Source of the DNA: Negaprion brevirostris
Taxonomy: Eukaryota
DNA: 64,000 bases
NCBI GenBank assembly: GCA_030324005.1
Contig: JARDVH010000059.1
Coordinates: 94,755,309-94,819,308 of the forward strand
Direction of reading: 5' to 3'
Shown: positions 1-64,000 of the stretch, piece after piece
Position numbering within the stretch: the stretch's first letter is position 1
How the letters are laid out: every line of letters begins with the position of its first letter
Position numbers and translations under genes: made by a program
Notes under the pieces: model-generated
Told to the model about the DNA's origin: nothing
The model's database searches: none
Seen by the model: the letters and a program-made list of their open reading frames with translations, nothing else

Positions 1-699
1 CAGGAGATCGGGGCTGCTGGGGGATTGAGGCAGGCTGGAGGGAGAGAGGAGTGGGGATGGAGATCAGGGGTGGCCTGGACACATCAGGAAGGCCAGCAAT
101 CAGGGGTGGGGGTGTCAGCAAGGCCAGCGATGCAGAGTCATGGGGCTGGCCTGCAATCAAGCTGGCCAGTGATCAAGAGGCTGCCAATGTGAGTTACTGT
201 GTATGCGCCAATCTCGATGCTGACAGATCGGTGCATGTACAGAGACCTGCTNNNNNNNNNNTCTTCGCGAGATTCACTCTAGGGCATTCTGTGATGCACA
301 GAATGTGGAAGATTCGTTTTGAAAATCCCACTGATAAAAACAGTGGGATTTACTCCAGTTCTTACACAAATTCGGCACTTAGAATTTTTTTGAGAGAATC
401 CCACCCAATATATTAAAACTCTCCACTTCTTCAACAAACTCATGTGAAAGTTCCAAAGACTAATTCCTTATAAAATGGGTGTTTCTGTAGTACTGGCAGC
501 TGTCTTGCTGGCGTGCATTCACTCAAGGTGGCTGTCAGCCAGCCACCTTTGTTCTACAGCACATATAAAATGTTATAAATTAGCAGAGAGCTGATATCCA
601 TTGCTGTAATCAGAGTTTATCCCTCCTGATACCCTCCAGGCTGTACTTCAGCCTTCAGGGTATTTCTATTCTGGTGTCAGTACAAATGAAAGTTATTTG

Positions 700-860
700 C
701 AAGTTGATCTTTCTCTACGTCCTGGCTATGACTATAACACTACATTCTGAAACCTCTCCATCCTTCTCTATGTACGGTATGCTTTTTCTGAATAGCATGC
801 AAGAAGCAATACTTTTGACTGTATACTAATACATGTGACAATAATAAATCAAATCAAATG
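700..860 (+). mobile_element. Rex1/Babar-like LINE 3' fragment
   Basis: Near-identical to the 3' tail at about 16230-16400; ends in (ATCAA)n. Confidence 0.6.
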
Positions 861-2164
861 CTAGACAAATTTTGCCCTACAGCTTTTCTGTAATAAAAGT
901 GGGCATAGAGAGAAAACTTTTGCTCTGTATTCTCCTGAGGGTATTGCAAGTCACAGTTCTGTTTCGTACCACTTACTCAAAGTGATAATATGTCTAACAA
1001 TGGAGACACATGCTTTGGTTTATCAGACTAAAAAAAAGCTTCTTCCTTGTTTGCCGTCAGATCTGGCTGACTATATTAGCTCCATGCATCACCTATATAC
1101 AAATGGCTTGCTCTTTTCTTGCACACCTCCACAGGACATTTACCTATTTGGATGGAGTGACAGAGATCACCCCCTTAAGGAACTGTATCCCAGCAGTGAA
1201 TTTGAGACAGGGCAGGAAACTGTCACGGAAAGGGATAATAAAATGAGAAGATAAATATGAACACTTGAAGGCACATTATAACCAACTGACTGCAGCAAGC
1301 AAGAACGGGTTTAAGACAAATAAAAATACACAGAAATTTGGTCACCACAGGATTCTGGTAAAGGGATTTGAAAACAAGGATGAGAATCTGAACAGGGGCA
1401 TTGCTGGATTTAAAGCCAATGTCGGACAGTAAACACAGGAGTGATGGGTGAATGGGTCTTGGTGTCAGTTAGGATACTCAACTTTATAGAGGGGATTCGA
1501 GCCTGGCTGCAGGAGAACATTGGAATAGGTGAGGCAGTTTCATTATAAAAGTGGATGCCAATAGCAAAAAAAGTTGACAAAAGGTAATAATAGAAAGTAA
1601 GGGCAGATCTTTAATAAAATATATTTGTACATATTTTAGAAATGTCACCATTTTACAAACACATGTGCATGTCTTCTGGTAGGATGAAGCCTCAATTTTC
1701 CTCACAATCAGATCCAGCAAGTAAATTTGCAAAGCAATTGGATTTTGGAATGTTAATATTAAAAGTAACATTTTTCTGAACCAGCTGATTTCCTTTGGGT
1801 GTAATATCAAACATTCCATTGTACTGTTAAAACCACTGTTTTTAAAGTAATGGATCCTCCATTAATAACTTAGACCAGCCAAGCATTTTGGTACATGTGG
1901 TACAGACGCCATCATGGTCTGCTAATTGTGAACTAAATTTAGCATGATACAGTAGCTGACCTGAAGTGGGTCTTTGTTATCATGATCAAGTATTAGAGCC
2001 TGAGTCACGCTGTAACCACTGCACTGTGCAATAACATCTTGAAAAGGTAGTCACTTTCAGAAGAGGGTGTAATTAATACCAATAGATCTACTCACCTTCG
2101 TAAAAGACAAGTAGCTGTAAATGAAATGGAAGCTTGGGACATCTGTATGTCGGAGTCTCTGGAA

Positions 2165-2490
2165 CAGGATCCACTTCCTGCTGCCTCGGAAAAGCAGTTA
2201 GCATGATCAAGGACATCACACACCCTGGGCATTCTCTCTTCCACCTTCTTCCATTGGGAAAAAGATTCAAAAGCCTGAGGTCATGTACAAACTAACTCAA
2301 GAACAGCTTCTTCCCTGCTGCCAACAGACTTTTGAATAGACCTACTTCATATTAAGTTGATCTTTCTCTATATTCTAGCTATGGCTGTAACACTACATTC
2401 TGTACCATCTTCTTTCCTTTTCTATGAATAGTATGCTTTGTCTGTATAGCTTGCAAGAAACAATCCTTTCACTGTGTGTGTAATAATAAA
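2165..2490 (+). mobile_element. Rex1/Babar-like LINE 3' fragment
   Basis: Similar to 16060-16390 (cacttcctgccgcctc...aagttgatctttctcta). Confidence 0.65.
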
Positions 2491-3268
2491 AAATTCGGAT
2501 CCACACATGCTACATGGGACAGTGAAAGCACATTGAAATTGAGCTTCAGTCATTGTCCTTGACTATGCAAATACACACAAATATGTTTCATCACAAGTCA
2601 TAAAATTATAAAATAAAATAACTCAAATAAAATTCCAAAAGGTCAGCATGATCGAGAGAATTTGGTTTTTATTGGCAACATGACAAATCAGTAAACAAAC
2701 CATTATCCAAAGTTCAACAACTCATCCATTAAATGCAACATGCTGTAATGGAAAAGTCAAAATTATATTGAAAATAAAATGTAGTAATCATTTTACATGC
2801 TATAGCTAAACTGGGGCAAACAAGGTGTTAATGGTTTGTGTTCCAGTAAAATTATAATTCAGTGATTTTAGTGCTGTGGAGAGGCATGGTTTATTCATGA
2901 ACTTTTGGGACATTTTGTACTCATTGATAAACTCAGTGCTCAGCTTATTTGATCCTTTGTCCACTTTTCAAATCATGTATTGGGTCTAGTACCTCCATAT
3001 CCATGGATGAGATGTTCATTACAGCCCACCATAGATCTTCCAACTTTAGAAAGCACTTTCTACTGCATCATTCCTTTTGCCTTTCTCATTCACTTTCTCA
3101 ACTGGTACTGTTAATTTACAAGCTAAACCTTCTGAAATATTGGGAACTGGAATGTGAATTCCTTACAGCTGCCAGGAAGGCTTTTCTTCCCACCAGTATA
3201 GGTTGGATTCAAAATTAAGTTCCAGAGGTTAAAGTCCGGTGCTCTAACCCGGTGCAGTTTTCTCTGCC

Positions 3269-3320
3269 AATACTTCATATGATAATACTTCATAATGACA
3301 ATACTTCATAATGATAATGA
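3269..3320. repeat. Tandem repeat, about 16 bp unit AATACTTCATAATGAY, three copies
   Basis: Directly visible. Confidence 0.75.
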
Positions 3321-4904
3321 TTCAGTCTCTAATCACAAGAAGATGATACATTGTCCCATTGCACAACATTTGATCTGTTTCCTGTTGATCAAATCCCAGA
3401 AGAAACATAAATCCACAATACCTATGAATCCAAGATTAATATCTTAAAATACAAAATTAAAATTTTATTCCTTCAAAATAATCCTGACTGAATAATGTAT
3501 TTTAATGAGTCAACGCTAAAACGTTCATAAGTATTAAATGCAATAGTCTTTCACTTAGAAGAACAAGGGAACTAGAAAGAACTGAGGTTCAAATAATTGA
3601 GGGGCATGCAGACATCAATATAATATTGTTACGAAGGGGAGGTTAATCTCCTGAGAACTAACACTCAGCCAGTCAAAGAGAAGTACTTCCCTTCATAATC
3701 TGTAAAAGAGTGTGTGAGAAGGGATAATGTCTGCGCTTCAGTAAATTTTTGTGGTTAAATCAAAATAACTACCTGAGACTCTTTCTATAAAAGCAACAAA
3801 TAACACCTTATTCATCTAACTAACAGTGAACAGGATAACCAAACTATTAGCAAACTGGATAAAACACTATTCTAATGGAATACTGTTTAGATAAATACAA
3901 TTCCCACTTAATGCCAAAAAAATTAAAATTTGTAGTCAGTCTCAAAATATAACCAGGTTTTATCTTCTGGAATGTTCTTTCTTCTTTATTGATTTCTCCT
4001 GCCTTCACTTGCTTTTGTATTGGTACCTTTGCGATTGAGATTAGGCTTTCTTTCAATACATAAGTATGCTGTTAGAGACAGTTTCTGGCTGTGCCTCTCT
4101 TTAGCTGTGAACTGTGATAGAGGCTGACTGTCTGGCAGTTGTTGTCTGGCTCTCTGGAGCTGGGAGCTGCTCTTATACTTCTGATGACATACCAAAATCC
4201 CCACAATAGGATTGGTTTACGATTATCAAAACTCAAATTTGATAGGCAGCTGCTATTCAATTGCCTAGTTTAAACAGGTTGGACAAACTTCAAAAACTAC
4301 CTGTTGTCTAGGCAGCACCACTGCCGAGCCTCATGATACAAGGTTTCATTCTGTGCTCTCTGTGTACTGTATTTTTACACCTGCATCTCTTTTTTAAAAA
4401 CACCATTTTTTGAACAGAACCATAAATTTTACTACTCTTAGCATGTTACAATTGTTGAAATAAAACATTAACTTCACAACAATATGCAGCTTATTAATTT
4501 ACACATGTGATTGATCCTCCTCTTACTAAGTTCGAATGCCTATTACCATTAGACAAACACTTGGCTCTGGGTTCCAGCAGAAGTTCTTCAAATTAGCCAC
4601 AGTATTTGAATGAACAGAACAAATATGAATGGTAAATACACCACCCTGCAACTCATTCGGAGATCAGGTCTGTTAAGCCACAAACCAGCCTACGCCAAGA
4701 TACTGTGACTTATTTAATGGCATCTGTGTTTGTGATGTTCTTAGACATTCAGTTAATGTTAGCTAATCTTGGACTTTGTGAAGGCCTCAGATTAACTTTA
4801 GGTCGTTGTATCAATGATAACAAGATTAATATTGATAAAAGTATTAATTCATATATTTCTGAGTTTGATCCATTTTTGATGAGCCTGGCAAAATGTTAAA
4901 GATC

Positions 4905-5445
4905 TCAATGAACACTGCTCGACAATCACCAGGCAACAGTGTTCTCTTCCTGTTGGGGAACACTTCAGCAGTCATGGACATTTGGTCTCTGATCTTTGGG
5001 TGAGCGTTCTCCAAAGCAGCCTTCACAACACACGACAATGCTGAATCACTGAGCACAGACTGATAGCCAAGTTCTGCACACATGAGGACGGCCTCAACTG
5101 GGATCTTGGGTTTATGTCACACTATCTGTAACCCCCACGACTTGCCTGGGCTTGCAAAATCTCACTAACTGTCCTGGCTGAAGACAATACACACATCTTT
5201 AACCTGTGCTTACTCCTCTCTCCATTCATATTGTCTGTACCTTTAAGACTTGATTACCTGTAAAGACTCGCTTTCCAACCATTATTTTGTAAATTGAGTT
5301 TTTATCTCCCACTCACCTGATGAAGGAGCAGCACCCTGAAAGCTTGTGGCTTGAGCTACCAAATAAACCTGTTGGACTTTAACCTGGTGTTGTGAGACTT
5401 CTTACACGGCTAACCCCAGTCCAACACCGGCATCTCCACATCATG
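4905..5445 (+). mobile_element. Penelope-like element 3' fragment
   Basis: Same family as the copies at about 20930, 23214 and 55433 (ttggactttaacctggtgttgtgagac tail); degenerate hammerhead core at 5317. Confidence 0.7.
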
Positions 5446-6809
5446 GAAGCCTCCAAAGCCATAGACAAATTTTAAATACATTTACTTGATTAGGACACTG
5501 GCAGCCAGCCAGGTCCAGACCGGACCCAGCCTGTGGGGCTGGTCATACTTGTTCCCCACATTTCTTCGGCAGCTTTATCCACATCCTTGAAAAGGAACAT
5601 GAAGTGTCGACAGCTTGAGGCCTTCCGTGAGTGGGATCTTCAGGGACTATTAAGTGTAGTGGATACAGGAAATAAGATTGTTTAATTTGCTAAGTTTTCT
5701 ATGTCTCATTAAGAATTCAGCTTTGTTTGTTTCCCCCTTTTTAAAAAGAGGAATATTTTAATTAGTTTTATGTCGTTCGGATTGGTGACATTGGGGGTAC
5801 TCACTGCCTCATTATTGGTTAACAAAAAAGTAGTCATAAACACTACCAAATTTCAGTGTTCTGTTTCGGCAGCATTAGCAGAACCCCAGAGTTGAAATCC
5901 TTGGAAGAGGAAAATATGGAGGGCAAAGCCCTGGAGAGTTTTAGATAGCTTACAATTAACCCCTTCCTTATTATAACGGAGTTGTTTGTTGTTGGTTAAA
6001 GGATGGTGTGTTAGCTGTCGGTACTGTGTCTATGTTATAGCTTGCTGGCTTACAGTCTTCATGAGCTGTTTGCAACATTGGAAGGCCCGTTGTGGACAAC
6101 TCGCAATGCATACTAGTTGTTTGTTACTGTGCTACGTTCTTTGTGGTATTGTATTAAAAATTGCATGTTTATTGTTGGCATTGTGTTATATCAGGTTTAT
6201 TTCACATAATAATATAATTTATTATTGTGAGATGGTATTGTATCCTAGTTTGTAATTTGGAAGTGTAATGTGTTTTACATTTGTAAATAGTTTGATAAAT
6301 AAGAAGATTGATTCAGAGCAATCATCATGAGGCAAAGCATGCATTGAAAATCCCTTTACAAAAATCCAAGTTCACAAATTTCACACAGGGCAAACCAACT
6401 AAACAAAAATGTAAATGATGCTGGTCGTCTGGACTTTGAGAGTAGGATTACCAGGATTTGAGGATCTTAAGTGACAACATCAATATACAGAACTACACAC
6501 AAAAAAATCTGCAGTGTCTGCAAATGCATAACCCCCTTTTGCTCTCAGCTCCCTGAGCCTCAGGCGCATCCAGCAGTTTATAAAGATACACAGACAGACT
6601 GGGCGACAGAGTTTGGAGACTGACGGATTAGGTCTTGAAAATTAAGACAGCAGTTAGCCATTAAAGGAACAAAAAGTGCGGTTAAAACCGTTGCATCCCA
6701 AGCTGCTGCTTAGTTGCACAAATGGATGGGCATGCAAAATTGGCATCAATATGGAAAGTTGTGCAGTGGGTCAAATTTAAATGAAACAGTATCAAATGCA
6801 GATTTAAAA

Positions 6810-7090
6810 TTTTAAGTTTATTTATTAGTGTCTCAAGTAGGCTTACATTTACACTACAATGAAGTTACTGTGAAAATCCCCAAGTCACACTCCAGTGCAT
6901 GGTTCAGGTACACTGAGGGAGAATTTAGCATGGCCAATACACCTAATTAGCACATTGTTCAGACTATGGAAGGAAACTGGCACACCCAGTGGAAACCAAC
7001 ACATATGTACACTCTGCACTGACAAGGACCCAAGTCAGGAATTGGACCAAGGTCCCTGGCACTGTGAGGCAGCAGTGCTAACATTGTGAT
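6810..7090 (-). mobile_element. tRNA-derived SINE (HE1/V-SINE-like)
   Basis: Reverse complement of the SINE at 9330-9620. Confidence 0.7.
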
Positions 7091-7283
7091 TATGAATTAC
7101 TGACATTTTTAAAGTCTGCTGCGGTTGAGACATACATATTTATAGACACACACACACACATATTTAAAAATTACCCTGTGGGTCTAACACAGGATTGTGC
7201 ACAAGAACTAGTTGGCAAAAAAACATTTCTGCTCAGCACTCACAGATTTGGAGAAAACTTATTTTTATTCACCATGTTAATCT

Positions 7284-7388
7284 GGGACGGCACAGTGTTA
7301 ACACTCACGGCGCCAGAGACCTGGGTTCAATTCACAGCTTGCGTCGCTGTCTGTGCAGTGTTTGCATGTTCTCCTCGTGCCCACGTGG
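7284..7388 (+). mobile_element. tRNA-derived SINE 5' part, cut by an assembly gap
   Basis: ggcacagtg...cacggcgccagagacctgggttcaatt (B-box-like). Confidence 0.6.
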
Positions 7389-7781
7389 NNNNNNNNNNNN
7401 NNNNNNNNNNNNNNNNNNNNNNNNNNNNNNNNNNNNNNNNNNNNNNNNNNNNNNNNNNNNNNNNNNNNNNNNNNNNNNNNNNNNNNNNNNNNNNNNNNNN
7501 NNNNNNNNNNNNNNNNNNNNNNNNNNNNNNNNNNNNNNNNNNNNNNNNNNNNNNNNNNNNNNNNNNNNNNNNNNNNNNNNNNNNCAGAAAACGTGACAGC
7601 ACTTGGACATGCCGTGGGACGAGAAAGGGACTGTTGACAGATCCATAGCAGTTGAGACTCAGCAAAATACAATCATTTGACCCTCTCCCACCCAGCACGG
7701 GGTGGGCTGTGTGCGGCAGTAACTGCTGCACAAGGACCGTCCGGCCCCTCGTGCGGTTACTGTGGAAACCGGGTTTGAGGG

Positions 7782-7790
7782 GGGGCGGGG
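7782..7790 (+). promoter_or_regulatory. GC box (Sp/KLF site)
   Basis: GGGGCGGGG about 60 nt upstream of the TATA box. Confidence 0.65.
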
Positions 7791-7841
7791 GGAGAAGGAT
7801 GAGGAGACGGAGCTACCAACATCCGGGTTCCGAACCGAGGC

Positions 7842-7848
7842 TATAAAA
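7842..7848 (+). promoter_or_regulatory. TATA box
   Basis: Canonical TATAAAA(G) in GC-rich context, about 30 nt upstream of a pyrimidine-rich putative TSS. Confidence 0.75.
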
Positions 7849-7908
7849 GCTTGCGCCCGGCGGTCTGCTGCTCCTTTTCCTCTCTGTCTGCAGCTTGTAG
7901 TGGAACTT

Positions 7909-7914
7909 ATGTGA
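7909..7914 (+). other. Start-stop minimal uORF (ATG TGA)
   Basis: actt-ATG-TGA in exon 1, weak Kozak context. Confidence 0.6.
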
Positions 7915-7951
7915 GGCGCTCCTTCCACCTTCCAAGCGGGACCAGCTTTTT

Positions 7952-8005
7952 ATGGCAGAGGGCGGTCATCGTCTTTCTCTTGTACGTCCCCCTATTACTT
8001 TTTAA
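7952..8005 (+). CDS. AUG-initiated 17-aa uORF (MAEGGHRLSLVRPPITF*)
   Basis: ATG 7952 (ttt-ATG-g), open to TAA 8003-8005, 2 nt before the uCC AUU. Confidence 0.6.
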   Translation: MAEGGHRLSLVRPPITF

Positions 8006-8007
8006 AA

Positions 8008-8061
8008 ATTCCGCCTAAAAAGAGAAGACGCTTTACCAAATCTTTTGGGCCGTTATCTCAC
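8008..8061 (+). CDS. AZIN1 uCC non-AUG uORF, part 1 (AUU start; IPPKKRRRFTKSFGPLSH)
   Basis: AAA-ATT-CCG context; peptide matches the recalled vertebrate AZIN1 uCC N-terminus (IPPKKRRRFTRLFGPLSH); phase-0 donor. Confidence 0.92.
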
Positions 8062-8429
8062 GTAAGTACAGTTTTTTCCTTTCAACAGTGAGGGGGTGGT
8101 GCCATGTTTCTGAAATCTGTAAACCTGTCCATTCAATGAGACGAGCGGTGGTAACAAAAAAAGGGCCTCAGATGAACCGAGAGTGGGATTGAGATGTAAA
8201 ATAGTGCGACGTTGTTATAAGGAGGGATACGCTGGTGTTGTTGGAGGAAAATACTTGTTTGTGTGTGGGGCGACAGCTGACCGGCTCGGCCTTCGTCGTC
8301 CTTTCAGTTCGAAGGCGGACTTGCCTATTTCAGCGTGCACCGCGGCTGATACCGCCCCCTCCTCCCCTTGCCGGCGCTCCCATTGGAGGAGAGGGAAGGC
8401 GGTCCTTCATTACTGTATGGCTCTAGTGG

Positions 8430-8489
8430 CTGTCAATCAAATGGCGTCAGCGCGCTGTGACGTTGGCCTGGATCTGAATGGAAGTGACG
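8430..8489 (+). promoter_or_regulatory. Intron-1 motif cluster (PBX/PKNOX decamer, YY1-like, CRE half-site, ETS-CRE)
   Basis: CTGTCAATCA (8430-8439) overlapping AAATGGCG, then TGACGT and GGAAGTGACG (8480-8489). Motif matches only. Confidence 0.45.
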
Positions 8490-9329
8490 GTTGGGGACGG
8501 CGATTTATTCACATCTGTTTTGAAATAAAATGTCGCGCGAGGGGGCTGAATTTCACATTTTTGGCGGAGCGGCCATCTCTCACTGGAAGGAATGGCGCAC
8601 CCTGCTTTTATATCCTCTCGATTCAAACTTCCAACCGAAAGGCGTTTTTAAAAAACATACATATTCAAAATATTTTCGGTTCTATATTGGTATTGTGCCT
8701 CGGGTCGCCGGCTGTGTTATACTCGGCAAGTGGCGCAGTGATGGCCGCCCTGCATGTGGCAGGGGTAGAGAGTATGGCAGCACCAGCTTGAAGAGGAAAG
8801 ACAAGTGAGGATTCGATCTCCTTCCCAAACCCCTTTCTCCCAGGCTTTCCGTGCAAGTGGAGCTGGCTCCCTGGGCTGTCAAGCTGGCACAATTCCCCCA
8901 TCACTTTATTTTAAAAAAAGGAAAAGCTAGATACTGCGAATGTTGAAAATAGAAAGGTATAGCGCGCAAGAAACAATACTTTTTCACGGTACGTTAGTAC
9001 ATAGAATCTACAGTGCAGAAAACCATTGGTCCATCGAGTTTGCATTGCCCACAATACCATCCAGTCCATATCCCCGTAACCCAATGCATTTATCCTAGCT
9101 AATCGCCGTGATACTGAGGGGCAATTTAACATGGTCAGTCCACTTAACCCACACGTCTTTGGACTTGTATGTGACAATAAATCAAATCAAAAATGCTCAA
9201 TGGCTCAGCATCACGGCTCAGAGAGAGAAGTGGTGGAGCTTAAACATATTTGACAAGAATTGGACTCGGAATGTTAACTCTTCAATCTTGAATTGACTTA
9301 TTATTTTTCGTCACATGTATTGAGGTATG

Positions 9330-9620
9330 GGGAGGCATGGCAGCTTAGCACTGCTGCCTCACAGCGCCAGGGACCTGTGTTCGATTCCCAGCTTGTCACT
9401 GTGTAATTTGCACGTTCTCCTTGAGTCTGCATGGGTTTCCTCTGGGTGCTTCGGTTTCCTACAGTTCGAAAGACATGCTAGTTAGGTGCGTTGGCCGTGC
9501 TCAATTCTCCTTCAGTGTACCCAAACAGATGCCTGAGTGTGGCGACTGAGGGATTTTTACAGTCACTTAGTTGCAGTGTTATTGTAAGCCTACTTGTGAC
9601 ACTAATCAACTTTAAACTTT
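9330..9620 (+). mobile_element. tRNA-derived SINE (HE1/V-SINE-like)
   Basis: tagcactgctgcctcacagcgccagggacctgtgttcgattcc head; V-domain-like tttgcacgttctcc...tgggtttcctctgggtgct. Confidence 0.75.
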
Positions 9621-12600
9621 ACACTGGAAAGCATTCTTTTCCTCCGTCCAGATTGCCACCAGACCCCGCTGAACTTTTCCAACACTTTTGTTTTTAATCA
9701 CAATCTATTATCCTTGTAGTGCAAAGCAATTCTCCCCCCCCCCCCCCCCAAACAAAGTACTAAAGTAACTGGAAACTTTGACGTGGTTCCAACTCAACGA
9801 CAGTGATGGAAAGTTGGCATGTCTTTTTCTTCAGCTATAACTTTCCTGCACCGGTTTTGTTTATTTTGGCCACAAGGAACTTTCCAAAGGATTGTCACCA
9901 GATCTTTAATGGAGGTGGGGAGGGAGAAACTAACATCATTTCCATCGCCGGCCATTATCAAGCTTTGAATTCCCAACGGTTCCATACCCATTTATTTGAA
10001 AGTAGAACGTGCTTTAATTTCATTAGTCCACTACTTTTTTTAATCGTGGTTGGCATCGAACACAATGCTGCATTCCCGTGACAAAACCCAGCCAGGTTTT
10101 CGGCTCCAGTGGGCTAAAGCAAAACAACATTATGCAGTTTAATTGTCTGTTTTGTTTGGATTGCCCCCTCAACGCCCATCCGTTTCTGGCTTTCAAAAAA
10201 AGGCGCGCCGGGTCAAAGAGAAAGTGGAAGGTGTGTGTGGGTGCCGGTTATTATTGTTTTTAAATAGTCGGTGGTGGTAATGTTCCGGTTGGGGCCGGCA
10301 CAGGCCAGATTGATGCTATTGTTGCGTGTGGACAATAGCGCCGGCTGCGCCTGTGGCAATAAATAGAGAGTGAAGCGGGGACAGCTGGAGCCGGGCATGC
10401 AGGAGTGCGCAGACAGCAAATCACACCACTGCTGATTTTAAACATTGTCAGGGAGTGAAGTCGGTCAGAGCTTTCGTAAATGTTTCAGGTAACATTGTGG
10501 ACTCTTATTTTGAAGTCCAGAGGAAAAAAATAATTCTGAGACACTGGGGTTGGGAGGAGGGAGTCAGCCTGTTTGTTTTCAAATCATCTCTCTCTCCCCC
10601 ACCCCCCGTTAAATTTCTACAGTTATACTCTTTAGGGATATTATATTGACTTTGGTCACTGCTAATAAAACTTGCTGAAATTGCATTGAATGTCCAAGAA
10701 CTCCAAGTCTCCTCAGCCTGTATGAAATATGTTACTTTTGTTGATGTTAAATGGATGCCAGAACAGAAATGACCTTTAGTAGTGCGTTTAATGTAAGTGA
10801 CAGTGAAGAGGTTTGGTCGTGATTGACACAATGTGCTCTCAAATCACAGTTGTTTAATTAATGTAATGTAGCAGTTTGTGGTTATTAAACCAAGTGACAA
10901 ACAGGTGGATGGAGTCTGTGCCACCAACGCCTAACTGAGGCTTAAGTAGCTGTTGAAAAAGACAACACCAAACTCCAATGTCCACCCCAAAAGATTATGT
11001 GCGGCATGTTGTATTCATGAATGAATTTTGTTGTGCAGTAAATGGCCATGAAGTGCTTGGAAGTTCAAAGTGCGTATAATGTCCACCCTGATGTTCCAGG
11101 TGGTTGAAAGCTCTGACTCCCACTGGTCCAGTTCACATGGAGTTGCGAACACAGTTCAAAGTAAGGCTGATAATTGGAGTTTTATTGCACTTCAAATAGA
11201 GTTAATAGCTGTACAGCATTGTTGCAGTACTTGAATTCCTTTGAACTATTTTCTGACTTTACCACTGGGAATGTATACGGACACAGTAAATGAACTTTTG
11301 AAGTGATTTTGTGCAATTAAGAACCCACTGTTTTGAAACCTTTGTTAAAAATAAACTTAACCTGAAATGGCCTATTTGAAGTGCTGCAGTGGGAATTCAA
11401 TAAATGTCATCTGATGAGCAAATGAAGTGGTCTGAACATGTCCTTAAAGATGTGGATAATATTCAAAGCTGTAAATGTTGATTGTGTATGGAGAAGCATT
11501 TGAGCTTTACAACGCAATAACAGTTGCTTAATATTGATGTGGACAAACTGGAATGGTTTCCTTAGCTAATTTTTACCTTTTTTATAGTCTCAAGAGTTTC
11601 ACCCGATGATCAAACAGTCAATTGTGCCTTATTAGAATGGCTGAGTGTTGTATCTGAGTGAAACAAAAACCAAAGAGTGCTGGAGGATTGCACAAACAGC
11701 ACGGTCAGTTGTGACATTCACTTGATTGTTGTCCGTAACTGTCATAGTGCATTGCATTTCAGTCAGCAGTGAGATCCAGCTGTTTACTGACAAAAATGGA
11801 TGCATGTCTTTTACTTGGCACAATGAGAAAATTACCCTAATCTTTGCCTTACTTCTCTATATCGATTCATGTGCCCGTTTGGTCAAACATTCCGTTAATT
11901 GTATTATTAAAGTTAACCATACATAAATGGAGGATACTGCTTAGGGAGGAGGCAAATACACATTTGTGATGTACTTTGTAAATAAAGGCAGCATTAAATA
12001 AGTTTGGCTTTTGGTTTCCTATTTTACCAACTGGCCTCAGAGTGAATTGACACTCTGGCCCTTTACTTACATTTTCCTTTTTCTTAATCTTCCTTTTCTT
12101 CTCTCTTCATTATTTCCCCTTCTTGAGTACTTTGCTGGCTCCACATCTAATTCCCTACCATTTCTCCTTGAAGTTCCTATTCTTGTGCTGCTCTTCCAGA
12201 CTTGAATGTCTTGGGTAGTTCCACAACATTCATTTGAGTCTCACCATCCTCCATAGGACCTGCCTCGTGGTCTCCTTACATGTAGCAGCCCTAACCTCCC
12301 CTCTCTTTGACCTTCCTCTCACTGGAGGGAGCACGCACAGCAGACATGTGGTAATACAAAGGGGTCAGCTGGTGCACAGCCTGAGTGTGCACTTCCAGGC
12401 TGCCATAACCTTGTTGCTGATGATTGTATCAACGTCATGGCCTTGATGAAACCTTTGTAATGCCACCTTCTTCTTTACTGAATCTGTGCTGTCTGACTAT
12501 AGCTTTCACAACTTTGCCATTCTGCATTGGTGATGGTGTGATCTCCATCACCAAACCTCAACTTGTTCTCTGCCTTTACTCAGCACTTTGTCACCATTGA

Positions 12601-14451
12601 AAATCTTGCCCCTACTTTTCAAATTTATTATTTACTGCCCACACATGGAGCACACCAGCTTTTGCACAGAAAGCCCCCATGCCTCAACACAATTTCATCC
12701 ATTGCATTAACCTTTCTTTTTAGTCTGTCCCTTCATGTAAACGTCCACAATTCTGTTTGGTGATGACTTCTAGAATTGTGAATGGCTTACATATCCAAAT
12801 CAGAATGGTGTGTGATTTATAATTGGTGGTGTCCCATGCACTTGCTGCCCTTGTTCTTTCTAGGTGATTGAGGTCAAGGTTTTGGGAGGGGCTGCTAAAG
12901 AAGCTTTGCGTTTCCGCAGTCTATCCAATAGTGAGGACACATTGCAGCTATACATTTGCAGCAGAGGATGAACTTCTTTGCATTGTCTAAAGTTTGTATT
13001 CTTGAGTGTTGTCGCAGCTGTCCCACTCAAGCAAGCAGAGAGTATTCCATCACAATTCTGACTTCTGCTTTGTAAGTCGTGATGAGGCTTTGGGAAGTCA
13101 GAAGTTCAACCATGGGTTATATAATATGCAGCCTCTGACCTGATCTAGTAGCCACAACATATATGTGATTTGTTTTTCTAGTCAGTAGAATCCCCAAACT
13201 GATGTTTGGTGGAAGATTGAGTGATAATGCCATGGAGAAGTAATTGCACTCTGTTGGGAATGCCATTGCCTGGTCCTTATGTGACACAGATGCTACTTGT
13301 CATTCATCAGCACGGGCCTTGTATAAATTTAGGCTTTCTGGCTACAGGCATGGGCTGCTTCATTGACTGAGTAATGGCAAGTGAATCTGAGTTCTGAAAT
13401 CACCAGTAAACAATCCTCACTTTTGACCTTGTGTTAGGAGAGTCAGTGCAAATAATTGGGCCTGTGATGCACCCTGAAGAGCTGTAGTGATACGCAAAAC
13501 TGGGGTAATTAGCCTCCAAAAACCACTGCCACCATCCTTTATGCTAATTATGACTCCTGTCACTGAAGAGTTACTGCCTGGTCACCATTGACTTAACTTT
13601 TAATGAAACTCCTTGGTGCTGCACTCAATTGAATCTTGCCACTATGTCTAGAGCACTCGCCTTGGTTTGAATTCAATACTTAGCCTATATTTGGATTAAG
13701 GCTGTAATGGTATATAAGCTAAATAATCCTGGCAAAACCCAAAGTGAGCAACTGCCATTTGATAGCAGCAACTCCTTTCACAATTCTGAGAATAAGCTGC
13801 TGAAATGTAGGGATTATAGTTGACCAATGAGCCTTTCAAGAATTTTCTGCAAGGCACAGTAACAGTATAGCTACTTGTGAAAAAAATTGATCAATTTTAG
13901 ACATTAATTGAGTAGCTGATGATGTTGTTGCTACACTAGTGCAGCACAAATATTCAGGATTGTAATCAGGATGTTATTGGGGCTTGTATCCCTGGCTGTT
14001 TGTAGTCACATACTGACATCTCTGAGGGTATCAGGAAGCGATCAAGAAAGAACCATTCAGCACTTTTAGCTGAAGATGGTTGCTAACACTAAACCTTGTC
14101 TGTTTCACTGGTGCTAAATTTTGGCAGCATTGCAGATGGGAATGTTCATTTAGTTTCCTCCACAAGCTCGTCGCTTGATCCTCTCTCTCGTTCCATCAGG
14201 TTAGTACATCAGTTTCAGGCATACCTAATCCTGCTTCTGTCTGCTCTTCTACCCTCCTCATTGAACCAGGATTGGTCATTATGTTTGATGATGCAAGAGT
14301 GAGGGGCCATCAGCTGCTATATTGCAATGTACTGTTAAAGGCCTTCTGCCTCATAGATGTTCAGTTTTGACTGGTAAATTTGTCTTAATCTATATTGGTT
14401 AACAAAAAGAATCTTGCAAAATAGAAGAACCCACGCTGCTTGTTCTATCTG

Positions 14452-14715
14452 TGATGTGGCGATGCTCGCGTTGGACTGGGGTGAACACAGTAAGAAGTCT
14501 CACAACACCAGGTTAAAGTACAACAGGTTTATTTGGTAGCACAAGCCATAAGCTTTCGGAGCGCTGCCCCTTCATGAGGTGAATAGAAGTTCTGTTCACA
14601 AACAGTGCATGTACAGACAAACTCAATTTACAAAATAATGGTTGGAATGCGAGTCTTTACAGGTAATCAAATCTTAAAGGTACAGACTGTGAATGGAGAG
14701 AGGGTTAAGCAAAGG
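14452..14715 (-). mobile_element. Penelope-like element fragment
   Basis: Reverse complement of the tail at about 5200-5445. Confidence 0.7.
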
Positions 14716-15464
14716 CTTAAGTATTCTACTTGTGCTTTGAAAGAGAAATTATCCAATTTGCTTCCTCCCTCCAGATTTTCCCTGTATTCCTACAAGTTAG
14801 CTCACTTTAAGTGTATATTCAGTTGCCTTTTGAAAACATATAAGGGATTTTATTGCCGAGGGCCAAAAAATGATGGACAGCAGGAGCATATTTGAGGTAT
14901 ACTTGAGCTGAAGCCATGAGACTCTATAGTTCTGATTAAATCTTGAGGCTGTTCTGACCTGATTCTGTCACTGTGACTGTACCTGAGATGGGATAGGACA
15001 ATAAATATTTGCTGATTTTGTATTGTTGAGGGTAAAGCCGTTCTTAACTAGTGAGGGCCAGCCCTTCTGATTTTGCCACCAGTTCTCAGATGTTTGTGAG
15101 GAGGACTTAGCAGATTGACTGGGCTGGATTTGCTTTGTCAAGTCCTTACCTTGCTCACACTCATCAGATTTTATTATCTTTTTGCTGGCTCTGAGATTAG
15201 CTCTCAGAGCCTGTAGGTTGGACTCCACTACTTGTGGAAAAACAAACCAGTATATATCCAAATTGAGAAGCCACTGTCATCAGTTAAGGAGAACAGTTAG
15301 GTCCAGTCAGGACAGTGAGCAGGTTGCAAAACCATGCCTTCACCCATTTCTCCAACAGTTATTATTTCACATGTAATTATATGCAGTCAAATCTGCAAAT
15401 CAAGATTTGGTGTCTCCCTCTCTCTTTCTCCTCTTCCTGCACACACACAGCAATCAGGATCCCT

Positions 15465-16400
15465 AAGAATAGGCAACAACATCACCTCCATGTGAATATC
15501 CTCAACATTGGTGCCCCACAGGGCTGTCTCTTCAGCCCCTTAGTATATTCCTTAGGTACCTCTGACTGGGTGGTCAAATTCCATCCCAATTCAATTTTCA
15601 AGTTTCTTGATGAGCTGGATCTCAAACAATGATGCAACAGATTACAGGGGACAGATAATCTTGTGAATAAGTGCAATGACAATAATCTCTCCTTCATGGT
15701 CAGTAAAATAAAGGAGATAGTCATTGAATTCAGGATGCATAGTGGAGGACATGCCCCTGTCTACACCAATGGGGATGAAGTGGAAATGGTCGAGAGCTTC
15801 GAGTTTCAAGGTGTCCTGGTAACCAACAACTTGTCCTGGTCCCTCCAAGCTGATGCTATGGCTAAGAAAGCTCAGCAAAGCCTCTACTTTCTCAGAAGGC
15901 TAAGGAAATTTGGCATGTCTGTTACAAACACACTCAGACTTTGACATAATAGAAAGCATTCTTTCGCAGCTTGGTATGGCTCTTCCTCTGTCCAAGACTA
16001 CAAAGGATCATGAATGAAGCCTAGTCCATCATGCAAACTTTCCCATCTGTTGATTCTGTCTACACTTCCTGCCGCCTCAGAAAAGCAGCCAGCAAAATCA
16101 AGGACCCACCTGCACCCCAGACATAGTCTCTTCCACCTTCAGTTGGGAAAGGATATGCCAATCAACTCAAGCACAACTTCTTTTCAGCTGCCATCAGCAG
16201 GAATGAACATCAGAATGGACCAATTTTGCATTAAGCTGATCTTTCTCTACACCCTAGTTATTACTGTAACACTGCATTCTGCACTCTCTCCGTTCCTTCT
16301 CTATGAACGGTATGCTTTATCTGTACAGTGCACAAAAAACAATATTTGAGTTCACAGTGTACTAATACATACCATGATGATAAATCTAATCAAATCAAAT
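15465..16400 (+). mobile_element. Rex1/Babar-like non-LTR retrotransposon, degenerate RT 3' half
   Basis: GAPQGCLFSPLVYSL, VEMVESFEFQGV and KKAQQSLYFLRRLRKFGMS in broken frames; (ATCAA)n tail. Confidence 0.8.
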
Positions 16401-16849
16401 TGAAATTCCAGATTTATTTCGTTTGTTTTTTTAACTGAATTTGTCTTGGCAAGCTGCTGTGCAGGGATTTGAATTTATATTGTCTAGATCATCGGTCAAG
16501 GCTTCTGGATCACTAAGTCACATGATCACTGCCCTACTGAGGGACACCAAGTTGAAGATGTAGTGAACAAACTTTTGATTCAATTTATTATTGCTACATG
16601 TATTAACATACAGTGAAAAAGTATTGTTTCTTGTATGCTATACAGACAAAACATACCATTCATAGAGAAGGAAATGAGAATGTAGTGTTACAGTCCACAA
16701 GACTCTAATGAATAATAAATGTCTGATTTGTCAAATGACTATTTTGTAACTTTTTTCATTGTTGAAGTATAAAGAAACCAAAAAATAATTCAGAGAAAGA
16801 ATTTGGTGAATTTCATAGTTTACAAGTAGTAATTGGAAAAATAATAGGA

Positions 16850-17850
16850 CTTAAGGTATCTTATAGTTTTTACTCCAGGTTATTAAGAAAAAATTGATAA
16901 AGAAATTGCAGATTTGTAGGTCATAATTTGTGTTGTAGTTTATGGGATAGTTCCTTTGGATTGGAAAATGACATAATTCACTCCATTATTCAGTAAGGGA
17001 GAAAGAAATCAGGTAACTATAGACCTGTCATTTTAATGCCAATTATGGGGAAATTAATTGGAATTCATATCAGAGGCAGTGACTGCATCTGGATAAATAG
17101 TAACTGATCATAATCAGTAGCGATTTGTGAAGTTTGGAGCATGTCTACCTAATCTAGTGAATTTTTTTGTGGTCATTGGCATGGCGGAAAGCAAGTCTCT
17201 GAATATTGCTGATACGGATTTCCAGATGGTATTTGCACAATGCAGCACAAGAGGTTGTTGGAAAATGTGTATGGACTTGGGTGCCAAAGAAACTTACGGA
17301 ACAGAGGGAACCTTNNNNNNNNNNCTCCATCGATCTCTATGGGAACTGAGTTTCTTACTATATATTAATTATTTGGATGAAGGAATAATGAGAGTCTTAT
17401 ATCCAAGTTTGCAGATGACATCAATTAGGTTCCACAAGTTTTATATGGGTGCAGAAAGATAGAAAGGGAGAGATACAGAATTAAGCATGGGGGCAAAACT
17501 ACAGTAGATGTTCAAAATATTAGAAGGTCGGAGGTTATCTATTTGAGATCCGAAGATGACAAATTAGAATATGTTTTCATGATGAAACAGAGCAGCAGTG
17601 TGTTCAAGCATCATGTGATTAGAGCTAGGCCATTTAGGAATATAATCGTGGTACATTTTTTCACTCAACAGGCAGTGGAAATTTTGAATTCTCTCAAGAT
17701 TGGTGGATGCTGTGCCAGTTAACATTTTCAAGCCTGTGTTTAATGGATTTTTCTTTGGTAAGGGTAGCAAAGGATATAATATAGAAGGTTGGTATTTGGA
17801 ATACATGTGTTAATCAGTCATGATCTAATTGAATGGTAGCTCAGACTTGA
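16850..17850 (+). mobile_element. Old CR1-like LINE remnant
   Basis: aactatagacctgtca (NYRPV), LLYINYLDE and tccaagtttgcagatgaca (SKFADD) remnants. Confidence 0.65.
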
Positions 17851-20454
17851 GGGGATGAATGGAAACACTGTCAATAAGACTTTGGGAAGTTTCTTTTTTG
17901 GCCAGCACTAATTATACCTGAGAGTTTCTAATTCTTGTGGATATCTAAATACGATATTGGAACAATCCTGATTTGGGAAATGTTCCAGTGATTGCTTACT
18001 TGATCGTGAAGCTACTGCCAATAGAAGTGAAATGTCCTCTGAATATGTCCATGTGTAAAGGCTCCCCTTCCACTTTTTTACATTTATAGTATATTCCTAC
18101 AATTCCCTTGTATGGCTCAGCTGGATGATGAATAGTTGCTATGGTGGTGGTTTCAGATTGTAGATGTATACCACTGTGTGGCACATTATGTGAACAGGCT
18201 ATCTCATAATGAAAGTAGCAGCTATAGTAAATTTAGTGGTGAAACAAAACGTTGAAATACCTTGTTTCATATCTTTTAATTATCAATAGAAAGTAAAGGA
18301 GTAGATCTAAGAAGATACTTGTTTGCTCTTAATTTGTTGAATGTAAGTTGCTGACACATGCATAATATAGTTTACCTGTTTTCCATAAAATACCTTTGCA
18401 ATCTGAAATGATTAATAACTGAGCTAAGAATAAGCTAGCTCCTAGACAGTTGTGTATTTAGACTTTGGAGATGGGAGTGATTATTTAATCGTGTGGATAT
18501 TGTCTCCTGCAGAATCAAATCAAAGGAACATTGTATCTCAAGTGTAGCAAAGTAATAAATCAGTTCATAGAGAAATTGTTTGACTTAACAGTGAAATTTC
18601 CTGATTGTTCCTTTTTATTCCTTCAGGGAATGTGTGTTGCTGGCAAGGCCAGCGTTTATTGCCCATTCCTAATTGTCCTTGAAAAACGAATGAGTTGCCT
18701 TTTTAAACCATTGTTGTCCAAGTGATGTAATGCAATTCAAGGAGTTTGACCCAGCAACAGTGAAGGAAATGGCTATATAGTCCCAAGACAAGTTGTATGA
18801 CTTGGAGCAGAACTTGCAGGTGGTGGTGTTCCCATGACCATTTTGCCCTTGCCCTAAGGTAGGGGTTTGGGTGATCCTGGAGTCTTGGTTGCGGAAGTGC
18901 ATCTTATGGGTGATGTACCTTGCAATCACAATGTGATAATGGTAGAGGAAGTGCATGTTTCGGGTGGTGGATAGAGTGTCAGTCAAGCAGGCTGCCTTGT
19001 TCTGGATAGTGTTGAACCTCTTGGAATGTTTTTGAAGCCAGGCGAATGGAGAGTGTTCAGTCACACTTGACTTCAAGCCTGCAGACAGTGGAAAGGTTTT
19101 GTGGAGACAGACAATGCACATAGAGTATGAGGAATAGGAGCACGAGTAGGCCACTCAATCCCTTTAGTCTGTCCTGCAATTTAATAATGACGCTGCTGAC
19201 CTACCTCAGCCATACTGTCCCATATCCTGTGATTCCTTTCGTATACAAAATCTGTTGATCTGTCCAAGGTACTCAATGACTGAGCATCCACAACACTGGT
19301 GGAGAATTCCAAAAGTTTATAAACCTTTAAGTGAAAAATGTGTAAATTAGATCATCTCTTATTCTACTAATCTCTGGGGAATGCACACTTAGTCTACTGA
19401 ATATCTGTCCTTCATACAATAATTTCCTCATTCCACAAATCAGCCTAGTCAATCCTTATTGCATCCCTGCTAAAGCAGGAAGAGCAAACTAGAATTATGG
19501 TTATACCATGGCCCTAAGCAACTTGGAGTGAGACTGTTTTACAATTGCATTCCAATCCACTAGTAATAATGGTTTCCAAATTGCGTGATTTGTGTACGAG
19601 GATATCCAGGTTGAGCTGAATACTATCCTTTTCCAGTCCATTGTGAATGAATTGCTCTACTTCTCTGCTTTTCCTACCAAAGTGAATAACTGTATACTCC
19701 TTCTCCCTTCCTTTTGCTACTCATTTAACTTTTCTAAATTCTTTTGCAGCCTCTAGATCTTCGCACACAGTCTACTTTCCCACCTAACTATAAATTGTCA
19801 GTAAACTAGTGTATGTCGTACTTAGTCCTCTTGTCTAAGTCATCGGTGTAGATTATGAATAGCTTCAGCACTGTCACTCAGTACCCCATTCATTACAGTC
19901 TGCATCCTGAAAATGACCTGTTTTTTGTTCATTAACCGATTTTTGGTCCATGTTAATATTGCATGAGACTCAATTTTATGAAAGAATTTGGATGAAACAT
20001 TATTCAATACCTCTGTTTGTGAACTGAACTCTTCATTCTCTTGAAGATGCAAATTCATTACATCCAATGGTTCACCCTTATCTGGTTACAACTGTGAAAA
20101 TTATTTCCTTTTTATATATCTGTTAACTTTGCTTAATCGTATTATAATTTTCTTAGTACCTTGTTATAATCTTCCTCATAATAGATAGTGGTATTTTTCC
20201 TAAATATTGTTGGCACAAAATCAGTATTTGTGATTTGACCAGTTACGATTGTGGTCAATGTTGACAGCTAGGATGGTAATGGAGGAGAATTCAATGGAAA
20301 TTTTCTTGAATGTCAAGGGGAGGCTACCTTTTTGGCCATTGGCTGAAACCTATGTGGCGCAAAAGTTTCTTTCCACTTGTTGTCCCAAGCCAGGTCTGTT
20401 GCTCAAATCATTCTCCTTGCACATAGTGGACTGCTTATGAAGAAACAAATTCAT

Positions 20455-20750
20455 ACAATCATGAGTCCATACAGTGTTGAAGAGGCCATTTGGCCCACTG
20501 AGTTGCACCAACTCTCCAAAAGAGCATTCTACCCAGGCCCCATCTTCCCATCCTGTCCCTGTAACCCTACACAGCTCCCATGTCTAATCCATTTAACCTA
20601 CACATCTTGGGACAATTTAATGTGGCCAATCCACCTAACTTGCACATCTTTGAACTGCGTACAAACATCACACAGTCACCCAAGGCCTAAATCAATCCCA
20701 GGTCCCTGGAGCTATGAAGTAGCAGTGCTAACCACTGTGCCACCCTGTTG
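20455..20750 (-). mobile_element. tRNA-derived SINE
   Basis: gcagtgctaaccactgtgccacc is the reverse-complemented SINE head; same family group as 9330. Confidence 0.65.
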
Positions 20751-20929
20751 CCCAGGATGCACAAATTGCACAAGATTCCTTCAAAATTATTATTTAGATT
20801 TGAATAAACCAGAATTGCTCAGTTTTTTAAAGTGCTTTTTGATCTGTTTTACGTCCACCTGAAGTTTAATGTCTCACCAATAAAATAGCTGCCTCCAACA
20901 GAAGTCAGGACTCCAGCAGTCAAGGGCAT

Positions 20930-21402
20930 TCAGCCTCTGATCTTCAGGTAAGCACTCTTCAAAGTGGCCTTCACGACACATGGCAACACAGAATCACTGA
21001 GCAGAAACTGATAGCCAAGTTCCGCACACATGAGGACAGCTTCAACCAGGATCTTGGATTCATGTCTCACTATCTGTGACCCCCCACAACTTGCCTGGGC
21101 TTGCAAAATCTCACTAACTGTCCTGACTGGAGACAATTCACACCTCTTTAACCTGTGCTTGACCCTCTCTCCACGCACATTGTCTGTACCTATAAAGACT
21201 TGATTATCTGTCAAGACTCACATTCCAACCATTATCTTGCAATTGAGTTTGTGTCTACATATACCCTGTTTGTGAACCAAACTCTTCACTCACCTGATGA
21301 AAGCTCATGCTCCGAAAGCTCATGCTACCGAATAAACCTATTTATTGGACTTTAACCTGGTGTTGTGAGTGTACCCCAGTTCAATGCTGGCAACTCCACA
21401 TC
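20930..21402 (+). mobile_element. Penelope-like element 3' fragment
   Basis: High similarity to 4985-5445. Confidence 0.7.
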
Positions 21403-22699
21403 TAGGGAAGGAAATCTGCCATCCTTACCCAGTCTGGATCACATATGACTCCAGATCCACAGCAATGTGGCTGACTCCTAACTGCCTCTGAAAAGGCCTA
21501 ATGTGCCATTCAGTTTAGGGGCAATTAAGAATGAGCAACTAACATTGGCTTTGCAATTATCGCCCACATTCCACCAAAGAATAGAAAGAAGCTTGTGGCA
21601 TGAAGAGGTCCTGGCTGTCTCTTCAATGCTTCCTCTTCGTTTTCCTCTTCCTCGGCACACACGTGTTTCCCACCCCNNNNNNNNNNTTCCTGCACCACCA
21701 CCAGCCACCCCACCACCCCCCCTCCCCCCCCACCCCCACCCCCAACTTATCAACCCCACTAATGTGGCTTTTGGATGCTTGGTAGCAATGGAGCACTTTT
21801 TAATAGCCAGGTTGTGGAGGGTGGAGCAGACCCACTGCCCCCCCCCAACATTTGGATCCCTGTTCAGGTTAGTCTTCCTCTGAGTGGGAGTGGTCCAGGC
21901 AACAGAACACTTAAGTATATAGTCGTCTGTTCTATGGTGGCTGTATAGCTGCCACTATAGATGCATTGTCTTCACGTGGTCAGGTAGCAGTGAAAAGATA
22001 TGAGCCACATGGTGTGAGGGTACCCCTGACCCCAAGCAGCCAATTTCATCGTTTACATGTGGGTCCACAGAACACCTCACCTGCAAGTTGGTTGCAGGCC
22101 CTTTAAATAACAGCAGTGGAGTGAGTGCCTCTCATACAGCAGCTGTGTGTTTGGGGCATGACATTAACTGGACCTGCACAGTGCAAATTGGTAAACTGTT
22201 TAGCGCCACAATTGTCCCACTGTCAAAGCTTCCAATGCAAGCACCACATGCTTTCATGAGTCCACAATTATATTGTGGCATCCAGTAAAAGGAAGAAGGC
22301 AAAAACCAACACTTACTTTTATAAGTGGGAAATACACAGGGACTGATTTTAACTCCAGTCTCTCTGCAGGATTGGCCATCAGCCCTATGCAGAAGATAAA
22401 ATAATATTGCAGCAGTTTTACTGGATTGGCATTGGCACAAATGAGAGTCAAATGCTACTGAAAACAAATCCATAATTCATTAAAAATAATTGAATCACAG
22501 AAAGTCATTTGAACCATTTTGTCTAAACTGGCTCTTAGTGAGAGCTATCTTCATCTTACAGCTGATCTTTTAAAAATAATTCTGTAAATGGTTTTCATGT
22601 GTATATCCACTAAAAGTTGCGAGTCAATCTGCATCCATCACCCTTTCAAGCAAACCATTCCAGGTTATAACTTGCTGGAGAAAGATATTCTTCCCCTAC

Positions 22700-23630
22700 T
22701 CCCTAAAAAATGACTTGCATTAAAACAGCATCTCTCTCATCCTCAAGGTATCCTAGCCATTGTAATACTTTCAAAGTGTAGTCACTGTTGTGATGTAGAA
22801 AATGTGGTAGTCAGTTTTCGCACAGCAAGCTCCCACAAAAAGCAAGTGAAAATGAGCCAGTTGTTTGTTTCATTGATGTTGATTGAACATTAATCAGGAC
22901 ATCAGACTAAGGAAATTTGGCATGTCACCTATGACTCTCACCAACTTTTACAGATGTACCACAGAAAGCATTCTTTCTGATTGTAATACAGCCTGGAATG
23001 GCTCCTCCTCTGCCCAAGACCACAAGGGACTACAAAAGGTCATGAATGTAGCCCAATCCACCACGCAAACCAGCCTCCCATCCATAGACTCTGTCTACAT
23101 TTCCCGCTGCCTCNNNNNNNNNNNNNNNNNNNNNNNNNNNNNNNNNNNNNNNNNNNNNNNNNNNNNNNNNNNNNNNNNNNNNNNNNNNNNNNNNNNNNNN
23201 NNNNNNNNNNNNNCACAACTTGCCTGGGCTTGCAAAATCTCATTAACTGTCCTGGCTGGAGACAATTCACACCTCTAACCTGTGCTTAACCCTTTCTCCA
23301 CTGTGTCTGCACCTGTAAAGACTTGATTTCCTGTTAAGTCTCGCATTCCAACCATTATCTTGTAATTAAGTTTGTGTCTATATATGCCCTGTTTGTGAAC
23401 CAAACTCTTCACTCACCTGATGAAGGGGCAATGCTCCGAAAGCTCGTGCTACCAAATAAACCTATTGGATTTTAACCGGGCATTGTGAGACCGCTTAATG
23501 TGCCTCCAACAGTGCAGCATTCCCACTGTGCTGCCTGGATTGTGGGCTAATGTCTCTGCAGTAGCATTTGAACTCAACCTTATGACTCAGACAAGGATGC
23601 TACCACTGACTCATAGCTGACACACGTGGT
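22700..23630. mobile_element. Nested repeats: old SINE-like element interrupted by Rex1 (22905-23113) and Penelope (23214-23500) fragments
   Basis: RLRKFGMSPMTLTNFYRCTTES Rex1 peptide, Penelope tail, and flanking DeuSINE-like sequence. Confidence 0.55.
23414..23448 (+). ncRNA. Minimal type I hammerhead ribozyme motif (Penelope-associated)
   Basis: CAC-CTGATGA-A-GGGGC/aat/GCTCC-GAA-AGCT-C-GTG: core boxes, stem II, palindromic stem III and CAC/GTG stem I. Confidence 0.6.
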
Positions 23631-26600
23631 TAGTGTGCGTTCCTGTTGAGCTGAAATTTGCATCTGAATATTTGAGTTTCAATTTCACCAAATTTTGATG
23701 GAATGAAAACAGATGCTAGAAATTTCATAAGACTGTGTAAAATATAAAGGCACATTTTATTTCAAAGGTACATTTATTTCAATATAGACCCTTTGTCAGA
23801 AGCCTCTAACAACATTTTCTGATATTTCAGGTTTGTATTCCTAGATTTCTAAATGGAAATGTCGCTTCAGTGGAAATTATCTGTGATTCTCCATCTTAAC
23901 TTTAGAATTGAGGGCTTTAACACGAAGCTTGCTTCATGAACGTCATCATTTAAATCATACTGAACACTTAAGATCGAATGGATCAATAAAATGTGCAGAC
24001 TGCCAACATTGAAGACTCTTGTTCATTTCCAAAGTCATTTTATAATCAGTCAGTCATATCTTGTGACATGTCACTTGGTTGTTTGCTGAATTGCTTTTCA
24101 TTTTAATTGTGAATATTTTAATTTAGTGTGTACAGAGTATGTTTTTGATTTTGAAGAGTTATATTAAAGCACAAGACTACATCTGATTTTGGAGGCAGAT
24201 AATTTCAAACAGGCTAATTGCGAATACCAGACACGCAAATTATAGAAAATGTAGTTCACTGATCACAGGACACAAATGGACATAGAGCAGTACTATTCCG
24301 TGGATTGCAGTAAAACTGTTACCGTTTAATCGTCCAAAACTGTAACAATGTGACACAAATATAATTAAGCTTCAGTGGTCTTTCTGAGGAAAATGATGTT
24401 CATTTGGCTTATGGGACTGCTGTGTAACAAGATGCAAGTAAGCATACGATTCAATCAGCTAATGCAAGGTAGAAAACAGAGTGGCTTTAACTTCTGTTAA
24501 AAATAAGTTTTTGTACTCTAAGCTTTATTGTGCATGTGTGCTTGCAGCTGTGTGAATGCAATATTTTCCTTCCATGAGTGTTCAGGATCAGAAGGCAAAA
24601 TATGTTCTTAATCTCAACAGTTGATTGTTCTTGTAGACAGATGAAACAAAATTTTAAATATTTGTCTATTACTTATTATTAACAAACAATTAACTTTTAT
24701 TATGGATTCTAAAATGAATACATTATTTGGCAGTGTTGCCTAGCTGAGCAAAGTGACAGGCCATCAAAGGTAAAATGGCAAAAGTAAATGAAATGATTGG
24801 CAGTGAAAGTCTGATTACTTGCAAATTAATTAGTTAACTTTGTACAGTGCTTTCTCAGTTAACTGAAAAAAAAGCTTGCTGTTCTATTCTAGTAGTGGAT
24901 TTATAAGTGGCATCTGTTGCTGGGTGTTCAATGGTACACTTAGCAAGCACACAACATTATTGACTTTATCCATAACTTCAAGTACCAAATTAGCAAGTGG
25001 CTCTGGTGTTTTTTTTAAACAATGAAAAACCAGTTGAATGGTTACAATACCTTTATGCTACTCTAATTTTAACCTCTGATCTGTTTCGTTAAACGTGTAT
25101 CCGGTGTCATTTTTCAATAAACTCTGATTACTCATTCAGAACTCTCTTTTGTAATCAGCATGGATGATTCACAAAATTGGGCGTGGCTGAATCATGTAAG
25201 AGTAATAGAATAGAGTTAGAATGAAGAGTAACTTTAAGAAGTATGCCATGTTCATGCCCACTTATTTCCAGGAAAAATAAAGCGTTTGTATGTAAAGTTT
25301 TCTGTACCTAATTGTTGCACCTGTACCATTTTTGTGATTCTTCTTGAATGAAACTTTCATTATATTTACTGGACTGCAAGATATATTGCATTGCCAAACA
25401 TATATTGGGAGTGGGTTGAGACTGCCTGAATTAATTTTGTTCAAAATGAAAATGCGACAGGTGACTTGACTGCCGAAAGATGGAGATTGATGCAAGACCC
25501 AGTCCATCAGGAAAGTCTGATACACCTCTGGGTTCAACCAGGCTATCATGAACAAGCCCACCCCAAGATGGGTGAATTGGTACTGTGACTTACAGAGGAA
25601 CGAATAAAGTAGGAGCTTTTAAGACCACAGGGCTCTCAACACCAGTGCAGCAAATTGGACTTTCAGGCTCCCTGTCATCCGCATTTCTGAGTCATGGAGA
25701 AGGTAGATCCTGGGACAGTGACAGCTATAGAAATGATCATAAATTACTTTGATAACAAAGTTAAACTACAACATTCCTAATAAGTCATTTTAAACATGTC
25801 ACAAAGTCTTCCTGGAACCAAACCATATTTTGTTTCGTATGAATTCAATGTTAACTTTTTACTACAAGACCAATTTTCAAGGCCTCACCCCGATCACCTG
25901 TCAATTTTCTAAACTTGAGAAAATGCAAAGCAAGTAATTTAGTTGAATCTGCACCGTGATTCTTCCACTATCAAAACTCATCAAAGTGATAGAACCTCAC
26001 TAAAGTTCTATACAACTGAACTAACACTTCCTGTCTGCTGAATTCCAAGCCTTTTGAATTAATGGTCAACAATCCTTTTTTTGGTTACTTGATGCCTGTG
26101 CATGAGCTTTGGACACCCACATTTGCTCCTCTGCAGCCGAAAATCTCACTCCAAAGAAAATATTCTGTTTTTCTTGGATGAAAATGGGTGGTCTCACTTC
26201 TTCACGTTTGATCATAGCTTTGCCTACTCAGTGTCACACTCTTATTTGTAATTTTTTGCTCCCATCTACACTAGTGATGGTACTTCCTAACTTCATTATC
26301 ACCCGCACATGTTTAAGTCTTATCGCTCCACCCAAGCCATGCATATGTTGAACTTTTGAGGTTCAAATTCAAATTCCTGGGAACGTTACTGCCAGTCAGG
26401 TCAACATTCTGTAGGTTACATTATCGATGTCAGCATCTGTATTTTCTTTAATCAGTGTGAATAACAGCTGGTAAGACATCGGGAAGATAAACTACTTTCT
26501 AACGCCATAGCTGATTGAGTAAAAATTAATATTAGGTTAAACATAATAAAATTTATCAGCTTTGTGAAAGAGATGTGTGTTTCTCAATCTGACAACCAAC

Positions 26601-26812
26601 CAAAAATGAATGCGGGAGATAAAATGAAAATTCAAGTACAAAGATAGTTCACTTTGTACTCATTCATCTCCCTTGTTTTTAATTGGAAGAATGATTAGAG
26701 CTTGCAGGCTGTGTTCGGATATTAGTTTTGAATTGTGAAAACATTTATTTTGGCAGTTTCATTGAATTTGGTCAATTGCATCAATGCTGACTTTTTAAAC
26801 TCACTTTTACAG

Positions 26813-26920
26813 GGCAGAATTTCTGTTCGGGTGTATAACAATTATCCAGAAGGTCTGGGAGTAACACTCTACAGAGAACAGTTCGACTTTAACGCCGAGC
26901 CACCTTGGGACCCCAGCTGA
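26813..26920 (+). CDS. AZIN1 uCC uORF, part 2 (GRISVRVYNNYPEGLGVTLYREQFDFNAEPPWDPS*)
   Basis: Acceptor ttttacAG|G, phase 0, joins part 1 in frame to give 53 codons; ends with the hallmark NAEPPW-x-PS-stop, followed by a second stop TAG. Confidence 0.93.
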   Translation, partial: GRISVRVYNNYPEGLGVTLYREQFDFNAEPPWDPS

Positions 26921-26953
26921 TAGTGGTGGTGTTCCATCTCCCGACTTGTCCAT
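26813..26953 (+). other. AZIN1: AZIN1 exon 2 (5' leader)
   Basis: Acceptor AG 26811-26812; donor CAT|GTAAGG at 26953/26954. Confidence 0.85.
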
Positions 26954-29664
26954 GTAAGGATAATTTGTTGAAAAATGTAGAAATAGTTGTTTTTCCTGAC
27001 TTGCTATTACTGTATTGATTGAATTTAGGATGCAAATGAATTTTGTTTTTTCTGGATCGATAAATAAGCTCCTATAATGGCCTTCCAAAAATAACTACCT
27101 ATAATAAATACTTGCCATGTGATAAGATTGTCATTCAGCAGTGTTCAGAGTGCTTCATAATGCATTCCTCACAGCAAGCTGGTTAAAATGGAAATGATGA
27201 ATCTTCTGAACAAACCATAAGCGAATGCTTATGCTGGTGACACCCACCCCTGTTTCACCACCACCTCTTTTAGTTTCTCCGCTGTTGCTAAAATATGAGA
27301 CTGCTCGTCGGACATCGAGTACTGGTTGAATAGGAGTGTCCTCCGATTAAATATTCGAAAGATTAAACTATTGTTTTTGGTCCCTGTTCCAGACTCCATT
27401 CCCATGGCAACAAATTGCTGTCCATGTTCTTGCTCATACCAAATCCCATTTGCCTTTTCCCCCTCTGTTCTCTACATTGACTCCTGGTCAAGCAAACTAC
27501 TCCATGGTCTCACTTCCATCTCCAGGTGCATAACCCTTCCAAGATAACTGCTTATTTACAATTGACCTCCTGAGCATTCCAATTTTAATAGTTCCATTAT
27601 GGGTGGCCATCCCTTCAGTTGCCTAGTTTTTGGAATACCCTCCCTACACTTATCCACACCACTTTCACAAAGGCATTGTTGGTCAACTGACCTGGTATCT
27701 CTGCAATTTCTCGTGTTTTATAATGCTCCTGTGGATCAGACACTTTATATCCTTAAATGGTGCTACATATCATTATTCAGGTTGCTAGAAAATAATTCAA
27801 ACTCTGTTGCTAAACAAGTTATTTCTTTTTGGCCAAGAGGTCATGGTAGACATTGTCACCATAATACTTTGCATGCAATTGGCCAGCCTGTGGCAGGTGT
27901 TGCATCATATTCTTGTTTGAAATTGAAAATAAGAGGTTCTAAAGATCAACTGATTCAGAAAGCACAAGAGCACAATGTGAAGAGGATGTATCATTAGACA
28001 AATCAGCTGTGTTTGAAACTAGGGCCAAATTAGAATTTCAGTCATTCAGATCTATTGTTTTGCAGTTAGAGGGACTGAGTTGCTATCTAGTGAATTCAAT
28101 ACTGTTAGACTTCCAGTCTTTGAAAGCTCTTAGTTTGAGGGCAGGAAAGACTTTGTAATTTAGCTTAGTGTGCCAAAGGCAAGAAGGCTGTTGGAGATCA
28201 AGAAATGTGTGCATCATGGCTGCAAGTTTCAGATGTGTACATAGACATAAATATTGGGTCAATTCGCATTCCATCTAGCATTTGGCTGAAAATGTGAAAA
28301 AGCACCCTGAACTTGTGTTATGTTGTATTTTTACAAAACAATTAAATATGTTACCAATTGTTAAAGATTTGCACTTGTATATGACAGACCTTGTGCTGGG
28401 TAATGTCTCGGAACACTTACAATACAGAAGGTAAGAATAACGAGGGCAATGGTTTTTGAGGCAAAGGGGAAGCTGTATTTGAGGCACTTTTAAACTGGGG
28501 GATAGAGTGATATACTTGGAAGAACTGGATGGAGAGCAGGTGCATGGTGACTGAACAAATTTGCAGCACAGATGTGGGGTCTGCTTTTAGACACATACAG
28601 GGTCAGTATGGAGCAATTTGAAAATCAGGATAAGAATTTTGGCATTAGTATGCTGGGCATTGTTAAACTTGAGGCTTGTGAAAGGTTGAGGTGAATGCAC
28701 ATTTAGAAGGTTAATAGCATAATCTAGCCTTGAGATGATAAATGTAGTGGGAATGAAATGAGAAAAATTATTTTAAAAATTCATAAGTATGTTTTTCAGA
28801 TTTTTTTAATAGCTAGGATTTGTTTGTCAAAATGAAAGCTATTAATGCTGGTGAAGGGAATGCTGTCAGAATTGTATAAAATGTAGAATAAAAGCTCTTT
28901 TGTATACTAAAAATGTCAAGTTCTCAACCTCTGGTCAGAAATGGCTGGGATGGTGGAACTGGGAGGGATTACTTTGGCTTGCCTGGAAGTAGAGAGTCCA
29001 CAAGAAACTTGTGATGATGAGAAGGGAACACACGTCAAGCCTAGAGAAGTATACAAAACCCAATTACTGAAAGCAATTTCTCGCATGTTGGATTTTTAAG
29101 AGAAATTTAGTGGACAAATTTAAAACTTGTAACTAAGTCAATGAAGTGATTTGCCATTTGTTATTGATAAAGTAATTTTTTTTTTTAAATGAACAGTAGG
29201 CCAGCACACAGTTGCAACACTTACTTGACTCCAGAAAGATCAATTTCTAAATTGAGTTTTTTAATCATTTTGTCTAAATTAATTCAACCTTAATTTTATT
29301 TTGCTTTTGCGAGAGTAGTACACCACACACCCAAAGATAAATCTATGAATTGCTGTAGGAAATATTGCCAGTGGATGGCAGGTTAAGTTGTACACGTCCA
29401 CATGAACCAATATCTAGAAAAACGTAATTTACTACAAGTGGATTGCTAACTTGTAATAGTGTCAACTTATAATAGGGTACATGTTGCAGGAAATTAATGA
29501 CACGTACAAGCCCCCTGCTTGGAGAGGATAGAAAATCCTTTTACAATATGAGTCTGTTTTCTTTTGCAGTTTGTTGCATATTTTAAGAACCCCGATATTG
29601 AAGGCTCTGTGAGGACCTTCACTTGGTGTTTGGTTTACGAGTGTTGGCTTTGTGGATCACAAAG

Positions 29665-29772
29665 ATGAAAGGTTTTGTTGAACTAGAAGAGAGCTACCCC
29701 TTTGACCTTCTGGAAGAGAAAACTACTCTTAACGATGTTATTGACAACCATATCCGTGAACATACGCTTGAG
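29665..29772 (+). CDS. AZIN1: AZIN1 exon 3 coding part (exon starts 29570): MKGFVELEESYPFDLLEEKTTLNDVIDNHIREHTLE
   Basis: Acceptor ttttgcAG (29568-29569); aagATGa start; resembles human MKGFIDD...NVIDNYVYEHTL; donor GAG|GTAAGC. Confidence 0.92.
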
Positions 29773-30879
29773 GTAAGCATGTTTTGTTGTACATACTTTA
29801 ATAACACTAAGGATTGAGAAGATTCATGAAGGATGATGCTGGACTGATCTATAGTAGTTACGTGCAGTGGCAAAACTACATTGCAATGCAAAATAACATT
29901 TGGACCCTGTCCCAATAACTCTAATTTTGACATTCAGTTGGAAATCGTGATTCCAGCAAAGGTATATATTAACCAGGATATCAATGTTAAAATTGCTGTC
30001 GACCAAACTGTACAAAGTCTACCAGAGTACCATGCTAGAAAAAATATGAAAAGGCAATTGATAATCCCACTTGCTTTTTAGCTAACTATTGCAAGGCCAC
30101 TCACGAACTAAAGTTGTGTATTTGCTATTACTTTTGCTATATGAATTTACATATCTATTTGTTACATGTTTACCTAATATACCTGAGTAGTTGCATCTTT
30201 TAGAACAACCTTAGTGTCAACTTAATATTGAAGGATTTGTATTTAATATTACCTTTATCATATTCCAGTATGTCAAAGTATTTCATTTTGAAATGCGTAG
30301 TTGTTTATTGACAACACCAGATTGCATTACAAACAATGAGATGAATGGCCAGTTAGTTTGTGTGTGGTAGTGTTGGTTCCTCCCCCAGAGAAGGGTTAGA
30401 ATGTGGAACATGCTGCCAAATTGATTAGCATCAATGCATTTAATGGAAATCTAGATGACTGTATGAAGGAGAAAAGAATAGAAGGACATGCTGATAAAGT
30501 TAATTAAGTAGGTTGAAAAGCATGAACACAGCATAGACCAGTTGAGCCAAATGACGTGTTTGTGTTGTATGTTCTCATACTATTGGGAAAAGAGTTGAGC
30601 CCAGAATCGTGTAACTCTTGGGATGGACATGGTGCCAATGAGTGGTTAACCTATAATTTATAAGAATAATCATTCTTTCTCAACCAAATGTTCATGAGTG
30701 CATTCAAAATCATTTCTGGAGTGATATATTTTAGAACGAGGAGATCAGGCATGGTCAATTTAATAATGAGTCAGATTTGGATAAATGTTCTATTACTGTT
30801 CAGTTATCTCCTAATTGTGATCATAATATCAAATTTAGTGCTAAAATTAAAAAGGAGAAATTTAACAGTTCATCAGATT

Positions 30880-33237
30880 AAGGAACAAGATGGGTTTGAG
30901 ACTGACAACAGCAAACTGCCCAAAATGATTGGTAAAACTAGAGTGGAAGATATTTGGGGACAAAATAGCTTAATGCTGTACCATATATAAGGACAAAGAG
31001 TTCTGTTTGCTGAATAAAATCACTGTTATTGATCAAAGGAGAGAAGCGATAATGTATAGAATGCTGAAATTGTGTGTAATTCAGGGAACTGGGGAAGATG
31101 GAACAAAAAGCAAAGGTAGACAAACAACATAAGAGCTGAAAAAGGGAATGCCAAAAGAAACTTGAGGGCTATCAAGATTAACACTATCTTAGTAAAGGAA
31201 TTATTCAAGACTGCATGGGGCCCTTTAAAAAGAAATGGGGGTAATATTGCAGGGAAACAAAGAGAACGGTAGACTTGTTGAATAATTAGTGTGTCGATCT
31301 TAATGGTGGAGGAAGAGAATAATATGACATTCCAGGCAGCTTCATAATGAATCAAGAGTCAGGACACACAAGTTAAACAAGAAAACAGTATAGTGAAAGT
31401 ATAATGGGCAGAATTTTCACATTCCACCTACCATGGAAATCATAGTGGGAGGGACAGGACCATGCAAAGGTCCTGCCCAATGACACTAGAAACTGTGGCA
31501 GTATAGTAGAAAAAAAATGGTGCTAAAACTAGCCGATCCCAGCTTCTAAAGGAAGTAAGTGGGAAAATTGCATCGGCTTGAGTCATCATCTTCTAAAGCA
31601 CAGTCCGTTCTGGTATTGTCCCATTAAAATAGAAATTGTAATGTAACTCCTTTTTCTAAGAAAAGTATGACAGAGGAACTGAGGAAGTATAGACCTGTCA
31701 GTTGTTGGACCTTATTAGAATCTACAATTGATTACGTGCTTGAGAGAGATTTGAGATGATTAGAGAGAACCAATGTGGATTTGCAAAAAGAATGCTGAAA
31801 ATACTCAGCAATTCTAGTAGCATCTGTAGGGAGTAAAAGTGTGTTTTGGACTTGTGACAGCAGGAAAGAGTTAGGAATGTAATAGGTTGTGAGTAAGTGA
31901 AAGAAGGGAAATGGGAGGATGAGCAAAGAGGAAGGAAGTCTGTGATAAGAGTGCCAAGCATGACAAAATATTTTGAGGCACAAGACCAGACGCTATTTAG
32001 CTGCTATCTACAAAAGGAGGACATGCTAGAAAGGGTCAAGCTAGAAAGGGTCAAACTAGAAAGAAAAAGGAAATGGAGGTAGAGGTAACAACCTAAAATA
32101 ATTGAACTCAATGTTGAGTCCAGAAGGCTGTTAACCCAGGTAAGTGGTACACTTGTAAAGAAGGGATTGTCTGAGTGTAGTTTGTGGACTTCCAAATACA
32201 TTCAATAAGGTTTCACATAAAACTCTGAGCTAAACTTAAAGCTCATGGAATTAAAGGCAAATTATTGGCTTGGTTAGGTGGTAGAAGACGGAGTAGAATA
32301 AAAAGGTTACATACTCAAATTGGAAAGAAGTGATTAGCGAGTGTCCCAAAAAGTCTCAACTATCCACTCATCATTAATGTCTTGGGTATCACAATAGAAA
32401 ACCATAAATCAAGTTTGGTGATGGTGTAATAGTAAAACGGAACATAAAATTACTGAGATGCTGATTAAGTGAGCACAAAAATATGGCTGATGCATTTCAA
32501 TGCAGGCAAGTGATAAGCTAGGCTCAGTGGAGGCCCAGAGAAATGTAGATCACTAATGTAATAGTCAGGTATAAAAAAAAACTCATAGGGCTAATGGAAT
32601 ANNNNNNNNNNNNNNNNNNNNNNNNNNNNNNNNNNNNNNNNNNNNNNNNNNNNNNNNNNNNNNNNNNNNNNNNNNNNNNNNNNNNNNNNNNNNNNNNNNN
32701 NAATATTCACTACTAACTAGACAGCAAGAGTATAAAAGAGAGGAACTTCTGTCACAACTAATCAAATCCCTGGTTAGCACACATCTAGAATACTAGGTAC
32801 AGTGTGTGCTACACATTAGAATGGGTACAATGTCCTTGGACAGAGTACAGTGCAAATTAACCAGGGCTCCAAGGGTCAAAATGTAAGGAGCATTTAGAAG
32901 TGTGGGTGACGCATTTCATTTCATTTCGTACTCCTATCTGAAACACTTATTGATGTTGACATATCCGTCTGGTTGTCCATTGAGTTCGTACCATCTTTAA
33001 AACTTGTATCAAACAAGAGAGTGCAGAGACATTTACCTTCTTGATGTTAGGGATGGGAGACTTCAATTATGAGGAGAAATTAGAGAAACTGGAATTATTT
33101 AGAGTAGAGCTGTTGAAAATTATAATGGGTTTTTAAAAGTAAATGAGAAGAAATTGTTTACACTGCTGGGTGTGCCAATAACTAGAGAACAAAAGACCAA
33201 AGGGGAAATGAGAATTTTTGTGATCTTGGATGTAGTG
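30880..33237 (+). mobile_element. Old fragmented CR1-like LINE with internal insertions
   Basis: tatagacctgtcag, gctcatggaattaaaggcaaattattggcttgg and LEKL-like 3' remnants. Confidence 0.55.
31406..31478. mobile_element. Tiny MITE (Harbinger-like)
   Basis: GGGCAG...CTGCCC termini with a 3-bp AAT duplication on both sides. Confidence 0.45.
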
Positions 33238-34699
33238 NNNNNNNNNNNNNNNNNNNNNNNNNNNNNNNNNNNNNNNNNNNNNNNNNNNNNNNNNNNNNNN
33301 NNNNNNNNNNNNNNNNNNNNNNNNNNNNNNNNNNNNNNNNNNNNNNNNNNNNNNNNNNNNNNNNNNNNNNNNNNNNNNNNNNNNNNNNNNNNNNNNNNNN
33401 NNNNNNNNNNNNNNNNNNNNNNNNNNNNNNNNNNNNNNNNNNNNNNNNNNNNNNNNNNNNNNNNNNNNNNNNNNNNNNNNNNNNNNNNNNNNNNNNNNNN
33501 NNNNNNNNNNNNNNNNNNNNNNNNNNNNNNNNNNNNNNNNNNNNNNNNNNNNNNNNNNNNNNNNNNNNNNNNNNNNNNNNNNNNNNNNNNNNNNNNNNNN
33601 NNNNNNNNNNNNNNNNNNNNNNNNNNNNNNNNNNNNNNNNNNNNNNNNNNNNNNNNNNNNNNNNNNNNNNNNNNNNNNNNNNNNNNNNNNNNNNNNNNNN
33701 NNNNNNNNNNNNNNNNNNNNNNNNNNNNNNNNNNNNNNNNNNNNNNNNNNNNNNNNNNNNNNNNNNNNNNNNNNNNNNNNNNNNNNNNNNNNNNNNNNNN
33801 NNNNNNNNNNNNNNNNNNNNNNNNNNNNNNCTGACCACTCAGTACTATTGGTACACTGGTACAAGTACCTACTAAAGATTAGGTCTTGTCAAGACGATGT
33901 GGATAATTACTACATTCTGTGTTGCAAACAGCAACCATGAATTATTTGTGCATTGAACTGAGGTCCTGTTAGCTACGAAGCATAATCTCAGTTTTCATTC
34001 TGCTGCCCTAAAGTGGGAATTTGGCAAAGATTGAGGAGAACTGTTTTAAGGAAAACTTACTATTTTCAGATGAGCAAAATGGAAAGGCAGGAAGCACGTG
34101 CACATTAGTGTGGAAAGCTATGAGATTAAACATTTTTGAAAGGAAAAACAAGGAATGATAACGATATTCATTGGATATAAATCATAGGCTGCGAATGAAT
34201 ATGGGCACCTAAATATTTAAATGTGTGTGTCTCAGAAAGTGAGAATGCAGTTACAGGAATCAATAAACAAAAAGGCAAGCAGCATTAGTTATCAAGTACC
34301 AAAACACACAAATAAACAATTTGTACAAAACATTGGTCAGCCCACAGTTATTTTACTGTGTGAAATTTTGCATATCCCATAATACTGTAATATTGAATCT
34401 GAAAGAGTGCTTACTGCATAGATTTAAAGGGTGTTGCTGCTGAACAGAAACTAGTTATAATGAGACCTGTAATACTTCGGATGATTTTCACAGGAACCAA
34501 GAAGGCTGAGGAGGTTTGGATGATGGCTTTCAAAATTCTAAGTTTTGGTAGAATGACTTGGTTTAGGAGCCAATAATAAGTGAGAAGAGAGGTTGGAGAA
34601 AATGTTTTTTTTAATTCAATGTGTTGGCACATGGGATGTTTTGCTACAGTGTGTGAGTAGAGCAGAGAGCACGTTTTGAGGGGAAAAAAAATTTGAACA

Positions 34700-36350
34700 C
34701 AAGGCTACAGAGACAGGTAGGATTCAGTTTCATCCTCCTACATCCTTCCCTCAGTACAGTGCCAAACTCCCCTTCCGTTGCCATCACCTCGTCAAGCTGG
34801 ACTCCTTCCTCTGGCCTGTCCGCCCTTGATCTTTTCAACGAGAATTGTCAGTATGACATCAACTGTCTCAATTTTTCTGTTCTCTTAGGTCCATCCCTGT
34901 CGATGTGATCAAACCTGCTGACAAGGGTGGTGCTGATTTTATCTGGCATACTGACCTTTACCTCTGAGGCTGAACGCCAACTCTCTCACACTTCCTCCAA
35001 CCTCCCCCTAGGCTATGACTCCACCACCAAAGCTGTTGTTTCCAGCACTGTCACTGACATCGCATCTGAAGATCTCCCCTTCACAGCTTCCAGCCTCGTA
35101 GTCCCCCAACCCCAAACAGCACACTTCTGCACCCTTCCAAAAATCTACAAACAGGACTGGGAAAGCCATTGTATCAGCCTGCTCCTGTTCCAAAGAAATC
35201 ATTTCTTCCTATCTTGACTCCATCTTCTCTCTTCTTGTCCAGCCTTTTCCCACCTATATTTTGTGATTCCTCTGATGCCCTATATCACATCAACAGTTTC
35301 CAGTTCCCTGGTCCTAAATACCTCTTGACTATGGATGTCCAATCCCTCTGCACTTACGTCCCCCATCTGAAGGTCTGAGGGCTGTCTGCTCTTCTTTGAG
35401 TGGAGGCCCGAACAATCCCCCTTCACCACCTTTCCTCTGCCTGGCTGAACTTGTTCTGTCAACAATTGCTCCTTTAGCTTACTGCAAATAAATGATCTGG
35501 TTGTGTATCTATCCCAATTATACCTGTGTTTTTATGGGTTATGTGACCATTTCTTGTTTCAGTTTACTTGAGCCCTCTTGCACAACTTTTTTTTCTGTTA
35601 CATTGAAGATGCTATTGATGCTAGTTCATGCTCTCAACTGAACCCAGAAAAATTATCAATTTTTTACTTCCAATTTCTTCCCCCTTTCACCTTTACATGG
35701 TTCGTTTCTGGCACATCACGTCTCTTTCTTGAACTCTTTCTTCTTAGTTTCCCTCTCTTGACCATTTTTTCTTTGATGAATTTGATTTACTATGCTCACT
35801 GTTCCCAGTGCATCTCTACATTGGCGAGACCAAACACATACAGGGCAACCGCTTTGTGGTCAGTCCACAGTATGACCCCAAACTTCCTGTCATTTGCCAA
35901 TTCAAGCCAACCTTTTGTTCTCATGCCTATGTGTCTGCCCTTAACTTGCTGCACTACTCCAGTGAAGCCCAGCGCATACTGGAGGAGCAGCACCTCCATC
36001 TTCTGATTAGGCATGTTACAGTCCTCCGGGCTCAAGTTAGTTCAGCAACATTAGATTGTGACCTTTCTCCTCCTACAAAGCCTTTTTTGTATCCAAAGTA
36101 TTTTCATCCCAGAGCAAGCAAATCACCCCCCAGTGTCTGCACTGAGCCATCTGTCACTTCATAGAATCATCATTGCATCAATACAGTGCAGGAGGAGGCC
36201 ATTTGGCCCATCGAATCTGCACTGACTTTCCAGTAGAGGATTTTACCCAGGCCCCCTGCCTGAAGCGTCATGTGGTCTCGAAATATTAACTTTTTCTCCA
36301 CTGATGCCAGACCTGTTGGGAGATTTTCCAGCATTTTCTCTTTTTGTTTG
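34700..36350 (+). mobile_element. Penelope-like element (degenerate RT and GIY-YIG)
   Basis: KPADKG-like, TAHFCTLPKIYK, LLTMDVQSLCT and LYIGETK remnants. Confidence 0.75.
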
Positions 36351-36874
36351 GGATTAGATTTGGGTTGTTTAATGGGCTAACACGAACATGGTGAACTGAA
36401 TGACTGCCTTATGGTTCTTTGAATGGACATTTGGGGTGGGCCAGTTGTGGGAGGAGAGGGAAGAGAGAAGGATCTGAATTCAGGTTCATAGAACTCCTTG
36501 GTCAGATTTCATTGTTGCACACATTTTAGTGTGCAGCTGACATTGCTTTAAATTCCAAGAAATGTTCATAGTCCTTTGCTTTCCCTGTGCAAAAAAGTCA
36601 AATGGTGGATTTATACTGCCAGTATGTTTACTGAAACAGATATGAAATGTTGACTTCCATTGCTGATGCTTTAGAAACTATACCATTCCTGTTGTCATGA
36701 TGCTAATTTATAGATGCACTTTTTTCAGAGCAGCACTGTGATGATTAGAATGTTACATACTGTCAGGAGGAGATGAGACATTTCTAAATTTACTGTCTGA
36801 TTTGAGTGTTTGATATTTGAATAGCAAATAACACTTGCCCTTCATTCCAAACAACGTACTTATATGAGTAAGTA

Positions 36875-36992
36875 CAAGTTGGACCTCCAGAATCTGGTGG
36901 TCCGCAGTGACGAACCAGTCTAGTTCATGTGCTCGGAGTCAGCCCCATCCAACCCTGATATTTAGTTGGCTGGATTTTGGACATCCAACTTG
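36875..36992. mobile_element. Tc1/pogo(Tigger)-like MITE
   Basis: About 23 bp imperfect TIRs (CAAGTTGGA...TCCAACTTG) flanked by TA on both sides. Confidence 0.7.
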
Positions 36993-38216
36993 TACCATTT
37001 ATTAAAGTAAACATTTGAAATTCTTCACCCATTTAAAGTTGCTTCAATATAGGATATTTAAATGTAACAGTTACAAAAAATCTGTGCACAAAAGCATCCT
37101 ATATGTAGACAATGTAATGGCATACTAAATTCATATATCAGCTACTGCATTTGTGAGAATCTTTTCATGGAAAAAGTATGTTTCTGCAGCCAGCTTTTAG
37201 ACATTTCCAATCAAACTATCATTCAGCCATTTAACGGTAGTGTTTTATTATCTGACAAACAATTGGAAATCTTTAAAGGAACATTTGTATTGCTTATCAT
37301 TTTAACCATTAAAATATATTAGTTTGTGTTGTAATTGTTAAATTCACAAGTGAATTTGGACTTGATTTGATTCTTGAATCAACAAGCTGTGTGCAATAAT
37401 GCATTTTATTCATGCATATTAGTTGAGAAGAATAGCATTGTTCCAGTTTTCTGTTCCATTAGATTGGTTATGTCCAGGTTGGGAGTTCTTAGATAAGCTT
37501 CCCATTTCTATTAATTTTCCATTCCTCCCTTTCCATTGAGGGTAGAATAAATAATAGGAGACTTTGTTCTTTGTACATTATTAATGGACAGAAAATTGGG
37601 AGTGCCATAAATCTGACACACTGACCACCTGATTAGATATCTGACTTGCACTACTGTCGAGTGACATTCTATACTAGGTGCAGTGCCTGCTTTTTCAGAC
37701 TTTGGACTGGAGCGCCTTGAATGTGTGAACTTCCTCCTCTGCTTCTCTGTGAATGCACGTGTGCTATCTAGCTACCTGGAGGATCACAGTTCAGAAACAT
37801 CCCATCCTTTTCTAGCTGGCATTCATTGAATTGTAGAATGGCTGCAGCGCAGAAGGCCATTCAGCCCACAGATTCCATGCCACCTCCTCAAGAACAGTCC
37901 AGCTTGTTCCATTCCCAAACTTTCTCTATATCAGTGCAAATTATTTTCCTTTGTGCGCTTGTTTCCAAAAGGTTGTAGGTAATCGTTATTTGGTCAGCGG
38001 AATCTAATTAATACAGCAGATTGGGAATCAAACCTATTTACAATCAAGCTGCACATTATGTCAATTAGTTGAGCCATCAGACTGTTTTATTTCAGCAGTC
38101 ACTGTTCTGAACAGTCACCGTGAAGAGTGACATTTCACATTAATAAAGCCAGATTAGTGTGCAGTACTTTCTCATTTTAATTAGAAACTAATATTTCTCT
38201 AATTTCTTAATTATAG

Positions 38217-38393
38217 CAAACTGAAAGGAATGCCTTCTTTGTTGCTGATCTTGGGAATGTTGTAAAGAAGAACATTCGCTGGAAGAATGTGATGACACAC
38301 GTGAAACCATTTTACACTGTTAAGTGTAACAGCAGTCAATCAGTAATTGAAGTTCTGGCAGCTCTTGGAACTGGTTTCGCTTGTGCAAACAAT
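38217..38393 (+). CDS. AZIN1: AZIN1 exon 4: [13 protein letters not shown]...[10 protein letters not shown]...[13 protein letters not shown]
   Basis: ODC-family PFY.VKCN motif with AZIN1-type T and GFAC (ODC GFDC); acceptor ttatAG; weak donor AAT|GTGATC. Confidence 0.92.
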
Positions 38394-38550
38394 GTGATCA
38401 TTGCTATGTTCCCTTGCATTAATTTTGTTAAAATTTAAATTACATGGATCTTTAAATTGTTAACGAAAATCACGTAGTGAATTGGCAGATATAAAATCAC
38501 AGCGCAATATAAGCTCACGTGTCTAATAACTTGTATATATCCTCACACAG

Positions 38551-38723
38551 AACGAAATAACTCTTGTGCAAAGCTTGGGTGTAACATCTGAAAATATCAT
38601 CTACACAAACCCATGCAAGCAAGTATCCCAGATTAAGTATGCAGCCAAAAAGGGAATAAATGTCATGAGTTGTGATAACAGTGCTGAACTTCTGAAAATT
38701 GCACGTAACCATCGTAGTGCCAA
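38551..38723 (+). CDS. AZIN1: AZIN1 exon 5: [11 protein letters not shown]...[17 protein letters not shown]...ARNHRSAK
   Basis: [12 protein letters not shown] motif; acceptor cacAG, donor AA|GTAAGT (phase 2). Confidence 0.95.
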
Positions 38724-40819
38724 GTAAGTGTCAAATGAACCAACATTTGTAGTATAGATTGTTTCACATTTAACTGGAATTTTTTTCCTCCATTGTGGTG
38801 CTGATTGGACAGTACATTTCATTGATCAAGTTATCTATTAGATTTTAACCAAAAGTTGGGTCATAACTTGTCCTTTCAAACCATGAGCTTCCTTTGTATA
38901 TGGGCATAAATGGATTTATTTGTTATGGGGAAGTTTCAGTCAAAGATATCTCCTTGCTCTCCTCTGGCTTTTCACCTTAAATCAAAATTCTAATGTTTTT
39001 TTAAACTGGACCCTCTAAACATTTGCCTTGCATGTATTGCATGGTTTGTTTGTAGATGTCTTTCATTTCTTTGTCAGCATTTTATACAAGCTGACAATCA
39101 AGTTCCTTCGCAATAAAATAATTGCCCAGAACCATGTTCCTGTTTCTAAAGTCAAAGTTTATGAATTAATTTGCTGCGTGTAGAACCAATAATTTCGCCT
39201 TTTACACAGCATAATAAATGATCTTATTTGTGCTTTAAATTTTTATAATCCAAACCTTTGATATTCTGGTCTGATATTTACCAGCAAAGAACATGACTAA
39301 GTTGTTAGAAATTGCTATAATGCTTAGAGTAGCTTCAGCAGTAATTTTTTTCTAGCTTGCATAAAAACAAATATTATCTGGTAAATTAACTAGCCATTTG
39401 ATGTTCGTGAAAGAAAGCCAGAGGAGTGAAACATGTATCACACTAAGACAATGTTTTTGAATGGAAGTGTAAGTTTCCCCATAGAGATTCTATTCTGGTC
39501 TATACCAGGATGTCAGCTTGCTTTCATGTTCTCAGTATTTACAGGCAGTAAAAATAATTATGATGTCTAGAATCTGAATCTACATAGAACCTGAACCACA
39601 TTGTGCAATACAAAAAAAACACTGAAGGTGCTGAAATAAGGACATAAAATGCTGGAAATGCTCAGCATGTTCAGCTGCATCTGTCGGTCGCGAAACTGTT
39701 AACCTTTTAGGTCAATGGCCCTTTTTTTGGTGTTACAAGAATTTGGAGATGTAAATGAGTTTTAAGCCATTATGGAGGCACGGAAAGTGGGGTCAGATAG
39801 CAAGCCTGCTCCACCATTCAGTATCTAATGAGCCCTCTCTGTACCACTTCAAATGCAACTATGTCCTTCCTTAACTATGAAAGTCAAAGCCACACTGTTT
39901 TCCAGGTGTCTCTCCAGACTTTTTTATTTTTGTACCCCAATCCCTTTGCAATAAAGGCCAACATGCTATTTGCCTTCTCTCCTNNNNNNNNNNNNNNNNN
40001 NNNNNNNNNNNNNNNNNNNNNNNNNNNNNNNNNNNNNNNNNNNNNNNNNNNNNNNNNNNNNNNNNNNNNNNNNNNNNNNNNNNACCAGTGCCACAGTAGA
40101 GAAGTTAATCAGTGATTGACCATGAAGCCTTTGGAATATGAATAGATGTTGTGCAATACGCAGTGGAATCATTGGCTCTGAATCTTCCTGGAAAGTTCAG
40201 TGCCAAGGCAGATGTCAAAATCAGCATTGTTTGTTGCATGAATGAATTTTCCAAACAATTTGTATGATGTAAAATTCACTGCAGTACAAGGCACGTTGTC
40301 AATTTTTGCCTTTGTTCTTAAGGATGGAATGGAGACTGCTTTTCTTTTCCCCTATATGGTTATATTCCTTTTCAGAAAAAAAAGGACGATATAATGATTT
40401 TGTCTGCAATCTCAATAACTCTGCAGCTGATAATATAGCCTCTTGTACACGAATCTTAAGTCAGGCTTTGGAATGCCATAAACACTTTTTCTCAGCTAAC
40501 GCTTGGCAATGGCACATGGGTGTTAAGCATTTTAGAACTGAATTAAGAGATAACGGATAATGTTGCATTATCTAGACAGTCCATATCAAACAGGGAAGAC
40601 TCCCTCCTCAGGCCATGAAACTGATTTAGCTTAGACTAAGTTTACCTGTAACCAAATCTTCAAAAATGCTTGTCTGTATATCTGTGAGAGTGAAAGGTCT
40701 CCTCAAATTTTGGATTACTTCAAATTTAATTTAAATTTAATTTGAATTTCTGAAATTCCTCTTGATTTCTAATGATAGGCAGGTAGTGTAGGAAGCTTTT
40801 AAGGCTATCTTGTTTTCTA

Positions 40820-43390
40820 ACCATTTTTTCCATTTTGAGTATGATGGTGACTGAGGTGATTTCTCAGAATTGTAGCAAAAGCCAAGTTTGTGGCCCCCCA
40901 TGTGGCTCAGCTGTGCAGGAGGGGAGGAGGAGGAAGAATGGAAGTGCTATAGTGGTAGACCATTCCAAAAGGGAACAGGCAATCATTTCTATGGCTGTAG
41001 GCAGTAGATGTGACTGCAGGATGATATGTTTCCTCCCTGGTGCCAGGACCAAGGATGTCACAGAGCAGCTGCAGGACGTTCTTTTGGGGGTGAGGGGGAG
41101 GGTAAACAGTCAAATGTAATGGTTCACTTTGACACCCCAACATAGACAGGAAAAGAGATGAGGTCCTGAAAGCAGATTTTAGAGAGGGAGGAAATTTAAA
41201 ACCAGGGCCTCCAGAGCAATGATCACAGGATTACTCCCAGTGCCACATTCTAGTGAGCATAAAAATTGGAAGATTTAGCTGTTCAATATGTGGCTGGAGA
41301 AATGGAGTAAGAGGAAGGGCTTCAGATTTCTTTGGCATTGGGACCAGTTCTGGGGCAGGTGGGATCTGTACAAGAAAGAAATGTTGCACTTTAACAGGGT
41401 TGGGGCTCTTGGAGAGGATTTAAACTTGATTGGAAGGGGAATGGGAACCTGACAAGAAATTCAGAGCAAAGAGGAGAAAACTGGCAGTGGAAAGTTGAGA
41501 AGTATTAACTGATACGGAGGATGTATCCAAGAGTAGCATCCAAGTAAATGGAATAATAGTATTGCTATTAACAGACCTGCCTCAAAGAAGGGCAGGACTG
41601 GGCACTAAATACAACTAGCTATGAGGTGTTTAGGAAAAAAGGTGTGCAGCATTGATTAAAGATAGTATTATAGTATTGGAGAGAGAGGAAGTTCAGAGGT
41701 TAAGGATGGAATTTCTGGCTAGAGGTAAGGGATGAAAAAGATACAATAACATTGATGTACTCTAATAGACCACCAACTTGTGGAAGGGTGCAAAGAAACA
41801 AATCTGCAAAGAAATTAGAGGTGCAGGGAGTAATTATAATGGGGGGACTTCTGTTATCCAAATACAGACTGGGATAGGACTGGTGCAAGAGGAGTGAATG
41901 TACCTGAATATGCTCAAGATAATTTTCTGCAGCAGCGTGTTTCCAGTGCAGTGAGAGGACAGACTCTGTTAGACCTGGTTCTGGGGGAGACAGTTGGCTC
42001 AAGTGAATCAGGTATCCATGGAGAGCTTTTAGTGAACAGTGACCATTGTTTTATAAGGCTTTTGTTGACCATAGAAAAGGATAAGGAACAATCCAGAGCA
42101 GGATTAATTAATTGAAGGAAAATAAACTTTGGGATCAGAATGTACCCAAGTCGTTTAAGTTGAAATCAAACGTTGGCAGAAAGGACAGTGGCTGAACAAT
42201 GGGCCATCATCGAAGAAAAAGTATTGTAGGCAATGTCAAGGTATTTCGCTTCAAAGAGGAAAATTAGAACAAATAAATCCAGAGCCCATGGATGACGAGA
42301 GAGGTACAGGTGAATATAAAAAGGAAGAAGTGCATGTGTGACGGGCATCGATAAGCAGTACCATGGAAAATCAGGTTGAATGTAGGACTGGGGCAAGTGA
42401 AATAGTAAGAAGTTAGGAGAGAGCATCAGAAGAGACTTGCAGCTAACGTAAAAGGGAATCTCAAGGTTTTCTGTAAGCATATAAATGACGAAAAGGTGGC
42501 AAAAGAGAGAGTAGGGCTGATTAAGGATATAAAAAAGGAGACTTGCAAGTGGAAGCAGGAAAAATAGTGGAATTATTAAACAAGTGCTTTGCATCTGTCT
42601 TTACAAAGGAAGAAGATGCCAAGGTGAGAAAGAAGATAACTGGTATTCAAAGAATTTGCAATTGAGAAGCAGGTGATGTTAAAATAGGCAGGAACCAGGA
42701 CTGGATGAGATGCATTTAAGGATGCTGAGGGAAGTAAGATGGAAATTGAAGAAACACTGATGATAATCTTCCAGTCTTGGACATAGATGGTGCCAGAGGA
42801 CTGCAGAAAAGTGAATGTCACATCCTTGTTCAAAAACGGGTGCAAGGGTTAAGCCAACAACAACAGACCAATCAGTTTGACTTCGGTGGTAGGGAGTTAA
42901 GGCCAGTAACTTTATTAAAGATGTCATGTTAAACTTGTATAAGGCACCAGTTAGGCCTTATCTGAAGTACTGTCCAGTTCTGCATACTTTTCTTGAGAAA
43001 CCATGTGAAGGTACTGAAAAGAATACAGAGATTTACAAGAATCATTCCAGGGATAAAGGCATGTAGCCAAGAGGATAAATTTGAGAGGTTGAATCTGTTT
43101 TCCTTGCAGAAAAGAAGGCTGAGAGGGGATGTGATAGAGGCATTCACGATCCTGAGGGATATGGACAGGATAAATAGTGAGAAACTGTTTCACTGAGGAG
43201 AGCATCAAAAGGGTGCCAATTCTTTCTGCAAGGGTGATGGAGTCAGTTTTTGAGGTATTCAAAACATAATTGTTATCTGAAAAGAAAGAATTTGCAAGGG
43301 TAAGGCAAGGGAATGGGACTAAGTAGAATGCTGTTTCAGAGAGCCAGTGCAGACTCGGGCCTAATGGCTGGCTTCCTACACTAAAGATTC
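40820..43390 (+). mobile_element. CR1-like LINE, degenerate ORF1 esterase and ORF2 with deletions
   Basis: CFLPGARTKDVTEQL, QTLLDLVL and KRRLRGDVIEAF remnants. Confidence 0.8.
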
Positions 43391-43496
43391 TGTGAATCGT
43401 AGAGCTTAAAAGAAATTGTAAACATTTTTTGGTACTGATATTTTCTCTTTAAATCCTTGGTACATAATTAACTCTCTGCTGTTCCTCCTTTATGAT

Positions 43497-43673
43497 GTGG
43501 AGATGCCAACATTGGACTTGGGTGGGCACAGTAAGAAGTGGCACCACANNNNNNNNNNNNNNNNNNNNNNNNNNNNNNNNNNNNNNNNNNNNNNNNNNNN
43601 NNNNNNNNNNNNNNTAATCATTCCAAATAAACCTGTTGGACTTTAACCTGGTGTTGTGAGACTTCTTACTGTA
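43497..43673. mobile_element. Short Penelope insertion with inverted ends and target-site duplication
   Basis: Inverted tail copies around a gap; TCCTCCTTTATGAT (43483-43496) versus TCCTGCTTTATGAT (43674-43687). Confidence 0.6.
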
Positions 43674-46600
43674 TCCTGCTTTATGATATTCCTTAAAGTC
43701 TATTGTTTGGTCAACTGTCTTACTATCTCTTATGTGGCTCAGTGTCACGTTCTGTTTCATGTTCTTACGAAGCACCTTGGGACATACCACTGTGTTCAGG
43801 GAGTTACATTGAAAGCTACTGTTGCAGCCCATTATCGGTTTTTATGATTCTGCNNNNNNNNNNGTCCATCCGCAAAAGAACAACACTGAAATGACCTTTT
43901 CAATTACAGAACTTGAAATAAAGGTCAAAACAGTTTTTATGACCCTCTCCGCCCAAACCACTGGGTTAAGTAGAGTGCTGGAGATACAGATTGGCCTGTT
44001 AAACCTGCAATTATTTTTTCAAAAGATGGCATTTTTTTAACATATCTCAGTTCACAACTTCTCTGAAAGCACAGACAAACAGAAAACAAAGTCACCATTT
44101 GAATCTTAGACTGTGTAGCACAGTCGTGCTATTTATCACTTTTCTTGTTACTATAAGGCTTTATTGAATTGATACAACAGCTTGGGTGCCAGTAAGTAGC
44201 TGTTATCACTGTGTTGTCGAGTCTAGATTCTGTGGTTGAGATTACACAGCCGGACAGGCTGGTCTTTGTGTTCAAAGTTTAGATAACTGTTCGTTAGAAA
44301 AATAATCCAAATGGAGAAAATTTCATGAATATTTTACTTTTAAATCACAATTTACAAAAATTATTTGACCCACAAAAACATTCACTCTAGGAAACTCCTG
44401 GTGCAGGCTTTGTACTAAGGGGGTTACATCCATTTCTCTTTGCTTTCTCAGTGGATAGATGATCAATCGTGGTATGTGACGTACTGCTCAACTAATAGGA
44501 TGGGGACTATTATAATTAAACATACAGCACCCCTAAGCGTACCAACTTTTTTTTTACCATTGGTACCATGCATGTGGTATATGTCTCTGCATTTTAACAC
44601 TGCTGTACATTCATCGCTTCTTGTCAATTCTGCATTTTTAATAAGGACCTGTATACTCTGGTGTTAATTTAAAACAGCTGCTTAAATTAAAAGAAAATCC
44701 TAGGTTGTGTTCATTTTAATACTGTTTTTAAAAACAGTCTGCTACAGCATTCCAGCTATGATTTATTTTTTTTAAATACTTTTTTAACCTGATTTGGTCT
44801 CCTAACTCTTGTCACAAGAATCAGATCTTCTCCTGGAAAGATGAAGGTGCCAAAATTTCATGCTTTGCTCCAAGACTTTGTTATATTACATGGCAACCAA
44901 TAAGAAAAGGTTTGCAGGTGGATATTTGCCTACAATGCCATAGTGATCACAGACACACTTAAATCTTTAATATTATTGCCACATTCATCCTTGAAGTATG
45001 CAAAGTATATATTCATATATATGATCCAAATCAAAGGAGGAAAAGGCCTAGGAATTGAATTTGCTTTTTGTTTTTCATGCAGAAAATGGCATTGGAAGTG
45101 CCACTACAGCTTGCACAAGCTCCTTTGTGCCAGAAAAGCACTGTATATCAAATTGATTGGAGTACTCAAGAATCATAGAGTACCTGCTTGAAACTAGAGT
45201 TCAGCCCATTGCCTTTAGAGAGCTGAATATTTATTTTAAGTCCCGTTACTGGATCAGGATATACTCAGCATGCTGTGTTCAGTTTTCTCCAGTAAAGCAG
45301 CCAAACCAGCAATCCTTAAGAGACCTCTGGAGGCTGTCATCAAAAAGGCAGGCAAAAATAATTTTACCACCTGAATATGAAGCCAGGGAAGCAGGAGTCC
45401 GATTTTCGGACACTAGTTTTATTTGAATATTTTGATTGTACCTCTGTGAAAATGTTCTTTTTGAATTTGAAGTTAATTGTATTAGTGCTACTCAGCCTGT
45501 TTTATGCTGCCCAAAACTGGCTGTGCTGTGAAGTTCTCTAGCTTTGCTGGATGTCCTTGACGCTTCTGAGTAAAACTATTTGTAACTGTGGCCTGTTTGT
45601 GGCAGATAAATGTTTCAGAATTGGACAGTGAGTTGCTAGGTAATACTGAAAACATAATGTGCATTGTAATATTGTAAAATAATTATACTTCCAAAGCCAA
45701 TGAAAACAATCTTGGGTGTGAAGCAATCTGTCAAACTTTCTGTTAGAAGTTACATTTTTGCTAAGACTTCTAAAGCACATTCAATGAAAGCACAATAAAG
45801 AAGTGTGGAAAAGAAATTACTTGAAGGTATGGTTTGTGCTGAGATACAGTTGCAGAAGTGAGGCATCGGAGGTCTGTAAACATCCATTCTGCATGTGGAG
45901 ACTGTGCAGTACTCTGGTCGGCATCTCCAAAATCCAATAAAGTTTGGATCTCCTGTGCATGTGCCAACTTGGAAAGAGCCACACAGGCATGGTTTACATA
46001 TTTTACATTAGCCATGACCAATGGGATTTAGAGCTGAAGGCCAAGGTCCCAAATGCCTGCACAAAAAGTGAAAACTGAAAAAGGGGACACAAACCCTGGG
46101 AGAAGCAAGAGATACAGGGAGAGGTTTAAAACAAAACAAGCAAGAGGACAGCCTGAAGTTTAAAAACAAAGCAAAGGGAAGAAGACAGAAAATAGAAGAT
46201 GTATCTCAAAAAATGTTTCTAGTATAGTGATGTGCCATGACGTATAAAAGATTGGGAACTACTGGTGTGTAGATAGTTGTTTGGTGTGGTGGAACATTCC
46301 CTGCCAAAACTGAGGTACGAATGACCTGTTGCCTTGGCTAAAATAAACTGATATGAGCAGGAGTTTTAATTGCCTGGGGCGGGTGGGTGGGGTGAGTAAT
46401 TAGGTCAGCACTATTGTTGCAGTATTAGCAAAAGTTGGACAAAATGAGAAACAGTTGTCCAAGTTTGTTTTTTAATTGGAAGAACTGTCTCTAATTGAAT
46501 GTCCCAGTGTTATTAAATGGTCTTTTGTTACAGCACCTAGTCAACTCTATTGATGNNNNNNNNNNAGTCTTGGCTTGCTGCACTTTTTCTTCCCTTCATG

Positions 46601-46805
46601 TCCTGTACAACATATGTAGCTACACATCTAGGCCCTAATCACCAGTTTTCTCTCCTGTGCAGGATTTTCTTTTTATTTAGGTTCACATTCCGAGCTTGGA
46701 AGTGGGAGCTCCTGCCACCATAAACTTCATGCTACTGACAGTCTTCAAGCTGCACATGTGATGATGATGTAAACCAACTGTGCCCCAATCATCTTCCTCT
46801 TTTAG

Positions 46806-46940
46806 GCTCTTGATAGACATTGCAACTGCTGATTCATGTGAAGAAAATGAGATGAGTCTGAAGTTTGGAGCCACTTTGAAGGACTGCAAGCATCTGTTGG
46901 AATCTGCAAAAGAAGTAGGAGTTCAGGTGGTTGGTGTCAG
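46806..46940 (+). CDS. AZIN1: AZIN1 exon 6: LLIDIATADS...SLKFGATLKDCKHLLESAKEVGVQVVGV
   Basis: KFGATL motif; acceptor ttttAG, donor AG|GTGAGC; phase matches exon 5. Confidence 0.93.
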
Positions 46941-47247
46941 GTGAGCAGCACAATTATTTCTCTGGTTCAATAATGTCACATTTGGATGGGATGCCGTAAG
47001 ATGTTTCCTTATTGAAAGCTGCAAACTTCTATTATTAAAATTTGGAAAATGCAGATATAATTGGTTATTATCATATGTGCAATCTGCCCATTGCTGCAGT
47101 AGTAGCACTTAGCTGGTGTAACGATTCCAGATGGGTTTTTTCCCATTGAACATCAAGTATCCAGTGCACTTCTTTCACACAATTCAAACATGATAATTTG
47201 GAACAGCACTGTGTGTCAGAGAAGGAGTATACAGGTGGTGACTGCTA

Positions 47248-47547
47248 AAATTTAAAGTTTACCTATTAGCGTGATAAGTCACCTCACATTAACATCATAA
47301 TGGCGTTACTGTGAAAATCCCCTAGTCACCATACTCTGGCACCTGTTCGGGTTTGCTGAGAGAGAATTTAGTATGGCCAATGTACCTAACCACGTTTTTT
47401 GGACTGTGGGAGAAAACTGAAGCACCCAGAGGAGACCCGTGTAGGCGTGGGGAGAATGTGCAGAGTCCACACAGACTGTGACCCAAGCAAGAAATCAAAC
47501 CCAGATCCCTGGCACTGTGTGGCAGCAGTGCTCACCACCGTGCTGCC
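47248..47547 (-). mobile_element. tRNA-derived SINE (HE1/V-SINE-like)
   Basis: Reverse complement of the 9330-9620 family. Confidence 0.75.
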
Positions 47548-49249
47548 CCCACCAGGCTCCTGTTGAACTATTGTTGGGCTCTCTTTCTGTTGCCCATTAA
47601 GCTCCTGAGGGATGAGAGGCTGCTCGCTAATTGATTTCACACTGCTTTTTCCATTCCAGTAACATGAAAAGGCTTGAAGCTTTGTGGTTTACCTTTATTG
47701 GTTTCACCGGTATGGGGACCTCTTGTGTATGTGGATTGGCTTGCGTGTTCATGTAGCTCTCACTTCTGAGATTTACTTCTTCTGTGGAAGAAATTCTTGT
47801 ATGTATGTGTAACGGGCATTGCATTATTGCCCACCCACTCTGGTCTCTTTCTATAAAAGATTGGACAGCCCTGCTGTTCAAATGGAAAAAAAATTTGGTC
47901 TTATGACCATGACTTCACTCTTAAGTAATTTAACTTAAGATTGGAAAATACAAAGTGAAAGCCAAATAATTGCCCACACAAATGGAAATGGGGTGTTCTC
48001 CTTGGCCCACTCAAAATCCCTTAGGTTCTGTTTGAGAATTGCATTGGCAGAAATTCTTGATTTGGTATATAATCACATTTCAGCAAAAAAAACGCCTAAA
48101 GTGGCATTCTATCCAAAGTGGAGAAACCATAGGCTCCAGATAATATACTGATTGTTTAGAACACTCAGCTTTGCTTCTTACGGTCCATAGAAAACGTATA
48201 ATTTAAACTTACTTTTCTGTGCTTGTCAGTTCTAAAAATGTAATCGTAAGATTCCTATAAAGTAAATTGCTGCAACTTCAGTGCGATTTAAATTCTTGGC
48301 CTGATGTTCGAAACTTGCCTTTAGCTTGTATATAAAATTAGATGCATTTTACTTGCCGTGTTTTTCCACAAGATAATTTCTTAGGCGGGTGGAAGTTTGT
48401 TGAGATAGTCAGGAAGTGATGTTTAATTATATGCCCATTACAGAATTATAGTTGCGTAGTGAAGCTCAAATTAATAATGTGGCCAAATATAATTGTATTC
48501 TTCAAATCTAAAATGTTTGTCACTTTGTGCCCCCTATATAAGTGGTATCAAATCTAGGATGGAAGCTTTTGTCAGCAATTATGTGCAATCAATTGGACAT
48601 GATCTTTGGGGAAATCGATTGCACATACTCTTTGGGGAGAAAAACAATTTTAGAAGTGGTCCCTGAAGGTAATTAAATTGTTCACGAGATTCAATTAGCT
48701 AGCAATTGTTTGTTTGGAATTTTATGTAGGGATTCTTTGCCACTTGGGTCTGTATAGCAGCAATTATTTTTACATTTTAGCTTTATTGTCTATTTTTAGA
48801 GATAACAGACTCTTATAGTCTAAAGAAGGCCATTCAGCTCATCATACTTATGCTGACTTTTTGAAAGGGCTATATAATTAGTCTCACTCCCCTGCTCTTT
48901 GACCATAGTTCTGCAATTGTTTTTCCTTTTAATTATTTTAACCATTTTACCCAATTCCTGTTTGAAAATTACTACTGAGGCTGCTTCCACCATCCTTTCA
49001 GGCAGTGCATTTGAGATCCTGTAAGAAAATTCTCATCTCTCCTTCGGTCATTTGCCTGTTACCTTACTGCAAGAGCCCAAGAGGTAGCTGTAGACCATAC
49101 GCCTATCAAGTCTGTTTCACCATTCAAAGCGATTGTGGTGATCGTGTCTTCAATGCCACAGCTCTGAGTGAAGAAATTATTTTTTCCTCATTTCAGTCCT
49201 AAATAACCATTCCCTTACCCTGAGAATGCATTCAATGTTCTTGATTTCC

Positions 49250-49960
49250 CAGCCCACAGAGACAATCTCTGTATCTAACCTTATCAAACAACTTCATAAA
49301 GATGTCTGTTTTGAGATTCCCTTCATTCCAATAAGCTTCAGAGAATATCTGTCCGATTTACTCAGCCTCTTATCATAGGACAACCTTGCCATTCGAGGGA
49401 CTAACCTAATGAACCTTTGTTGTCCTGTCTCCAATGCAAGTATATTCTTGCTTAGATATGAAGACCAAAGCAGCACATAATATTATAGGTGTAGTGTAGC
49501 CAAAATGTACAATTGTAGCTAGNNNNNNNNNNATCTTAGACTTGTTTCTGTTCCTGTACTCCAATCTGTTTGCAATAAAGGCCAATGTGCCTTTAATCTT
49601 CCTAATACTTGCTATACCTGCATTCAAACTTTGTGCTCCTTGTGCGAGGATATCCAAGACTCCTGAACATCAATATTTTGAAGTTTTGTACCTTTTGTTT
49701 TTAAATCTTTTTTCTACAACCAAAGTGAATAACCTCGCCCTTCCCACATTATTTCCATCTGCTATCTTGTTTCCTAGTTATGTAATCTGTCGGTATCTCT
49801 TTGTAGCCTCTATGTTCTCGCATATATTTTTACCCAGTTTTATACTGTCAGCAAACTTTGATGCGTTACTCAGTAATGCATGAGGCCTCAGTGCTGCCCT
49901 GTGGCACTCCACTAATACATCCTGCTAACTTGAAAATGACCCATCTATGCTTACTCTTTA
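49250..49960 (-). mobile_element. CR1-like LINE 3' remnant
   Basis: QRFIRLVPRMARLSYDKRL and LAFIANRLEYR on the minus strand. Confidence 0.7.
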
Positions 49961-51730
49961 CCTTCCTTATGTTTGAACCCTCAGGTTACTGACTCACCCA
50001 TCAGTGGAAACAGTTTCTCCTTATTTACTCTTAAAAGCCATCTAAATTTGCAACACTTGCGTTACGTCTCCCTCTAATTTCCACTTCTCTGAATAGTTTC
50101 TACCTCTGTGGAAATATAGCTTTGAAACACGTGGACAGCATACAGAAAGCTGTTTTTAATCCAGGGTGCCTTTCTCTTTGCATTGACCCCAAAATGTGCT
50201 GAAGATAAGAACAAAGGCATGGTAAGGGAAGTTAGAATCATAAAAAGGATATTCAGAGTTTGCTTTGCGTTTCATGCAGAAAAGTCTAAAGTTGTAGTGG
50301 TTAAAAACCTCACTGTTGATATGGGACCTGTAAACATAGCTAACAATCAATATTAATACCTTGTCTCACAATTAATTGTAGCGTCCATTTAGCACACCCA
50401 AATTAAAATTGTAAGCCTGTAAAATTTTGCTGTTGGTTCTTGACAGTTTCATAATATTTGGTTTTGAGGGGTATGGTTTCAATATCAGCTCCAACATTCC
50501 TCCTAAGTTGCACATTCCCCTGGCAATCCAAAAGTCCTTGTGCAGACCACGTACGAGTCAATCTCTTTAAATTAACTGTGCTTGTGTGGCAACATTAAAG
50601 AACATTTAAAAGTGCTGGACAATTGATGAAGTTGCCCACGCGCTCCAAAATAAATTAGGGGGAACATTACTCAGCGCTGAAATCACTTTTATGTCGATGG
50701 TTTATGTTCCGGGTTTTCAGTACACCTCTACCTCACTGTTGCTAGTATTGACAATTATAGTGTGTCTACTCTAATCACTTAATTAATGGAAGAAATTGCT
50801 GCAAATATTAAACAATGTTAATATTTGCCTTATTCACCTGGTACGTAGCTCTAATTTTGAACCTTTTGCCATGCAATCCTAAAATCACTATAAATTGTAT
50901 CTTCAGTCTGCCAATCAAATTAGCTGACTTCAGNNNNNNNNNNNNNNNNNNNNNNNNNNNNNNNNNNNNNNNNNNNNNNNNNNNNNNNNNNNNNNNNNNN
51001 NNNNNNNNNNNNNNNNNNNNNNNNNNNNNNNNNNNNNNNNNNNNNNNNNNNNNNNNNNNNNNNNNNNNNNNNNNNNNNNNNNNNNNNNNNNNNNNNNNNN
51101 NNNNNNNNNNNNNNNNNNNNNNNNNNNNNNNNNNNNNNNNNNNNNNNNNNNNNNNNNNNNNNNNNNNNNNNNNNNNNNNNNNNNNNNNNNNNNNNNNNNN
51201 NNNNNNNNNNNNNNNNNNNNNNNNNNNNNNNNNNNNNNNNNNNNNNNNNNNNNNNNNNNNNNNNNNNNNNNNNNNNNNNNNNNNGATGTTAGAAATTTGT
51301 TTGCATCACTACATAATTTATCCAATAGAGGGTGCTGCTCTCGTTGGTTCCTGTTGATTTACTAAATTGAGTGTCAGTTATGTGTTAATGGATCACCTCA
51401 CATTGCCCATATTAAGTGCAATACTTAGTAAGAATATAGCAGCACATCTTGTGATGTGTTAGGGTCCCTGCTTTTGGCAACTGAACATGTGTTTTGAAAT
51501 TTTTTCACTCCTGTTTATTGTCACAATCGGAACCAAATTGGTTCATGACATTGTAAATGACTCCCAAACAGACCATGTTAAAATGTCTCATTCAGTCTTT
51601 ATCATGTCATAAGATCCTTTTTTCTCCATTTTAATCTTTTATCTTTGTGTGCCATCTTACAGGAAAATACAATTTACAAAGAAAAATAGATTCTTAAAAA
51701 ATCCCTGATTTCAACTGTTCTCTGTTATAG

Positions 51731-51811
51731 GCAGAGTTTGGTTTCAACATGAATCTGCTTGACATTGGAGGTGGATTTTCTGGAACAGATGGGGAATTAC
51801 AGCTTGAAAAG
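51731..51811 (+). CDS. AZIN1: AZIN1 exon 8: AEFGFNMNLLDIGGGFSGTDGELQLEK
   Basis: LDIGGGF glycine loop; acceptor ttatAG, donor AAG|GTATGG. Confidence 0.94.
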
Positions 51812-52304
51812 GTATGGAAAAGACATTGTTCTAAATTGTTCCAAGTATAGAGTAAAATATTCAGTGTACCGTGTCGAGGAATAATGAGGCGTGGGAATTT
51901 CCCTATGGCGTGAATCTCTACTTTGTGGTAAAGTGGTAAGCAAAGAAGAGCAAGTGTCCTGCGCTGCTGTTACACATTTAATGGCTGGTTGTAGAACTTT
52001 ATTGGCAAGGACCTGGTGACAGCTTGTCTCTTCCGTGTGCCTTCGCATCAAATGTTCATCCAGAGGTTTATGATTTCTCTCATAAGTAGGAAAAATCCAT
52101 AAACTGCTTGCAAAATAACCTGACCATATTTGAAGTCATTCATATTCTTTTCACTGTATTCGGACAGTGGTGGGTTTGTTCTTAACTAGAGCTAACTGTT
52201 CCAAGTAGACTTCTATTTCATGAGTTTAAAAAGTGTCGCTTTATATGCGTACAAGTATTAGAATATGGTTGGTACTTTAGTAATGAATTTGTCTCCCATT
52301 CTAG

Positions 52305-52470
52305 GTTTGTGATGCCGTTAATCCACTGCTTGATATTTACTTCCCTCCTGAAAGTGGCATTAAAATCATTGCTGAACCTGGGAGCTACTATGTGAATTCT
52401 GCATTCACTCTTGCAGTTAACATTGTAGCCAAGAAAGCTGTTGCAAGAAATTCACAAGACCAGTCTGAAG
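52305..52470 (+). CDS. AZIN1: AZIN1 exon 9: [14 protein letters not shown]...[24 protein letters not shown]...
   Basis: EPGSYY (AZIN1-type; ODC has EPGRYY); acceptor ttctAG, donor G|GTAATT (phase 1). Confidence 0.95.
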
Positions 52471-53566
52471 GTAATTCCAAAGGTTCTCATTGAGTTTCAC
52501 TATTAGTAGAATGTTATGTTATTGATATTCATATGATGGCTACTTATAAGAAATATTGTTAGCCCAGTAATTTTTTTCCAATGCAAAATATAGTTAGTTT
52601 TACTTTAAAGTGCCTTTGGTTCCGATGACTTGAAGCATTTTCTAGATCAGATGTAACAAGTAGAATTCTTTATATTCTTGCTCAGTAATGTACTTTATTA
52701 TTAATCTTAAAGGAATGACCCTAATCTGTGTTGGTTCGGTTCCCATGTCCTCATCTCCACTATATATTTACATTGTTGTAGTTTCCCTGAATGAAAGTGC
52801 TTCATTATATGTGGATTATACCATGGATTTTTGACACACTTGGAACTGTATTGGCTACTGGCAAGTCACTACAGCAATTTTGCTAACTTGGTTTATCTTT
52901 CCAAAGAAATTTACAGTTATTTCCTAACAGCATTCAGTATGCATCAAATGAGTTGGGAGTTGTGCTTCTGTGCATTAATTAGAAGACAATCCAAGATATT
53001 AAGCACTTTGGCAAAACTAATTCCTGGCCTCATTCCAGAATTCCCCTATTAGCAGTTTGTATCTAATGTGGTCTTATCATTTACAAATACCTTGAAATTG
53101 CCTGGGATTAACCTCATTTTTGTCCCGTGTAATATCTTGCATATCAGTTTCTTGTACATTTTCTTCCGTAGAATCCTTCAATTGCTGAGCAGAGACTGTC
53201 ATCCCTTGTATCTGGGCTAAATTTGACAATCAGTACAATGTACAATTCCACTGAGCAATCCAGTCCATTGATGGCCCTTTATATATTTATTCTAAACTCT
53301 ATTTAATGCAGCAAATGTGTGTTTATACTCTAGGAAAGCTGACTATTATCACAATGGTGATGAGGGTATCCCTCTTGGATGTAGTATAAATGGATGTATG
53401 TCACAGAATTATGGGATTGGAAAAATGGAGCCAATTGGACAGCTCTTTCAAAAGAGCTTAAACAAGCAAAATAGGCTGATTGGCCGTCTCCTTGCTGCAT
53501 GATTTTATAAACAGGAATTAACAAAAACAGAAATCTGAAAAGTAATGATTTCCTCATCCCTTACAG

Positions 53567-53685
53567 TGGTTATGTCCTCCATGAATGGTGAACCGTTCTT
53601 CATATATTACATTAGTGATGGTGTTTATGGCTCCTTTGCAAACAATTTGTATGGAAACGTGAATGCCATTCCAATTCTTCATAAG
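53567..53685 (+). CDS. AZIN1: AZIN1 exon 10: ...EPFFIYYISDGVYGSFANNLYGNVNAIPILHK
   Basis: DGVYGSF motif; acceptor ttacAG, donor AAG|GTAAGA; phases consistent. Confidence 0.94.
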
Positions 53686-53999
53686 GTAAGATTATTACTC
53701 TGGCAGGCATTAGGGAGAGGAACTCTGTTGTAAAATCAAACTTACTTGGTTTTAATTTGAGAATTTGCTTAATGCAGTTAAGTATTTATAGAAACTGAAA
53801 GTATGATTTTTGCATGTCGGCCTAACAAAACCTGAGCTGATAAATGAGGCCAGTTGTTATGATGAGAAACCTTGTAAAAGTTGTGTTTTATTCCTCAGGC
53901 AAGTGAAAATTAACACAAGCCATTTCATTTTTTCTGCCAAAATTAATACTTTTGCAGACTTCGGCCCATTTGAAACCCAAGAACATCTTTAAAATTCTG

Positions 54000-55190
54000 T
54001 TCTTCGATTCTTCATGTTACTTCTTCCTTAATCATGGTCCCCTACCCATTGTGGTTGACAACGCTCTCAACCATGCCCAACCCATGTCCTGCACCAATGT
54101 CCTCACCACCTCCCCTCCCTCCCAGAATTAGGATAGGGTCCCCCTTGTCCCCACTTTCCACCCCACCAGCCTCTGCATTTAAAGAATCATCCTCCATCAT
54201 TCCTGCCAACTCCGCCAAATACATCTTCCCCTCACATCCCTTGTCATCATTCTACAGAGACTATTCCCTCCAGAACTCCATCACATGCAACATCTCATCC
54301 CCAGCCCACAGCACCTTTCCATGCACTCATAGATGGCGCAATACCTGCTGCCTTTGCCTCTATCCTGCTCTTCATCCAAGGGCTCAGACACACTTCTCAG
54401 GTGAAGCAGCGCTTCACACACCCTTCCCCACCTTTAATCTGGTCTGTTGCATTTGCTGCTCCCAGTGTAGCCTACTCTACATCAGAGAGACAAAAAACAA
54501 ACTGGATAACTGTTTTGTAAAACACTTTTGGCCTGTCTGCAAGCAGGACCCAGACCTTCCTGTCACTTGCCATTTCAACACACCACCTTGCTCTCATGTC
54601 CAATTGTCCGTCCTTAGCCTGTTGCAATGTTCCAGTGAAGCCCAACGCAACCTGGAGGAACAGCACCACATCTTCTGACAGCCTTTAGGACTTCATATTA
54701 AGTTCAACAACTTCAGAGCATAATCTCACTCTCTTACCTCCACCCCATTTCCATTTTTTATTTCATTTTGTATTGTCTTATTTGTCTTCATTTTCTAAAT
54801 TTTCATTTCTTCCATCCTTTATTTTGTCTGCTGTTTTAAAATCTCGCTTTCCACCTTATGTTCCCTTGCTCCGGGCCACCTGTTCTATGCCTCAGGTTGT
54901 CCTTTGATGCTCTGTTTACCTTTGTTCTGCTGTTTACGCATTTTGATTCCTTAATGAGCTGCTATTAGCTCCATTTTTAGCCATGATCACCATCATTTAC
55001 GTTTGCCTCTTTGTCTATGATATCTTTGTCAATTACCCCATCACCACCACCCTAATAGTATAAATCCCATCCTGTTTTCTTTGCCTTCAGCTCTGATGAA
55101 GGGTCACCCAGACTCAAAACATTGGCTGTATTTTCTTTTCATAGATGCTGTTAGATCTACTGAGATTTTTCCAGTATTTTGTCTGTGTTT
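54000..55190 (+). mobile_element. Penelope-like element (GIY-YIG endonuclease remnant)
   Basis: NLVCCICCSQCSLLYIRETKNKLDNCFVKH is a degenerate GIY-YIG; decayed hammerhead CTGATGAAG...caaaac at about 55093. Confidence 0.8.
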
Positions 55191-55229
55191 AAAATCATAT
55201 AGTTGCTTTTCCCTGTGCAAATGCATGAA

Positions 55230-56099
55230 CACAGTAAGAAGTCTCACAACACCAAGTTAAAGTCCAACAGGTTTATTTGATAGTAAACGCCACTAGCTTT
55301 CAGAACACTGTTCCTTCATCAGGTGAGTGGAGNNNNNNNNNNNNNNNNNNNNNNNNNNNNNNNNNNNNNNNNNNNNNNNNNNNNNNNNNNNNNNNNNNNN
55401 NNNNNNNNNNNNNNNNNNNNNNNNNNNNNNNNGTCATTGATAAAGGCAAACATCTCACTAGGGCCATCCCCACACTCCAACTTATTGCCTTCAAATAACC
55501 ACACAAGCTCAAACAGATCATTGTTCACAGCCTTCAGGAGAGCAGTGATCACAACATCACACAACTCTGCCACAGCAACCTCTGCAAGAAGTGCACTTCA
55601 GCGGTCACGGGCATTTGACCTCTGATCTTTGGGTAAGCGTTCTCCAACACAGCCTTCATGTCACATGACAGTGCAGAGTCACTGAGCAGAGACTGGTAGC
55701 CAAGTTCTGCATGAGGACGGCCTCAACCAGGATCTTGGGTTCATGTCACGCTATCTGTAACCCCCATAACTTGCCTGAACTTACACCATCTTACTGTCCT
55801 GTCTGGAGACAATACACATCTCTTTAACCTATGCTTAATGCTATCTCTACTCATGTTGTCTGCACCTTTAAGACTTGAATAGCAGATTAGCTGTAAAGAC
55901 TCATATTCTAATCAGTATTCTGAAAACTGCGTGTGCCTTTATATGCCCTGTTTATGATCAGAACTCTCCACTCACCTGACGAAGGAACAGCGTTCCAAAA
56001 GCTAGTAGCGTTTACTACCAAACAAACCTGTTGGACTTTAACCTGGTGTTGTGAGACTTACTGGGTTTACCCCAGTCCAACGCCAGCATCCCCACGTAA
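55230..56099 (+). mobile_element. Penelope-like insertion with inverted 5' pLTR copy and 12-bp TSD
   Basis: CAAATGCATGAA at 55218-55229 and 56100-56111; 55230-55332 is an inverted copy of about 55965-56068. Confidence 0.8.
55291..55325 (-). ncRNA. Minimal hammerhead ribozyme motif (antisense to AZIN1)
   Basis: Minus strand reads CAC-CTGATGA-A-GGAAC/agt/GTTCT-GAA-AGCT-A-GTG. Confidence 0.55.
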
Positions 56100-56147
56100 C
56101 AAATGCATGAATGCAGCTGATGAGCCATTTTGACTTTTTTCCTTTAG

Positions 56148-56359
56148 AAACCTAATTCGGGGGAGCCTGTGTTTGCCAGCAGCCTGTGGGGACCATCCTG
56201 TGATGGGCTTGATCAAGTTGTGGAACACTGTCTCCTACCTGAACTAAGTGTTGGTGATTGGGTCATCTTTGAAAACATGGGAGCATACACATTGGAGCAG
56301 TCTGCTTTCAGTGAGTTCCAGAGGTTACCAGTTTACTGTGTGATGTCAATCAGCGATTG
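56148..56359 (+). CDS. AZIN1: AZIN1 exon 11: [48 protein letters not shown]...SDW
   Basis: WGPSCD and GDW..F.NMGA motifs; acceptor ctttAG, donor TG|GTAAGT. Confidence 0.95.
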
Positions 56360-56628
56360 GTAAGTAACCCAAAATATAATTTTAAGTATCAAGAAAACAT
56401 CATGACTTGTATAATAAAATATAATACATTTTATAATTAAATACGATTATAGCATAAAATTTGGTATGCATCCATCTGATCAGATGAATGCAGGACAGAA
56501 AGCTTCAACAGTATATCTTTTTAACAATGTTCAATATAATGGCTTCATTAATACCCAGCTGATTTGACAAAAGTAGGTGAAAAGCTAGATGCCTTTAATA
56601 CATTCATGTTTAATTTTTTTTGTCTCAG

Positions 56629-56758
56629 GTATTGGATGCAAGAAGTTGGTTTAACCTTGGAAACACCTGTGAAGACCTTCTCTTGTGTGCCTTCTTGTTT
56701 TCGGCTGAGCCAAGAAGAAGGCTTTCCAGCTGCGAGTTTGTCTGGCATCAGTGCTTAA
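56629..56758 (+). CDS. AZIN1: AZIN1 last coding exon: YWMQEVGLT...VPSCFRLSQEEGFPAASLSGISA*
   Basis: Matches the recalled AZIN1 C-terminus (VPSCIQLSQED); acceptor tctcAG; stop TAA 56756-56758. Confidence 0.92.
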
Positions 56759-57043
56759 GTTACTGAATTTTGCAGTTCTGTTCAATCGCATGTCTGGTTG
56801 ACATTCCAACATGGAAGAAAACCAGTGGAACAATCCTGCTTTGTTTTTTTGTTAAATTTTAACTCGAACACTTGAAATAGTTAATCGGGACCAGGCAGAA
56901 ATCAGCTAGAATAACTACAAGTGGTCATGTGGAAAAATTAACATTTTAACCATCTGAAATGAAGCCTGCGAGTTGATGTAACTTTTTACTTTCTCTTTCT
57001 CCCTCCCCACCCACCCTGCCCCTACCTTCCCCCACAAACCAAC

Positions 57044-57584
57044 AATAAAATATGCAACAAAATGGATGACTTGGAAGAGGTGGAAACCTATCACTGGGTT
57101 CCCTGCTTAAACAGTTTACATGTTCACAATTTTTATACAGATATTCTTATTATAGATGTCTTGAGATTTTTTTGCCCATTTAACAGAATAACCAGAGCAA
57201 TTTGACTTGATGTGTAAAATGTTTAGAATGTGTAAAATATGTGCTTGTTCTGTAGTTAATAAATGTAAAATTGCAGCAAACTTTATATGATCTATTGTCC
57301 CTGTTTTGATTTCCAATAAAATTATATAGCTTCGTTTTGGTTTTTCACATTAATTGAGCATTGCCGTGGGTGCAAAATACAGAACAGACTGGAGCTGGTT
57401 AAAAGATGAGATATAACAGAATTACTCCTACCATTCAATGTAAAATATATTGCTGTGCAAGATATTATTTGATATTGTTTGAAAATGTCAGTTGCTTTTT
57501 GTGAATATTGCTAGTCTCCTGATTTTTTTCTTGCAGTGTCAGTGTAGCTGGCTTCATTTTTAGTTACTACATGGTTTTAATAAA
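57044..57584 (+). terminator. Cluster of AATAAA polyadenylation signals in the AZIN1 3' UTR
   Basis: AATAAA at 57044, 57258, 57315 and 57579; the 57315 hexamer has a U/GU-rich tract downstream. Confidence 0.55.
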
Positions 57585-60500
57585 TGTTAAAAGTTCAATT
57601 GGATAAATTTCAAACAATCTGAAAAGGAAGAGCAGAGCACATGTTGGCTAATCCACCCTCCTTATACAATATAAACCACCATATAACATCAAAACATCTC
57701 AAAAGTAGTCTATTTTTGTAGACAAAATAAGTTCCACTTGGCTTCCGGATTGCTTTATCTGAAACTTTGCTTGAATTGCAGTATTTAAAGGCTATAACTT
57801 CCATAGCTACTTTTTCATGAAATGAATTGCCCAGCTATTTACATGCACAGCTAATGAGTTGGCTGCATGAAGAAGAATTGACCCCTGTATGCTAAAATTC
57901 CCAGCATCAAAGTAGTATACATTTCTGTCCTTTCACCCCCACTAGAAATCTACAGCCACTCTATTTAAATAATCAAAACCTTTGTACAAAAATTCTAAGC
58001 TTGATTATGCAGTAAAAAAGTGTACACCAAAACTGTACTTCAACTTTTTGCTTTTCCAGGCCTGATCTTAAATGCAACAAGCAAGCAGATCCCCAAGGCT
58101 CGAGTGCTTGAACTGCTTGCAATACATAAACAGAGTAAAAGACATTCACTTTTGAGAGAATTGTCAGACTGCACCTTATAAAGCATTGCATTATCCAAAT
58201 GGAGAAAGAGATAAGGAACCTGTCTCGACTTTTAAGCCATGATACCATTTGGTCGAACTTTTGCAGTAAAAGGCAGCTTTCATAGGAAAGGCTGTACCTT
58301 GTACAATTGGGAAGTTAGCAAGATCTATCTGTGTGTACTTAGCATATGGAGTCTAGTGTGATGGGTAATCCTTGCTTTATTGTAAATTTATCTTTGGACT
58401 AACATGTCAAAGAAGACATACCATCAACTACTAGTACATTTCGCAAGCATTTCAATTTCGTTACAGGCAAGTTGTCAGGTCTTGTTTCTGAGTGAAAATA
58501 GCATAGAATCTTCCAGGAAGTATATACAAAGTTGCCTCCTATCTTTATGCTGTCACATTGCAACGAATTCCCAGTAATCCAAATCAGACTCGCAAGAAGA
58601 ATAAGATTTGCAAAATGATCTTAGGCAATGAGCTTTTAATTTAACATTAACAATTAGTGCAGATTGTATTGCTCAATGGAAATTGTTATGGCATAGCATC
58701 AGCTCCAACATCAAATTGATGATTTTGTCAACCATCACCTTCAAAAATGTATCCACGTGATTTAAAGTTTAAAACAATCGACTATGCCCTTATTATTTGA
58801 CCCACTAAGAGCAAAGACCATGCTTTTGAGCCCTGCCTTAAGAAAGTTGACGATGAACAATTGTAGAACATTGGTACATGGAAGTACATAGTTACTCGAA
58901 CCACAGAATATACCATAGGCACGTTAAAGCAACATTTTGGATACCTTGCCTGATCTCTCTCTCTAACAACTTGTCTTTATACAGTGCTCTTAAAAGTTTT
59001 ACAGGAACTTTATCTGACACAATTTGAGCTGAACTGCACAGGAATTGGGATAGATGGTTAGAGGTAGGTTTTAGGAAGTATCTTAAAAGGTCGAGAATTA
59101 GACAACCAAAGGTGTACTAAAGGGAATCAGGGTATTGAATGGCCATAATTAGAGGAATGCCAAAAGCTGAGAGCTGTAGGAGATTAGTGGGCTAGAGAGG
59201 AGCAGGAAAGTCTTCAATTTCTTAAAGCATGCTGCTTATCTTTAACATGCAATGACATAATTGGTGTTGGCAGGAAGACAACCAGCCGCAGCAGCTTTTG
59301 CACGGCTCCGCTTGTAGTGAAGTTGTACTTGGGTGAAAATCGGAGAATTGTGCCCAGGAATCAGTGCTTCGCTTTGCATTGACTTTTGGTGAAAATTGGA
59401 ATGATGTGCGACGTTTGTGCTGCTTTTACAACTGCCAGAAACAAAGGCTGACAAAACTTAAACTATCCAACACTGCCAAGAATATGGATATATAGTTGTA
59501 CTTTAAAACAATCAAATTGCATTCCCCTAAATGTAATGTACATCCCTAATACTTGTTACCCCAGTGCTTGACCATGTATACTTTGGTTGATCTAAAATCT
59601 GTCATATTCTCCTTCAGGGGAAGTGTTATAGCTAGCTGTTGTGCTGGAGGAAGTGTAGTTCGGCGTACTTATATCTAGCCCTTCTGAGCTACCCTTGCAT
59701 TTGTGTGGAACAACTGCTTTGTATGGTGCATCAGGATTATTTGGGAATGTTTCTAAGGCTTCAAAGCTTGAACCTGAGCATTTAATTTCTTGGATTCCAT
59801 GTTGAGTCATCAATTACTCAAGGTAGGTAACTGCCACTATCATGTAAATTGGATATTTGATGACCATTCAATTCACAAACATTTAATTGCTGAAAGTTAC
59901 TCACATAAACAAGTGGAGCTTATTAATTCAGTAACTAAACGAGAAAAGCTCTCGTGTTGATAGTTGTATATAGGCAAAATGATATCGTGTACAGGTGGTT
60001 GGCTAACAATGGATGGCACCAAAAATGTCTTGAAAGGAGCCTGTAACAGAAGTTGGATGCAGTCGTATCTTTCACCAGGCAGAACCAGCCAAGTTGTGAA
60101 CAAGGTTTGGAGATCTGTTTGCAAAGTTCTGGGACTACTTCTGGCACAGTGGGAAGAGAACAATGATTTTCAGACCTGTGACATTGTACATGTGAATATG
60201 AGCTGTAACCGGTTGTTGATCACTTGTCTGTAGAACTCTTCATCTTTGAGCTCCCTGAGGACAAGAATACTACTCAAGGCTTGACTATATCTTAATTTCG
60301 CATGGGCTATTATGGTCAATCCCCTGGAACAGTTGCAAATAAAACTGATGGAAGTTGCAGAAAGGTAGCAAGATCTAATGCTTTTTGCAAAAGATATCCA
60401 ACTAGAGTTGAACCACAAAGCTCATTTTTCTTTGCACACCAAGGAATACAAAAGTAGTCTGTTTTGTAAGGCACACAGCAGTGACATCATTGCTGGTGCA

Positions 60501-62049
60501 CTGAGCCAGCAGGAAATGGGCAGCAAAGCACCTCCCTCACTCGGTTTTTGAAACTTTTAATGAAACCCATGCACTCCAACAATATGAGCTCTTCTCACCT
60601 TCCAATGAGAAAATAATAGCACACTCCTTTCATTTTTCTGGTGCTCCGATTCCACAACCCCCTTTTTCCATCTCCCCTTTTATAAGCAAGTGTGCTTGTG
60701 AGCAAAGGTTCACAAATCAAACAGCTTGGTGACCCTACAAGTCTTCCGTCCCCTTTGCTAAGGGTTCTATAGTCAGTATTGTAACTGAACTATTAAGAGA
60801 AACAGCAGCTATAGTTTCTTGTGTTAAAACTGTGGGCGATGCCTGACTGGTGCATCGTTGCCTATGTTGAACTTTTGGACAAGTGTCATACTAAGTTTCA
60901 GACTAAATAGCTGAAGTCTTGCCTTCCTCCCTTGAGTAGGCAAGATGCATCAGGCACAGATGAATCACCATTATGCCGTATTGACCGATTGGCTGATTCA
61001 TCCCCCTTTCAACCCCTCAAGCTAATTCGTAACATCATAGACAGAAAGTTACAATGTGGAATGAGGCCATTCGGCCTATTGTGATTATGCCACAAAATAG
61101 CTGCTCAACCTAATCCTAACTTCCAGCTCCAGTTCCATAGCCTTGTACATTGCAGCTCCTGAAGTGCATGTCCAAGTGTTTCTTTTTTAAAAAGTTTTAA
61201 AATTTATTTGTGTCACAAGTAGGCTTACATTAACACTGCAATGAAGTTACTGTGAAAATCCTCTAGTCACCACACTGCGATGTCTGGGTACACTGAGGGG
61301 GAATAATCAGACCACCTACAGATATCTGTCTACCCACTGTGATTTTCCAAAAGGATATGATGGTCAATAAAATGCTGAGTGCCTTCCAGTCAAAGGAAAG
61401 AAGTGTCAGCCCATCTCTTATCCCCAATGTTTCTGGGTAAGGGGTGGGCTTGGGTGTGGTGGGGGAGCTTGAGCAGTCTCCAAGAGGTCAAACCCCTCCG
61501 ACCAATCATCGGACTGCATCCCACCTTATCTCATCATACTTCTTTCAAAGCTCATGACAGAGTCTGTTATATTCCTGATCTGGATTCAGCCCTGTTATCT
61601 TACTTTTCTTACTTGGGCTCAGGCTAATAGTTTTAAAAAATACTATTGTCAGTTAAAACGCTTACTTATCTTGCGACTTCAACTGGATAACTTTGTTAGT
61701 GTGGCTATGGTTGCTGGTAAGTTAATAATCTTACATTTTGTTAATTGCGTTAAGGGCAGAGTAATTCTTATACCTAATAGTTTTCTAAAACCTGGCAAGT
61801 TTTAGGTTGTATGGTGTCAAACATGCTTTTGCAGGTTCATTATTATATTAAAAACAGAAAATGTTGGAAAACCTCAGCAGATCTGGAAGCATCTTTGGAG
61901 AGAGAAAAGTTAACTCTTCATTTCAAATGACTTTTAATTTACCTAACCTCAATTGGTTTTTGCAGGGGTGGGGGGAATGGACTTCTGGATTTCTACTTCC
62001 CTCTGTGTGAAAAAGTGCCTTCAAACACCCTCCTGCCGAATTTTATGGC

Positions 62050-63330
62050 TATGTCTCCTTCTGTGGATTCCCTTCCAGAGCAAACAGTCTCTCTTTTTCG
62101 ACCTTATCGCTTCTTCCAATCATCTCCATCATGTCAATTAGATCACACATTACTACATTAAAGTGAATACAAGCCTTGTCTCTCTAGCCTTTGTCGTGGT
62201 AATTTAACCTTTGTGTCCTTGGTATCATCATTCAGGTGAATTTAAACTGCACAATCTTCAAGGCTAATATACCTTTCCATAGGAACAAGAGGCCTCAAGC
62301 TAAACAGCAAAGTACAGACGGGAGCAGGCCCTTCGGCCCACCAAATCTGTGCTGACACTGATGTCTCTCTAATATTTTCTTGCCTCTACGTAGTCCATAT
62401 CCCTCCATTCACTGTCTATTCATGTAGCTACCCAGATGCATCTTGAATATTTCTGTAGAATCTGCTTCCACCTCTGGCAATGTGTTCCAGGTATTCACCA
62501 CCCTCTGTGTGGAAAAACTTGCTCCTTACATCTCTTTTAACTTTCTCCCTCTCACCCTTAACCTATGCTCCCAAGTAATTGGCCCTTCGACCCTGGGAAA
62601 AAGGATCTGACTAACTCCAGCCAACCTTGTCATAATCTTGTAAACCTCTATCAAGTCACTCCTCATCCTCATCCAGTGAAAACAATCCAAGTTTGTTCAA
62701 CCTTTCTTCATAGTCCATATCCTCTAAACCAGATTTACCTGGCAATATCCTGGTAAATCTCTTCTGTACCCTTTCCAATGCATCAACATCCTTCTGGGTT
62801 TTGTGGCCCATTGGACGCAATACGCTAAACGTGGCCTAACCAAAGTCTTATACAGTTACAACATGGTTTTCTAATTCCTATATTCAATGTCCTGACCAAT
62901 GAAGGTCAGCATGCCATAGGCCTTCTTGACCACCTTAGTTGCAGCCTTCAGGGAACTGTGGATCTGCACACCCAGATCCCTCTGTATGCTGATATTTTTA
63001 AGAGTTTTACCATTTACTGTATACTTTCCTTCTGTAGTAGATCTTCCAAATCGCAGCACCTCACATTTGTCCGGGTTAAATTCCATCTGCCATTTTTCAG
63101 CCCAGGTCTCCAGCCAAGTTATATCCTGCTGTATCTTCTAACATTCCTCCTCACTACCTGCTACTCCAATTTTTGTATCACCTGCAAATTTACTAATCAG
63201 GTCGCCTACATTTCCCTCCAAATCATTTTTATATATTACAAACAACAGAGGCCCCAGCACAGATCCTTGTGGAACACTACTTGTCACAAACCTCCAGTTA
63301 GAAAAGTACCCTTCCACAGCTACTCTCTGC
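62050..63330 (-). mobile_element. CR1-like LINE RT 3' half
   Basis: SSVPQGSVLGPLLFVIYKNDL...SKFAGDTK and MEFNPDKCEVLRFGR. Confidence 0.85.
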
Positions 63331-63359
63331 TTTCTACGTTGTTTTCTTTTATTCATGTA

Positions 63360-63690
63360 CAGGCTGTAGAAGCCACAGGCTGGGCCAGCATTTATTGCCC
63401 ATCCCTAACTGTCCTCCATTTCAAAGGGCATTTAAGAGTAAACCACATTGCTGTGGGGCTGGAGACTGGGTAAGAACAGCAGATTTCCTTCCCTAAAGGC
63501 CATTAGTGAACCAGAGGGGTTTTTACAACAATCGATAATGGTCATCATTAAGCTTTTAACTCCAGACTTCTTACTGAATTCAAATTTCACCATCTGCCAT
63601 TGTGGGATTTGAACCTGTGTCCCCACATCTTGCCCTGGGTCTCTGGATTACGAGTTCATTGACAATATCACTGCGCCAGTACCTCCCCAA
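63360..63690 (-). mobile_element. SINE-like repeat (related copy at 21405-21580 on +)
   Basis: Shared agggaaggaaatctg...cacagcaatgtgg sequence; ggttcaaatccc B-box on the minus strand. Confidence 0.6.
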
Positions 63691-64000
63691 TGAATCCATA
63701 TTCAATGAAATTGTGGCTGAGNNNNNNNNNNAACATGCATGTATCTGCATTTGCCAAATATCCTTCAATATGCTTGGGTAACTGTGGTAACAAATAAGGT
63801 GGTCAAATGCATCGTCAAAGGAAGAAACTTCTTTATATAAATAAATAACAAAGTTGGACAAAACAGCAGTAATCAAAAGCAACCAGAAGAGGTCTGGACT
63901 TGCAGAACTTTCTTATAGACTGAAATTTCACCCAAAGTCCACAAGTGTTCAGAAGAGAGAAAGGCTGACAGTAACACAAATCATAACAATTTCAGCTTTA

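What the first reader, a model, noticed from the sequence alone, without database searches (positions are those of the whole stretch)
46633..46805. Candidate poison 5' extension of exon 6 whose premature stop follows Pro-Pro
Seen: upstream of the normal acceptor (46805) lie a branch-like CCCTAAT (46633-46639) and two strong acceptors, ttttctctcctgtgcAG (46662) and ttttctttttatttAG (46680), 18 nt apart and so in the same frame. Joined to exon 5 (phase 2) they read K-(IFFLFR)-FTFRAWKWELLPP-TAA (46721-46723), 217 nt before the next junction, which is NMD geometry. The other two frames are closed by TGATGATGA (46759-46767) and TAA (46770-46772). Known (recalled): mouse Azin1 has polyamine-regulated NMD isoforms from a 5'-extended internal exon, and PP motifs and termination are eIF5A/polyamine sensitive. 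Inference: a second, splicing-level polyamine circuit in which PP-stop tunes termination/NMD or yields a truncated protein covering the N-terminal antizyme-binding region. PP close to a stop recurs in the AUG uORF, the uCC and this extension.
Basis: partly seen in the sequence, partly recalled or inferred. Interest (0 to 1): 0.72.

Follow-up and report, generated by a model that had tools for sequence, protein, structure and literature searches.

The report
Ancient poison splice switch in AZIN1
In a shark's antizyme inhibitor 1 gene, the end of one intron holds a strong extra splice site and a stretch still shared with a bird, so it is likely the shark version of a known mouse switch that would send part of the RNA to destruction when polyamines are high; the Pro-Pro just before the stop is probably incidental.

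Summary
Observation confirmed; known kind. The gene is shark AZIN1. The acceptor at 46662 has a branch-like A at -24 and outscores all 8 real acceptors scored (3 of 1,662 intronic AGs reach it). The one at 46680 is ordinary (66 of 1,662). Either gives PP-TAA 217 nt before the next donor.

The last ~55 nt of the extension are conserved with a sparrow gene model that reads this intron (score 63, background maximum 41). Three teleost copies lack them. Mouse has a polyamine-favoured premature-stop variant keeping about one third of the protein, and a published table lists a 152-nt NMD-stimulating alternative acceptor in Azin1 (PhastCons 0.96; exon not pinned here). The shark extension is 143 nt.

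No junction read was seen. The Pro-Pro-stop idea has no conservation support: no peptide hits, a shark-bird frameshift, and a back-up stop five codons later. PP before a stop is rare by chance (0.25%). The scan noted the same switch earlier in a chimaera genome (e1-9272854).

Verdict: likely orthologue of the mouse Azin1 poison acceptor (0.7); PP-stop tuning about 0.1.

The parts
46633..46639 (+). Predicted branch point of the upstream (poison) acceptor; A at 46638 is -24 from AG 46662 and -42 from AG 46680
   Evidence: sequence; generic branch-point score 3.23, equal to the best at real acceptors 38216 and 38550
46646..46662 (+). Strong alternative 3' splice site (pyrimidine tract, CAG|G); would extend the exon by 143 nt
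   Evidence: score 8.1, reached by 3 of 1,662 intronic AGs; higher than 8 real acceptors; use not observed
46664..46680 (+). Weaker tandem acceptor, same frame, 125-nt extension; probably minor
   Evidence: score 2.1, reached by 66 of 1,662 AGs; branch A at -42
46663..46805 (+).
   Evidence: products of 172 or 166 aa instead of about 460; GC 0.43 against 0.34-0.35 in flanking intron
46715..46723 (+). Pro-Pro codons and premature TAA, 217 nt upstream of the next donor; back-up in-frame TGA at 46736
46733..46739 (+). Candidate distant branch point (A at 46738, -67) of the productive acceptor, followed by a 56-nt AG-free zone
   Evidence: score 3.39; best candidate within -44..-15 scores only 1.15; AG-free zones of five other real acceptors are 23-37 nt; inferred
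46751..46805 (+). Deeply conserved 3' part of the extension (shark-bird), conserved as nucleotides rather than as one reading frame
   Evidence: P0225 (Spizella passerina, NXX71466.1) N-terminal 19 residues: score 63 ending at the acceptor; 8 of 10 identical at 46751-46780 and 5 of 9 from 46783 in another frame
46806..46940 (+). Constitutive 135-nt exon (LLIDIATAD...), productive acceptor at 46805
   Evidence: same intron position in vertebrate AZIN1 proteins
38551..38723 (+). Upstream exon supplying the phase-2 donor
7952..8005 (+). AUG uORF in the leader, ending RPPITF*
   Evidence: context only
26813..26920 (+). Second half of the AUU-initiated uCC (ATT at 8008), ending EPPWDPS*
   Evidence: context only

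Best explanation
This is likely the shark orthologue of the mouse Azin1 poison acceptor: an upstream 3' splice site that would compete with the productive one, add 143 nt carrying a premature stop, and is predicted to send that share of AZIN1 mRNA to nonsense-mediated decay, probably more so when polyamines are high. Shown: gene identity, acceptor and branch-point anatomy, stop geometry, conservation of the last ~55 nt with a bird, absence in three teleost copies. Inferred: use of the acceptor in shark, NMD, polyamine response, identity with the mouse event, and that the conserved stretch (distant branch point, long AG-free zone) sets the balance between the two acceptors. The Pro-Pro before the stop is probably incidental.
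For: AZIN1 identity: 95% to Hemiscyllium AZIN1 over exon 5; exons mapped. Acceptor 46662 is in the top 3 of 1,662 intronic AGs and above 8 real acceptors, with a branch A at -24. Stop lies 217 nt before the donor, and all 8 upstream AGs tried give a stop 127-217 nt before it. A bird intron-reading model matches at the acceptor with score 63, against a maximum of 41 at 127,936 other positions and 46 for 100 shuffled peptides. A mouse premature-stop variant lacks almost two-thirds of the protein and rises with polyamines (PMC4458265 passage citing Murakami 2014); the shark products keep 166-172 of about 460 aa. Mouse Azin1 has a 152-nt alternative acceptor, NMD-stimulating, PhastCons 0.961, among CHX-responsive events (PMC11188260 Table S4). 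22 of 413 stored proteins from mammals, birds, turtles and a frog start at the first Met inside this exon, as expected of models whose upstream frame is broken (ambiguous). Weak hint: exon 4-5 contigs of three RNA-like runs all end 29 letters past 38724, the pattern expected if a second path enters the next exon.
Against: No junction 38723/46663 or 38723/46681 was observed. The exon of the mouse 152-nt event could not be pinned from coordinates. Murakami 2014 itself is not held. Deep conservation rests on one bird gene model and covers only 46751-46805, not the upstream acceptor. AZIN1 was not found in the supplements searched of three human NMD studies or of the polyamine-splicing paper. The contig-end hint is equally explained by unspliced RNA, and the exon-6-Met isoforms by exon-5 skipping. 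The splice scores are crude generic matrices.
Confidence: 0.7

Rival explanations
1. The extension is used, and in addition its Pro-Pro-stop makes termination sensitive to eIF5A and polyamines, so that NMD efficiency is tuned at the ribosome.
For: PP directly before a stop occurs at 15 of 5,974 stops. Both acceptors share the frame. The same mRNA carries PP near the stops of the AUG uORF and the uCC; PPW stalling in the uCC is polyamine-dependent (PMC9082881 passage). eIF5A aids termination, and a final proline has been reported to slow it (PMC5499558 passage).
Against: 0 hits for the 34-residue frame among 1.84 billion representatives. No truncated AZIN1 with a similar tail among 6 short hits or 413 stored proteins. 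The shark-bird match is frameshifted and stops 30 nt short of the PP codons. Back-up stop at 46736. In yeast the eIF5A-dependent stop pause was independent of proline; in C. elegans loss of a polyamine transporter left NMD intact (PMC13578949 section 8). The motif was chosen after the fact (1.5% for a broader class). Recalled, unverified: the mouse truncated product is about 154 aa, which would stop only about four codons into the extension.
Confidence: 0.1
2. The conserved stretch serves the productive acceptor only (distant branch point and regulator-binding zone, or a decoy that delays removal of this 8-kb intron), and the upstream acceptor is little used in shark.
For: The demonstrated conservation lies between the -67 branch candidate and AG 46805; that acceptor has no good proximal branch point and the longest AG-free zone. 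No junction was seen.
Against: The upstream acceptor scores higher than every real acceptor tested and has an ideal branch distance; mouse uses an alternative acceptor of similar reach.
Confidence: 0.13
3. The point of the isoform is a truncated 166-172-aa protein that binds antizyme.
For: The product keeps the N-terminal third, which includes the antizyme-binding stretch (position recalled, not tested); a review says the mouse truncated form's significance is open (PMC6313458 passage).
Against: NMD geometry; the tail is not found conserved; no such protein among those fetched.
Confidence: 0.04
4. Chance intron sequence.
For: Three closed frames, a branch-like heptamer (5.4 per kb) and a 46680-grade AG are all common.
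Against: The bird match at the exact acceptor far exceeds background; strength of 46662; the mouse event.
Confidence: 0.03

Closest known systems
Mouse Azin1 premature-stop splice variant (Murakami et al. 2014, PMID 24077669; the name Azin1-X and '5'-extended exon 7' are recalled; paper not held)
   Same: Same gene; premature stop leaving about one third of the protein; alternative acceptor with NMD geometry; extension 143 nt against a 152-nt mouse event.
   Different: Shark has a second tandem AG in frame and a 19- or 13-residue tail ending PP; use, NMD and polyamine response are untested here; the exon of the mouse 152-nt event was not pinned.
SAT1/SSAT polyamine-regulated unproductive splicing (Hyvonen 2006, seen only as a passage and reference in PMC7846877)
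   Same: Polyamine-pathway gene controlled by splicing coupled to NMD.
   Different: Cassette exon rather than alternative acceptor, and favoured at low rather than high polyamines (recalled).
AZIN1 uCC PPW ribosome-queuing switch (PMC9082881 passage)
   Same: Same mRNA; PP motif close to a stop.
   Different: The uCC is a conserved peptide acting on start-site choice; the extension shows nucleotide-level, frameshifted conservation and no conserved PP tail was found.
Polyamine shielding of U2 snRNP SF3 proteins (PMC12999471, passages)
   Same: Offers a route by which polyamines could shift branch-point and 3' splice-site choice.
   Different: AZIN1 occurs neither in its main text nor in the 4 supplementary files searched; the link is my inference.

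Membership tests
Azin1 NMD-coupled alternative acceptor (mouse variant) | Gene is the AZIN1 orthologue | tested here: met
   (TVKCNS, GPSCD, uCC with PPW)
Azin1 NMD-coupled alternative acceptor (mouse variant) | Credible upstream acceptor whose use truncates the protein to about one third | tested here: met
   mouse size from passage
Azin1 NMD-coupled alternative acceptor (mouse variant) | Stop more than 50-55 nt upstream of a downstream junction | tested here: met
   217 nt
Azin1 NMD-coupled alternative acceptor (mouse variant) | Extension sequence conserved with tetrapods | tested here: met
   3' part only, one bird model; mouse PhastCons 0.961; absent in 3 of 3 teleost loci
Azin1 NMD-coupled alternative acceptor (mouse variant) | Same exon and same acceptor as the mouse event | tested here: inconclusive
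   152 against 143 nt; mouse exon coordinates not obtained
Azin1 NMD-coupled alternative acceptor (mouse variant) | Junction present in RNA | tested here: inconclusive
   contigs only, 15 of 327 joints shown, repeats crowded the tables
Azin1 NMD-coupled alternative acceptor (mouse variant) | Isoform stabilised by NMD block and raised by polyamines | not testable with these tools
   needs treated shark cells
Polyamine/eIF5A-sensitive stalling peptide (uCC type) | PP or PS motif at or near the stop | tested here: met
Polyamine/eIF5A-sensitive stalling peptide (uCC type) | Motif conserved as a peptide across species | tested here: inconclusive
   0 hits, but NMD tails are rarely annotated; the bird model does not reach the motif
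Polyamine/eIF5A-sensitive stalling peptide (uCC type) | Polyamine-dependent ribosome pause at the motif | not testable with these tools
   needs reporter or ribosome profiling

The most novel reading that the evidence does not exclude
AZIN1 carries a jawed-vertebrate-wide, two-stage polyamine sensor in one intron end: polyamines shift U2 from the distant-branch-point productive acceptor to the strong upstream one, and the Pro-Pro-stop then makes termination eIF5A- and polyamine-sensitive, so that decay of the poison mRNA is itself metabolite-tuned; teleosts lost it.
Probability: 0.1. Interest if true: 0.75.

Novelty: new member of a known kind. Interest (0 to 1): 0.37.

Why it matters
The mouse variant was described once, and its cis-elements are not defined in anything I could read. 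If this is its orthologue, the switch dates to the shark-tetrapod split, which argues for function rather than splicing noise. The shark-bird comparison narrows the regulatory sequence to about 55 nt between a distant branch-point candidate and the productive acceptor. That gives a small natural reporter for asking how polyamines steer 3' splice-site choice, and teleost copies give a natural negative control.

Tried and rejected
RNA evidence: no RNA holder listed on record (14 runs guessed as RNA hold 0.22-0.53 of the words). Laying contigs of X1, X3, X14 and X20 on 38200-46750 gave no cover of the last bin in the three RNA-like runs and no listed joint to 46663 or 46681; the tool filters records and showed 15 of 327 joints, so this says nothing either way.

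Protein searches for truncated isoforms and for the PP-stop frame found nothing relevant. The turtle 326-aa isoform's 26-residue N-terminus does not come from this element (best score 34 against background 32).

Related loci: none in genome contigs or viral contigs; metagenome contigs gave three teleost-type azin1 loci and one unrelated hit, L005, which I dropped. RNA structure: z between -0.37 and +0.94 in six windows. A GT at 46769 as a donor was rejected because it leaves a 37-nt intron. No second DNA copy in G000.

Papers not held: Murakami 2014, Ivanov 2018, Dever and Ivanov 2018. Supplements without AZIN1: PMC12999471, PMC7347940 (only AZIN1-AS1), PMC8091538, PMC8233366 (one file unreadable; tables may use other gene IDs). 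Unreadable: PMC13651330 supplements and two files of PMC11188260; these could bear on the human and mouse event. The recalled 154-aa length was not found. No paper on a shark AZIN1 poison acceptor appeared in searches (open-access library only).

Full report
Gene and setting. The window holds one gene on the + strand, antizyme inhibitor 1 of a cartilaginous fish. The exon at 38551-38723 is 95% identical to Hemiscyllium AZIN1. tblastn of two stored proteins places coding exons at about 29665, 38217, 38551, 46806, 51731, 52305, 53567, 56148 and 56630. The exon for residues ~200-225 was found neither in the window nor elsewhere in G000 and probably lies in the gap at 50934-51284. AZIN-type motifs (TVKCNS, GPSCD) and an AUU-initiated uCC ending EPPWDPS* are present. 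The intron in question follows K153; the same position shows in vertebrate AZIN1 proteins, some annotated isoforms of which skip the following 45-codon exon in frame.

Observation. Every element is at the stated place. With a crude generic matrix the acceptor at 46662 scores 8.1: 3 of 1,662 intronic AGs of the gene body reach that, and the 8 real acceptors scored range from 1.1 to 7.9 (two more were mis-positioned in the script and not scored). Its branch-like A is at -24. The acceptor at 46680 scores 2.1, reached by 66 of 1,662. Closure of all three frames is expected: 36 of 46 tiles of 143 nt from the same intron are closed. Use of either acceptor gives 172 or 166 residues and a TAA 217 nt before the next donor. 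A second in-frame stop follows at 46736, and all 8 upstream AGs tried lead to a stop 127-217 nt before that donor. The poison effect does not depend on the PP-TAA.

Conservation. No vertebrate genomes could be searched, but one stored protein gave a view into a tetrapod intron. P0225, a partial chipping-sparrow model (NXX71466.1), begins with 19 residues, FTCADDVNQLPQSSSPSLR, in front of the exon-6 peptide. A frameshift-aware scan of both strands of the window put its best match exactly at the canonical acceptor: score 63, against a maximum of 41 at 127,936 other positions and 46 for 100 shuffled peptides anywhere. Eight of 10 residues are identical at 46751-46780 and 5 of 9 from 46783, in a different shark frame. 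The last ~55 nt of the intron are thus conserved between shark and bird as nucleotides, not as a peptide. The match ends 30 nt short of the PP codons and says nothing about the upstream acceptor. Three teleost-type azin1 loci show no similarity in this intron (265, 53 and 56 of 300 shuffles reach the observed score; L002 holds only 203 nt of it). An earlier AI note of this scan reports the same intron end conserved and carrying an extra acceptor in a chimaera; I did not see that DNA.

Anatomy of the competition (inferred). The productive acceptor has no good branch candidate within -44..-15 (best 1.15) but a strong one at -67 (3.39), followed by a 56-nt AG-free zone; five other real acceptors have zones of 23-37 nt. 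The conserved stretch fills that zone. The simplest model is two complete 3' splice sites in series, with the conserved stretch holding the signals that set their ratio. No stable RNA fold stands out (z -0.37 to +0.94).

RNA. Only assembled contigs were available. In three RNA-like runs from three organisms the exon 4-5 contig ends 29 letters beyond 38724 (table 8). In a 31-mer assembly graph that is where a contig ends if a second path joins at the start of the next exon. The letters were not printed and unspliced RNA would do the same, so this is a weak hint. The alternative junction itself was not seen. Among 413 stored proteins, 22 (9 mammal-type, 9 bird, 3 turtle, 1 frog) start at the first Met inside this exon. 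That fits transcript models with the extension but also exon-5 skipping, and the 413 are not a random sample.

What is known. Murakami 2014 is not held. Passages of three papers report it: multiple mouse Azin1 splice forms, one truncated, pattern affected by polyamines (PMC7846877; PMC6313458), and polyamines raising a premature-stop variant that lacks almost two-thirds of the protein, with DFMO doing the opposite (PMC4458265). That size points to this junction. One supplementary row of PMC11188260 (Table S4, CHX-responsive events correlated with expression) lists Azin1 chr15:38497643-38497794, type alternative acceptor, NMD-stimulating, 152 nt, PhastCons 0.961 over the 200 intronic nt before the acceptor (definition). 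I could not pin its exon. AZIN1 was absent from the supplements searched of three human NMD papers and of the 2026 polyamine-splicing paper, which counts mildly against a prominent human event. For the remaining hits I saw search listings only.

The Pro-Pro-stop. It is rare by chance (15 of 5,974 stops; 91 for a broader class) and sits in an mRNA that uses PPW stalling in its uCC (PMC9082881 passage), so it cannot be dismissed. But a 34-residue query of that frame found 0 relatives among 1.84 billion representatives, no truncated AZIN1 with such a tail was fetched, and the conserved part is frameshifted. In yeast the eIF5A-dependent pause at stops was independent of proline (PMC5499558 passages), and in worms loss of a polyamine transporter left NMD intact (PMC13578949 abstract and section 8). 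I recall a 154-residue mouse product, which would stop about four codons in; I could not confirm this. I put the PP-tuning idea at about 0.1.

Verdict. A real, old, likely regulated poison acceptor: the probable shark orthologue of a known mouse switch (0.7). New here are the shark-bird conservation limited to about 55 nt, the distant branch-point candidate and the absence in three teleost copies. New member of a known kind; interest 0.37.

Noticed in passing
window 38391-38551: RNA-like contigs of three organisms join 38391 to 38549 (ends AT..AC), reading N-K-N as the chondrichthyan proteins checked do, whereas the window's GT-AG reading gives N-N-N. Most likely relatives have AAG|GT and the window has T at 38393 (allele or assembly error) with a weak donor; the 5' end is not U12 consensus.
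   Followed up: partly
window 38217-38393: Ray isoforms of 399 aa (P0005, P0006, P0009) skip this exon in frame, in keeping with a weak donor.
   Followed up: no
window 46806-46940: In-frame skipping of this 135-nt exon is annotated in sturgeon, a bat and a deer (P0064, P0102, P0105), another sign of a regulated acceptor.
   Followed up: no
window 50934-51284: The exon for residues ~200-225 is missing from window and genome searches and probably lies in this N gap.
   Followed up: partly
window 7952-8005 and 8008-8061: AUG uORF ending RPPITF* directly before the uCC's ATT; the shark uCC also begins with a PP (IPPKK).
   Followed up: no
stored proteins P0227-P0237 (turtles, 326 aa): Eight turtle models join a 26-residue N-terminus of unknown origin to this same exon; it does not match the shark window.
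   Followed up: partly
window 43490-43672, 55231-55332, 55966-56059: Very high-copy short interspersed repeat; an inverted pair of 94 nt flanks a gap just upstream of the exon at 56148, a possible double-stranded RNA near the region edited in mammals (editing position recalled).
   Followed up: no
window 51662: Another high-scoring AG (6.5) about 70 nt upstream of the exon at ~51731.
   Followed up: no
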